Shown here: positions 1 through 64,000 of the stretch, in pieces
Position numbering within the stretch: the first letter of the stretch is position 1
Layout of the letters: each line of letters begins with the position of its first letter
NCBI GenBank assembly: GCA_965644295.1
Contig: CBFFRP010000475.1
Span: forward strand, 1-64,000
From: Paraphysomonas bandaiensis
Lineage: Eukaryota > Protista > Chrysophyceae
Direction of reading: 5' to 3'
Length of the DNA: 64,000 bases
The notes under the pieces: model-generated
Told to the model about the DNA's origin: nothing
Database searches by the model: none
The model's input: only the letters and a program-made list of their open reading frames with translations
Position numbers and translations under genes: made by a program

Positions 1-3000
1 TTGGAACGGAAGAAGTCGGCAACAGCGTTGGGTTAAATGCAATACAGTTGTACCTATTGCTGCCACATGGGTATTTTCTTCCGTACAAACACGTCGAATC
101 GCAACAATCCCCACCATCCCAGTTACATTCCGCCGTGTTATATCCACCACCTCTATTATCGCAATATCCATCTCCGACATTTTCCTGAAATTAACGTTGC
201 AACCTGTCATTGTGGGGTACGGAGATATAGTGGGCTTTAGTGTAGATAAGAAGTAGGGCTGGGAGTCGGGCGAATGGTTGGTTGATACGTTGGCATTCTT
301 GAGGGTGATGCTGTGGGTGCGACTGTAGGCTTAAACGTAGGAGTAGGCACCGTGACCTTGCAGTCGTAACCATTATTCAATGAATACGTTGGAGTTAAGT
401 ACACACGTATTCTCACAGCAGTCCCCTCCATCCCAAGCACACACCTCGTTGTTGGCGGTATCATCGCAATAACCATCTCCAACATAAGGTGAATCACATC
501 CTGGTAGGGTTGGGTGAGCTGTGCGCTGATAAGTCGGTTCAGAGTAGGTTTGTCAGTGGCACGTATTGTCGGATCGGAGGTTGGATTCAGATTAACACCA
601 CTGGTTGCAGCTGCCAAGCAAAATGTTCCTGACGAATCGACAAATTGTACATCATCAGTCAGACGTCTACCATCTGACACAGAATAACTCTCGTAGAGGT
701 CGACAAGTTTTGATCCAATATCGAAAGAATATGACACACTGGACGACAGATCAAGGAGCTCCAACAACTGGTCAAAAACTGAAGCACACATGTCCTCAGA
801 AAAAGACCCAGATAACATAAGAAATGTCTGAAACTTGTCATTTTCAATAGAATCAAAATATTTTTCCCATGCAATTTCATCTTTGTCAAATACGGTGAAG
901 TCAAGAGTCAGGTCGATCTCGATTCCCTGATTCTCGCTGTCGATATTAGCGATATTGGCATTTAGGCACAGGCTCATCCCAAGCATGTCAAGAAACGAGG
1001 TAACACGATTCACGGCATTTTCGATGTCTGAAGTCACATCGTCATTATCATCCTGTAAATACTCCATCAAGTCTCGCAAACACAATTCATTGTCCTCTCC
1101 AACATTGATCTTTAACATATCCACGCCCTCTGACCCAGGAAAAAGTAGAAGAAGAAGTAAGCGTTGTGCCTGCCAGTTGTTCGAAAAATAGTCAACAGTG
1201 GAGTCAGATCCACTTGGAAAATCGAACTCCGGAAAAGTCACACCCCATGTCATGTCCATGCCAGCAGCTGTCAGCTGCGAAAGATCTTCGATATAGGCAC
1301 CAGCAAATACCGTGAACGATAGAACCGTGTTACTGTCCACATCAATTCCGATAACCGCTTCGCAAAGCACATTCAAAGGAAAATTTTTATAATGAGCTTG
1401 GCACTTGGCACCGTCCTGCAATGAAAATGACAGAGAACCCGTCTGAAACATTAGCCCCGAGAACTCAACAACTACGTCGTTCTTCGGCATTTCGGAAAGT
1501 GTAAGCTCTTCCCTACTTCAGGATCTTCGCTGGGGTCAACAGCAGTGAAGTAATCAGACTGCCCCACAACGCCGTCAGATGTAGACACTTTGACATAGTA
1601 CTGAGAACCAACACTAAAGTAAGAAGAGCTCTGTGCCGATTTCGTACGATCCAGACGCTACCGTGTTGCCACAGAAGAGGTAGGTGTTCGTCAAGTACTG
1701 ATAGAAACACACACTAACAGAGGCGTAGTCATCTATTGACCAGTGATCCCACTCCACCACATGCCAGTCACTCGGAACCCCCCACTTATCACCATGTTTC
1801 GGGCTGGCGACAACAATTTGAGGTTTTTGTTCTGGAAATTCCATACATCCATTCCAAAAAATGTTGAGGTAAAATATGTCGGAGCAAAAATCGAAAAACT
1901 GAGGGGATTGCATGGATTCAAATACAACTAGGCCTAAGTACGGCACAGAAACTTCTGCCATGCCAACCTGGACAGCAAGCCCAACGTAAAAACTGTAGCT
2001 CAGCCCATTGACAGAGGAAGCACAAGTATCACTTGCCAGTTGTCGTCCACTCTTTAAATTTCTACTTGAAAGTGAATTTATTATATTGGCCGTTCCTGAC
2101 CAGGCGAAATTCTTTAGTCTGTCTGATGGTAATACGGCCTCCCTCGTGAATCGAGCGTGGATGCTCGAGACATACTCGAAGTATAAGTAGATGACGCATC
2201 TTTCACTCAAGAACGGAAACAATGTGCTCTTCGACTGTTTCGAACCAAATGGTTTAGGGGCTGTATGCTGCAACGATGCTGGATCATGTTCAGTACCCAC
2301 TTCATTGTTAGCAACAGCGTGGGAGTCTGATTTCGTTGTAAATCGTCGAACTGGAGTGGAGAACCACCAATATTTACCTCTCCTTTACTATCACTATAAC
2401 GCAGTGAGTTAGGAGCGGAAGCACCTAATTCATACTCGAATGAAATTATATCTGCCGTATTAAGCCAACAACATCGTACGCATCAACTGACCACTCAATG
2501 TGGTCATCATACCACGTACAGGATACAGTACATAAATGAGTGCTATCGCAGTAACTACTGAGAGGATCAAAGGTATGCACGTAACAGGGGTCGGAGATGA
2601 AAACCATGAGCCTCTCTTCTTTTGCGTATACTTTAATTTTTCGAGACTAACGCAGGATCTGCGTAAAATTTAAACTTAACTTTAGTCGTCGTGGAGGACA
2701 AGCACTGGAAAGAACTGACTGGATTGTAAGTAATTTGACTTGTTGTCTCGGAATAATCTTCATACTCAAATGTTACGTACACCTCTTGCGTATTATCATC
2801 GCCAGCATAAACAGGATCATTACTGTATACAGTAGTCATATCCAAATCTAGGTAGGAGTTCCCTTGATAAACATAATAGAAGCCGTAGAGATAATTCTCA
2901 CTTTCGAAAGCACCAGTGGACTCATACACTCTTGACCGTTATCGTTTCGCCAACAGCAATATTCGTTGTAATATACACTCTCAGCGTTCTGTAGTTGTAT

Positions 3001-4976
3001 AGTAGTGATAAGGAACCGTCAAGCTCCATTTCAACATCCAGTTCGTCGCTCCAATCGCTAAATCCTCTGGCACTATATGCACGGTACCAAATTTCGTAAT
3101 CACTGTCGCTCACATCAATATGAATCGTGTCTTCAGAATCATTATCTCCCTCGGCTGTAAATCCCAGAAGATCCCCATCTCGAAGTTCATAATAGCTGCG
3201 ACCACTGTCATCATCGCCCAACAACTCGTACGTCAGGGCATCCGAGTAGTAATCATCCCACTTGTAATTCGTCCCGTACTTATTTCCAGGATCAGTAGTA
3301 TCATATAACATACAAAGATAATTATTGCTCTTGATGAATGTGAAAAGTACACAACTATCGTACGTCCTACATTTATCAGCACAGAGGATTTCATTGGAAT
3401 CGTACTGTGTATCTTCAATCTGGATGTCTAAATTCACCACCCATTTCGGTTCTGTGTTGGGGTATCGCGCAGTGGTTGTAGACCAGCGCTCAAAGAACCC
3501 TATGGAGCTAAGTGTAAACGAATCCGCAAACCAACAGCTACTGCAGGTGTATTTGACTTCATAACTAGTGATCTCGTAATCAGATGCCGGTGGAGTAAGC
3601 GCAAGCAGGATACTATCGTGGGTAACGGATACAAGTGTAGGAGGGTTGGAAGGTTTGGATGGTTTATCCGCATTATTGTAGTCGTTCACGTTGCCACTAC
3701 CTGGATTAGAATTGTCAGGCTCACCCGAGGCAGCGTCCCATATCTCTACACCCAAATAAGGCTTTGGGTCCACATAGAAGTCAATAATTCCATAAGGCGA
3801 CATGTACAAGCGGGGGATAATATAGATGCGTGGATTAAAGGTGCCACCGCTCTTGGAAGAAGACAACGAGAGAGGAGTACCACTGTACGACCAAGAATCG
3901 CTTTCGATCACGTTGACTTCTCCATCCGAATCAGCTATCTCAATGCCGTATTCAACACTCGCTGATGCGGTATATCCACCGAACAAAGAGGCATCTAAAG
4001 TGGACTCCACGACTTCGAATTGCGCCAGGAGCTGAAATCTAGGAATGATAACGAGTGGTACAATACCAACACTAAAAGTCCAGGCACCCATATTAAATAC
4101 TCTTGACAGTTCAATTTCGTCGCTCTTTCCCTCTGGAGGTGCAGTTAAACGAACATAAGCGCTAACCTCAGCCTCTCCGGTGAACAGCATCTTCAAGTAG
4201 TCGACATACGGGAACAAATAGTAAGCGTAGTCAATATCCATCTCAAAAGTAATCCCTGGTGTGAAATAGGCGTAGCATTGCTCGCACACACAAGTACCAG
4301 ATGTGTAAGGGATATCAATAGATCCTTCCTCTGCTCGACCAGTGCTTTCATCGTAATTAAAGCTGAATGTCTCCGATTCGGACCTCGCGAACCACGACTC
4401 ATCGTTATCTTTTCCCTCTGTGCGAAAGTCACCATTGTCAGAGTTTACGAGTGGTGGAATGTAAAGCCGAATACTACTCTTCTCGAATAGATGAGTAAAA
4501 GGAACAACAAATGTTGACAAGACAAGAACATTTCCATCCATAACCATGCCTTCAATACTGCGATAAAGGGGCTCCTCACGCATATCAGTGTATCGACCAC
4601 TGCTGCACCCCCATGAATCATCACCAACAATAAACTTCATATCATAAAGATTATCTTGTGTTTCAATAGGATCAGATGAATGAATTATAACAGTTTCATT
4701 ATTTATACAATCAATATGTATGATATGATCATCATGATCTAATTGATACACACCTTCACGTAATGTGACATCATAATTCATACGTACACCACTATGATGA
4801 TCCAAACTATGTGTAAACCTTCTCCCATGTTGTGAATAATGATTAAGTTCATTAATTCCACGAAATGCGGGTTTAGGCCGGTATGATCGAGGGGAATGAT
4901 AGGTGTATGTATTATACACCTCTGCATGACTTGATTGGCATAATTCTACCATAAAATATACGAGAAATAACATCAT
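1..4976 (-). pseudogene. Large secreted/surface protein (signal peptide, FN3-like and PAN/apple-like segments, PT repeats, two LNR/Notch-like Cys repeats), broken by multiple frameshifts; continues off the left edge
   Basis: Hydrophobic N-terminus at 4976. FN3-like PSKPSNPPTLVSVTHDSILL...YEVKY. ORFs 2922-4976, 2633-2929, 1614-2300, 1513-1710 and 237-1490 join by frame changes rather than clear introns. Alternative frames give VGDGYCDDTANNEVCAWDGGDCCENTC (~400-490) and VGDGYCDN..YNTAECNWDGGDCCDSTC (~85-180). Confidence 0.6.
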
Positions 4977-5409
4977 TGTTATTACCCAATAGATTCGTCA
5001 CAGTAATCCTATAGATAAGGGTGTCTATAGGTCGTATAGTATTATGGTAATGGAGAGAGTCGATTATATATATATGTATACATATATATATGAAGATATG
5101 CATACATATATATGAAGACATACGAAGACATGAAGTTTATATCTATGAAGTTGTTTATATATAGAAAGACACGAACGGACATCAACTTCCATAAATCAAC
5201 TTCTTTAACTGGATTGCTTACAAGTGAAGTTATTAAAGATCCAACGTGTCTGTTTAAGATACTAAGATACAATATTATAGCCTACAAATGATCAAACTGA
5301 AAAAAATGAAAATACACTGAAGATAGAAAATTCATATTTTTCGCTTCTACTTCCAGGAAATTTGAAACAACACCGGCAGAGATATAAATCACATTCATTT
5401 GGACATATT

Positions 5410-5560
5410 CGTATGGGCAGTCAGCATCTTAGTTTTCGGAAATAAATTGAAGCAATAATACTCCATATTAATGCTATACAACTACGTCTGGAATACAGAT
5501 AATTGTTGTCTCAATATTAGAGGCATCTTGAAACTAAAATACACAAAGGATGCCCATACG
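5410..5560. mobile_element. ~150-bp MITE-like repeat, family M1, copy 1
   Basis: TIR CGTATGGGCA...TGCCCATACG; the body (AAATTGAAGCAA...GAATACAGATAATTGTTGTCTCAATA) recurs at 17448 and 31787. Confidence 0.7.
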
Positions 5561-5749
5561 TTATCATATACAGTATACTATACACTATACTTGGATTCCT
5601 ACGAACGTAGTATGGTATATTTGTGGGAATAAAAAACTAAAGTTTTATAAGAAAGCTATAATTTTTTGCATAAAATCTCAACAATGGAAGGGTTTGCACA
5701 AAAATCCATTACATGCATGTATCTATATTGCTGTTTGTGTTGTAGTGCA

Positions 5750-6325
5750 GGCTCACTCCATACAAGGCCAAAACACCTCGAGAAATGCAAAACTCGAGCG
5801 GCATTATCCGGATATTCTCTCCATAGAGACTAACATTTCGAGAATTGCAAAAGTCGACTTTCATTATCTCACCATACAAGTACGGAAAGCCGCACTTTAA
5901 ACTCTCTCACGCGACAGTAAACTTGTTCCCAAACTAAAGTCGTTTGAGCTCGCTTAAAGCTCTTATATCTCTGGCTGGAGGAGGGGCCATTCCGAGGACG
6001 ACCAATTTTTTGATATCTACGACAACATATTCGCTTCAACAACAACACTTTCAGCCATCTTCTGCGAATACAATGTGCCCGATACAATAATCTGTTACAA
6101 AGTTGTTTACATGCATCGTTTGGTCGACTTTGATACAGATGAATATCAACTTTGGTTAAAGTCGATATAAAAGTCGGTAACCTAATTTTCTTTTAGATCG
6201 AGGTTGCCTAGTAAATCTCGAGTTTGGCAAAAGTCGAGTTTTGCTATTCTCAAGATTTTGCTTGTATGGAATGAAACTGCTCGAGTTTTGCATTTCTCGG
6301 GTTTTGGCCTTGTATAGAGTGAGCC
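5750..6325. mobile_element. Non-autonomous TIR element (MITE) with ~50-bp imperfect TIRs
   Basis: GGCTCACTCCATACAAGGCCAAAAC...GAGAAATGCAAAACTCGAGC at the left is mirrored by GCTCGAGTTTTGCATTTCTC...GTTTTGGCCTTGTATAGAGTGAGCC at the right. Subterminal CTCGAG/AAAGTCGA repeats. No clear TSD. Confidence 0.75.
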
Positions 6326-7024
6326 TTAATGAGGGATATCAATGTACAGTACTGCTATATGCATATATATATGGGCAACAGAGTTAAAAATAGAATTTAT
6401 TATAAATGCTGTTGGTGTAGATAGGTTTAGGATAAACCATTTCCTATATGTATCTTGTGTAGCAGTGTCACCAGAAGTTGTCTCGGTTTAAGGTCAGCAC
6501 TTTTTATATATTTCACATACTGCATAGTGACTGCTGTGTAAGTGTTCTGGATTTAAAGTAATGCTCTTACGATGTAATGTTCTTGCCCTCCACTGGCATA
6601 TCAGGAACTTCTTGCAAGGATGCACATGACAGCGTGTTGATGGAGTGTGAATAACATGATCATATGACAGTCGCTATTGCCGCTCTATTTGTTGTATTGT
6701 GAGCTATTATATATACGTTAATCGTAGTAGTATAGATCTACACATCTATATCTGCTCTATACTATACACTGTAGATACTATGCAAAAACGTAAAGCGTCA
6801 TTATATATAGAAAATATCTACACTATGTACGTATGTACCGTACATATATAGAATATATAGATATCTACTGCTAAGATTAACGTATAAATAACATAAATTA
6901 AATTAACTTCGAATTAAGTACTACGATGAACTATCAAGATGAAAATAATATAAGGAATCTCGAGTCATAACTTTGTCATCATGAGTTTAAAAAGCTTATG
7001 ACGAGTAGGCTGAGTACTTGTTTT

Positions 7025-7317
7025 TATTAGAATATGGACTGTATCCTAGTATATTCAATGTGGTACTTGAAGACAATGTACGAGAATACAGTGAAGTATG
7101 GTGATGTGTAGATGCTGTTATGATATTGAGAAAACTGAAATAGTTTGCTCTTTCAAGATATGTTTAGTAGCGAAAGGTCTACAGAAGTAGTGATTTATGC
7201 ATGGCACAAAACGAGCTTGTGTTGTTTAACACAATTCGTGTAAACGATATTAATAAATCTATCTAGTCTAACAACTTAATCTCTCTTTGATCTAAGTAAA
7301 ATGAGCATTTCCCAACA
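7025..7317 (+). repeat. 5' LTR of element A (TATTAG...CAACA)
   Basis: Direct repeat of 12186-12478; boundaries fixed by the TSD and PBS. Confidence 0.95.
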
Positions 7318-10300
7318 TGGTAGCGAGCGAGGAGGAGAGAAGGAGGATAGAGGAGTAGTTCCTCAGTTCAACGAGACTAACGTTGAACAATGGATTGAGG
7401 ACTTCGAGACATTCCTTATGAGGAAGGAACAAAGCGAGGTAGCGGTGGAACTGCCACCTAAGGAGAGCGACTTCGGGGAGCAGCCACTTACGTTGATGGA
7501 GGAGAAGGCGTACAGACAGGCTGTGAAGAGGTATTGGAAGGCGAACGCCATAGCTTATTCTTACTGCAGGGATGCGGTGCAGCATTCCCCGAAAGCGCTG
7601 CGTAAATTCCATCTTACCCACAAAGCGTTCAAGGCAGAAGGGAGTGGTGTAAACAGGTTCAAAACACATGTAATGATTGATGAGTTGAAGAAGTGTTTTG
7701 CTGGAGGGAAGCAAAATAGGATCAGTGACCTCTTAACTCAATATGGTTCTTTCCGTATGCGTCCGGAGGAGACGGCGAAGGACTACGTACTACGGTTCGA
7801 ACTACTGCTGAAGGAACTACAGGAGCAGCAGCAGGATATCTCGGAGGTATCAAAAACAAGTCGACTACGAGAAGGCTTGCTCAATGAAGAGTATGCTCAA
7901 CTGAGAGTTGGATTATACTTGATGGATGATGATGTTAATTATGTAACTGTATCACGTAAGATAGAAGGCTATGATGATACTATGGCTGGGAAGGAAGCGT
8001 TGGAGAAGAAGCGTAAAAGAGTGGAGGAGCTGAACCTGATAGACAGTAAGAAACGATATCGCAGAGAGAGGGATCATCGTAAGAAGAACAACGGTAAGAA
8101 GAAGCCGATGAAGAAGGATACAGAGATTACAGGGCAGCGACCTGGAAGTGCCGAATATACTGGGTGCAGAAATTGTAAGTCAAAGGAACATCTTGCCATC
8201 GATTGTCCAGCATCGAAAAAGAAGTACTCGCAAAGCAAGAGCAAGGCTGTGAGGTTTCAAGATGGAAGGAAACCAGACAAAAGACTACTTACAGTTGAAA
8301 ACATCAGGCGTGGAGAGCCAGCGGATTTGTCTGACGAAGACGAAGCAAATATGATCGAGCAACAGGAAGAGTATCACTTGTCATGTAATGTGTATGAGAC
8401 GAATATATGCAGTAGTGTGCATGAGGATATTCACTATACATACATTGATACCTGTTGTTCGTCATCAATGTTTTTGATAAATGATGTGAATATACTTGAT
8501 AGTCATATGCACACATCAAAGGTTATTAATGGTTCGAAAAAAGGGTCAGAGATATGCGTCACGAGTGTAGGTTCCCGTGGAGCATGGAAGAACATTGAGG
8601 TATCAAGTCAGATAAATCGGTGTCTTTGTTCTGGACGGAAGTTGAACGATATGGGATATCGATTTACTGTATGGTATGGTATACAGATATATGACAGAAA
8701 TACGGATGAGCTGGTGTTGGAGGGACCTATGAAGAATGGAATGACTGCTGTGCCAACACAGCAGTTATTGGAGCTTCCAGACGTATCGACATCCAGTGAT
8801 TCAGAAGTAAATCTCAGTGACCGTACGGGTGAGGATGAACTGGAGCTGTTACATAGGAGAGCGGGTCATTTTAACAAGCATGCGTTGGTAGAAGCCCACA
8901 AAAGAATGCTAATTATTGGGACTGGACTGAAACGAAAACATCTCTCGAAACGTGTTTCCAAAGAACAGTGTCTATGTGATGTATGCGCCAGGGCGAAGAT
9001 CACCAGAGTAAGTTTTCGGACAAAGGATGAGGACTCCGTTCGTCCAAATTTCTCGGCCGATATAGCAGTATACTTAAATTGTCCAGCTCGAGGAGGGGAA
9101 ATATATGTGCTCAAACTAACACACCATGCCAGTCGGATGTTCTGGTCGGAAGGGCTTGTTCATAGGACTGGGTCATCGGTACTGCAGGTTTTCAAGAAGA
9201 TTTTTGAAGGAGATGTGAAAAGGTACAAATTAGAAATGCATCATTACCATGCAGATGGAGCAGGGGAGCTAATATGTGATGAGCTGCGACAATATCTTAG
9301 GTCACAGGGTTGCTATCAACATACGTGGAGCTCTACGGACTCTCCTGAGATGAACGCGATTGAGGAGCGGAAATTCAGGACCTGTGGTGAGATGACATTA
9401 GCGATGCTGATTCAGTCAGGATTGCCTTCACAGTTTTGGCTAGATGCCTACATGGCAGCCAGGTACATATTAATTCGATTGCCTACAAAGACAGCGAAGG
9501 GGTATATGTCCCCTCTTGAATTTTTGACTGGTGAGGCTCCCAACCTGAAATATCTCAGAGTATGGGGGTGTCGTGCGTATGTCCTCACTACAAAGGCGGA
9601 TCGACGGAAAGACTGGGACGACAAGGCCCTTATCGGATATCTGATAGGATATTCAGATGAAAAGGTAGGATATGATGTATATCTACCTGCGACTGATAGG
9701 GTCGTCACGTCGGTACATGTATTAACTGATGAGTCCATACCGTCACGCTCGGAGAGCTATTTCGCTGAGATAGATGCTCTTCGAGTGAAGGAGGCCGAGA
9801 GACCGAAAATTGTGTCTGACTATGCGGGCTTAGAAGGTACATATCATATTGATGATGAGGATGGTCTTCTCTACAAGACCACGAGAGTAGTAGAACGAAA
9901 GGGGGTAATAGTAGCCTATCGATCTCTGGTAACTGCAGGTCGGAAGCATATCGAGCACCGGGTGCCGATTCACGTCGAGGACGTAGTGCGAATGACTGCA
10001 GAAACTCCCGGGAATACCGGATATATAGGAAAGGGGGACGCCCTGAGTACTATGCCAGCCAGGGTGCTGGACCAGGGAAGACCTGGAGGGTTACAGGAGA
10101 GTCCTGACCCAACCTGTCAGGAGACAGCTGTGAGGTTGCAGACCTCTGAAGACTATGAGTCTGGGGTTGTGAGCGGGGCTCCTCCCACAACGCACGATGT
10201 GCGTGCTCAGGATGAGCAAGGTATGGGTTCTTATATACCTCGTCGACCGATTGAACTAGATGGTGATGGTCGGGTCCGACGCAAACGGCTGCAGCGGAGA

Positions 10301-12012
10301 CTGGCAAACGCGTCAGTTTTAGGAGAGATTAATATGGTTGAAGTACCGGATGCGCATAATATTGATCTTAACCATGCAGAGACAGAAGATATCAAGATAC
10401 CAAATTCATATGCCGAGGCAGAGAGATCTCCACAGTATCAACAATGGAGAAAAGCTCGAATGGTGGAGAAGACATCATTGCTGAAAAGACGTGTCTTGAA
10501 GATCGTGAAAATTCCAAGCGGAGTGAAATTAGTTAGAGCGAAATATGTGCATACGGTGAAGCGAGACATACTAGGGAATATAGTAAAGTACAAGGCTCGG
10601 CTAGTGGCATTAGGAAATCTCCAAGAGAAGAAGGAGGAGGAGCCGTCCACTTTCGCTCCAGTGGTTAAGGGTATAACCATTAGACTAGTGTTAGCGATTG
10701 CGTTTATGTTACAGATGCATGTGCATCAATTAGATGTATCATCCGCATTTTGCTATGCAGATCTGGAGGATGACGTGTATATGGCACCTCCACCAGATGA
10801 GGAATTACTAGCTGGATGGTGTTTTCAACTAATCAAGGCATTGTATGGACTGCGATCTTCACCGCGACAGTGGAATAAACATATTGACAAGTTTATTAAA
10901 TCATTGCATTTTACTCCGTGTATTTTGGATACGTGTTTGTATATGCGATGGAGTAACGGAAAACTGCATTTATTATTGATATATGTTGATGATATCATAA
11001 TTGCATCCGCTGATCTGACTTACTTGGAAAGCGTAAAGCGTAGGTTCTGTGAAACATTCGAGATGCATGATCTGGGAGTGTGTAAGCGATTTCTGAACAT
11101 CAGGATAACCAGAGGAGAAAATTGGTATATGTTAGATCAATCTGAGTATGCTAAGAATATTATCAAGAAATTCAGCTCAGTTATGGGAAAGAGTAGTAAG
11201 AATAAGGAGGCCCCACTACCTACTAATGTTCAGGATCTGTTGGCAGAGGAACGTGAACTTACGGAGGAGCAGAAGCAGTGGGTTGACTCATTTCCGTATC
11301 GGCAAATTATTGGAGCAGTGTTGTATCTAGCAATGCATACTAGACCTGATCTGGCTTATGCAGTGGGGTTATTGTCTCGATTTAGTAGTTGTCCGACATA
11401 TGCATCGTGCAAACTGGCGATTCACTTATTGAAATATTTGCGTGGAACAATTGATGAGGGCATCAGATTCAGTGGGAGTGAGTTCGACTTACATGTGTTC
11501 AGTGATTCAGATTGGGCTGGTGATAGACTGACTCGGCGATCGACAACAGGATACATTGTGTTCTTATGTGCAGGCGCATTGGCCTGGCAGTCTAAACTAC
11601 AGACCACAGTTGCAACTTCGAGCATGGAATCTGAATATATGGCGGAGTATGCGGCTATGCAAGAACTGGTGTGGCTTCGGGGGTGTTCAAGGAGCTCGGG
11701 CTCTTAGTTGCGAAGCCGACTCCATTCTTTATGGATAGCAAGAGTGCGAAAGATCTCTCCGAGAATCCTGTGTATCATAAGAGGTCGAAGCATATAGACA
11801 TCAAGTATCACTGGGTGAGAGAGCATGTAAATGGAAAATTTCCTACGGCAAAGTTGATTCATGTGTCGACGGATGATATGGCGGCTGATATTTTCACGAA
11901 GGCATTGTCAACGAAACTTTTCAGTCGTCATGAGAAAACTATTACCGGGGTTAAGAGAAGTGTGTCAACCAGAGTTGAGGAGCAGCAGAAGAAGCGACCC
12001 CGAAGAGGTTAA
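7301..12012 (+). CDS. Copia Gag-Pol polyprotein; 1-nt frameshift in RNase H near 11680
   Basis: CCHC knuckle CRNCKSKEHLAIDC; PR YIDTCC; IN LHRRAGH..CDVC plus D/D/E (SADI, HADG, IEERK); RT KARLVA, QLDV, LYGL, YVDD; RH SDSDWAG, ADIFTK. G5 run at 11679-11683 versus G6 in element B. Confidence 0.95.
7318..7334 (+). promoter_or_regulatory. Primer binding site, probably initiator tRNA-Met
   Basis: TGGTAGCGAGCGAGGAG directly follows the LTR. It is complementary to a tRNA 3' end ...GCUCGCU-A-CCA, implying an A1:U72 pair typical of initiator tRNA. Identical in element B. Confidence 0.75.
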
Positions 12013-12185
12013 AGGTGTGTTTTAGTGGGTGAGAATCCCACATAACTATATATCTAGTTGACTGCTAGTTATATATGTATCTTGATAAGATTTCACATCT
12101 ATTTTACCTATGAGACTAGTTTATAGCATGAAGATCACTGTACTCATTGTTGTTTCGTATCACTGCATTCTACATTGAGTGGGAG

Positions 12186-12478
12186 TATTAGAATATGGAC
12201 TGTATCCTAGTATATTCAATGTGGTACTTGAAGACAATGTACGAGAATACAGTGAAGTATGGTGATGTGTAGATGCTGTTATGATATTGAGAAAACTGAA
12301 ATAGTTTGCTCTTTCAAGATATGTTTAGTAGCGAAAGGTCTACAGAAGTAGTGATTTATGCATGGCACAAAACGAGCTTGTGTTGTTTAACACAATTCGT
12401 GTAAACGATATTAATAAATCTATCTAGTCTAACAACTTAATCTCTCTTTGATCTAAGTAAAATGAGCATTTCCCAACA
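12186..12478 (+). repeat. 3' LTR of element A
   Basis: Direct repeat of 7025-7317, preceded by the PPT. Confidence 0.95.
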
Positions 12479-12898
12479 GTTTTGATTCAAACAGTGTCCT
12501 GGATCCAACATCTAGATATATTAGGCACTCAATACCATGAGGATTAGCTTTAATTTATCCTAGGGATAAGGAGCAGTAACGTCCTTCCAAATTTTAAAAC
12601 TCGGGCTTTTCGCCTCGTTTCAAAATATAGAGAGACGATATGGCATCCTTATTATCCATTGTTAAATATAACTGTATTGTAACACGTAGAAACCAGATCA
12701 GAATGTCATGATTGCTTACTTCTTCTGTGTGATATATATTGTGCATAAATAGTATGTGAAGTGTTCGAACATCATTAAAATTCTTTCTTGGAAGTACATT
12801 ATCTTGGAAGAATGTTTAAAACTTACGTAGAGCAAGGTTAACTTAACTGACATGTTCACTTCTAACATGGTAGGTGCAGACTGGATATTTTATGGGGC

Positions 12899-13120
12899 TT
12901 GATATCTTTGTTCGTAAAAGAACGGATGACTACTTGTCGCGAAATTGATGAAGCCATATTTGCAGTGGATCCTCAGGAGGAAGAGAGTTGCCACCTGTAT
13001 AATACTACGAGAAAAAACTTTCGGGTAGGTCTGCTTGTGGTATATAGATCCTTGTTATCAGGTGATGTGGAGCAAGTGAGGGACAAGACACCTCCTCATA
13101 TCTGTCGACGAAACTAGTCG
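12899..13120 (+). mobile_element. Degenerate relic of a different copia family (post-integrase domain)
   Basis: EIDEA...LYNTTRKNFRVGLLVVYRSLLSGDVEQVRDKTPPHI aligns with EIDAL...LYKTTRVVERKGVIVAYRSLVTAGRKHIEHRVPIHV of elements A and B. Confidence 0.65.
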
Positions 13121-13955
13121 ACATATAACACAGCAGTTGACTGGAACGGTTTCATCCTCTACTTTCTCCATCAGTTTGCTCCATAGGCAAGTTGAATAGG
13201 CTCTAAGGGTGGTGATAGATGTAAGATGTACTTATTACAATCATGTATTGAAGATGAATGCACTGTACTGCATATGATTGCAGTGTATTGCAGGAGACAT
13301 AATCTACGGGATATACTGTGCCTCAGTATATAAGAAACATCATGGATGCAGAATCAATTCATACAAGTGTCATTCATACAATAATAAGTTTATATATGCA
13401 TATAAATGCAGTAGGAGAGGTATGACTAAGCAAGTGCGTCAACTCACTCAAGTGATATATACTGTACATACATGTACATACAGTAGCTACTGTACATGAA
13501 AATCTTAAAAATCAAGGAAAAATGATTTATAATTTTTTTTAAAATCGTGTATTTTTTGAAAATCTACTCATTGTACTATCAGTTTCCGCTTTGTGGGAAT
13601 TTTTTGTCAATTAGTCAAAAAATCAGACTTTTTTTCGTTGTTTGTGAAATACACACACACTGTACAGCAGATGGAATTTCCTACTCTGTGTATGTGAATA
13701 GTCAAAAAACATAAGACAACATAAAAAACCTGGATTTTTAATCCTGATGTACAGCAGCAGTACAGGCAGTGTACAGACACATATGGAGATATATGTATGA
13801 CTGATTGCTGATTGTTGCAGCATTATATGCAACGCCACATATCTCATTCACTACATTACATGCAGAGTTCCTACTATCTCATCTCTTTACAGCAATATGC
13901 AGTCTTTTGCAGCTCATATATAGTGAAGTGGAGTGATATATAGTGCTTTTCCGTT

Positions 13956-14968
13956 ATGTCCAGTGCAGTTGACGCAATCAAGGATGTGTTTGGGAGTGTA
14001 TTTGGGTCTGCAGTGTGTGTATACACTGGACAGCCCTTTGGTAAGCATTCATCTATTGTTTTATCTGCCTCACACTCATTTAAACCATAACAGATACCAT
14101 TAAAGTGCGCCTTCAAGTCGCTCCTGCTGAAAATTTCAATACAATTCGATGCATTCAAAGAACGGTGCAGTATGAGGGCATACGAGCACTGTGGAAAGGG
14201 TCCGTCCCGGCATTTATTGGGGCAGTATCCGAAAATGCGACTGCCTTTGCATTAAATGGGCAATTTAATCGCATTCTTGGTTCCGATTCTGACTGGTGTA
14301 GTGAAATAATGCGCCCTTTTGCACTTGGGTCTATGGCAGGATTCTGCACGGCATTTGTCTTGTGTCCACCTGACATAGTTAAATGTAGGCATCAAGTACT
14401 ACGACTATGTGGGACAGATGCCAATACATATAACATTGTGATGGATGTATACCGTAACCAAGGACTACGTGGTTTTTACACAGGTATTTCCTTGCAGGTG
14501 ATGCGCGATATACCATTTTTTGCTTTCTTTTTTGGTACATATGAATACCTATGCCATTCACTGGCTCGAAATAGCTTTCTGAGCGGCAGTGATCCTTGGT
14601 GTGAGTCCGCCAGATACTTGGTATCTGGTGGTGTTGCTGGTCAAATTGCCTGGGTGACCTCGCTGCCGTTCGATACTGTTAAATCTGTCGTCCAAACACA
14701 GGGTTGTTCTCTTGGACCGCACTACCTCACCCCCACAACTGGTAGCTCTACGACATCTGAATTCGTGGGCAATGCTACTTCGATTTCTACTGCAAGTACT
14801 CCTTCACGCTTGAAGTCCTCATTGGAGATAACAAGAGAAATATTCCGGCAATACGGTATCAAAGGATTCTTTCGAGGAGTTGAAATCACAGTTCTGAGGG
14901 CATTTCCAGCAAACGCTGCACTGTTTTGGGGATACGAAGTGTCTAAAAAAATGATGGAAATGTGGTGA
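13956..14968 (+). CDS. Mitochondrial carrier (SLC25, ornithine/carnitine-like); intron 14041-14093
   Basis: Three Px[DE]xx[KR] signatures: PFDTIK (spliced), PPDIVK, PFDTVK. C-terminal LRAFPANAALF. Confidence 0.92.
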
Positions 14969-16302
14969 CCCCATACTGTTTTACGCACCGGTCGATATGA
15001 GTTCCCTGTAGTATATGCTTGTTGTAGATATTCTGAAGTTACACTGCACTACATCAGTTCAGCAGAGTACAATGCGTTATATATAATATAGAATAATGTC
15101 GTAATTTGATATCGTTAACTCTCTGTAGTTAAGTGGCCTGTAGCATCTTGTTCTTCTCCTTGGTGCACTATATCAAGTATCATACGTACTCAAGGCATCC
15201 TAAAAGCTTCCATAGTAGATGAGTTATATGTGAATAAGAAGAGTAATTTATAGGCAATCCAATATATAGGCAAGGCACACAAACATGAGCAATATATATT
15301 AATATAGTGCGAGGCCAAATTTGGCTTCAATAATAATCAGTATATTGTAGCAAGCAAAAATATATAATTGCAATATTTATGCAATATATTGCAATCCAAT
15401 ATATATTTCCCAGGCCCTGCTTTATTTTGCTGTTGTAACATTTACTACTGTAGGGTAAGTGTATATATGTATACTGATATGATCTGATGTATGTTTATAT
15501 ATATACGGCAGATATGGAGAGTTTGTTCCAAGTATGTATATATTATAGTGTGCTTATTATATCAAGTTAATATCTTCTATACGACAGAAACAAATAGTTC
15601 AAAGTTGTTTACTTGTTTCTTTATAATGCTTGGACTCATTCTCATTGGTTATTTCATGGTTATCATGGGTGAAGTAATTATAGACAACGATCAGCGTATG
15701 CGTGCAATGCATCAAACTAGAATTCTTTCTTTTATGGATAAAATATCAGCGATTAGAATATCAGCTTTCAATCATATTAAGAATCAATTCTTTTTCTCTG
15801 TCGATATGGAAAATGGGTACGTTGTATGATGATATCTCTTCTTGTCATCACGTGGTTTAGGGCTGGGACACAGTCAATGCTTTCTATTGGGCGTGCGTTA
15901 CCATAACGACAGGTACTACATATTTAGGCGTCTTCAATTTTAACTTAGTCACATGTAGTTGGATATGGGGATATATCTCCGGAGACCAAAGCTGGAAAGA
16001 GCTTTACAATAGTATACTGCGTTGGTATGGATTCAAATATTGAAGTGTATGTATTTATCACTTTTGTCAGTTGGTTGCGTCCTTATGACGATAGCCTGGA
16101 CGGAGCTGGTGAAGGTACTTCGATTGATATATATATTCTAGCCACTGATGGTGTGTTTGACAGTTTCCGATTGCTATGCGATATAAGCAAAACGAGCTCA
16201 CTGTTATGAATCAATTCGATGAGGACCTTACAGCTGAGGTAATGAATTCGAAGTGACATAGCATCCTCACAGCAGGGTTTTGTATATAGTCTTTCTCAAG
16301 AG
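14894..16302 (+). repeat. Deleted direct duplicate of 21561-24149 (carrier 3' end plus K+ channel pieces)
   Basis: Near-identical blocks: 14894-15126=21561-21793, 15127-15219=22017-22116, ~15418-15846=~22932-23367, ~15850-16302=~23695-24149. Confidence 0.93.
15418..16302 (+). pseudogene. Truncated TPK K+ channel copy
   Basis: Lacks the start exon, has an internal deletion of ~330 bp and has no EF-hand exons relative to 22801-24780. Confidence 0.85.
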
Positions 16303-16489
16303 TACCGCCATGCCCGATGCAGATCTTGACACGTTTGTCCATCTACTGTCCATCTACTGTACTGCTACTGTACTTCTAGAGGTACAGTGGTACAGTATAT
16401 ATATTGGGTTTTACATGTAAAAGAAGGGTATTTAGAATTTAGAATTGAAACGAGTAATCGTCATTATACTACAGCTATATATATATCAT

Positions 16490-16922
16490 CTAGTCATCTT
16501 CTAGGATAAAACGGATGTGAAATCTTCATAAATATACTGTGTACATGATACTCGCTGTAACACAGTTATGTGGGATTCATACCCACGAAAACATACCGTA
16601 ACCTTTCGTTGAGCGCTTCTTCTGGCTTATCTCTACTTTATTAGAAATACTCCTCTTCTCCCCTGTAATAGTTTCTTCATGAATCTTAAATAGCTTCGAA
16701 GATAGCGCTTTCGTGAATATGTCGGCCGCCATGTCTTTAGTTGAAACATATTATATTATTAGCCTGGCTGTATTACGTAAATGTCTTTAGCTTCTCCAGT
16801 GTGCTTGGTAGCTTCACCATCCTCATTAGTCACCAGTGCTTCTTTTCTTCTATCCTCGTCTTTGTTTAGTATCTTGGTGAGTACTTTACATATCGAAGAT
16901 ACTGTTTTTTCGTCTTTGTGAC
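16490..16922 (-). mobile_element. Internally deleted copia fragment (RNase H C-terminus plus 3' UTR); twin of 56669-57093
   Basis: Encodes YVSTKDMAADIFTKALSSKLFKIHEETITGEKRS, homologous to the A/B C-terminus; near-identical inverted copy at 56.7 kb. Confidence 0.85.
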
Positions 16923-17447
16923 AACGTTTCTTTCAGCCTGCCCTTGAACAACAAGACGCAGTCTAGCTCGTTCCTTTATATAGCACAATTACAGTTAGTT
17001 GATGTACATTGAATTTCCAGTTAGTATACTATGAGTCTTCTACTCAATAGTTCCAGTAATATGATGGATTTTTATGCTTAAAAAGTGCACTTTTATACTT
17101 AAAATAAGGGTTTTTTAGAGTTTAAGGCTGTGTAATTTATTTTTCATACTTTTACTAATTTCGAAAAATTACACTCGTTTGCTATGAGATCCTGCGAGGG
17201 AGCTGAATCGAAACTATCCGAAGTATGAAAAATAATTTACACAACTCCAAAAAATTGAGGTTTTAATTTTCATACTTCTTCGGGTTTTACCATTTTTATA
17301 TACTCATAAAACTCTAAATCTGGGTATTTATAGACTGAGAGGTATTTATGATTTATTTTATTGAAAAATCGTCGTTTTTTCACTGATTTTTTCACTTTTC
17401 AATGAAATAAATGATGAACAATCGATGCAAACAACCACCTCCAGCGG

Positions 17448-17584
17448 TCAGCATCTCATTGTTTCGGATATAAATTGAAGCAAATATTCTCTATATTACT
17501 GCAATACAACTACGGCTAGAATACAGATAATTGTTGTCTCAATATTAGAGGCATATTGGAACAAAAATATACGAAGGATGCTGA
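17448..17584. mobile_element. MITE-like family M1, copy 2
   Basis: TCAGCATC...GATGCTGA termini; same body as 5410. Confidence 0.7.
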
Positions 17585-17869
17585 TACTGCTGTTCATATC
17601 TACATGTCCATGTAGCTACATGCATGTTGGTAGGTTGGTTTGTCCATAGTTGGAAAAGGATGCTACTTTAGAGACTCTATAGATGCATATACAAGTAGAC
17701 CAAACATTCGAATATTCTTGTAGTATCTTTGAATATTCTACTAGTTGAACAACACAATTATGATCCACTCATTCAACTTGCGTATCTTTTCTCTGTATAT
17801 TCATATCTATACGATCTCCTTCTATTATCACACACTCAGAGTATCACAATTACACCACAAGATACACAC

Positions 17870-20149
17870 ATGGCAGATGATGTTAGACGAGCTAATGTTC
17901 AGGCGAAATGCCGTATGATTATTGAATGTCTTCAGGAGATACTGAAGAGTGAAGATACAGCGGCTGATGTTCGGCCCCATATCAGTGACGTGATCAACAG
18001 ATGTGATACGATTTTAACTAACTTAAATCCAACAAAAGTTGCTCTCTATGGCGGTACAGGAGTGGGTAAATCGCGATTCATTAATCAGTTACTTCAAGAG
18101 ACTGTTGTTACAGCGGGTGCACAGTCCAAGTCATCCACTTCAGTGGTGAGTGAGATTGTATCTCGGCCAGACATGAAGACATACAAAGCAACAGTGTATT
18201 TCATATCAACCCGAACTATGAAGGAACGCCTTGAATACGCGGCAGAAATGCTGCAGGAGAATCGGTCAAACGAAGGAAATAGCAGACTCAAAGCTATAAT
18301 GACTGTGATAAGGCACTGCTTTTCTAACGACCTTAGCTATGAGAATCCCACTCCACTAACTCCAAACGAAGAAAACCGTGTACTCCTACAGAACATTGGG
18401 CGCCAGCCACTAGTGCTTGAGCGAGACTCCATAAAGGAGTTACGAGAGGCTCTGATGATCTATTCGCATCTACCTGCGAAAAATGCGCCACCCGATCAAT
18501 GGCAGGCCATGACTGTGGACTTTATTCGCATCGAAGGAAACTTCGAACACCTTCCCAGCAATGTGATTGTGGTAGATTCTCCGGGTCTCTTTGATGCGGT
18601 GGACATGAAGTCCCAGCGAGCCCTTGAGGTTGTGGATTCTTGGCAGCAGATTTGGTTCACAAATCGGACATGTAGATTTCTGACTGGGAAACAAGAACAA
18701 CAGGCTTTTCGAGAGTTGTGTGCGACACCATCGCGCATGGAAAAAGTTTCTGCTGTATGTACGCATGCCGATGCTCTGTTGGACGCGGAAGATGACTGTG
18801 GCGAAGAGCCCCGCACACCAGCAGATCTGGACTTCGAAGAGATGGAAGCAACTGCCAGAAACCATATCATTGAAGTCTTATGTAGTGGCGACGCGGGCGA
18901 TGTTCGTAGAGAAGTGCACATACCAGTCGGATTCGTATCGAATGCACGACGTATGGAGGATCGATTCGGCATGGGCTACTGGCGTGGCAGGTTGGGAGAC
19001 CTTGGAGCAATGCAGGGTGAAACTTTAAATGCAATGGAGGACGCGCTGAGTGAAGTCATCGGCATGCTAGAGGCTCTAGGGTTGCAAAATCCTCCACCTA
19101 ATTTCCCGCAGGGCTATTTGGATGATCTGATCCGAAACACCCACGCAGCGATTGGTGCACTCATGGATGATTACGTCGACACGTTTTCCAATCGTGAAAA
19201 TATTTCCCAATTGTCTTGTGATATCCATCGCACTGGTATTTGGGATGTTATTAGATGGAATACTTGGAAAGCTACTATGGACACAGTCCGCAGGGGAATA
19301 TTCGTTTCGACAGGCCAAGCGCGTCGATACATTAATATCAACACTGATATTAGCAGCGCGTGGGTTCGAGCAAAGGATAGAGAAATCCGAGGTCTGACCG
19401 AGCACTTCGCTACATTTAGGAACGAAGTTCGCCACCTGGCGGTTCAGTGGCAAGAAAAGCCAGCAGGATTTGCAAAAAGCCTTCGTATCGATGTTGACCG
19501 CTGGAAGCACCGCACAACTGAAATAATGCGACAGGCGTTCGATGTTGCTACTCTCGCAGATCAGATTCGAAATTGTTTCACTCGCAAGAACGTATATGGA
19601 CCAAGAACGAAAGGTCCAGATGAAGGTGAAATTCGTGAACAGGTGACTCGTCTGCTGCGTAGGCAGCGTGTGTATCGCGACAACCTGCTGAGGGAAGTAG
19701 ACGCATTGCAAGCCGCGATTCTGCGCTACACCCAGCCTGTTCAAGTACTGAATCCAAACACTGTGGCTATCATCACCGGATTGATTGACACTCTTCAACG
19801 TCTTCCCGATCAAGATAAGTTCTATCTCAATGAAGATCGTGTGCCTGTTGACTTCGTTTGCCCACTGACCATGGAAATAATGAACGATCCTGTGTTTGTT
19901 GAGGATGGATGTATATTTGAACGCGATGCTATTATTCGCTATTTTGCTAATCGCCTTGAAGCCCCCTGTCCACTTTGCAGAAGGATTATCCATGTAAATG
20001 ATATCATGCCTCATGACTACCTCAGGCACCGTATCACACTATGGCGGGAGCAGAATCGCATTGAAGAGCTCAGTGAGTGGTGGATCGGTATGTGGGAGGA
20101 TATTGTTGCTCGTCTTCAAGATGCTACAACGGATAATGAGGTCGTGTAG
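17870..20149 (+). CDS. Intronless dynamin-superfamily (NUGGC/SLIP-GC-like) GTPase with C-terminal U-box
   Basis: G1 GGTGVGKS, G2 region SSTSVVSEI, G3 VVDSPGLFD, G4-like CTHAD, long helical region, then U-box VPVDFVCPLTMEIMNDPV...FERDAIIRY...CPLCR. Confidence 0.85.
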   Translation: MADDVRRANVQAKCRMIIECLQEILKSEDTAADVRPHISDVINRCDTILTNLNPTKVALYGGTGVGKSRFINQLLQETVVTAGAQSKSSTSVVSEIVSRPDMKTYKATVYFISTRTMKERLEYAAEMLQENRSNEGNSRLKAIMTVIRHCFSNDLSYENPTPLTPNEENRVLLQNIGRQPLVLERDSIKELREALMIYSHLPAKNAPPDQWQAMTVDFIRIEGNFEHLPSNVIVVDSPGLFDAVDMKSQRALEVVDSWQQIWFTNRTCRFLTGKQEQQAFRELCATPSRMEKVSAVCTHADALLDAEDDCGEEPRTPADLDFEEMEATARNHIIEVLCSGDAGDVRREVHIPVGFVSNARRMEDRFGMGYWRGRLGDLGAMQGETLNAMEDALSEVIGMLEALGLQNPPPNFPQGYLDDLIRNTHAAIGALMDDYVDTFSNRENISQLSCDIHRTGIWDVIRWNTWKATMDTVRRGIFVSTGQARRYININTDISSAWVRAKDREIRGLTEHFATFRNEVRHLAVQWQEKPAGFAKSLRIDVDRWKHRTTEIMRQAFDVATLADQIRNCFTRKNVYGPRTKGPDEGEIREQVTRLLRRQRVYRDNLLREVDALQAAILRYTQPVQVLNPNTVAIITGLIDTLQRLPDQDKFYLNEDRVPVDFVCPLTMEIMNDPVFVEDGCIFERDAIIRYFANRLEAPCPLCRRIIHVNDIMPHDYLRHRITLWREQNRIEELSEWWIGMWEDIVARLQDATTDNEVV

Positions 20150-20437
20150 TCTCGCTGGGTTAAGATTTTGTAGCTTCGAACATCTAAAAGTACTAAGAAA
20201 ACGAAAATAACTGTATAATCAATATAGTATGCATTTATTTATAAGTTGATGGCTATATTTATGATGGTGGGCTACGTGGGCAAGAACCTACCCTATTTAT
20301 GAAAAAGTTAATTAGTTTCTGATGTGTTCTGCCGTTCTATTGTCAGCTGGCAGATTGTTTCTAGAATAGTATATTTGACAAGATTCTCAAAATAATACCC
20401 TGTCTGTGCTATGTATCACAGTTATTGCATCACATAT

Positions 20438-20930
20438 ATTGAAAGTCTTGTTATTAGCAATAGGCGTTAAAAACCTGCACCAACTTAGTAGCTAGATGAA
20501 TGCTAGACAAACTAGTTAGATATCTACCTGTAACTAATCAGTACACACTTTTGTATCCTACTATTTAACGCTACGGAAGCTGCTTGTGCGTCGCCGCAAG
20601 CACCAAGGTGAGTTCTTAAGGTGAACATCCCGGATGCTTGACTTCAGCAGGCAGCCCAATACCCCGGTTACCCTTCAGGTGGGCCCTGTCCCGGATGTCT
20701 TTGAGGTGGGCCCATTCCCGGATGCCTGTTTATTCGTCAGGGCCCAAAGACGTCTACACAAGTGACACTTATTGGTGTCCCTTGTACCACACAAGCATTC
20801 GGCTATGAGTGGGCAGAATAATATCTGCTGACTATGTTTGCGGCTCACGTTAGTTTCCCAGAGAGAATCTCTCTGGTACTTATCCCCCAGAACACCACGA
20901 AAAGGTTCGAGTCCGACTTTGTTGAGGGTA
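20438..20930 (-). mobile_element. Short non-LTR retroposon family R1, full-length copy
   Basis: Homologous to 52122-52613. Flanked by ATCACATAT(AT) at 20429 and 20932 (TSD). Confidence 0.75.
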
Positions 20931-21295
20931 AATCACATATATATGCTGAATCACGAAGTAGGAAGAACAATTCCAATATGTTTATTGATTTCAGTCAAGG
21001 TAATGTTACATCTGAATGACTAATTCTTAAGAAGCGCAACCTTGTGCATTGCCGCAAGCAACCTAACAACTCGCGCGATACTAAGCATAACAGGACTCTC
21101 ATCTAGTTACAATTGTACGCACCGACAAGTGCTCCACTATACAGCACAATTAAGTTAGCTACGAGTCCTTGCGGGTTTAAGCAGGAAAATATGCTCCTGC
21201 CCAATCTATTTGTCCTGACAAAAACAACTTGCGGTCCGTGTCTTCATAATATATCTTCTGTATATGCGACAGATTTTTAGGGCCCTTCAAGCTCC

Positions 21296-21467
21296 ATTCT
21301 GAGCGCGTACTTGGGTAGAGCCGGGTGGGGGTCAGGTGGGAGACTAACTAATACTTGATTAACTCCCATATGTTATTTGCTAGCTACCTATTGAACCCAA
21401 CTATTACACGGTACTTAGCGCTGAATATGCAGTGAGAACCCGTGTGGGGAAGCGCTGAACCAAGTAA
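21296..21467. repeat. Interspersed repeat family R2, copy 1
   Basis: Aligns with 36763-36938 (ATTCTGAGCGC..TTATTTGCTAGCTACCTA..AGCGCTGAATATGCAGTGAGAACCCG). Confidence 0.8.
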
Positions 21468-22800
21468 TTAGTACATAGGCAGAGGTGCGCAGTCGCAACA
21501 CTCAGCAGTACACTCAAGACGGTCAAGCGTAGTGATTAGTTTCGCTGTCAATATGGGGAACTGAGGGCATTTCCAGCAAACGCTGCACTGTTTTGGGGAT
21601 ACGAAGTGTCTAAAAAAATGATGGAAATGTGGTGACCCCGTACTGTTTTACGCACCGGTCGATATGAGTTCCCTGTAGTATATGCTTGTTGTAGATATTC
21701 TGAAGTTACACTGCACTACATCAGTTCAGCAGAGTACAATGCGTTATATATAATATAGAGTAATATCGTAATTTGACATCGTTAACTCTCTGTCTAGCAG
21801 ATATATTGATTCTTTTGCTGGTGGTTCAACATGCATCACCTTGTCAGACCACCATGTATAAATTGTACTCTATAATTATTATATTCCTTCTTATAAGCCA
21901 ATTATACTACCGACATTTATTGATCTTGTGTTGATTAATGCAATACGAAATCAAGTAAAGATATCGTATACTTTTAGTACATATATCCATATATAACACC
22001 ATGCATATATTTCATCAGTTGAGTGGCCTCTAGCCTGTAGCATCTTGTTCTTCTCCTTGGTGCACCATATCAAGTACCATACATACTCAAGGCATCTTAA
22101 AAGCTTCCATAGTAGAACTATGATAAGATTTCATAGTCTATACACTATACAGTTGCCCACAGTGCATAAACAGGCTCTAGGCTACAGTATATATATACAG
22201 GCTATAATAACTGTTACTCTATCTCACAGTTGCATCAGATAATTCTAAAAGTGTTTCTGGACAATGATATATCCTGTTGTCAGATTGTATGGATGATAGT
22301 TGCATAGCTTGCAGAGTCATCGATGCATACATAGAGCAGTTTAAAGGATATATCCTACTTATCTAAATTCTGGGATATATATATGTAAAACACCTACTTT
22401 CCAATTATAGGTAGACCAAAACCCCTGTATTTTGTAAATTTGTCCGACTTGTCGACTGAAATCGTGAGTTTCTAACTTCTCTATAGGAGTATAGGCAATA
22501 CACTGTTTAATGGTGTATATAGCAGTATAGTCACCCAAATTTGATAAGAAAGCTATAGCCAATAGGAGGTCCTTCACGAGGTTTATCCTCATATGAGTGG
22601 TTGATATAATTCGAAGTAGTATGTAAATTTTGTCCTTATATATACACCATATGCCTCCATACATACATACATACATACATAGAGTACCTACTGCCTGTAC
22701 ATACATACATATATATGGGAGTTGCAAGGGTTCCACATTAACTACTTGGAATGCTAGTATATCACCATATCAATAATCTCCTATATTCTAATAATTAATC

Positions 22801-24780
22801 ATGGTACTAACAGTACGTGAACTTAATAAATCAACCTCTAAAATCCCTCATATCATCTTCTTGTTTGTGTTGTATGTATTAATAGGAGTGTCTTATTATC
22901 ACTATATACGTGATCATTTTTCATTATTAGATGCATTATATTTTGCTGTTGTAACATTTACTACTGTAGGGTAAGTGTATATATGTATACTGATATGATC
23001 TGATGTATGTATGTATGTATATATACGGCAGATATGGAGAGTTTGTTCCAAGTATGTATATATTATAGTGTGCTTATTATATCAAGTTAATATCTTCTAT
23101 ACGACAGAAACAAATAGTTCAAAGTTGTTTACTTGTTTCTTTATAATGCTTGGACTTATTCTCATTGGTTATTTCATGGTTATCATGGGTGAAGTAATTA
23201 TAGACAACGATCAGCGTATGCGTGCAATGCATCAAACTAGAATACTTTCGTTTATGGATAAAATATCAGCGATTAGAATATCAGCTTTCAATCATATTAA
23301 GAATCAATTCTTTTTCTCTGTCGATACGGAAAATGGGTATGTTGTATGATGATATCTCTTGTTGTCTCCACTAATTTCATGTCCTTGTCCCACTGAAGTG
23401 CTGATAGTTCTGGTGATAGCTCCACTGAAGGAGTTGTGAATCGGTTTCAGCGATCGGAATCACCGTCTGGATTAAGGAACATACCGTATGATACTGTTGA
23501 AGAGTCAGAGCTCGATCAAGCTCTTTCTGTTAACTATCTCAAGCGATCTCACCTCCAGTCGTTCGACGATGAGTTCGAGGTAAGTGTGTTTTAAATTTGA
23601 TGTGTTAATAATAGCTACACAGCTATTACGTCGAAATGCCATCTCTTCTGTGTTTCTGGTTCTGCTCTTACTGGTAATTGGCACTTTTGTGATGCACGTG
23701 GTTGAGGGCTGGGACACAGTCAATGCTTTCTATTGGGCGTGCGTTACCATAACGACAGGTATTATAGATTTAGGCGTCTTCCATTTTAACTTAGTCACGT
23801 GTAGTTGGATATGGGGATATTGCTCCGGAGACTAAAGCTGGAAAGAGCTTTACAATAGTATACTGCGTAGGTATGGATTCAAATATTGAAGTGTATGTAT
23901 TTATCACTATTGTCAGTTGGTTGCGTCCTTATGACGATAGCCTGGACGGAGCTGGTGAAGGTACTTCGATTGATATATATATTCTAGCCCCTGATGGTGT
24001 GTTTGACAGTTCCCTATTGCTATGCGATACAAGCAAAACGAGCTCACTGTTATGAATCAATTCGATGAGGACCTTACAGCTGAGGTAAAGAATTTGAAAG
24101 TGACATAGCATCCTCACAGCAGGCGTTTGTTTGTAGTCTCTCTCAAGAGTTAGCAACAGTGATTTTTTTGAGTCCAATCCGCGGCTTAAAACCAGTAATA
24201 AGGACGAGACATCGAAGGCATATTTATCCTTCGTGATAATATGATATATATAACACTGTTATGTAGATTGAGTTCGTTCTCGGTCTTTTGCACATGATGG
24301 GGAAAGTTTCGAATAAAGTATTTCTCTGTTTAGTTGTTGGCTGTCTCTAAATGAGGTGTTATAGGACATTTACACTGCTTGTAAAACGTTTGACCGTTTG
24401 GATCAAGATTCGGATGGTATCCATTGCCGCTCTACTTACGCAAGTATTCACTGCCTTATGCGTGTACAGGAATAATTCGAAACGCTGATATTACCTATAC
24501 TGTTCGAGCAGCAAAGCAGAGCTCCAGTGATAGCACAATAGATAGTGAAAGGTAAGCAAGTCATACCATTGAAAAGAATTGATCTGTATTGATTGATGTT
24601 TTCCAGAAATGTCGATGACATGTCGTTTACACAGCGTTATGTCGTGCCTGTTGGCAGAATTGTGCAGTACTTATTCACTGGAAAGACAGCAAATTCAGCT
24701 GTTCAAGGGTTTGTTAGGTGAGAATCGCGTGAAGTATATGCGCTGACAACTAAGCTTCCTACACGTAGGGTCAGAAATGA
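22801..24780 (+). CDS. Two-pore (TPK/K2P-type) K+ channel with EF-hand; multi-exon, end approximate
   Basis: Pore 1 LDALYFAVVTFTTVG|YGE and pore 2 NAFYWACVTITT|VGYGDIAP, both split by introns; EF-hand-like FDRLDQDSDG near 24390. Confidence 0.85.
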
Positions 24781-25274
24781 TGAGGAGGTGCATAATACTG
24801 ATTGCAGCGCGAATGATATCGAAAGCATAGTGAGTGGGATTCATAGGGGTAGAAGTGAGAGTGATGATATACAGGGCGATATAGAAATAGGAAGTATAGC
24901 ACAGCCAACGTTGGTACCAAATTTACGAGGAAGTGTATCTGATGCTCTACCATATTAGTTAGGAAAAGGGTGATTAATATAGTGCAGTTCTCGTTGTTTT
25001 CCGCATATTTTTAAAAATAGATTATACTCTTGCGATAGCTATTATCATACTTTTTTCACTCGATAGAATGTGTATATGTGTATCTCTTACGAATGGTGTA
25101 TCCATGCGTCATATTATGATTTGACAAGTTCACGAACTATAATTCCGCACTATTAGCTATTAGGTAATTATTACTGGCTGTCAAGTATATTGAAAACTAT
25201 ATCAGCACCGAGATAAATAATGATGCCAGGAACAACTTTGTAACATACACGTTAGCAACAACAAATGATGTCGT

Positions 25275-26066
25275 CTACAATATCAAGCACTTGCTCAAGA
25301 GCCCTTTTTCCTTCTTAGATACGGCTCGCGCAGCTGCCTTGGCATTCAACTTACGAATTTCTCGTACCACCTACCATGACCCCATGCGTTTATAAATCAT
25401 AAGTTTACAATGTCGTTACCACACCTGGAAGAAGCACTCTTCGTGATTTACCTTGGTCTTAGCAGATGCTTCAAAAAATGGGCATCCCCATTCAGTCGCA
25501 AGAGATTGGCCTTGTTCTTTGGTTACCTATAATGAAATGAGAAATTTCAGCTATTAATGATTACATATACGCACTTCTCTGGTTGCTTCTAAATCGCACT
25601 TATTGCCCACCAGAACGCTGGATAGCCATCACAACAGTTATTAACGACATGATATTAAAAAAAAACATACAGTGCATAGTCTTCATTCTCTTTAACACGG
25701 TCAATTTTCTCCTTGTACTTCTGCACATCTGTAAATGAGCTCCAATTATCAATGGCATATACAACAAGAATTCCTTTAATAAAAATTAATTAATAACAGT
25801 ATAGTATATATAAGATATAGTAAACCTTTGCCCTCTCTCATCCACTGATCTTGCATTTGAGAATATTCATCTTGTCCAGCTGTATCCAAAATATCCAAAT
25901 GTGCTGGTGTTGAATCCACATTAATTGTTTTATTATAATTATCTTCAATAGTTGGATCATATTCTTCCAAAAAATTTTGTGTAACCAAACGAATAGTTAG
26001 AGCGCTCTTTCCAACTGCTCCACTACCCAATACAACCATCTTATATTCTTCATTACTATCTCCCAT
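25275..26066 (-). CDS. Ras-family small GTPase, ~5 exons
   Basis: GSGAVGKS, effector loop YDPTIED, DTAGQ, LVGNKCD, EASAK, CaaX box CLIL. Confidence 0.95.
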
Positions 26067-26769
26067 GATTTAAATTAATTTGTTTGTTTAATTAATATAT
26101 GAATTAATTTTTGTTGGATGGTATGTATGTGAGGAGTAGCTATGTATGTATATATATGTGTGTTGTATGTGTGTATGTATATATGTGTTGTATGTGTGTA
26201 TGTATATGTATGTGCCCTTTATTGATAACGCTTATACGTACTGCTGTACATATTAAACCACATACAATACAAAGTACATACTTTCGTATGATAGAATTCA
26301 AAGGAATATGCGCGGAATCTTGGCGATTTTCAGACCAATAAAATTACCACCATCCTTGCCAGGTAAGGAAAAAATGCCAATTTATAAACCTGAAAAGTGA
26401 AAATCAAATATCATGTTTAGTTTTTGTAACAAAAATATATGGTTTTTATATGTATAGTTGTCTAAATTACTGAAAAACACCCCCCTGTACAACAAACGTC
26501 AGCAAGGTACAGTAGGTTGCAATTCTATATATAATTCTCTGTAGAAATGTATAAAGATTCTTCAGTACCCTTCCAGAAAAACGAGAATTCTTGTGTTTCT
26601 ATATATATATACGTAGAATATACCTATATATATATATGTATGTATGTATGTATGTAGAGTCTACAATAATTAACATACATCATAATTCTTCTATATAATT
26701 TCTTCATATGATCACTTCTTGATAGAGAGATATACACACTTATCTCATGAGAACTCTTTTTATTATTGT

Positions 26770-27495
26770 ATGAAAAGAAAATACGAGAATTTAACATTCA
26801 ATAGCTCGTGTGGTGTTGTGTTTGATAGCAGTGGTGAGCATAATAAGATGATATGTTCGAATCAAATAGATAATTCAAGTCTATCTACTTCTATATATAA
26901 ACCAATCATGTATGAAAGATCAAAAAGATGTCGAGATGAATCATGTGATGAAGTATTTGATCATTTAAAGAAAATTTGTATATCACCTGAGCGTTGTAAT
27001 AAAGATGGTGCTGTAGATGACACAAGTAACGAATGCTCTACTGCTGGAAGTGATATGGAGGTAGCCAATCAGATGTCTACTGATGGCAATAAAGCAGCAC
27101 TTGATATAGAAAATTCTTTTCCAAGAATTCAGAAAAGTGGAAGGAGAATTGACTACTTAATAGACGATCTCATTCGTAAGTCGAGGAGAAGTACACTGGA
27201 GCAACGCAGTGTTGCGTTATCGGTTGTCCCGAGTGATATGGAAGTTTCTATCCCATCCAGTGTAGGGCCCCATCCTGCCACTGATATGAGATATTTGACT
27301 AAAAATGGGAGAAGTCGCCCTTCATGGACAGGGCAACACATCGTCTCTCGCTCTCATGCAGGACACATTACGCATTCCGACTGGTTTTTGAATGATGACA
27401 ATAGAGATAGTGACAATATTGATGAAGGTACACCCTATATGAATGACTCTGAAAGGTCTACCTCCAGCGATGAGTTTGAGGATATGCAAGAATAG
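26770..27495 (+). CDS. Hypothetical low-complexity protein
   Basis: ~240-codon intronless ORF; no recognisable domain. Confidence 0.6.
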   Translation: MKRKYENLTFNSSCGVVFDSSGEHNKMICSNQIDNSSLSTSIYKPIMYERSKRCRDESCDEVFDHLKKICISPERCNKDGAVDDTSNECSTAGSDMEVANQMSTDGNKAALDIENSFPRIQKSGRRIDYLIDDLIRKSRRSTLEQRSVALSVVPSDMEVSIPSSVGPHPATDMRYLTKNGRSRPSWTGQHIVSRSHAGHITHSDWFLNDDNRDSDNIDEGTPYMNDSERSTSSDEFEDMQE

Positions 27496-27993
27496 TGTGA
27501 ATTGGGCACTGTTGTTATTTGAACGTGACTAGCATTTACAGTTCTTTTGATTTTACGCTTGGTGGTGTCATACAGTGGTAAGGATGACATAGTTGTGAGA
27601 GTGTGACGCTCAGTAAATTTTCGATATAGCTTCTAATTTATTTAGCTCAATTGTGGTTTATAATTTTATAAAAATATTTTCTTGAGTATATCACCTGTAT
27701 GGAATTCTAAATTTTAGTACCAATTCATTACTGAGGAGGAGTATTACGAATACTAAAATATTAAATAGTCTTGAGTTTTAATTTTGTTTACTTGTATACC
27801 CCTGGTAACCATTAATGGTTATTTCATTATAATTGGAATTACCGTCCATTTGCTGGTATGTACGTATGTACTCGTGAATAGTAAAATTTGGACGAAAACG
27901 AGGCATGACTTGCACAAGCATGATCCAATAATGATTGTATTGTGTATAGTATAGTTATTACATATTATCAAAAGCTACATCTAAATGTGAGTC

Positions 27994-29189
27994 TTACTTA
28001 TACCTCTTGTGTTTGCTACTAGATGAAAAAATGGAATTAAAGTTGTAACCGTGGTCACGGCGTGGTGGGGTATAAGACGAGCGCTTTCGAGAGCTGAAAC
28101 TATTACTACTTGGAGCATCACTTCTACTATCTTTGACATCATGTTGAGTAGGGAAAGTTGGCATCATATCAGGTTCTTTGGGATATGGACTTGTATCGAA
28201 ATATTCATGCCTCAAGGCATCCCGTGCCTAAATATGGAACATCAGAAAGTGGACAGGAATAAACTCTTAACACTCACCGTAATGCGCTTAGTCCAATCGT
28301 ATGTAAAAAAAGCATTCAATAGATCCAAGCCTTGGTTTTTTAATCGGGGAAATAAGATGTGTAAATTATTGTACGGATGCCTTGCTTGCTCACGGGCAAG
28401 AGATATATCACCATTCCTCACCAACGGCATATTTCCAACGGTTGGCCATATACGATCACTTGGACTTCCAAGTAAGTTAAATATGCGGTGAATCTGATCG
28501 AGTTCATTATCACCAGGAAGCAACGGTTTCTTAAGCAGAAGCTCCCCCATCACGCAACCTACAGCCCACAAATCAATTGCAGTGGTATAGACTTTGCTGC
28601 CTAAAAGTATTTCTGGGGCTCTGTACCACAGCGTCACAACTTTTTGTGTCATTGTACGTCTGGGGTGAGAAAACAAGCGTGCTAGACCAAAGTCAGCTAA
28701 CTTAAGTTGCCCACGATTGTTATACAACAAATTCGAAAGCTTTATATCTCTGTGAATGATCCATCTCTCGTGTAGGTACTTCAGAGCTGATAGCAACTGC
28801 ATACTCAGCGACTTGACTTCTGATTCAGTAAATGGATCAGAAAAATGCATTAAAAGTGATGATAAATCATGCTCACAGTATTCAAACACAAGATATACAC
28901 CATCACGCTTCTGTCCAACAACAACATCTAACATCTTCACACAATTAATATGACATATTCTCCTTAATGTTGCAATTTCTCTTATAGATGTAATAGGAAA
29001 TCCATCTTGTTTTTCATTATGTAATATAATCTTCTTTAATGCAACCATACATCTAGTGTCTCTGTCGATCGCTCGATACACCATACCATACGTGCCTTCT
29101 CCAATCCTATTGAGACGATCATATGAAGATATTGAACGACATTGTCCTTGTGAGATCGAATCTCTATTTTGATCATGAGATGTGTGCAT
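27994..29189 (-). CDS. Cyclin-dependent kinase, CDK10/CDK11 group; one intron near 28227-28278
   Basis: GEGTYG, VALKK, GFPITSIRE, HRDIKLSN, LADFGLAR, VVTLWYRAPE. Confidence 0.93.
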
Positions 29190-29570
29190 TTGTATACACT
29201 TTCTCTCTATTTGGTTTACACTGATATGTGTATATGACTGCAATGAGCATATAGAACTTAACATACACACACTGTTAGAAACTATGTACGTATTTTTCAT
29301 ATTGCGAAATAGAAAACTCTAATTTTCAGTATTGTTATGGTCATATAGAGTACATAGTCCAATTTATATTGGATAAAAATGGGAGAAATGTAAAATACCA
29401 TGGATTTTGTTGTTATGATAGCAAACTCTGCCTGCCCATACAACTGTGTATGGTATGGTATGGTATGGTATCAGCACTATATATGTATCAGTTGTTGCAT
29501 GAATTAGATAAGAGTATCAACACTAACAGCATCTTATTACATAAAATTGAATAATAATTAATACTGCAGT

Positions 29571-29901
29571 ATGGTTGATGTTGCAAAACTATTGTTTGAT
29601 TTAGTATTTCAGCCAGGATCATCCCTCAAACTCATTCCTGTTGTTAATGGTGCAGTCATTGCATTGTTAGGTGTACTTTTCTTCTTAACATACACTAAAA
29701 TTGCAACTATTCATATTGTGGTGATGGGATTTCTTGCTATTGGGCTACTGGCTTCTGTTAACTGGTATGTAACTCTGACTCCTGTGTTTTTTTTAACGCT
29801 CTATCAGGTTCTATTACGAATTCCAAAAAGTGAGCGCTCAGCAAGCTTCTTCCTCAAGTATAGATAGCAACAATAGTAGAAAAAATGAGAAGTGTGATTG
29901 A
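29571..29901 (+). CDS. Pkr1-like small ER membrane protein (V-ATPase assembly factor family)
   Basis: VFQPG...two TM segments...IHIVV...SVNW|FYYE pattern resembles the Pkr1 family; one short intron. Confidence 0.65.
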
Positions 29902-30395
29902 TTAGCTATCCAGTGACAATTGCGACAACACTATAATTCCTAATGTGTGTGTTTATCTATTTCAACATCCCGACTTTGATGGCATTTTGCTGAACAAATG
30001 CAAGTCAGCCTATATGTTTCTCATTTAAGAGCACCATATATTGATTATTCAACTTTAAAATATAGAGTCACCAGAATTTAACATTTATATCGGTATAAAT
30101 TAAGCGTTTTGGTTCTATAAGAGATTCAACTCTCACTTACACTAAAATTTAAAGTAAAAGTAGCCATGAAAATAGATTAGAATAAAGAATAATGACACAT
30201 TTAGTAACTCTGTAATTACAGTCTATATTTCTGATAATGTAGTGAGAATACCCATCACCCATTCAGGTATGTGCGAAAGGTATAACTTTTATGCACATTC
30301 GGGTAAACAGGAAGAAACGCAAGTCCGCAAGTTATAGTTATAATTTACAAAGTTCAGTAAGTACATACAAAAATATTCTATAACGAAAACATTAA

Positions 30396-31715
30396 CTAGT
30401 TGGAGTCAGTCTTTCTCCTCCTAAGACCAGTATCAGTATGGCTCTTCCGCACACCATCACTAGGATTACTATTACTACTATTCTCAGAAGGGTCCTTATC
30501 TATCACGTTGTCAGATTTGCACCTCGACAATTTAAAGAGGATAACCCACACAGCAGTTGCAGTAAGCGCGTAGTGCGCTGCTGCTGCAAGTGCCCTCCCA
30601 TTGTATCCAGTTCTCATGAACAACTCCGACCCATATAGCGGTGCAATCACCCCCACGCCACTATCAAGGATTCCAAGTACTCCCATTGTTTTGCCGATAT
30701 GTTCACTGGGAACTACTTCGCTCATTACGGTACGTGATAGAGTTTGCATCACATTCGACCCCGCCACATATAACGGTACAAACAGGACCAGGTATTGGAA
30801 GATATCGGAGCATGTATACTCAAGAAGGTTAGCGATACAGCAGAGCAATAGGGCATACACAAGAGCCAATCGTTCACTCCCACCACACATAGATATTGAA
30901 AGTTTGACGAAATACGTATGCGCCAAGAAGGAAACTAGGGCTGTGGCGGACGAAACATATCCAACACTGCCCGTCTCTATATTGTAACGAATCTCAAAAT
31001 AACTGATAAGGTTTGAGTTGGTCATTGATCGTTCCACGAAACTCATGAGAACCATTGCAATGAGGGGACAAGCAGCATCTTTCACGTGAAACACTGATTG
31101 TAATTTTTCCCACATTGAGCCAGAGTTTGCACTAGATGAATTGGTATTGTTCCCCGAAGGTGCTGATGCAGGGGATATATCACAAGGAATAGCCCATAGA
31201 CATATAACCACATTCAACATGAAAAGGGAAGACGATGCAATTGCAGGATAGTGAGATCCGGCAGCATACAGCATAGACCCAATACTGGGACCAATAATGA
31301 AAGCCAGAGTGATTGCTGCACTTAAATGACCTAGAAGCTCCGCTCTGCGGTTCGTATCATTGCATGTGGATGATATTATCGCAGTGCTTATAGTGTAGGT
31401 TTGCTTTACGGAACCGACAAGGATACGTGATGCAAATAACACCCACAGACTCTCACTGAACCCTACCATAGCATAACTAATAGCCGATCCAATGAATGAT
31501 AATATCAATATATTACGTCTTGGTAATATATCTGTGAGTGAACCCATAACTAAACCCCCCACAATCTGACTTAAGTAATATAATGATGATATTAAGCCAT
31601 ACATCTCTGTATCCACACCTGCAGCACGAAAATAAGATGATAAGAGAGGAACAACAAATGCCACTCCTAAGAAATCAATAAATACACATAATTTAATCCA
31701 GAAATATATTTCCAT
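30396..31715 (-). CDS. MFS transporter (TetA/SLC22A18-like)
   Basis: ~12 TM segments; motif A-like GSLTDILPRR; motif C-like AFIIGPSIG. Confidence 0.9.
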   Translation of the reverse strand: MEIYFWIKLCVFIDFLGVAFVVPLLSSYFRAAGVDTEMYGLISSLYYLSQIVGGLVMGSLTDILPRRNILILSFIGSAISYAMVGFSESLWVLFASRILVGSVKQTYTISTAIISSTCNDTNRRAELLGHLSAAITLAFIIGPSIGSMLYAAGSHYPAIASSSLFMLNVVICLWAIPCDISPASAPSGNNTNSSSANSGSMWEKLQSVFHVKDAACPLIAMVLMSFVERSMTNSNLISYFEIRYNIETGSVGYVSSATALVSFLAHTYFVKLSISMCGGSERLALVYALLLCCIANLLEYTCSDIFQYLVLFVPLYVAGSNVMQTLSRTVMSEVVPSEHIGKTMGVLGILDSGVGVIAPLYGSELFMRTGYNGRALAAAAHYALTATAVWVILFKLSRCKSDNVIDKDPSENSSNSNPSDGVRKSHTDTGLRRRKTDSN

Positions 31716-31786
31716 TGTCTTATTTAATCTCACTGATATCTAGATAGAGTGCAGAGAGGAGCAATGAGACATGCAACACTATGACA

Positions 31787-31933
31787 TATCGGCAGTCAGC
31801 ATCTTATTTTTCGGGAATAAATTGAAGCAAATATCCTCTATATTACTGCAATACAACTATGGCTGGAATACAGATAATTGTTGTCTCAATAATAGAGCCA
31901 TCTTTGAACAAAAATACACAAAGGATGCCGATA
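31787..31933. mobile_element. MITE-like family M1, copy 3
   Basis: TIR TATCGGCA...TGCCGATA; same body as 5410. Confidence 0.7.
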
Positions 31934-32077
31934 CGTGGTATGGTGCGTAGATAGATGCATGTATTCTGCTGTTCTGCAAGTGGATCTATATATGATCATG
32001 TCATAGACAAGAACATACATGCATATATACCCCCATCACATGCATATTATCTCATATCTCATCTCTCATATACCATC

Positions 32078-33755
32078 ATGGATCCTGAAACATTCTTACA
32101 TCACACAACATTCCCTATCATTGGTAAAGGAACTTTTAGAAAACAAGGATTAAAATTAAAACTATGGAAAGTTCGTTCCTACTGTATATACAGTAACGGT
32201 GCTCTTATAACATACGATCCAATTAAACAACAATCAACTGGAATATTTAATTGTACATATATGAATATACGTAAAGGACCTAAAAATAATTTAGATCGTT
32301 CAGGATCAATTGATTTTTCTACTACAGCAGGAGAGTCTTTAACTATATCGATAGTCAATGATGGGGATATTGATATTGTATTTGATGATATTAAAGGGGC
32401 ACAAGAGTTTTGTTATTATATTGCTATGGTTGCAAGAGTTAGTAATGTATTGGTATGTATGAAAATTATAGAATTTGGATGCTATTCATTCATTTATATG
32501 TTGCAGAGCTTTGTGCAGAGTAGAACATGGGAGTCGACAGTGTCTAGAATACAGAGTCTACCCACTCAACCTGCATTATCGAGGTTTAAGTCTCATTCAT
32601 TTTTTATGTTGTAACATTTGTTGTCAGTGATGTTGCATTACATAGTGACTCTACAGAACCCTGGATAACAGGAAACTTTTATAAACAAAGTAAGTGCAAT
32701 AGTTGCAACGTCAGAAACTTGTAAAATTTCTTTTAAGATAAATTCGGGTTGAATTTGTCTTCCAAAGTTCGAGAATATGAGATATGGTGAGTATATTAAT
32801 ACGTTATATAATGTTTATTTTTCTCTGAAACGTATTTGTAGCCCACCTGGTGTGCTTTCGTATAAGAATAGACTAGGTATAACTATTTGGGAATATTGGA
32901 AGAAAATTTATGCGTCAAATTATTTTAGGAATTATGGATAAGCTAGATATCATCGGCGTGTTTGTAAGACATTTGCAGGTGAGGATCGCTTTTATGCGTA
33001 TGCATTGGACTTGAATACATAATCTCGATGATTCTGTGGAGATATGTTTTTATTGGCTAATTGTTTGAAATTTTCTTGGTGTCGTAGATTGATTCCAGCA
33101 CCTTGGATGATGTAGACTCTCACCGAAGTAGCATTTCTGGCCCGGACTCTTCTCCGGTTGCAGTTTCTTTGTCACCTGAGGTGTGTGCGTTGGAGCTGTG
33201 TTTCCCCAACGAAGGCGGTCGGAAACTTGTCGTGTGAGTCTTCTGTTTATATAGTTATTCCGTATCGCACGCCTATATACGTTATTTATTGTATCTATAG
33301 CCATTGCTGTATAATTCGTATATGATCATGTATCCAATTGATATGTAGTGCCTTTGAGCCGGATTTGCCGTCACTCAGCGCAACACTACTTGAAGAATTC
33401 AGACGGGTTCTCACTTGGCACTGCGCCGCTATCATAGTAAACAGTGCATCAGAAACAGAATCACATCCAGTTCATCCTATAGAAGTTAACCAACCCGTGG
33501 AAGAAAATTCTGGTGCGGCTTCTAAGGTGACTACAACTTCTGAAGAGTCCACAGGTCATCCTAGCACTCCGGGTGATAATACCCGCGAGAACACTAAATG
33601 TACGGAGAAGCCACCCTTGAAATTGCCCTCCCAAGACTATATGAGTCGAGTTTTTGCGGTGGTCGTAGGAGGTAAGCTTCCATGATTATTGCTATGACTC
33701 TGACAACTCTCCAGTTTTGGCAATTGTAGTTGCAGTGATGGTATCGAGATTCTAA
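32078..33755 (+). CDS. Multi-exon PH-like domain protein with C-terminal tail anchor
   Basis: KGTFRKQGLKLKLWKVR PH beta1/beta2 pattern, a second similar GNFYKQ segment, and C-terminal TM VFAVVVG|VLAIVVAVMVSRF*. Confidence 0.6.
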
Positions 33756-34208
33756 AACAATACTCTCGTTAGTGTACTGACCCCTGTAAATAAATTCAAT
33801 CCTCCAACGTGGATCGATGTACTATTACTATTTTCGTATTTCGTAGGTTCGATACTATGTGTTGAGGTTTTCTACCCTAGAATGCCTGTCTCATGTCTCA
33901 TGGTGGTATAATGTATAATAAGCAATTTACTAAATGTTTTTGATGTTTACTATTTTTGTGTTTGAAGTTCGAATTTATTGTGCATTAGCCACCCATTTGT
34001 TTCACAAGGGTATGATGGCAGATTAAAAAGTGTGTATTCTATTGCAACCTGGCCATTTATGAATAAGCTAACAGTGAAAAGTGAAAAGCTAGTTGTAGTT
34101 CGAGTGAATTATTAAGTATCGGCTATTCGAGATTCGAGTCACATGACGCTTACATATTACATATATTATCAATAGTAGTTTAAATATGACATAACACAAA
34201 TACTTCTA

Positions 34209-36072
34209 TTAAGAGTATATTACACCCACAAATAACCACACTGCCATGACATCCTCAGGATACGAAAATATCTTTGCTCTTACGGCATGTCGGCAGGAGG
34301 AGCATTCCGGGAAAAGAATTTTCTGTAGACCAGACAAGCTGGAGAGCTGAGACCAGATAGCATCTGGGTTACTATGATTGTAACAGGAGGGGTATCCACC
34401 AAACGTTTCCTCTGACTTCATGTTGCCTTTAAGAGATGCGTGAAAATCATCCTTACTGATTTCTACCCCCATGACCTTGTTATACTCATATGACGATAGT
34501 CCAATCTATAGTAATAATAAAATTAATCCAACAAACAGTAAATACCAACAAACGTACATGAAATGTTGTGGCCAGAGCATCATCAAAATGTGTGTACAAA
34601 TCCTTCGACAGACGTTGTGTGGCAATTCTCTCCTTGATTCCCTCTTCCAGAAGTGATTCTAAGGCTCCTGTTTCATGTGGAGAGAGTACTGCAGATCTTG
34701 TCAAAAGCCGAGATACTCTCGCACCAGGGTGCGTAAGTGACGTTGTGAGAACGTGCATAGGCATGGATGCAAATTTACTACTATCTGTTAAGTCGAAAGA
34801 CATATACGAGCATCCTCTGGAGAAGGAGGGACCATTCGCGAGGCCACAGTGCACTTGAGTATTGATAAGAAAACAGTTATGACGAAATAGCTGGTGTATT
34901 TCTCCAAATCGATGAGGCTTAGGTGATTTATGAGTACCCTCAAGTCGCGGGTGTGAGTGTGGCATCTCCCACTGGACGCCCGAAACGGCATCCCAAAGAG
35001 TTACTCGGGGGTTCTGTTTTCCTCCATAAGAAGCGTCCAGAGTGACTACCCAGCAGTACGGTCGATGTTCCAATCGGTCGGAGTTGTCGGCACCATTTGA
35101 GGTAAGTACAGTACCAAGAGCTACATACGCATCAAGTCCCCAACCCAAGAGCATAGAACATAGTAGAATCGCATGATCCTCCACATCACCCTGTAGTCGG
35201 CTCAGCGTCGCATGAGCTGAACGCCAGGTTTCCACACGACCACCAACTAGACCGACTTCCCGAACATAAGGGATCAATGACACAAATCTGGCAGTGAACC
35301 GGGGGTTCAGCATACTCCGAGGTGGAATTATGGGATGCACTAAGGAGCACACAGAGCGGTGATATCCTAATTCATCCTCTGCCACCACCTTGACTACTCG
35401 TTCTTTCACATGTGGACAGTCTTTTACCACCTTACTCCACCATCCCCGAGCAGCGTGATACAGAGCCCTGTTGTCATCTGCCAGTCGTGTCTGGTAAGAC
35501 CATATCATTTCTTCAATCTGTGCTTGAGGTCGGGATGTAAGGTCCACATCAGGGGGAAGGTTCGCCAGCTTCAGACGAGCATAAAGTACGCCTGCACCAA
35601 CTCCCATACGAACACCATCTAACTCACATGCAAGCAATTCAACGCTAATATAGTCCTCCGTATGAAGTAGTGCATATCGAAAATCTACAACTGCAGCTGC
35701 AACCATTGTACGTATAGACCCTTGTCCAACACAATTCTTTGGAACATGCTTATCACCCGAAGCTGTTATATATATCAACACAGGTGAATCTAAAGATAAC
35801 AATGAATGTAATGTAATAACCCCATCTACATGATCTAATCCAAATGAACATGTATAATCAAATACAGGATCATTGGATGCAATACAGAGTGTTTGATGAG
35901 ATCGAATGACATCATTACCAAACAATACATGTACTTGTAGATAATGAACACGATCAGGATCAACACTTAATGCTTTAGCTGCAACAACTTCAACTTGAAG
36001 AATAGGTCCTGTAATGGATGTCATATGTACGGGATTATCATCTTTATAAGTATTCTGAGATGTATCAGACAT
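34209..36072 (-). CDS. CEP76: CEP76-like centriolar protein (C2 plus transglutaminase-like domains)
   Basis: N-terminal C2-like region; ARFVSLIPY; GDVEDHAILLCSMLLGWGLDAYVALGT; terminal KIFSYPEDVMAVW. Confidence 0.8.
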
Positions 36073-36762
36073 GTTTCTATATATATATATGTATGTATCA
36101 ATACAGTGAATGGATTATATAATCAATCAAACAAACTGTATGTTTCTTTTAATCTGTTTCTTAATGAAATTTAAAGATAATGTTGGTAATGTATCATGAA
36201 TTATATAAACTAAGTTGTATTTAAGTGAGCTGATATGATGGATGGTTTCTATTGATATACATGGAAATAATGTATAGAAATAGACGTAAAAAGGCAGGGT
36301 TTTATATGGATGGATGATTATATATTTGAGATTTGAATTTTATAACCAATAATATGATAGGATTTTATTTTATTGTATGATTATTGGTTATATTCTACTC
36401 TGTGGACTTGTGTGTGTATACTCAGCTGAAAAGCTCAAGAATTTGTTAAAAATGCATATTTTGTATATTTGTAAGAAAATTTCGGGTATATTTATGTTGT
36501 CCTTCATGAAAATCGACACTTTTAAGCACTATTTCTTCAGCACAAGAATAGTATACAGCTTAGATCTTTATCGCTACATAATATCCACATGCACAGCAAA
36601 AGCATGTCGAACTCAAATGAAAGAAAAGAAAGTGACATAATGGTTTATTGAACATGTACTTGCATTCATTGGTTGTGACAACCAACTAAGTGCCATCATT
36701 AAGTTTGTTTCCTTAAGTGTTTTATGGTAGCGAGTAGAATTCCTCCTCGAGTATTCTTCTCA

Positions 36763-36938
36763 ATTCTGAGCGCCTACTTAGGTAGATCCAGGTGGGGGCC
36801 GTGTGGGTACCTAACCAATACTTGATTAAGTCCCATACGTTATTTGCTAGCTACCTACTGAAGCTACATCATTATCACACGGTATTCAGCGCTGAATATG
36901 CAGTGAGAACCCGGGTGGGGAGCCGCTGAACTAAGCAA
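36763..36938. repeat. Interspersed repeat family R2, copy 2
   Basis: Aligns with 21296-21467. Confidence 0.8.
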
Positions 36939-37524
36939 TGTGATTCATATACCAAGAGATGTATCTGTTTCCTATTCAATAGTTACATGTTTAAATGCAA
37001 TGCTGTTCCTCCCTCAGAGTATGCTAGTTTTTTATTGCCAAGGTACTAGTTGTAACTATGTATACTTGTACCACTGTTTAAGTGCGTATATAATGAAAAT
37101 TTTTCATGTTACCCTTGCTCTATATATCGATTGTATAAGACTTCATACATGCCTGTGTAAAGTTTCGGATGTTTAAACTTGCAAAATGCCATCTACAACA
37201 CTATAATAGTGGATTCAGGTATAACTTCATGGAGAAAGAAAGGAAAGGCATGGTGTTGTGCTTAATACTGCATGAAATAATCGCGGTAACAGTAACGAAG
37301 ATTATAAGTTTAAGTTTGGGACATACTTTATTTAACAACCATGTACTCACATACGCAAGTAGTGCAATTATGTGATATAGTGAACCCTATCACCCTGCGA
37401 ATGCGCGATTGCCTACGATCATTGCCAACCATGCGTACGGCCTCACGCCACGTGTCAAAACTCATCAAATGCCTGGTTACAAAAGCTAATCTAGTTAACA
37501 GTACTCGTAACATCTTCTCTAACA

Positions 37525-39026
37525 CTAACACTGATAGCATTTAGCAAAATACTCAAACTCATCCAAATCTCTCAAGAATTTGACCATAGCAGCATAGCCC
37601 CCTACCCCAACACCAGCAAATATGAGCACACCAGCTAAAAACCAGTTGACAGCACGCATATAGGGTATATGCGCCCATTGAGGCGGAGCTTTGACCATAT
37701 CTTTATGATGGTCTACATTCGCAAACGCGATGTTATATGATAAAAGAGGAATTATATAAGTCGCCATGCTCATTGCAAATGCCCCCAAAAGCGAGTTCAC
37801 AGACCCATAAAACGGAAATGCAATAGCCATGAAAAGTATGGCCCCAGCAATGGGAAGTCTAGACAATACACGTATGTGGTACGAGCTTCCGTGAATGCCC
37901 AAATATTCCTCCCACATATGATATAAAGGCCCAGAGAAGAGACCGAATGCCACCATTTGATGTAGGCACATAAGAACAATTCCGATGTCTCTCTGCGGAG
38001 ATCTTTGAAATAGATTGAATGAATTCGCATCGTCCCGAGCATCATCGCCAAAGTTATAATACACACTAATTGCATTGGGCAGTGTAAGTGTGAAAACATA
38101 GATATACGACAGAAGATACGATCTGTCATAAGTAGACGGGTCGTTCATCACGTCTGCAACTTCAATATTGGAACTATGACCACCAAAAGTAAACATTATA
38201 TTTGTGAACCCCATGAAATAATTGATCAATGTATCTGGGGCCGAATACGTTACGTTACTATCTCTACCGTGCAGGTTAGATTGAGTCGTCATAAACCACG
38301 AAGTATAAGTGGTAGAGACGATTCCTATGACAGACATAAACCGGTAGTGGCGAAAGTTCGGAATAAATATCATAAGAGTAAATAGCATACCCCACAGGAG
38401 TCCCCAGTCTCGCTTGCTGAGACTGTCATCGAGGATATGAAAATTGGACGAAGTAGCAATAATTTGTACTGTGGACAAGCCAATGAGGGATAAGTATATG
38501 ATTACTCTTGTGACCTTTCCAGCAGTCGAGCCAACAAAATATGTTATCACCTCTGCGGCAAACATTAGCACATTTACTGCGCTGATCATACAACATAAGT
38601 CATACCTGTGTATGTCACAATGTGATGCTTGTCATTATAATACGGATGCGATGTATCAGTATTTATTTTGTGTCTATACTCCGCATGTAAACTGATTAAA
38701 AGAAAGTTTGTGTACAAAGCCAAAGTAGCAAAGAACACTTCCATGAATATACCCGAATAAATTCCAACAAGTGAGAAGGAATATGGAAGGGTCAATATAA
38801 CTTGTCCAACTTCCTTTGAAGCGGCTAATAAGAACCCATCAAATATCGTCCCTCCTTCAAATATATGTTTCATTGTCATACAATCTGTTGATTTTTTATC
38901 ATTGGATTGTTCTAATGGTCTTATCTCACTGCCACCTGTCTCATCAGCGGGTATATCTTGTTTATAAAATGGACTGATAGTCGTTTCATTCATCTTCTTT
39001 ATTTTATTATATTTTTGATCAGTCAT
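37525..39026 (-). CDS. AUX1/LAX-like auxin influx permease (AAAP family); one intron near 38553-38605
   Basis: EGGTIFDGFLLAASKEVGQVILTLPYSFS, LHAEYR, LSKRDW, FIPNFRHYR, TTYTSWF, YFMGFTNIMFTFGGH, YVFTLTLP, LMCLHQ, RLPI, AIAFPFYGSVNSLLGA, YIIP and terminal FAKCYQC match plant AUX1/LAX blocks in order. Confidence 0.9.
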
Positions 39027-39646
39027 ATATGTATAAACTATAATAGAAACATGATTGAATGTATATGAATGATGTGGAAGTGGAAAGATGGAGAAGGGGG
39101 GGTTGTTAGTTCGATGGAAAGATATGTCCCCTGGTTGTATATGTATATATAGCCTTACACACCTGTCGATATATAGCTACTCTGCTGTGTACAGGCAGAG
39201 AGTATCCATGTAACATATGCAGTGTACAGTACAGCATGCTGATGTACACTCTGTACCAATGATGTACTTCTATATGTACTGATGTACAGGCCATACTGAA
39301 AATCTTCCAAATAACTGAATAAAACTCTTAAAGATTCTTAAAAATTAGATACCACTGTATTTAAATTTAACCTTTTCAAAAAATCAAATAATTGGTTGGT
39401 TTTCTTATACACTATACTGCTATACTGTGTATGGTTATACAGAGTACATGTACTCCTATACATATATCTCCTGTATGTATACATACATATATATATATAC
39501 GTACATAGCATGCATACATCTGAATTTAAATTCCAAATCAATTGATAAGAAACAAACACAATTCCATTCAAATACAAGTAAGATAAACATATCTGTGTAC
39601 ACTTAATTATTAATTTAAACAATACACATTCATTTCATCTATTATC

Positions 39647-40507
39647 ATGTCGTCAACACTCACCCATGATTTCAATTCAGCCAATTGTGAAGGCTTATTT
39701 ATCGGTATATCAGGTAACACACTATCTCCCCCGTAACCATACCTTATAATCTATAATTCAGGTCTTATTGGGGCTGGCAAATCAACCCTAGCTGCTGCAC
39801 TTGCAAAGGAACTCGGATTACCAGTGTATTATGAGCCTGTAGTGGATAACGTCTATCTGGCAGACTTCTATCAAGATATGAAGAAATACAGCTTCCCACT
39901 ACAAATATTTCTATTAAACAAGCGATTCAAGCAACAGCAACAGATAATTTGGGAAGGCAAGGGTGGGGTTCAAGACCGGACGATATATGAGGATAGTGTT
40001 TTTGCGCGCATGCTTCGTGATTCCGGACATATGGAGGAGCGGGACTTCCGGACTTATATGGAACTTTTCAATAATATGTCCAACTTTATGAAGAAGCCTA
40101 ATATTATTGTCCACCTTGATGTATCCCCTGAGGAGAGGTAACACTCCTTGTGTATAGTATCTTGGGCTCATGTGTGTGTATGTAGTGTTCGTCGCATCAA
40201 ACTCCGCAATCGGGACTGCGAGTCGGGAATTTCCGTTGAATACTTGCAAGCGCTGTACAACGCCTACGAAACCTTTATTGCTGACATTGCACGAGTTATC
40301 CCTGTTATCAAGGTGGACTACAGCCGCTTCCGTACTGCTGAAGAAATGGCGAAAATGATCAAGGCTGAGTACGCTGAAATCGCGAATGTCCGTCACGTGC
40401 ACTTCAATACCCCCTCCCCTAGTAGCGCCATAACTGCATCCACTGATAACACGGCCGAAGATTCTGATATCAGTATTGATCTTGGAACCCTCGAGGTGTC
40501 TTCCTAA
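39647..40507 (+). CDS. Deoxynucleoside kinase family protein; 2 introns
   Basis: IS|GLIGAGKST P-loop, YEPV, QDRTIYED..FA, RIKLRNRDCE lid, YLQALYNAY. Confidence 0.92.
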
Positions 40508-41088
40508 AGCTCTTTCGGCTGTTGTCTCTTCCTCCATGAACTAATGTGAATTGTGTCTCGATGTGGTTCACGTCGGGTTGCTCTTATTATATATGTCTGT
40601 ATACCATTGCTTGGTGGTATGATCAATTTGAAATAATAGCTGTGTATAGTTTGTTGCTTGTGTATTATCGGAGTAAAAAGCAGCATCGTTACAACTTCAG
40701 ATTTCGAACGCACAATATTTTGAAAATGTGTATTGTAGAATACTCATCGATTCACGATCGGCGTATGTACAATGTACACAGCCGATTGATGAGGGGTGCC
40801 AAGCAAAGATAGACACGTAAAAAAGTCTTTTTGCCATGTGATACCATACATACATGCAGCAAATTTTTCTGGTTGTATAATGTATAATATATCGTATGAC
40901 ATATGGCATCCCTTAAGGAAAGTGAATAGCCAATTTTACGACTACTAGCCAGCTAAGTACGCACGTACTACTAGCTAATACTAGCTAAGATGTAAGACGC
41001 AGTATAAAGATTTTTCTTAATTCAAACGCTTCATATAAACTAGTGGGGTAAAACAGCTATCTTTCGCATCCCCCATTAATCATTTTAA

Positions 41089-41961
41089 CTAATTTAATAA
41101 ATGTTTCGCATGGAATCGGATGTGATCCTCCATGAAAGATGATATGAAGAAGTAACTGTGATCATACCCTTCGTGTAGGCGGAGCGTGAGGCCCTGCCCA
41201 CATGACTCGCAGGCCTCCTTGAGGGCCTCGGGTTTCAGCTGGTTCTCCAAGAATCCATCCGCAAGACCCATATCAACCAGTATATCGTCATATGCACTGC
41301 GACCCCGAGACTTTAGTAGCATACAAGCGTCATAGGCTTCCCAGGTTGTCTTGTCCTCTCCCAGGTATCCACTAAAAGCTTTCACACCCCAGGGACAGTC
41401 CATTGGATGGCAGATAGGAGAAAATGCACTCACACTCTTATAAGCTTGTTGATTCTTAAGGGCAATAGTGAGCGCTCCATGACCCCCCATACTGTGCCCA
41501 GTGATGCCCATGTTCGATACGTCAATCTGGGGGAAATTCGCGGAAATAACTTGGGGAAGCTCTTGCACTATATACGAGTACATGCGATAGTTGTTTGCCC
41601 ATGGTTCCGCAGTGGCATCCAAGTAAAATCCAGCTCCAGTACCGAAATCCCAGCTGTCATTATCACCAGGAATATCAACATTTCTAGGAGATGTGTCAGG
41701 TGCGATAAAGGCAATATTCAACTCCGCCAATGCTCTAAATGCCCCGCCTTTCTGACACACATTCTCATCTGTACAAGTTAGACCTGATAAGTATAGTAAT
41801 GAGGGTAGTTTATTCGATGTATCAGATGCTGCAGGTGGCAAATAGACAGCACATGTCATTGTACATCTTGTTTGAGTAGATGAATGAGTGAATCTCACTA
41901 AATGACCACCAAAGCATTTTACTTTGGACTTAATTTCGATATTTGATGATGTGGATGACAT
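41089..41961 (-). CDS. ESD: S-formylglutathione hydrolase (esterase D)
   Basis: YLSGLTCT, PDTSPR, WDFGTGAGFY, GHSMGGHGAL, GYDHSYFFI. Confidence 0.96.
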   Translation of the reverse strand: MSSTSSNIEIKSKVKCFGGHLVRFTHSSTQTRCTMTCAVYLPPAASDTSNKLPSLLYLSGLTCTDENVCQKGGAFRALAELNIAFIAPDTSPRNVDIPGDNDSWDFGTGAGFYLDATAEPWANNYRMYSYIVQELPQVISANFPQIDVSNMGITGHSMGGHGALTIALKNQQAYKSVSAFSPICHPMDCPWGVKAFSGYLGEDKTTWEAYDACMLLKSRGRSAYDDILVDMGLADGFLENQLKPEALKEACESCGQGLTLRLHEGYDHSYFFISSFMEDHIRFHAKHLLN

Positions 41962-42069
41962 GGTGCTGGTGGTGGAGTATGAGAGATGTTCCAATAGAAT
42001 ATATGAAGAAGAGAGATATATGTATGTATGTACAGAGTATATATGCAGAGTAGGAATTCCTATACAGAG

Positions 42070-42462
42070 ATGTAGGTAGGTAGGTATGTACAATATCTAT
42101 GTACGTCTGTATTTATGTATGCATGTACGTATGTATTTATGTATGTATGTACGTATGTATGTATGTATGTATGCATGTATGTATGCATGTATGTATGTAT
42201 GTATGTATTTATGTATGCATGTACGTATGTATTTATGTATGTATGTACGTATGTATGTATGTATGTATGTACGTATGTATGTATGTATGTATGTATGTAT
42301 GTATGTATGTAGGTATGTATGTATGTATGTATGTATGTATGTATGTATGTATGTATGTATGTATGTATGTATGTATGTACGTATGTATGTATGTATGTAT
42401 GTATGTGTGTATGTACGTATGTAAGTATATTAGTAGGCAGGTAGGTAGGTAGGTAGGTAGGT
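42070..42462. repeat. (TATG)n / (TAGG)n microsatellite in a divergent promoter region
   Basis: Direct tetranucleotide tandem array; it produces the spurious MYV/HTYI ORFs. Confidence 0.97.
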
Positions 42463-42644
42463 ACGAGATTGGTATGTTTATGTTGTATGTATACGTATAC
42501 AGTGTGGATATATGTATTGCCGATAGGAAACATACACACTGCTGTATGTATGGTGTATATATACATACATGTGTATGGTGAGGTTGGTAGATATCCACAA
42601 GTTGTCTCGTCTCATATCTCCAATCCATCTCCTCCATATCTATT

Positions 42645-43895
42645 ATGAGAGTCCTTCGCAATACTCCAGGATATAAAAATATTCCTTCAACCTGTCTAGT
42701 CACAGGAGGGAGTGGGTTTGTGGGTCAACGGCTTGTAGAGATGCTTGTAGACAGAGGAGCCAGTCGTGTCATCTCATTCGATATATCACCTAAACCAAAT
42801 GATGCTAAAGAATCTCCTCATATAGAATATATTCAAGGGGATTTAACTAATCCACAAGTTGTAGAAGATGCATGTGAAGGGGTAGATTGTGTGTTTCATA
42901 TAGCTGCACTTGTAGGTCCTTATCATGCTGATGAAGCATATGTTAAAGTCAACTATGAGGGAAGTAAGAATGTTCTTGATGCTTGTCGTAAGCATGGTGT
43001 CAAGAAGATTGTCATGAGTTCCTCTCCTAGTACCAGATTTCCATATCCTGATCCGAATATTGATGGGTTAACTGAAGATGATTTGTACAGGATTAATGGT
43101 GGGGACTACGCCCCTGTTTTCCTGCAGCCCTATGCTGAGACAAAGGCAATGGGAGAGAAGCTTATCAGAGATGCATGCGGAAGTGAAGAAGGCGATCTAT
43201 TGACTATTGCTGTCGCACCGCATCAGGTAATATGCAACTTTCCCATGCAGTTTATGTATTCGAAGAATACTTACTGACGAATACAATGTGATATAGGTGT
43301 ATGGCCCCAAGGATGGATTATTTCTGCCATCCCTTCTTGAGACGGCAGGATCAGGAAAGCTACGCATATTTGGAGATGGTGAAAACCGCATATCGTTCTG
43401 TCATGTGGACAATTACTGCCATGGCCTAATCCTTGGGGCTGAAGCTCTGTACCCTGGAAGCCCAGCCCTTGGCAAATTCTATATTATTACGGATGGCCCG
43501 GGGCAGAAGTTCTGGCGCGTCCTAGATGAAGCTATTGTAGCTATGGGTTTTGTGAGCCTGTGGTCCAAGCTCCATTTGCCGACCTGGCTAATGATGATGG
43601 TTGCTCACCTTACGGTGTTTGTCGGGAATATCTACGCTTCTCTGACTGGCACCCCCAAGCATGTTGTCAACTTCCGACTCAAGCTGAACCCTTTTGCTGT
43701 GAAAATGCTCGTGATTCACAGGTAATGATCGCCTATATCGATTTTGAGTGTTAACTGCTTTGTTTAATCAGATACTTCGACATATCGAATGCCAAAAGGG
43801 ACTTGCACTATGAGCCTATATACACTTTTGAAGAGGGATGGAAGCAAACCATCGGTTGGTTTCGTGAGAACTGGCTACCTAAGTACCGCCGTTAG
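42645..43895 (+). CDS. 3-beta-hydroxysteroid dehydrogenase/C4-decarboxylase (NSDHL/ERG26-like); 2 introns
   Basis: TGGSGFVG Rossmann motif, VFHIAA, YAETK catalytic YxxxK, PHQ|VYGP, R|YFDISNAKRDLHY. Confidence 0.9.
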
Positions 43896-44404
43896 TCTAT
43901 AGCTCTATGCTACGCTTCTTACCATTGAAAGTGACGCGTTTTGTGTTGAACTAATATGCCTTTTCATTACTTACTTACCTGTGCAGTGGATAAATCTAGT
44001 GCAATTTGTTGAAGAGAATTTACTGCATATCCATTGCTTTATGACATCACTGCAAGCCCGTAATAGTTTTTAACTACTAAAAAATAGCTACAGTTTTGCC
44101 ATAGTACAGGCCATGTTGAGTAATAGCTTGTCTTTTCAAATTTGCCTCTTGCTTCAAGTTCACAACTTCTGTTAAACAAGTTCAGGAATATAGCGATGAA
44201 GATAGTTAAAAGTATATATTTAATCACTGGCATATTTTATTTATAGGTATGAAATTTGCCTATCTTCGTAGATAGGGATGTTTCGTACTTTTATGGTTAA
44301 TGGCAAATGGTAACCCCTGAATTCCCTGTTGAGTTTTACGTTTGAGAGCGTATTTCTCAGGTATTTGAATTATGACTGTTACTTTAAGAATACAGTAGTG
44401 ATTA

Positions 44405-44586
44405 TATATATTGAAATTTTTGTTATTTAGCAATACGCGTTAAAAACTCGTGCCAATATAGTGGCTAGTTGAATGCTAGACATACTAGTTAGACCTCTAC
44501 CCATAACTAATCAGCAGAAATTCTATTATCCTACTATTTAGCGCTACAGAAGCTGCTTGTGCGTCGCCGCATCACCAAGGTGCGAC
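44405..44586 (-). mobile_element. R1 retroposon, 5'-truncated copy
   Basis: Only the TA-tail end of the family is present; flanked by ACAGTAG(T/C)GATTA at 44392 and 44587. Confidence 0.7.
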
Positions 44587-44829
44587 ACAGTAGCGATTAA
44601 TAGTATTACATAAATTCTTGTGATGATAGGAATATTAGTAGTGAAACCCAAATATGTTGACTGCATAAGATCGTAAGAAAATAATTGGTAGTTGAGGTTG
44701 ATATGACATGAATTTGACGAATGATTAGTGAGATTCATCATAATTTATAATTAAAGCATTGAATGTATATTACGTTTAGTTAATTAAGTTTAAACTATCC
44801 CAACATGTCAACCACTACTTGCAGCGGTC

Positions 44830-45490
44830 AAACATATGCCTCAAGAACGCAGTCAACGCTGCGCTGCTTCCTCAAGGGCTCCACCCAGAACACGTGTTGT
44901 AAGAAGCAAAGCCGCGAAGACAACCGCGGGTCCTTCGACTCCTAGGAGTGTCTGTGTCCTATATACCAAACTCCGCCTCAGCAGGTCAACAGCGACCTCC
45001 ACAATTCGACCTCCAACTATCACCACGCAACACATAAGTATCCCCACTTCGGTCCCGATGGTGCCTCAGAAGAGAATCACAGCTGGGCGAATGAACACAT
45101 CTTCTACTTTTCTATTACTTTCACGCCCCTACGCACGCGAACCCCAAAAACGTAGTCAATTCCGCCACCTCTACTATTTACATCCAACTTATATACACTG
45201 CAGTCAGCGGAGGCCCGAGACTCTACTACAACGCACCATCCCACTCTCCCTCGGAACACTATCCTCCCATCTACATAGAACTCTGACGCTCCCTTAAGCA
45301 TTGCGGACCCCTACCCCAAAGAGCGTTCCCAGGGTTAACCGCACCTCTTGACACCGAAGAACTACACATCCGTCGGTAGTTTCCACACTTATTCACGAAA
45401 GAAAGTGGTTTTGCGGTAACGCACAAGCAGCTTTCGTAGCTTCAAATAGTAGGATATCAGAGTTAAGTACTAGTTAGTTAAAATGCAATA
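44830..45490 (+). mobile_element. GC-rich degenerate element ending in an inverted R1-like segment
   Basis: 45411-45480 is the reverse complement of the R1 core (GCACAAGCAGCTTTCGTAGC..AAATAGTAGGATA); the upstream part is GC-rich with no credible ORF. Confidence 0.5.
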
Positions 45491-46214
45491 CTAATTAGTT
45501 CCGACTTCTAACAGATGTTGAGTTAGCTTATTTAGCAGAAGCATTTGAAAGCTGAATTATATTTTTATAAATTACAACCGTTACATGAGTATATAGTGGA
45601 GTTAAATACAGTAATATGAAATGATATAAATTAATAAATACAAAATATAAATATATTGACTGTGTATACGGTCGTGTCTATATCTAAGATTGTATAATAT
45701 TGACTAGTAGTAGTAGTAGCAACATCAATTTATCGAATGGCTATAAATAATGATGATTGAGTATTATTGTGTGAGTACAGTGTTTAGTTGATACTTCAAA
45801 CAATCTTATGTAAGCCAGTTTCGGGTACCCTAAGAGATAAAATAGTGATGTATCTTTTCAATTCTGGCGCCAAGTTACAGCTCATACTACGTCTTGAGGG
45901 GTTTCCGGAGGAAGTGTATGTTACATAAAGGGAGTGCTGACACTATAGGAATGAAAAGAATAGAGTGGTAATAATTCCACGTATTATGACTTCTCTCTAC
46001 ACGAGACTGTTGATTAAATCTTTTCAAAACAAAAATTTTGTAAACTACATAAAAATCTTAGATATTAACCTGAAGATACTATGCAGAGAGTTAATGGAAG
46101 CGATAGTTATTAAAAAACGATTTACCAGACACAATAAAGCAATGACAGTGACGCGACCAGGGAATAAACCTAGGATTTTACCATTACAGGTTTCGATTGA
46201 TGCTTTAACATTAT

Positions 46215-48837
46215 TTAAAACCATAATACTACAACAATAGTTATCGCTGCTACAATCGGCGCCCATGTCATTTCCATTGCGATACTACTGGCACCGGAAG
46301 AGAATATGGTCGAGTTGTGGTGTTCTTCATTATGATCCTTGCCATCTGATCCATTCAAAGGTAGTCCAACGTTCTCATCATCTCCAATTATGTTTTCCAA
46401 TGTTGGAACAGTTGTAGGACTGTGTCTTTTAGCCCCTGGTTTGGCTTTGCTATTACCATCTTTGCCTTTTCTACTGGTATTAGATTTCGAGGGTTTTTTC
46501 TTAGTTTTCGATTTAGTATATTTGCTAGTATCGTCCCTGAGATATAGCGTCGGCGAAGTAGTTAATACCGGTTCTATACGAAACACAGGGGAAAGAATAG
46601 GCAAAGCAACTGGTAAATACGTGGGAGATGTACTTGGAAATGAGGTTGGCGTGAAACTGGGAGAAACAGTAGGTGATAAAGTGGGCATACATGTAAGAGA
46701 CACAGTAGGTGACAAAGTTGGTACGTACGTGGGAGAAACAGTAGGTGACGAGGTTGGGGTAGATGTGGGATATGCAGTGGGAAATAAGGTTGGCGTGAAA
46801 CTGGGAAAAACAGTAGGTGATGAAGTTGGAAAATAAGTTGGAGGCACAGTAGGTGATGAAGTGGGTATATATGTGGGAGAAACGGTAGGTGACGAGGTTG
46901 GGGTAGATGTGGGATATGCAGTGGGAAATGAGGTTGGCGTGAAACTGGGAGAAACAGTAGGTGATGAAGTTGGAAAATAAGTTGGAGGCACAGTAGGTGA
47001 TGAAGTGGGCATACATGTAGGAGACACAGTAGGTGATGAAGTTGGTACGTACGTGGGAGAAACGGTAGGTGACGAAGTTGGGGTAGATGTGGGATATGCA
47101 GTGGGAAATAAGGTTGGCGTGAAACTGGGAAAAACAGTAGGTGATGAAGTTGGAAAATAAGTTGGAGGCACAGTAGGTGATGAAGTGGGTATATATGTGG
47201 GAAAGATGGTTGGTGATGAAGTTGGAAAATAAGTGGGAAGCACAGTAGGTGATGAAGTGGGCATACATGTAAGAGACACAGTAGGTGACAAAGTTGGTAC
47301 GTACGTGGGAGAAAAGGTAGGTGACGAGGTTGGGGTAGATGTGGGATATGCAGTGGGAAATGAGGTTGGCGTGAAACTGGGAAAAACAGTAGGTGATGAA
47401 GTTGGAAAATAAGTTGGAGGCACAGTAGGTAATGAAGTGGGTATATATGTGGGAAAGATGGTTGGTGATGAAGTTGGAAAATAAGTGGGAAGCACAGTAG
47501 GTGATGAAGTGGGCATACATGTAAGAGACACAGTAGGTGACAAAGTTGGTACGTACGTGGGAGAAAAGGTAGGTGACGAGGTTGGGGTAGATGTGGGATA
47601 CGCAGTAGGAAATGATGTTGGCTTGAAGCTTGGAGAAACTGTAGGTGATGAAGTTGGAAAATAAGTGGGAGGCACTGTAGGTGATGATGTAGGCGAGTCG
47701 GTATACTCATTAGCACAAAATATATCACATGAGTTTCCGTATTCTACCTCTCCTACCACAAATACAAAGACTGTTTCCACTGTTGTGTGCTTGTTCTGAA
47801 GCGTGACACATTGGTCTTCATGTAACTTCACAGTTACCGTGGTGTTAGATTTCTTTGCACTTTGCAGTATTGTGGAGTCCACAATACTTGTAGTGGTGCC
47901 AATCATACCAAACACTCCTGGAGGATTCACATATCTTGATGCAAAAGCAAGATCCATCGGGAGAAAAATCATTTCCATGACAAAGGTTTCGAAAACAACA
48001 GTTGATCCACAGCATATATTAATGTTAGTTTCAAAAACCATATATCCCAGTATCTCTGGTGTGAGAAGAATAAAATAAGCTGGGTCTATACTGTCATGAG
48101 GGCTGAGAACGAAATCTACAGAACGACGTCGCACAATCTTCGCTCTGACCGAAAGAAACAACTCGCGCCCATCATCAACTTTATTAACACTGGTTTGAAG
48201 CTGTTGCAGAGACCCCAACGACGTTTCCTGCTTCGGATGAATGCATCGTGCGGATGGATTGCCTATATCACAGCCAGTGGGGTAGTCGAACGTAATAGCA
48301 TTACCATTAATGTCCGTGGCGATAGGTTCGTGATTATTACGAGTGATGTTTCCTGTCGATGTAATGAACACATGATTGGAAACATTATATACTCCTTTTT
48401 CAACAACAATCCTATATAAAACTTACACAATATATTAGGGAATATAAACTCTATTACCAGTTTATTCTCATCGAATTAATTGGAAACGGAACATGCCATT
48501 CCTTGGAGCAATAGCTATCGTTCGCTTGGATGATTCGAGATTGAAATGTAAATGACCCGTCATTATTCTGAACAGGTAACTCCAGAAGCTTCGGTACAGC
48601 TGTCACATTGCTACTTGAGGTACCAAATTCAAGAATACTGATTAAAGCAATCACATCATTAAACTCTGTACTTTGAGTTGTAATTGTTGTCCAGCTGGTA
48701 TCGCTAAGGTCAGAGGCCCCTAACTCAAACCAGTTGTGATCAAGGTAATCATGAGCAATAAGGTCAAATGGAAATGAGCTAACATAACAGAACCCGTAAA
48801 GAAATCCAAGAAATAGTTGTAGATAAGTTTTTGCCAT
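46215..48837 (-). CDS. Mucin-like surface protein: signal peptide, globular N-domain, P-T-x-x repeat stalk, C-terminal TM
   Basis: [21 protein letters not shown] leader; intron ~48413-48456; ~340 aa of [12 protein letters not shown]-type repeats; [18 protein letters not shown]. The 3' end may continue via a 1-nt shift. Confidence 0.85.
46615..47700 (-). repeat. Coding minisatellite: 12-nt/36-nt units with higher-order blocks
   Basis: GTAGGTGATGAAGT-type units every 36 nt; a long block at 47221 recurs at 47473 (252-nt period). Confidence 0.9.
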
Positions 48838-49481
48838 CGCAATTAGGGAGTTTAGAGGCCAAACTGTTTGGGGAATATATGAAACTGTATATTGAATCAC
48901 TGTACATGAGCATGACTAGACTCACTGAGTCAATCAATAGTGTCATATCCAGTCAAATATATTAACGACTGATTGAGATTCAATATCTGCTCTGCATGTT
49001 ATCCTCTTCGTATATATAACAGACGACAGCAAGGGTCTAGATGCACATAAAAGCACTCTTATGCAACATACTCTTCTTCCTAATGTTGAGAGCAATGGTT
49101 GTATTCTCATAGTCTGTTATTTAATGCACTTAGGTCAGTGGTGTTGTGGTGAAGGCATGCAATTCATTCACAGCAATGTCCTTAATATAATCAACTGTCC
49201 ATAGCACCCACAAACTCTAAACTGAAATCATGAATCCCTTCAAGATCTTAATTAGAAGATCAACGACATCGTCATCATCAGATCACTCACATACCATTCA
49301 ATCTGCTGATGAGTCATACATACCACTCTACTATATACGTAAATCTTCATACATTATCCTGCTGATGAGTCCATTCTACATACATCTACATATCTATCTA
49401 TATATACATCCCACACTCCTCATTATCCTGCTGATGAGGAAGAACTCCATCAATTCAACAATTCAAAACAATTCAAAAACA

Positions 49482-51543
49482 ATGTTAAAACGAAAATATT
49501 CTGATACAGAATTAGAAGATTTTGATACACATGAAGATCAAGAAGTTACTCATGAGGAAGCATTAAGAAGCTTTCATCAAATCACTGAACAATCATCACA
49601 TTCATCTGAGACTGATGGCATATTGATCATATCAGAGAAACCAGCACCATTACTATCATCACATGAATCATCACAGATACATACACATGATGATACTACA
49701 TCAAGAAAAACGAATTCAATGCCACGATGGAGTGAAGAGGAAGACAAGATGCTTGCTGCGGTATGTATGTATACATACATGTATAGAGAGAGATGTGCAT
49801 ACATACATATGTATACGTTAGATGGTTATATGCATGAGGTGGATATATATGCTAGATGTATGTATATGCTAGATGTATGTATACATATATATATATATAA
49901 AGGTGGATGGATACATTTGCATATTTTATATGGTTTGTGCACAGGCGATCGATCAATGTGCTTGGGAGAATCGCAATATGTCGATAGACTGGTCTATTGT
50001 ATCTGCGAAGCTTAATACTGGCCGCCCCCCTGACCAGTGTGCTCGTCGTTGGAACAATGCCTTAAAATATCGTCGCTCTGACTACCACTCCCTGCCATGG
50101 ACGAAAGAGGAGGACGACCGTCTAGAAGCATCAGTGAAAATGTATGAAGGACAAGGTGTGCGTGGCGGTGTCGATTGGGAGAAGGTTCGAATGGAGGTTG
50201 GAGAGAGACGAACAGTGAATCAGTGTCGTGGGCGTTGGAACGGGATCCTCAAGCATCGCACACCGCATGTTCGTAACACTCCGTGGTCTAAGGAGGAAGA
50301 TGATCTCTTGTTGGAGGCAGTTGCTCTGCATGAAGGGAATGGAAGGAGAGGGGCAGTAAACTGGTCTGCTGTCAGCCAACACCTACAGGGAACCCGTACT
50401 GGACAGCAGTGCTCTCACCGTTGGAACCGTGTCTTAAAGAACCGGGAATTGGCCTCCAGTGGACGTCCGTGGACGGATGAAGAAGATGAGCGACTCAAGG
50501 CTGCTGCAGATGAATTCAGTGGGCAAGGCTTAAGGGGCGGTGTAGACTGGCAAAAAGTAACGGAGCGAATGGGCGGAGAGCGTACTCCACAACAGTATGG
50601 TCACCGCTGGAATCGAGTTGTACGCTTCAAGGACTCCGCCAATAGGAATACGCCGTGGACACCGATAGAGGATGAGCGGTTGTTGGAAGGGGTGGCTTTG
50701 TATGAGGGTCAGGGGCTGCGTGGGGCAGTGGACTGGGGTCGAGTGTGTGAGTACCTTGGAGGTGACAGGACCGCGCAGCAGTGCTGCCATCGCTGGTGCG
50801 GAGTATTACGCCATCGTGGTAGCAATTCTAAGACTTCGTCCTGGACAGAGGAAGAGGATGAACGACTGACAGAAGCGGTACGCTTATACAGCAATCAAGG
50901 CCTGCGTGGAGGGGTTGCCTGGGGAAAAGTTAGTGAATATATGGACCTCGAGAGGACTTCTCAGCAGTGCTCCCACCGTTGGAATCGTGTACTACGTAAT
51001 CGCTTAGTGCCCACTAATACATCTCCTTGGACGGAGGAGGAGGATGCCAGTCTACGAGAAGCGGTGACAGAGTATGCTGGACAAGGTCTTCGTGGTGGGG
51101 TGGACTGGGGCAAAGTTGCTGGCGCCATAAACACTGGACGTACACCGCAACAGTACTGCACCCGATGGTACCGCGTTCTCAAGAATGCTGACAATGTGAG
51201 AGGAGCCTGCTGGACTCCGGAGTATGATCAGCGCCTGGTTGAAGCCGTAGAGATGTGTAAAGGCATGGGACGGGGTGGGACTGTGGACTGGGTCCGAGTC
51301 TGTCATCTCATGGGCCTCAATAGGACGCGAGAGCAGTACTGCGGGCGGTGGAACGGTGTACTAAAGCAGCGACTAGCGAAGGCAAATGCACAACCTGAAC
51401 CCAACCAGGAAATTTCTATGCCGGAGCTGACGGGTGCTCCTGTGGGCTTACCAACTGCTGCCCAAATGACAGTCCAGCCACAAGCACATGTAGGACAACC
51501 CATGCCAGCCCCGCGCCCGTCTTCACATCTGTTCGAAGTATAG
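49482..51543 (+). CDS. Myb/SANT protein with 8 tandem ~62-aa repeats; intron 49761-49944
   Basis: Eight units of W[ST]xEEDxxL...[DNA]WxxV...RTxxQ[CY]xxRW; the phase-0 intron joins the two halves of repeat 1. Confidence 0.92.
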
Positions 51544-51811
51544 AATGGATTGTAGCTCACTGCACCATTGACTTGCTATACTAAGTGGAAGAGAGTTATG
51601 TTGTTACTTGTATATTACATTTTGTGATAAATATAATGTTCTGAATTGCCTTTAAATGGTGCATATATTTTTGTGACAAAGCGCTTTGTGATAATAATAG
51701 TTGTTTTACACATCCGAGAATACACAATTTTTAGTTCGTGATTATTTACATAAAATATTCATTTAGGTAAAGAACAGCAACACGCACGATGAGTTCAAAC
51801 TAGGGGAAAAT

Positions 51812-51936
51812 ATATTGCAATACTATTGTTAGATAGCGCTCCTTCAACAGTATTGATGGAGTTTTTAAATCGGCCCAACAATACTACTCCATCAATACTG
51901 TTGAAGGAGCGCTATCTAACAATAGTATTGCAATAT
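51812..51936. repeat. Perfect 51-bp inverted repeat with 23-nt spacer
   Basis: 51812-51862 is the reverse complement of 51886-51936. Confidence 0.95.
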
Positions 51937-52121
51937 TTTAGTATCTATAATCAGTAAGTAAACACATCCGTAGATTCAATTATTAGTACTTGTCATTTTA
52001 AGGTCACTTGATAATCAAACCCACTGCTTCTTAACTAATTAAAAGTTTCCTTATTCTCATCTTCTAAACCATCATCGGTGACGTCAACATCACAATATTC
52101 ATCCAATATTAATTGAAATAT

Positions 52122-52613
52122 ATATTGAAAGTCTTATTATTAGCAATAGGCGTTAAAAACCTGCACCAACTTAGTAGCTAGATGAATGCTAGACAAACTA
52201 GTTAGACCTCTACCTGTAACTAACTAGTACACACTTTTTTATTCTACTATTTAACGCTACGAAAGCTGCTTGTGCGTCGCCGAAAGCACCAAGGTGCGAC
52301 CACTTCCGCTCTGAGTTCTAAAGGTGAACATCCCGGATGCTTGACTTCAGCAGGCAGCCCAATACCCCGGTTACCCTTCAGGTGGGCCCATTCCCGGATG
52401 CCTGTTTATTCGTCAGGGCCCAAAGACGTCTATACACAAGTGACACTTATTGGTGTCCCTTGTACCACACAAGCATTCGGCAATGAGTGGACAGAAGAAT
52501 ATCTGCTGACTATATTTGCGGCTCACTTTAGTTTCCCAGAGAGAATCTCTCCGGTACTTATGTACTTATCCCCCAGAACACCACGAAAAGGTGCAAGTCC
52601 GACTTTGTTGAGG
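52122..52613 (-). mobile_element. R1 retroposon, full-length copy
   Basis: 15-bp TSD TATTAATTGAAATAT (52107-52121, 52614-52628); inserted in or next to the hAT relic. Confidence 0.8.
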
Positions 52614-52628
52614 TATTAATTGAAATAT

Positions 52629-53001
52629 GCTTGCATCCGGCTACAACTGTCGACTAGTTTTCAGAAACAACAGCATATTAAGTGTAGTAGGATGCATAGT
52701 TTTGCTGCGTTGAACAGGCGTTCACAAGTATTGAAAGTACTTACTACATGACTCGTGCATTTAGATACTTAGATATTTCAAGTTTCCGTTTCATACTTTT
52801 TTGAGCTGAGTGAAGAATTTTTTCCGCATAGCCAACTTCTGCTTCATCATTCTCTGTATTGTTGCAATAATCACTGTCTGAACAGAGATATATTCTAACA
52901 TCATCTTTCTCAAATCTTGTCAACTCATATTCTTTGCCTGCTTGGAGTTTTGCAATTCCATTCTCAAAATTCGGATCATTAACAATTCGGATCCAAACCA
53001 T
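52629..53001 (-). pseudogene. hAT-like transposase C-terminal relic
   Basis: IVNDPNFENGIAKLQ...LTRFE...YAEKIL...SKY, then in another frame STFNTCERLFNAAKL, like the hATC dimerisation motif TSxxxERxFS. Confidence 0.7.
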
Positions 53002-53006
53002 AGTGA

Positions 53007-53535
53007 ATGTCTTATTATTATTAGCACTAGGCGTTTAAGAGTCAGAACTAATTTAAGAGCATTGTAATTTAACGAACTAGTGCTTAACTCTGATATCCTA
53101 CTGTTTACCGCTACGAAAGCTGCTTGTGTGTCACCGCAAGCACCAAGGTGCAATCACTTTCGCTCTACCACTCAAAGCAAACGCAGTGAGCAAGCAGAAT
53201 GTTGATATATACCTTATACCTGACATCTGCTGACTTCAGGTTTTTTGAGTCCTTAAGGTGAGCACCCCGGATGCTTGACTTTAACAGGCAGCCCAATACC
53301 CCGGTTACCCTTCAGGTGGGACCATTTCTCGATGCCTATTTATTCGTCAGGGCCCAAAGACGTCTACATAAGTGACACTTTTTGGTGTCCCTTGTACCAC
53401 ACAAGCATTTGACTATGCGGGCAGAACAATATCTGCTGACTATATATGTGGCTCGCGTTAGTTTCCTGGAGAAATCTCTCTGGTTCCTATCCCCCAAAAC
53501 CCCACGAAAATGTGCGAGTCCGACTTTGTTGAGGG
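53007..53535 (-). mobile_element. R1 retroposon, longer variant
   Basis: Same right end (CCGACTTTGTTGAGGG) as the 20.9-kb and 52.6-kb copies, with extra internal sequence shared with the 57.2-kb and 63.7-kb fragments. Confidence 0.75.
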
Positions 53536-54190
53536 TGTTCGTGTCCTCATTTGTCGTTGGTAGCTTAAATAAAAATATCAATATTTGCCATGTTTACTCA
53601 TGAAAGTTACTGAACTTTAAACTAATACAACACTCAAATTATGAAACTTGTGATAATTGCTGTACATCTTCACACTATTTATTGAACCCACTTGCTATAT
53701 CGATTGACTTTTTGCAAGCATTTACGCAGTCAAGGGTCATGGTTTGCTACCACAATAATATTTATAATAATGTTTCATCAATTTCATAAAACATTGTCTT
53801 CGACAAAGGTTGCAATTCAAAAATCTTGTATACAACTTTCTTTGATTCCTCACTTTAGCGAAACTACACACATATTTATCACTGCTGTAGTCGTGTATAA
53901 ACTCAACTAAGTGAAAACTCATGAGCAGAAGTATCATCAGTGTGAATTGAATGTATTCATTCCTTGTATAAGTGGCAAAAGCAGATGCGCAAAAAATCTT
54001 TTTGGAAGCAAAAATATATTAATTATAGTGTGACCTGCTTACTGCTGCATACCAAGTCACGGTTTCGAAAAGGGAATATCGTACATGCGCACTTGCTATT
54101 AGTAACTAATAAGAATACTTAAAAAACATAGTGTAAAAAATAGCTCGAAAGATCGAAAAATATTCTATACGACAAGAATGTCACAAAAAA

Positions 54191-55467
54191 CTATAGCAAT
54201 AGTTTCTTCACTCCGCATTCCGGAGATATATAAGAGTATTCCGACAAAATTTGTCGCATTGGAGAAGGAAGGGTGGAAGTATTCACTGGATCCCGTTTGG
54301 AAATGCAGTCCATAGAGTACTTCTCCTCCAGACATGATCTAGTAATGTTGACATCAACTTGCAAAGGAGATACAATTTTCTTTGTCAAGAGCTTGTGCCA
54401 ATCCAAGACACGGAAAAATGGGTGGCGTTGTAAGGCCCCAAAATTAGGCCCCGCACCAAGTCGCTGTGGAATCCGGACATCCATCAGGCCACGTAACGCT
54501 GACACAAACGCTGATGAGACGCGTTCTCCACAACGCGTCAAGGAAGGTAGTCTGACCATCATAGATATTGGCAATGATACCGACGCAGAGGATCGAAAAA
54601 TGTCAGCGACGCCTTCACTTAAAGTTCTGGTGCTAATTGAAAACTCATCGACACAGGTCTCATTGGAGCTAAATGAATAGCTAGTTTTATATTGGTCCAA
54701 TTCCCACAGATCCCTGTAAGTTTCCTCTACGAATGTTACAAAATGTGTCGGGCAGTTACAAGAGAATGGCATTTCCCCAAACAGGAGGGCATACATCACA
54801 ACCCCTAAGTTCCAGAAGTCTGATTCGGTGCTGTGACAGTGAGTAGAAGTAAGAACCTCTGGTGCTATATACCCCGCGGTTCCAGTGCTTGCGGTGCACA
54901 CCATAGTTGATGTGGCGATATGAGATAAAGAAAAGTTTGTTAATCTTGGATACCCTTGGCCATCCAGAACAATATTGGAAAGTGTCACATCTGTAAATAA
55001 GGAAATAAATGTGAGCATGTAATGTCTAAATATCTTAATAAAGTCTTACCTCTGTGAATTACTCCATGATAATGAATGTGGTTTAACGCAGAAGCTGTAC
55101 ATGCAATAATAAAAGCAACATCCTGTTCAGTGAATTCAACTCCATCTCTTAGATGATAATTCAAGTCCCCGCCATCAAAGAGATCAAGTACCAATACACA
55201 ATTCGTCGTATCTCGAAAAGCCCAATTCAAGTTACAAATAAAATTATTGTATGAGAGTCTTTTTAAAGAGGAAATCTCAGCATGTAACGCATCCGTACCT
55301 CCAGTTCGAGATACACAGTCTTCAATATTGAAAACTTTTAATGAATATTGTGATTTGTTTGGAGCGTAAGTGCCTCGATAAACATCACTGTAAGAATCTT
55401 CACCAATTTTAATACATGGTGAGAAATTATTGAGTTCACTGTGTGATAATGATGCACTTGAACCCAT
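54191..55467 (-). CDS. AGC-group (YANK/STK32-like) probable pseudokinase, N-myristoylated; one intron ~54993-55049
   Basis: MGSSAS; GEDSYSDV; YSLK; GGDLNYHL; IHR|DVTLSN; TNFSL in place of DFG; GTAGYIAPE; QRLG..HPFF..DW. Confidence 0.85.
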
Positions 55468-56103
55468 CAGATCGTGTTGATATTCTCAGATATAAATACT
55501 GAGAGATGGTCTATAGGAATAGTTTGACTGTCATGAGCAATACACAGTAATATATAATGAACTAGAGATGGAAGTATAGCAATCATATGATTCAATCACA
55601 GAACATTATGCATTGCAGTCAACATTGAAGTTATGAGCTAGAGTTGCATATATTTCAACCCTGCTATGCATGCAGACATTCTAATCCCCCATATGGACAT
55701 ATGGTGCATTCAACGGCTATAGAACATTCAACGGATGCATACAAGGGTAGGCTTATATCCTATCATTTTATATTGAAGGTATATAATTGGATAAATAAAG
55801 TTGTAGTTTGAATATTTGTGTGTATTTTCATTCTATATACTTCTATATACGATGGTATACGACGAATACAGTGATATACTGCTGCTGGTGGATGTACTGC
55901 TCTGTATACTGTACTGCCTATAAGAATCCCTGTAGATATTTTGTGAGGTTTTCATAAAATACACTCGTTTTCTTATAATATACACTATATTCTACAAAAT
56001 CGAGGTTTTAAACATTACTTCTATGGGTTTTCCATAAATCTAGTAGATATTTACAAAATCAGTATGTTTTTTTATCTTACAAACTTCCCTTTTTCCGCTT
56101 TTG

Positions 56104-56342
56104 GTACTATGTACTGCTGTGTATGTACTGCTGTGTATGTATATGTATGCACAGTGTATGTACTGCTGTGTATGTACTGCTGTGTATGTATATGTATGCA
56201 CAGTGTATGTACTGCTGTGTATGTACTGCTGTGTATGTACTGCTGTGTATGTACTGCTGTGTATGTACATATATGTATGCACAGTGTATGTACTGCTGTG
56301 TATGTACTGCTGTGTATGTACATATATGTATGCACAGTGTAT
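56104..56342. repeat. Minisatellite (GTATGTACTGCTGT)n interspersed with ATATGTATGCACAGT units
   Basis: Direct 14-bp tandem units. Confidence 0.95.
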
Positions 56343-56612
56343 GATACCCCCCACTATGATCACACACTCTACACACTCATCCATATCTAACCCTTCTACA
56401 CTGTACATTCTCAATCTCATGGATCTGCAGTAGTGAACCTCACCAATACAGACCTTCACATATCTTGGTATCCCACTCAGCGGTGTGCTGTAGATGATCA
56501 TCATCATATCACTGTAATCACAGCTTCGAAACAAACCTTCAAGAGTATTAATGATGATGATGATGATGATGATGGTCAGTCCCTTCAGGGATAAGGTCAC
56601 GTCGTGATCACA

Positions 56613-57251
56613 GTATTGAAGGTCTTACTATTAGCAACAGGCGTTAATATTCAGCACCAGCTTAGTAGTCACAAAGACGAAAAAACAGTATCTTCGAAGT
56701 GTAAAGTACTCACCAACATACTAAACAAAGACGAGGATATACGAAAAGAAGCACTGGTGACTAATGAGGATGGTGAAGCTACCAAGCACACTGGAGAAGC
56801 TAAAGACATTTACGTAATACAGCCAGGGTAATAATATAATATGTTTCAACTAAAGACATGGCGGCCGACATATTCACGAAAGCGCTATCTTCGAAGCTAT
56901 TTAAGATTCATGAAGAAACTATTACAGGGGAGAAGAGGAGTATTTCTAATAAAGTAGAGATAAGCCAGAAGAAGCGCTCAACGAAAGGTTAGGGTATGTT
57001 TTAGTGGGTATGAATCCCACATAACTGTGTTACAGCGAAGTATCATGTACACAGTATATTTATGAAGATTTCACATCCGTTTTATCCTAGATAGCTAGAT
57101 GAATCTAATCAAGCTAGATAGACCTCTAGCAGTAACTAACTAGTACAAACTCTATTATCCTACTATTTAACGCTACGAAAGCTGCTTGCGTCGCCGCAAG
57201 AACCAAGGGTGCATCCACCTCCGCTCTACCACTCAAAGCAAACGTAGTGAG
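56613..57251 (-). mobile_element. R1-like copy interrupted by a copia fragment
   Basis: The R1 consensus CTTAGTAG|CTAGATGAAT is split at ~56667/~57095 by the insert. Confidence 0.7.
56669..57093 (+). mobile_element. Internally deleted copia fragment; twin of 16490-16922
   Basis: DMAADIFTKAL coding sequence plus the 3' UTR GTGGG..CCCAC motif. Confidence 0.85.
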
Positions 57252-57252
57252 G

Positions 57253-57481
57253 GACACTCGACCGAGTACGAGAGTCTGCTACTCTAGAATCAGTAAGAAC
57301 GACCCTTAGGCTTATGCTAGGAGGGTTGGATCCTTCCATTATTTAAGCCAAAGCAATACCGATACTTCGGATTTGCTCTTCATTGGCATTAACAATGGAA
57401 GGATCCAACCCTCCTAGCATAAGCCTAAGGGTCGTTCTTACTGATTCTAGAGTAGCAGACTCTCGTACTCGGTCGAGTGTC
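57253..57481. repeat. Perfect 88-bp inverted repeat with a partly paired 53-nt loop
   Basis: 57253-57340 is the reverse complement of 57394-57481. Confidence 0.96.
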
Positions 57482-58079
57482 TGCTCAACCATAATAACCA
57501 GTAATATGAATAACTAACAATGAATATAAGTATACAGCTACAATAATACTATCTACAAGCAATTTCCAGAGTGAAGAAATTGCATCTTATTATCAATTAT
57601 CAATATTTATCTACCTACGATTCCGTGATCAATGGAATGAACATCATTCATATTCAAGACCAAACACATCAGTCTAACACAGTTGATCATAATAACTCAT
57701 CATCACTGTATAAGGGAAGATACATTCAGTATTCTCATTGTAGTTGAAGCCTTGTATGCGTAGTCCTAAGTACAATCAATCCCCAATAAGCACTGCAGGA
57801 AATACTTAATGTAGTATAACTGTATTACTGGATAATCTGGCAATACACATCTATCAGCGTGGATATCAAACCCGGAATTCTCCAGTAAACTTCTCCATCC
57901 TTAAAGTCAATATATATATATAATAAGAACATATATATATATATATATATCATCCATCATTATGTCTCATTATTGATAATCATGTCTTTCTTTGTCTTTT
58001 GAATGATTAAATAGTTATCAATGATAAGCGTGAATTGTCATAGTCATGATATGTCATATATCTTAGTGTGAGATATGGC

Positions 58080-61000
58080 TGTTGAGAAACGCTCATTCTA
58101 CACTAGATCACAGAGAGAATTTGTCGTAAGACTAGATAGATTTATTAGTATCGTTTACACGAAGTTGTGATAACCAACACTAACTCATTATAATCCCTGC
58201 ATAATATCCTACATATGCGAACCTCTCGTTACTGAACATATCTTGAAAGGTCAACCTATTTCAGTTTCTCAATATCATCACAGCATTTGTACATCACTAT
58301 ATTTCACTGTATTCTCGTACATTGTCTTCAAGTGACATACTGAATATACTAGAATAAGATCCATATTCTAATACTCCCACTCAATGTAGAATGCAGTGAG
58401 ACAAAACAACAGTGATCACAATAATCTGATAATGCTATGACTATCTAGTCCCATAGGTAGAAACAGATGTGAAATCTTTTAAAGATACATATATACCTAG
58501 CAGTCAACTAGATATACAGTTATGTGGGATTTTCACCCACTAAAACACACCTTTAACCTCTTCGGGGTCGTTTCTTCTGCTGCTCCTCCACACTGTTAGA
58601 CACACTCCTCTTAACCCCGGTAATCGTTTTCTCATGACGACTGAAGATCTTCGTGGACAACGCCTTTGTAAAAATATCAGCCGCCATATCATCCGTAGAT
58701 ACATGAATCAATTTTGCTGTAGGAAATTTGCCATTAACATGTTCTCTTATCCAGTGATACTTGATGTCAATATGCTTCGACCTCTTATGATACACTGGAT
58801 TCTCTGAAAGATCCTTTGCACTCTTACTATCCATAAAGAATGGAGTCGGCTTCGTTACCAAGAGTCCGAGCTCCTTGAACACCCCCCGAAGCCACACCAG
58901 TTCTTGCAAAGCCGCATACTCCGCCATATACTCAGATTCCATGCTCGAAGTCGCAACTGTGGTCTGAAGCTTGGACTGCCAGGCCAATGCGCCCGCACAT
59001 AAAAACACAATGTATCCCGTTGTGGATCGCCGAGTCATCCTATCCCCAGCCCAATCTGAATCACTGAATACATGTAAATCAAACTCACTCCCACTGAATC
59101 TGATTCCCTTATCAACTGTACCACGTAAATATTTCAACAAATGAATAGCTAATCTGCAAGTCGCATATGTTGGAGAAGTACTAAATCGAGCCAATAACCC
59201 CACAGCGTAAGCCAGATCAGGTCTAGTGTGAATCGCCAAATGCAACACCGCTCCAATAATTCCTCTATACGGAAATGATTCGACCCACTGCTTCTGCTCC
59301 TCCGTCAGCTCACGTTGATCTGTCAACAAATCCTGAACATTGGTAGGTAGTGGAGTCTCCTTATTCTTACTGCTCTTTCCCATAAACGAACTGAATTTCT
59401 TTACAATATTCTTGGCATATTCCGATTGATCTAACATGTACCAGTCCTCGCCTCTCGTGATTCTGATAGAAACCGTTTGCACACACCCAGATCGTGCATT
59501 TCAAACGTTTCGCAGAACCTACGTTTAACACTTTCTAAGTAGGTGAGATCAGCAGATGCAATGATAATATCATCAACATATATCAGCAATAAGTGCAATT
59601 GACCATTACTCCATCGCATATACAAGCATGTATCTAAAATGCAAGCAGTAAAATGTAACGATTTGATGAACTTGTCAATATGCTTGTTCCACTGCCTCGG
59701 TGATGACCGCAAACCATATAAAGCCTTGATCAATTGAAAACACCACCCCGCTGGCAACTCTTCATCAGGTGGAGGTGCCATATAAACATCCTCTTCAAGA
59801 TCGGCATAACAAAACGCTGATGATACATCCAACTGATGTACATGCATATGGAACATAAACGCAATTGCAAGAACCAGTCGAATGGTTATTCCCTTGACCA
59901 CTGGAGCAAACGTGGACTGCTCCTCCTCCGTTTTTTCTTGTAGATTCCCTAATGCAACCAGCCGCGCCTTATACTTGACTACGTTCCCGAGAAGGTCTCT
60001 CTTCACCGTGTGAACATACTTTGCTCGCACCAACTTCACTCCTCGTGGAGTCCGCACAATCTTTAAGACACGTCTCTTCAGTAGTGAGGTCTTCTCCACC
60101 TTCCGAGCTTCTCTCCACTTCATGTACTGTGGAGATCTCTCTGCTTCAGCATAGGAGTCTGGTGTCTTAAAATCATCATGTTGAAACTCTGCATGTTTAA
60201 AGTTAACAGTGCATGCATCTGGCACCTCAACCATATTTATTTCTCCTAACACCGATGCGTTCGCCAACCTACGCTGTAGCCGTTTCCGCCGTACACGACC
60301 ATCACCATCTAGTTCAATAGGTCGTCTAGTAGTTATATACGAACCCATACCTTGCTCATCCTGAGCCCGCAAATCTTGCGGTGTGGGAGGAGCCCCGCTC
60401 GCATCCCCAGACCCATGGTCTGTCGAGGTCTGCAACCTCACGACTGTCTGTTGACAGGTTGGGTCAGGACTCTCCTGGAACCCTCCAGGTCTTCCCTGGT
60501 CCAGCTCCCTGGCTGGCGTAGTACTCAGGGCGTCCCCCTTTCCTATGTACCCGGTATTCCCGGGGGTTTCTGCAGTCATACGCACCACGTCTTCGACGTG
60601 TATAGGCACCCGGTGCTCTATATGCTCGCGACCTGCAGTAACAAGTGAACGGTATGCTACAATCACACCCTTACGTTCTACAACTCTTGTTGTCTTATAC
60701 AGAAGTCCGTCCTCATCATCAATATGATACGTTCCTTCTAAGCTGACATAGTCGGATGCAAGCTTGGGTCTAGCAGCCTCCCGCACTCGAAGAGCATCAA
60801 TCTCTGCGAAATACTTCTCTGATCGTGATGGCGTTGACTCATCAGTCAATATATGGACTGTAGTCACCACCTTGTTTGATTCAGGAAGATATACATGGTA
60901 TCCTACCTTCTCATCAGAGTAACCCATTAAATATCCAACTAGAGCCTTATCCTCCCAATCCTTTCGTCGATCCGCCTTCGGTGAAAGAACATAAGTTCGA

Positions 61001-63583
61001 CACCCCCATACCCTAAGATATCTCAAATTTGGAGGCTCACCCGTTAGAAACTCTATAGGAGACATATACCCTTTATCTGTTTTCGTTGGCAATCGAATCA
61101 AAATATATCTGGCTGCCATGTATGCATCCAGCCAAAATTGCGGTGGCAGTCCAGATTGGATTAGCATTGCAAGAGTCATCTCTCCAGCAGTTCTGAACTT
61201 CCTCTCCTCTATGGCATTCATTTCTGGAGAGTCTGTTGAGCTCCACGTATGTTGATAGCACTCCTGTGTCCTAAGATACTGACGCAGCTCTTCACTGATT
61301 AACTCTCCTGCACCATCTGCATGATAGTGCTCCATCTTGAGCTTGTACCTTTTAACATCTCCTCTAAATAGCTCTTTGAAGACTTCTAAGACCGCTTCCC
61401 CAGTTCTGTGGACTAAACCGGTCGCCCAGAACATTTTGCTGGCATGATGCGTTATCTTTAACACATACCTCTCACCTCCTCTAGCAGGACAATTTAAGTA
61501 CACAGCGATATCTGCTGAAAAATTCGGTCTAACGGAATTCTCGTCCTTCGTTCGGAAGCTGACTCGGGTTATCTTAGACCTGGCACACACTTCACACAAA
61601 CACTGATTTTTGTGTACCTTGGCTGTGAGGTGTTTTCGTTTCAACCCTGTACCCATGATGAGCATCCTCTTATGTGCCTCCACTAAAGCATGTTTGTTGA
61701 AGTGACCCGCTCTCCGATGCAGCAACTCCAGCTCGTCCTCACCAGTCCTATCGCTAAGATTTACTTCACAATTACTCGGTGTAGACACATCTGGAAGCTC
61801 CAACAGCTGCTGAGTTGGAACTGCAGTCATTCCATTCTTCATGGGTCCCTCCAGTACCAGTTCACCAGTATTACAGTCATAAATTTGGATCCCATACCAC
61901 ACCGTGAATCGATAGCCCATTTCGTTCAGCTTACGTCCGGAGCACAGACATCGATTGATCTGATCTGAAATTTCTATGTCTCTCCATGCTCCACGGGAAC
62001 CCACACTTGTGATATGAATCTCTGATCCCTTCTTAGAGCCGTTTATCACCTTTGATGTATTCATATGAGTGTCAAGCATGGTCACATCATTCATCAAGAA
62101 CATTGATGATGAACAGCAGGTGTCAATATATGTATAATGCATGTCATCATTTACACTACATATATTCGTTTCATGTATATTGCATGACAATTTCATAACA
62201 TCCTCGATCATATTTGCTTCATCTTCATCAGAGAATTCTGCTGGTTCTCCACGCCGTATATTCTCTACTGTCAGCAGCCTTTTGTCCGGCTTTCTACCAT
62301 GATTCTTCCCTTTCTCTCCTCTTCTAGAATGCTTTTTCTTCGTCGTTGGACAATCAGCAGCAAGATGTTCCAGAGACTTGCAATTTCTGCATCCCGTGTA
62401 CTCAGCACTTCCAGGACGCTGCCCTGATATCTCTCCATCCTTCTTCCTCTGCTTCCTCCTGCACTGTTCAGTTGAATGGCTATGAGGAATTCCTTCTTTC
62501 CTGCAATATCTACAGTTGCCCTTCTTACGCTTATCCCGTTCCGTTCGAGACCGTTTGCTCTTTTCAATGAAGTTCAGCTCCTCCACCTTCTTGCGTTTCC
62601 GCTCTAACGCAATCCTTCCAGGAATGGTATCATCATACCGTTCTATCTTCCTTGATAATGTTGCATAATCAACATCATCAGGCATCAAATACAAAGCAAC
62701 ATTCAGAGGAGCATATTCTTCATTCAACAGACCTTCTCGTAACCGTGTTATTTTTGAGAGCTCCGATATGTCCTGCTGCTGCTCCTGTAGCTCTTTCAGC
62801 AGTATTTCAAACCGTATTATATAGTCCTTCGCAGTCTCCTCCGGACGCATACGGAAAGATCCATACTGAGTCAACAGCTCACTGATCTTGTTTTGCTTCC
62901 CTCCAGCAAAGCACTTCTTCAACTCATCAATCATAATATGCGCCTTAAACCTGTTGCTTCCTGTTCCATCAGCCTTGAACCCTTTATGTAAAAGATGGAA
63001 TTTCTGAAGCGCCTTCGAAGATGATTGCACTGCCTCTCTGCAGTACGAATACGCTATGGCATTCGCCTTCCAGTACTTCTTCACAGCCTGTCTGTAAGAC
63101 TTCTCCTCCATTAACGTGAGTGGCTGTTCCCCGAAGTCGCTCTCCTTCGGTGGTGGCTCCACAGCTACTTCACTTTGCTCTTTCCTCATGAGGAATGTTT
63201 CGAAGTCCTCAATCCATTGTTCAACATTGCTCTCATTAAACTGTGGCACTACTCCTCTATCCTCCTTCTCTCCTCCTCGCTCGCTACCATGTTGAGAAAC
63301 GCTCATTCTACACTAGATCACATAGAGAATTTGTCGTAAGACTAGATAGATTTATTAGTATCGTTTACACGAAGTTGTGATAACCAACACTAACTCATTA
63401 TAATCCCTGCATAATATCCTACATATGCGAACCTCTCGTTACTGAACATATCTTGAAAGGTCAACCTATTTCAGTTTCTCAATATCATCACAGCATTTGT
63501 ACATCACTATATTTCACTGTATTCTCGTACATTGTCTTCAAGTGACATACTGAATATACTAGAATAAGATCCATATTCTAATA
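58080..63583 (-). mobile_element. Full-length Ty1/copia LTR retrotransposon (element B, same family as A)
   Basis: 294-bp LTRs at 58080-58373 and 63290-63583 (one mismatch seen, CAGAG/CATAG). TSD ATGGC at 58075-58079 and 63584-63588. Same PBS and PPT as A. Confidence 0.98.
58553..63306 (-). CDS. Copia Gag-Pol polyprotein; 4-nt deletion frameshift in RT near 59468
   Basis: Collinear with element A. TTT CT(----)ATC AGA versus TTT CTG AAC ATC AGG in A splits it into ORFs 59431-63306 and 58553-59482. Confidence 0.93.
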
Positions 63584-63712
63584 ATGGCAATAATAATGAT
63601 ATTCAACCTATGTTGCACAGATAGTATGTACAAACTTAAGCATATACAATACAGAGCTCATGTAGTATAGAATAACCTGATAGCAGGTTATTACAAGCAT
63701 GCAGAATTTTGA

Positions 63713-63823
63713 TATACCTGACATCTGCTGACTTCAGGTTTTTTGAGTCCTTAAGGTGAACATCCTGGATGCTTGACTTCAACAGGCAGCCCAATACCCC
63801 GGTTACCCTTCAGGTGGGCCCTG
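63713..63823 (-). mobile_element. R1 internal fragment
   Basis: Near-identical to 53215-53320. Confidence 0.8.
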
Positions 63824-64000
63824 TACGTTACATTACTTATCAAACTGAAATAGCTCATGGAACATGTAACTGCTTGAAATCAATAAAAAAGTAATTGATA
63901 AGAATGTGCCGTCAATATAACAATCAATCATGAGAAAGTTTGTCGTAAATTGTCATACCTAAATATAACTACATCAATATTATGATGACTCTATTCGGTA

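Follow-up and report, generated by a model that had tools for sequence, protein, structure and literature searches.

An expressed AUX/LAX-like permease of an ochrophyte protist with a substrate pocket unlike that of plant auxin carriers

Introduction

The closest described systems to the gene analysed here are the plant auxin influx carriers AUX1 and LAX3. In their structures, the carboxylate of IAA is held by Gln62, Gln153, Tyr244 and His249 (AUX1 numbering) and the indole NH by Asn58 and Thr325, whilst the indole ring packs against Ala61, Phe145, Leu146, Val251, Phe328, Ala329 and Pro332 (PMC12337342, PMC12364708). The proton sites are proposed to be His249 and His321, a thin gate is formed by His191, Arg194, Glu254 and Thr331, and a disulfide lies within the eleventh helix, M11 (PMC12337342, PMC12364708). 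IAA uptake by LAX3 is abolished by Y242F, A327F or F326A, each introduced singly, and no transport by this carrier is seen at pH 7.4 (PMC12364708).

According to reviews, the green lineages have retained AUX1/LAX carriers throughout (PMC10015382). Responses to bacterial IAA are reported for marine diatoms, and a 2023 review treated the genes for IAA sensing and transport as not known in algae (PMC10623134). Our literature search found no description of AUX/LAX-like genes in diatoms or chrysophytes. The existence of diatom members is already known, since public pipelines label them ('auxin transporter-like', 'auxin influx carrier (AUX1 LAX family)'), these labels being automatic annotation only. 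Here, we analyse a protist gene which a preliminary description, made from the DNA sequence, had read as a plant-type AUX1/LAX carrier, and compare it with the plant, green-algal and diatom proteins.

Results

The gene lies on the minus strand of the window (the whole stretch of DNA analysed, 64 kb), where an intact two-exon coding sequence occupies exactly 37525-39026 from stop to start and encodes a 482-aa AAAP permease. Exon 1 (38606..39026) comprises Met1 to Thr140, corresponding to residues 1-140 of the MMETSP transcript protein P0001, and the first nucleotide of codon 141; it encodes the N-terminal cytosolic segment, TM1 (SKEVGQVILTLPYSFS) and TM2. The intron (38553..38605; 53 bp, GT..AG, phase 1) splits codon 141, GAG (Glu). 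Exon 2 (37525..38552) runs from the last two bases of this codon to Cys482 and a TAA stop, and contains TM3-TM11, the TFGGH motif with His266, His338 and the C-terminal C479-x-x-C482. In three runs (X12, X6 and X11), RNA-derived contigs lack precisely 38553-38605; one run is a marine polyA metatranscriptome, which matches without a mismatch. These contigs span ~37322 to ~39064, stopping at 37322-37414 on one side and extending to 39056-39064 on the other, which gives approximate 3' and 5' untranslated regions at 37322..37524 and 39027..39064, respectively, both limited by contig ends. Independently of these contigs, a piecewise comparison found P0001 (482 aa) to consist of exon 1, the split-codon Glu and exon 2. 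P0001 served as the query and protein in all full-length analyses, with the exons themselves searched singly.

The AUX/LAX-like locus is a real, intact, spliced and expressed nuclear gene of the host, far beyond chance. A pseudogene reading was discarded because the frame is intact and the transcripts are spliced. All the motifs quoted in the preliminary description (SKEVGQVILTLPYSFS, FIPNFRHYR, TFGGH and the C-terminal FAKCYQC) are present in the exon translations, and the intron of ~53 bp that it proposed is the one removed in the RNA contigs. Its view that contamination was unlikely also holds, given the spliced intron, the transcripts, a second copy in the genome (described below) and a GC content (36-37%) equal to that of the flanks.

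Elsewhere in the window, Ty1/copia-type retrotransposon ORFs with RVT_2 and retroviral SH3-like integrase domains occur at 7301-11707 (plus strand) and 59431-63306 (minus strand). Two further open frames on the plus strand encode an 806-aa protein whose N-terminal region is dynamin/GTPase-like and whose C-terminus carries a U-box domain (17729-20149) and a 556-aa protein with at least seven Myb repeats (49873-51543).

Host affiliation was assessed across the whole assembly (62.6 Mb, 669 contigs). The best named matches to its cytosolic HSP90 were Ectocarpus (86%) and Ochromonas (85%), compared to 72% for a flowering plant, and no named diatom HSP90 occurred in the top 120 matches. At least seven silicon-transporter-family loci were found, all with weak matches (at most 89 bits per half), and in several of them both halves matched the N-terminal half of the profile, which is unexpected for a diatom. 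No candidate for LHC (PF00504), PsbO (PF01716), Mg-chelatase H (PF02514) or the psbA/psbD family (PF00124) was detected in the 62.6 Mb with one search tool, run without a eukaryotic positive control; HSP90, Aa_trans and silicon-transporter genes were readily recovered from the assembly with that tool. By these sequence markers the host is an ochrophyte stramenopile and not a plant, as the preliminary description had supposed, and a green-algal host is ruled out. It appears to be colourless and non-photosynthetic, and is probably a colourless bacterivore. A diatom host was rejected on the weak silicon-transporter matches, the lack of a diatom HSP90 near the top of the matches and the absence of the four photosynthesis families. 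The earlier framing of the gene in terms of alga-bacterium signalling suits the diatom orthologues more than an apparently colourless host such as this one.

Both exons matched the Pfam profile Aa_trans (PF01490), exon 1 with an E value of 5e-11 (42 bits) and exon 2 with 2e-36 (126 bits) against a cut-off of 25.6 bits, jointly covering profile positions 2-403 of 410 and hence the transmembrane core that marks the AAAP family. When searched against the PDB, exon 2 retrieved LAX3 (9h61, 5e-82) and AUX1 (9jdr, 2.6e-79) among four matches in all (5e-82 to 5e-79) and nothing besides AUX1/LAX3 at E ≤ 0.001. Residues 15-467 of Arabidopsis AUX1 aligned with residues 27-482 of the window protein (E = 4e-100, identity ~37-40%). 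An AlphaFold (AF2) model built from a 54-sequence alignment had a pLDDT of 88.5 and a pTM of 0.85; a model from the single sequence (pLDDT 38.6) was discarded. The retained model superposed on LAX3 (9h61, 9h63) and AUX1 (9lva) with target-normalised TM scores of 0.95-0.96 and an rmsd of 1.6-1.9 Å, a match that is not independent of homology because plant AUX/LAX sequences were part of the alignment. The next-ranking folds, AdiC and SLC38A9, reached only ~0.6-0.7.

C479 and C482, the Cys-x-x-Cys of the eleventh helix, were invariant in the 54-sequence alignment, and the two His (His266 and His338) occupy the Na1/Na2-equivalent sites of a LeuT/APC fold extended by M11. The protein is thus an 11-helix LeuT/APC-fold permease of the broad AUX/LAX-like branch of the AAAP family. 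A generic AAAP identity was ruled out by the full-length AUX1 alignment, the restriction of PDB matches to LAX3 and AUX1, and membership of the broad AUX/LAX-like clade (see below).

Conservation of the plant IAA site was then scored by mapping residues through the pairwise AUX1 alignment and an 81-row alignment. Five of the 13 IAA-contact residues are kept in the window protein, namely Gln62 (Gln75), Leu146 (Leu163), Gln153 (Gln170), His249 (His266) and Pro332 (Pro349). The second proposed proton site, His321 (His338), the gate residues Arg194 (Arg211) and Glu254 (Glu271) and the M11 cysteines C464 (Cys479) and C467 (Cys482) are also kept. The remaining eight contacts have changed: Asn58 to Lys71, Ala61 to Gly74, Phe145 to Ser162, Tyr244 to Phe261, Val251 to Ser268, Thr325 to Ala342, Phe328 to Leu345 and Ala329 to Phe346. 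In the gate, His191 is replaced by Arg208 and Thr331 by Gly348. Eight canonical plant rows, from Marchantia to maize, were invariant at all mapped positions, and the window protein therefore lacks the canonical pocket. At the sites of LAX3 Y242, A327 and F326 its native residues are Phe, Phe and Leu, the first two being the very substitutions (Y242F, A327F) that abolish uptake.

These changes are largely shared with the host's diatom relatives. Glu59, Gly61, Phe244, Ser251, Ala325, Leu328, Phe329 and Gly331 (AUX1 positions) are near-invariant in the clade formed by the host and diatom proteins, and 53 of the 137 columns conserved at ≥90% in both the canonical and the host-diatom group are fixed differences, including positions 59, 61, 244, 251, 325, 328 and 329. 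Position 59 is invariantly Glu in this clade and Gln or Leu in its environmental sister clade, whilst Lys at the Asn58 site was found in the window copy alone, most clade members having Gln. The preliminary description had singled out the change SNQVAQ>SKEVGQ as one that may shift specificity, and mapping onto the AUX1/LAX3 structures places it on ligand-contacting positions.

A second copy of the gene is located on another contig (G000:C29:1152-2573, minus strand, locus L005). It is intronless, encodes 473 aa and is 56% identical to the window protein; it corresponds to the transcript protein P0005, ends in ...NCYECDDDS and has Gln, not Lys, at the Asn58 position. The assembly also contains Aa_trans loci of other types, at least 15 of them. 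By word search, the closest relatives were marine environmental sequences and named diatoms at 50-60% identity, compared to ~40% for plants and green algae; the diatom proteins compared within the host-diatom clade are 45-57% identical. The named diatoms were Seminavis robusta (P0020), Thalassiosira exigua, Detonula, Cylindrotheca, Pseudo-nitzschia multiseries (P0046) and Mediolabrus. An exhaustive search of representatives returned 910 at E ≤ 0.001, only 56 of which reached ≤1e-30. A word search with a trebouxiophyte query gave mostly land plants, adding only Symbiochloris and one green-type sequence.

Phylogenies were inferred as a quick tree of 81 rows and a careful tree of 43 rows (LG+C20+F+G4 PMSF). 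The two trees agreed in the groupings that follow, with supports given for the careful tree. All AUX/LAX-like proteins formed one clade (100/100) against a distant CYxC group. Canonical land-plant AUX/LAX proteins, from Marchantia to maize, formed a 100/100 clade that excluded the window protein, and a second, non-canonical land-plant clade (Sphagnum, Calypogeia, Diphasiastrum, Ginkgo) received the same support. Trebouxiophyte sequences, Micractinium, Coccomyxa, Trebouxia and Botryococcus among them, fell into two or three groups. The ochrophyte clade (95/100) united an environmental clade with a host-pair/diatom clade (92/97). Within the latter, the two host copies lay outside the diatoms sampled, the position expected of an ochrophyte other than a diatom, joining a 38-row clade that held every named diatom homologue together with environmental sequences. 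The backbone among the ochrophyte, canonical, second land-plant and trebouxiophyte groups was unsupported in the careful tree, for which named algal sampling was thin in prasinophytes, charophytes, haptophytes and other ochrophytes.

Forcing the ochrophyte and canonical sequences into one clade, a grouping defined after the tree had been seen, cost 39 lnL units and was rejected (p-AU 0.0065). Monophyly of all green sequences was not rejected when forced (lnL difference 0.96, p-AU 0.43). On these sequence comparisons, the window protein belongs to an ochrophyte clade distinct from canonical plant AUX/LAX. Because neither of the two defining canonical features that were tested was found, we class it as broadly AUX/LAX-like and not as a canonical auxin carrier. 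The preliminary assignment to AUX1/LAX specifically, as opposed to a generic AAAP protein, was therefore half right: the protein is AUX1/LAX-like and non-generic, but it sits in a separate clade with eight of 13 IAA contacts changed, and the AAAP phylogeny that was to confirm the assignment places it outside canonical AUX/LAX. Nor does the idea of a special acquisition by this host stand, given two copies in its genome and a clade that also holds many environmental sequences and, across six diatom genera, at least seven named homologues.

Several features of the relatives were also recorded. The second coupling His (AUX1 His321) is Asn in the subclade of P0040, P0041, P0042, P0045 and P0046, the last from Pseudo-nitzschia multiseries, and Gln in P0039. 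As LAX3 H319A and H319R are inactive, coupling in the P0046 subclade may differ. The environmental sister clade consists of P0229, P0230, P0232 and P0052, and the 111-kb contig that carries P0232 is gene-dense and eukaryotic. The non-canonical land-plant clade comprises P0127, P0131, P0132, P0155 and P0233/P0382 (Diphasiastrum, Ginkgo, Sphagnum, Calypogeia, Ceratodon); no flowering-plant member was present among the matches obtained, and its composition suggests an older AUX/LAX-like paralogue that may have been lost in angiosperms. Many distant proteins at 25-35% identity also terminate in CYxC. These include P0336, P0342 and P0358 (Logan), distant AAAPs at 25-26% identity that have the tail without His249. 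Since distant AAAPs carry it, the CYxC tail with its disulfide would be older than the AUX/LAX-like clade. Finally, P0398, a 60-aa hypothetical protein assigned to 'Bacillus vallismortis', clusters at ≥90% with the Coccomyxa AUX-like protein P0249 and is probably algal contamination of a bacterial assembly.

Discussion

Taken together, we think it probable that this gene encodes an intact AUX/LAX-like permease acting as a proton-coupled symporter for a small carboxylate, which it would bind in a manner unlike the plant IAA mode and in an older state of the family's pocket. We predict a working transporter because the fold, the coupling His, the carboxylate-binding Gln, the gate residues Arg194/Glu254 and the disulfide are all kept under strong conservation. 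The most likely role for such a protein, as judged from its residues, is that of a proton-coupled carrier for a small carboxylate or an amino acid. It would move H+ together with a small carboxylate-bearing molecule, either an amino acid or an aromatic/organic acid, held differently from IAA in plant AUX/LAX and in a hydrophobic pocket of another shape, presumably roomier at TM1 and TM3 and tighter at TM8. An amino group might pair with the invariant acidic residue beside the unwound part of TM1, in keeping with an amino acid as substrate. For the ochrophyte clade as a whole, this substrate reading was drawn from residue states only.

The site of action may also differ from that of the plant carriers. 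Seawater has a pH of about 8. Given this and the inactivity of LAX3 at pH 7.4, we speculate that the carrier may act on the acidic food-vacuole membrane of a bacteria-eating flagellate, exporting digestion products to the cytosol. In this host, an ordinary nutrient carrier seems the more likely role of the gene.

The combination Gly61/Phe244/Ala325/Leu328/Phe329 would represent the older state of the family, with the canonical auxin pocket arising later, inside the streptophytes. The non-canonical state looks ancestral because green-algal and non-canonical land-plant members carry it too. A possible origin, although a doubtful one, is that an early ochrophyte acquired the gene long ago from a green alga, by endosymbiotic or horizontal transfer, and passed it on vertically. 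The ochrophyte pocket state is the green-algal state, and named members are limited to Viridiplantae and ochrophytes, but prasinophytes, charophytes, haptophytes and other ochrophytes were thinly sampled. A review reports that the red alga Pyropia lacks AUX1. In the quick tree a trebouxiophyte clade is the weakly supported (83) neighbour of the ochrophyte clade, whereas the backbone of the careful tree gives no resolution and is compatible with a monophyletic green group. The distant CYxC proteins P0336, P0342 and P0358 suggest instead a wider and older family.

That the protein is a functional IAA influx carrier equivalent to plant AUX1/LAX, importing bacterial or environmental IAA, is unlikely on the residue evidence. 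Its full-length similarity to AUX1, the identical fold and the conserved disulfide and equivalents of His249, His321, Gln62, Gln153, Arg194 and Glu254 are all consistent with such a carrier. However, two of the eight altered contacts reproduce the LAX3 changes Y242F and A327F that abolish uptake, Phe328 is Leu, and both residues that bond the indole NH are replaced, Asn58 by Lys (Gln in most clade members) and Thr325 by Ala. The lack of uptake by LAX3 at pH 7.4 also argues against this role, as seawater is more alkaline. The orthologue P0046 comes from Pseudo-nitzschia multiseries, a diatom reported to be responsive to bacterial IAA (review PMC10015382), and IAA transport genes are considered not known in algae (PMC10623134), both of which speak for an IAA carrier; the present host, in contrast, is seemingly a colourless bacterivore and is not known to respond to auxin. 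Single LAX3 mutants are uninformative about a co-adapted pocket, so joint changes could still fit IAA or another indole compound. Examples are Gly74, Ser162 and Ala342, which would make room, and Lys71 or Gln at the Asn58 site. IAA uptake by the window protein is therefore possible but not supported, and the altered pocket speaks against binding in the plant manner.

That the host received the gene recently by horizontal transfer from a plant or green alga, or that the assembly is contaminated with plant or algal DNA here, is very improbable and effectively refuted: although the named family has been described chiefly in land plants and green algae and the nearest solved structures are plant proteins, identity to plant and green-algal proteins is ~40% at most against ~50-60% to diatom and environmental sequences, a 56%-identical paralogue lies on another contig, the 64-kb stretch contains host-type copia elements and has a flank-like GC content, the intron is spliced by the host with identical transcripts in several independent runs, and the two host copies fall outside the 38-row clade that contains the diatoms, as expected for a non-diatom ochrophyte.

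With a symporter for a small carboxylate as our preferred reading, the ochrophyte clade provides a concrete candidate for indole-compound transport in marine protists. A wider proposal would be that this clade, including Pseudo-nitzschia and other diatoms, is the missing route for uptake or exchange of bacterial indole compounds (IAA, tryptophan and relatives), using a pocket that evolved apart from that of plants; judged from the sequences, we give this little credence. The 2025 AUX1/LAX3 structures lead to the prediction that members of the ochrophyte clade would not bind IAA in the way plant carriers do. The residue pattern further points to a late origin of the canonical auxin pocket, within the streptophytes, from an older carrier type that persists in green algae, in some land plants outside the flowering plants and in ochrophytes. 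Dating this pocket bears on when carrier-mediated auxin import evolved.

Compared with the known systems, the window protein resembles Arabidopsis AUX1/LAX3 (9jdr, 9lva, 9h61, 9h63) in its Aa_trans domain, its 11-helix fold and an almost full-length alignment that includes the C-terminal KCYQC. It differs from them in being only ~37-40% identical, in eight of 13 contacts, in an acidic Glu at position 59 and in having Arg and Gly in place of the gate residues His191 and Thr331. With the green-algal proteins (Trebouxia, Apatococcus, Symbiochloris, Micractinium 'auxin transporter 1', Coccomyxa, Botryococcus) and the non-canonical land-plant members (Sphagnum, Calypogeia, Diphasiastrum, Ginkgo, Ceratodon) it shares the two His and the CYxC tail. 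The non-canonical pocket G61/F244/A325/L328/F-or-Y329 is common to the window protein, the Trebouxia/Apatococcus group and the non-canonical land-plant branch, the Micractinium-type clade being variable at position 244. These green proteins nevertheless form separate clades, have Gln59 instead of Glu and are only 26-39% identical to the window protein. Its closest counterparts are the diatom 'auxin transporter-like' proteins, which belong to the same clade (92/97) and have the same pocket signature (E59, G61, F244, S251, A325, L328, F329, G331), whilst the host pair branches outside them and the window copy carries Lys at the Asn58 site where they mostly have Gln.
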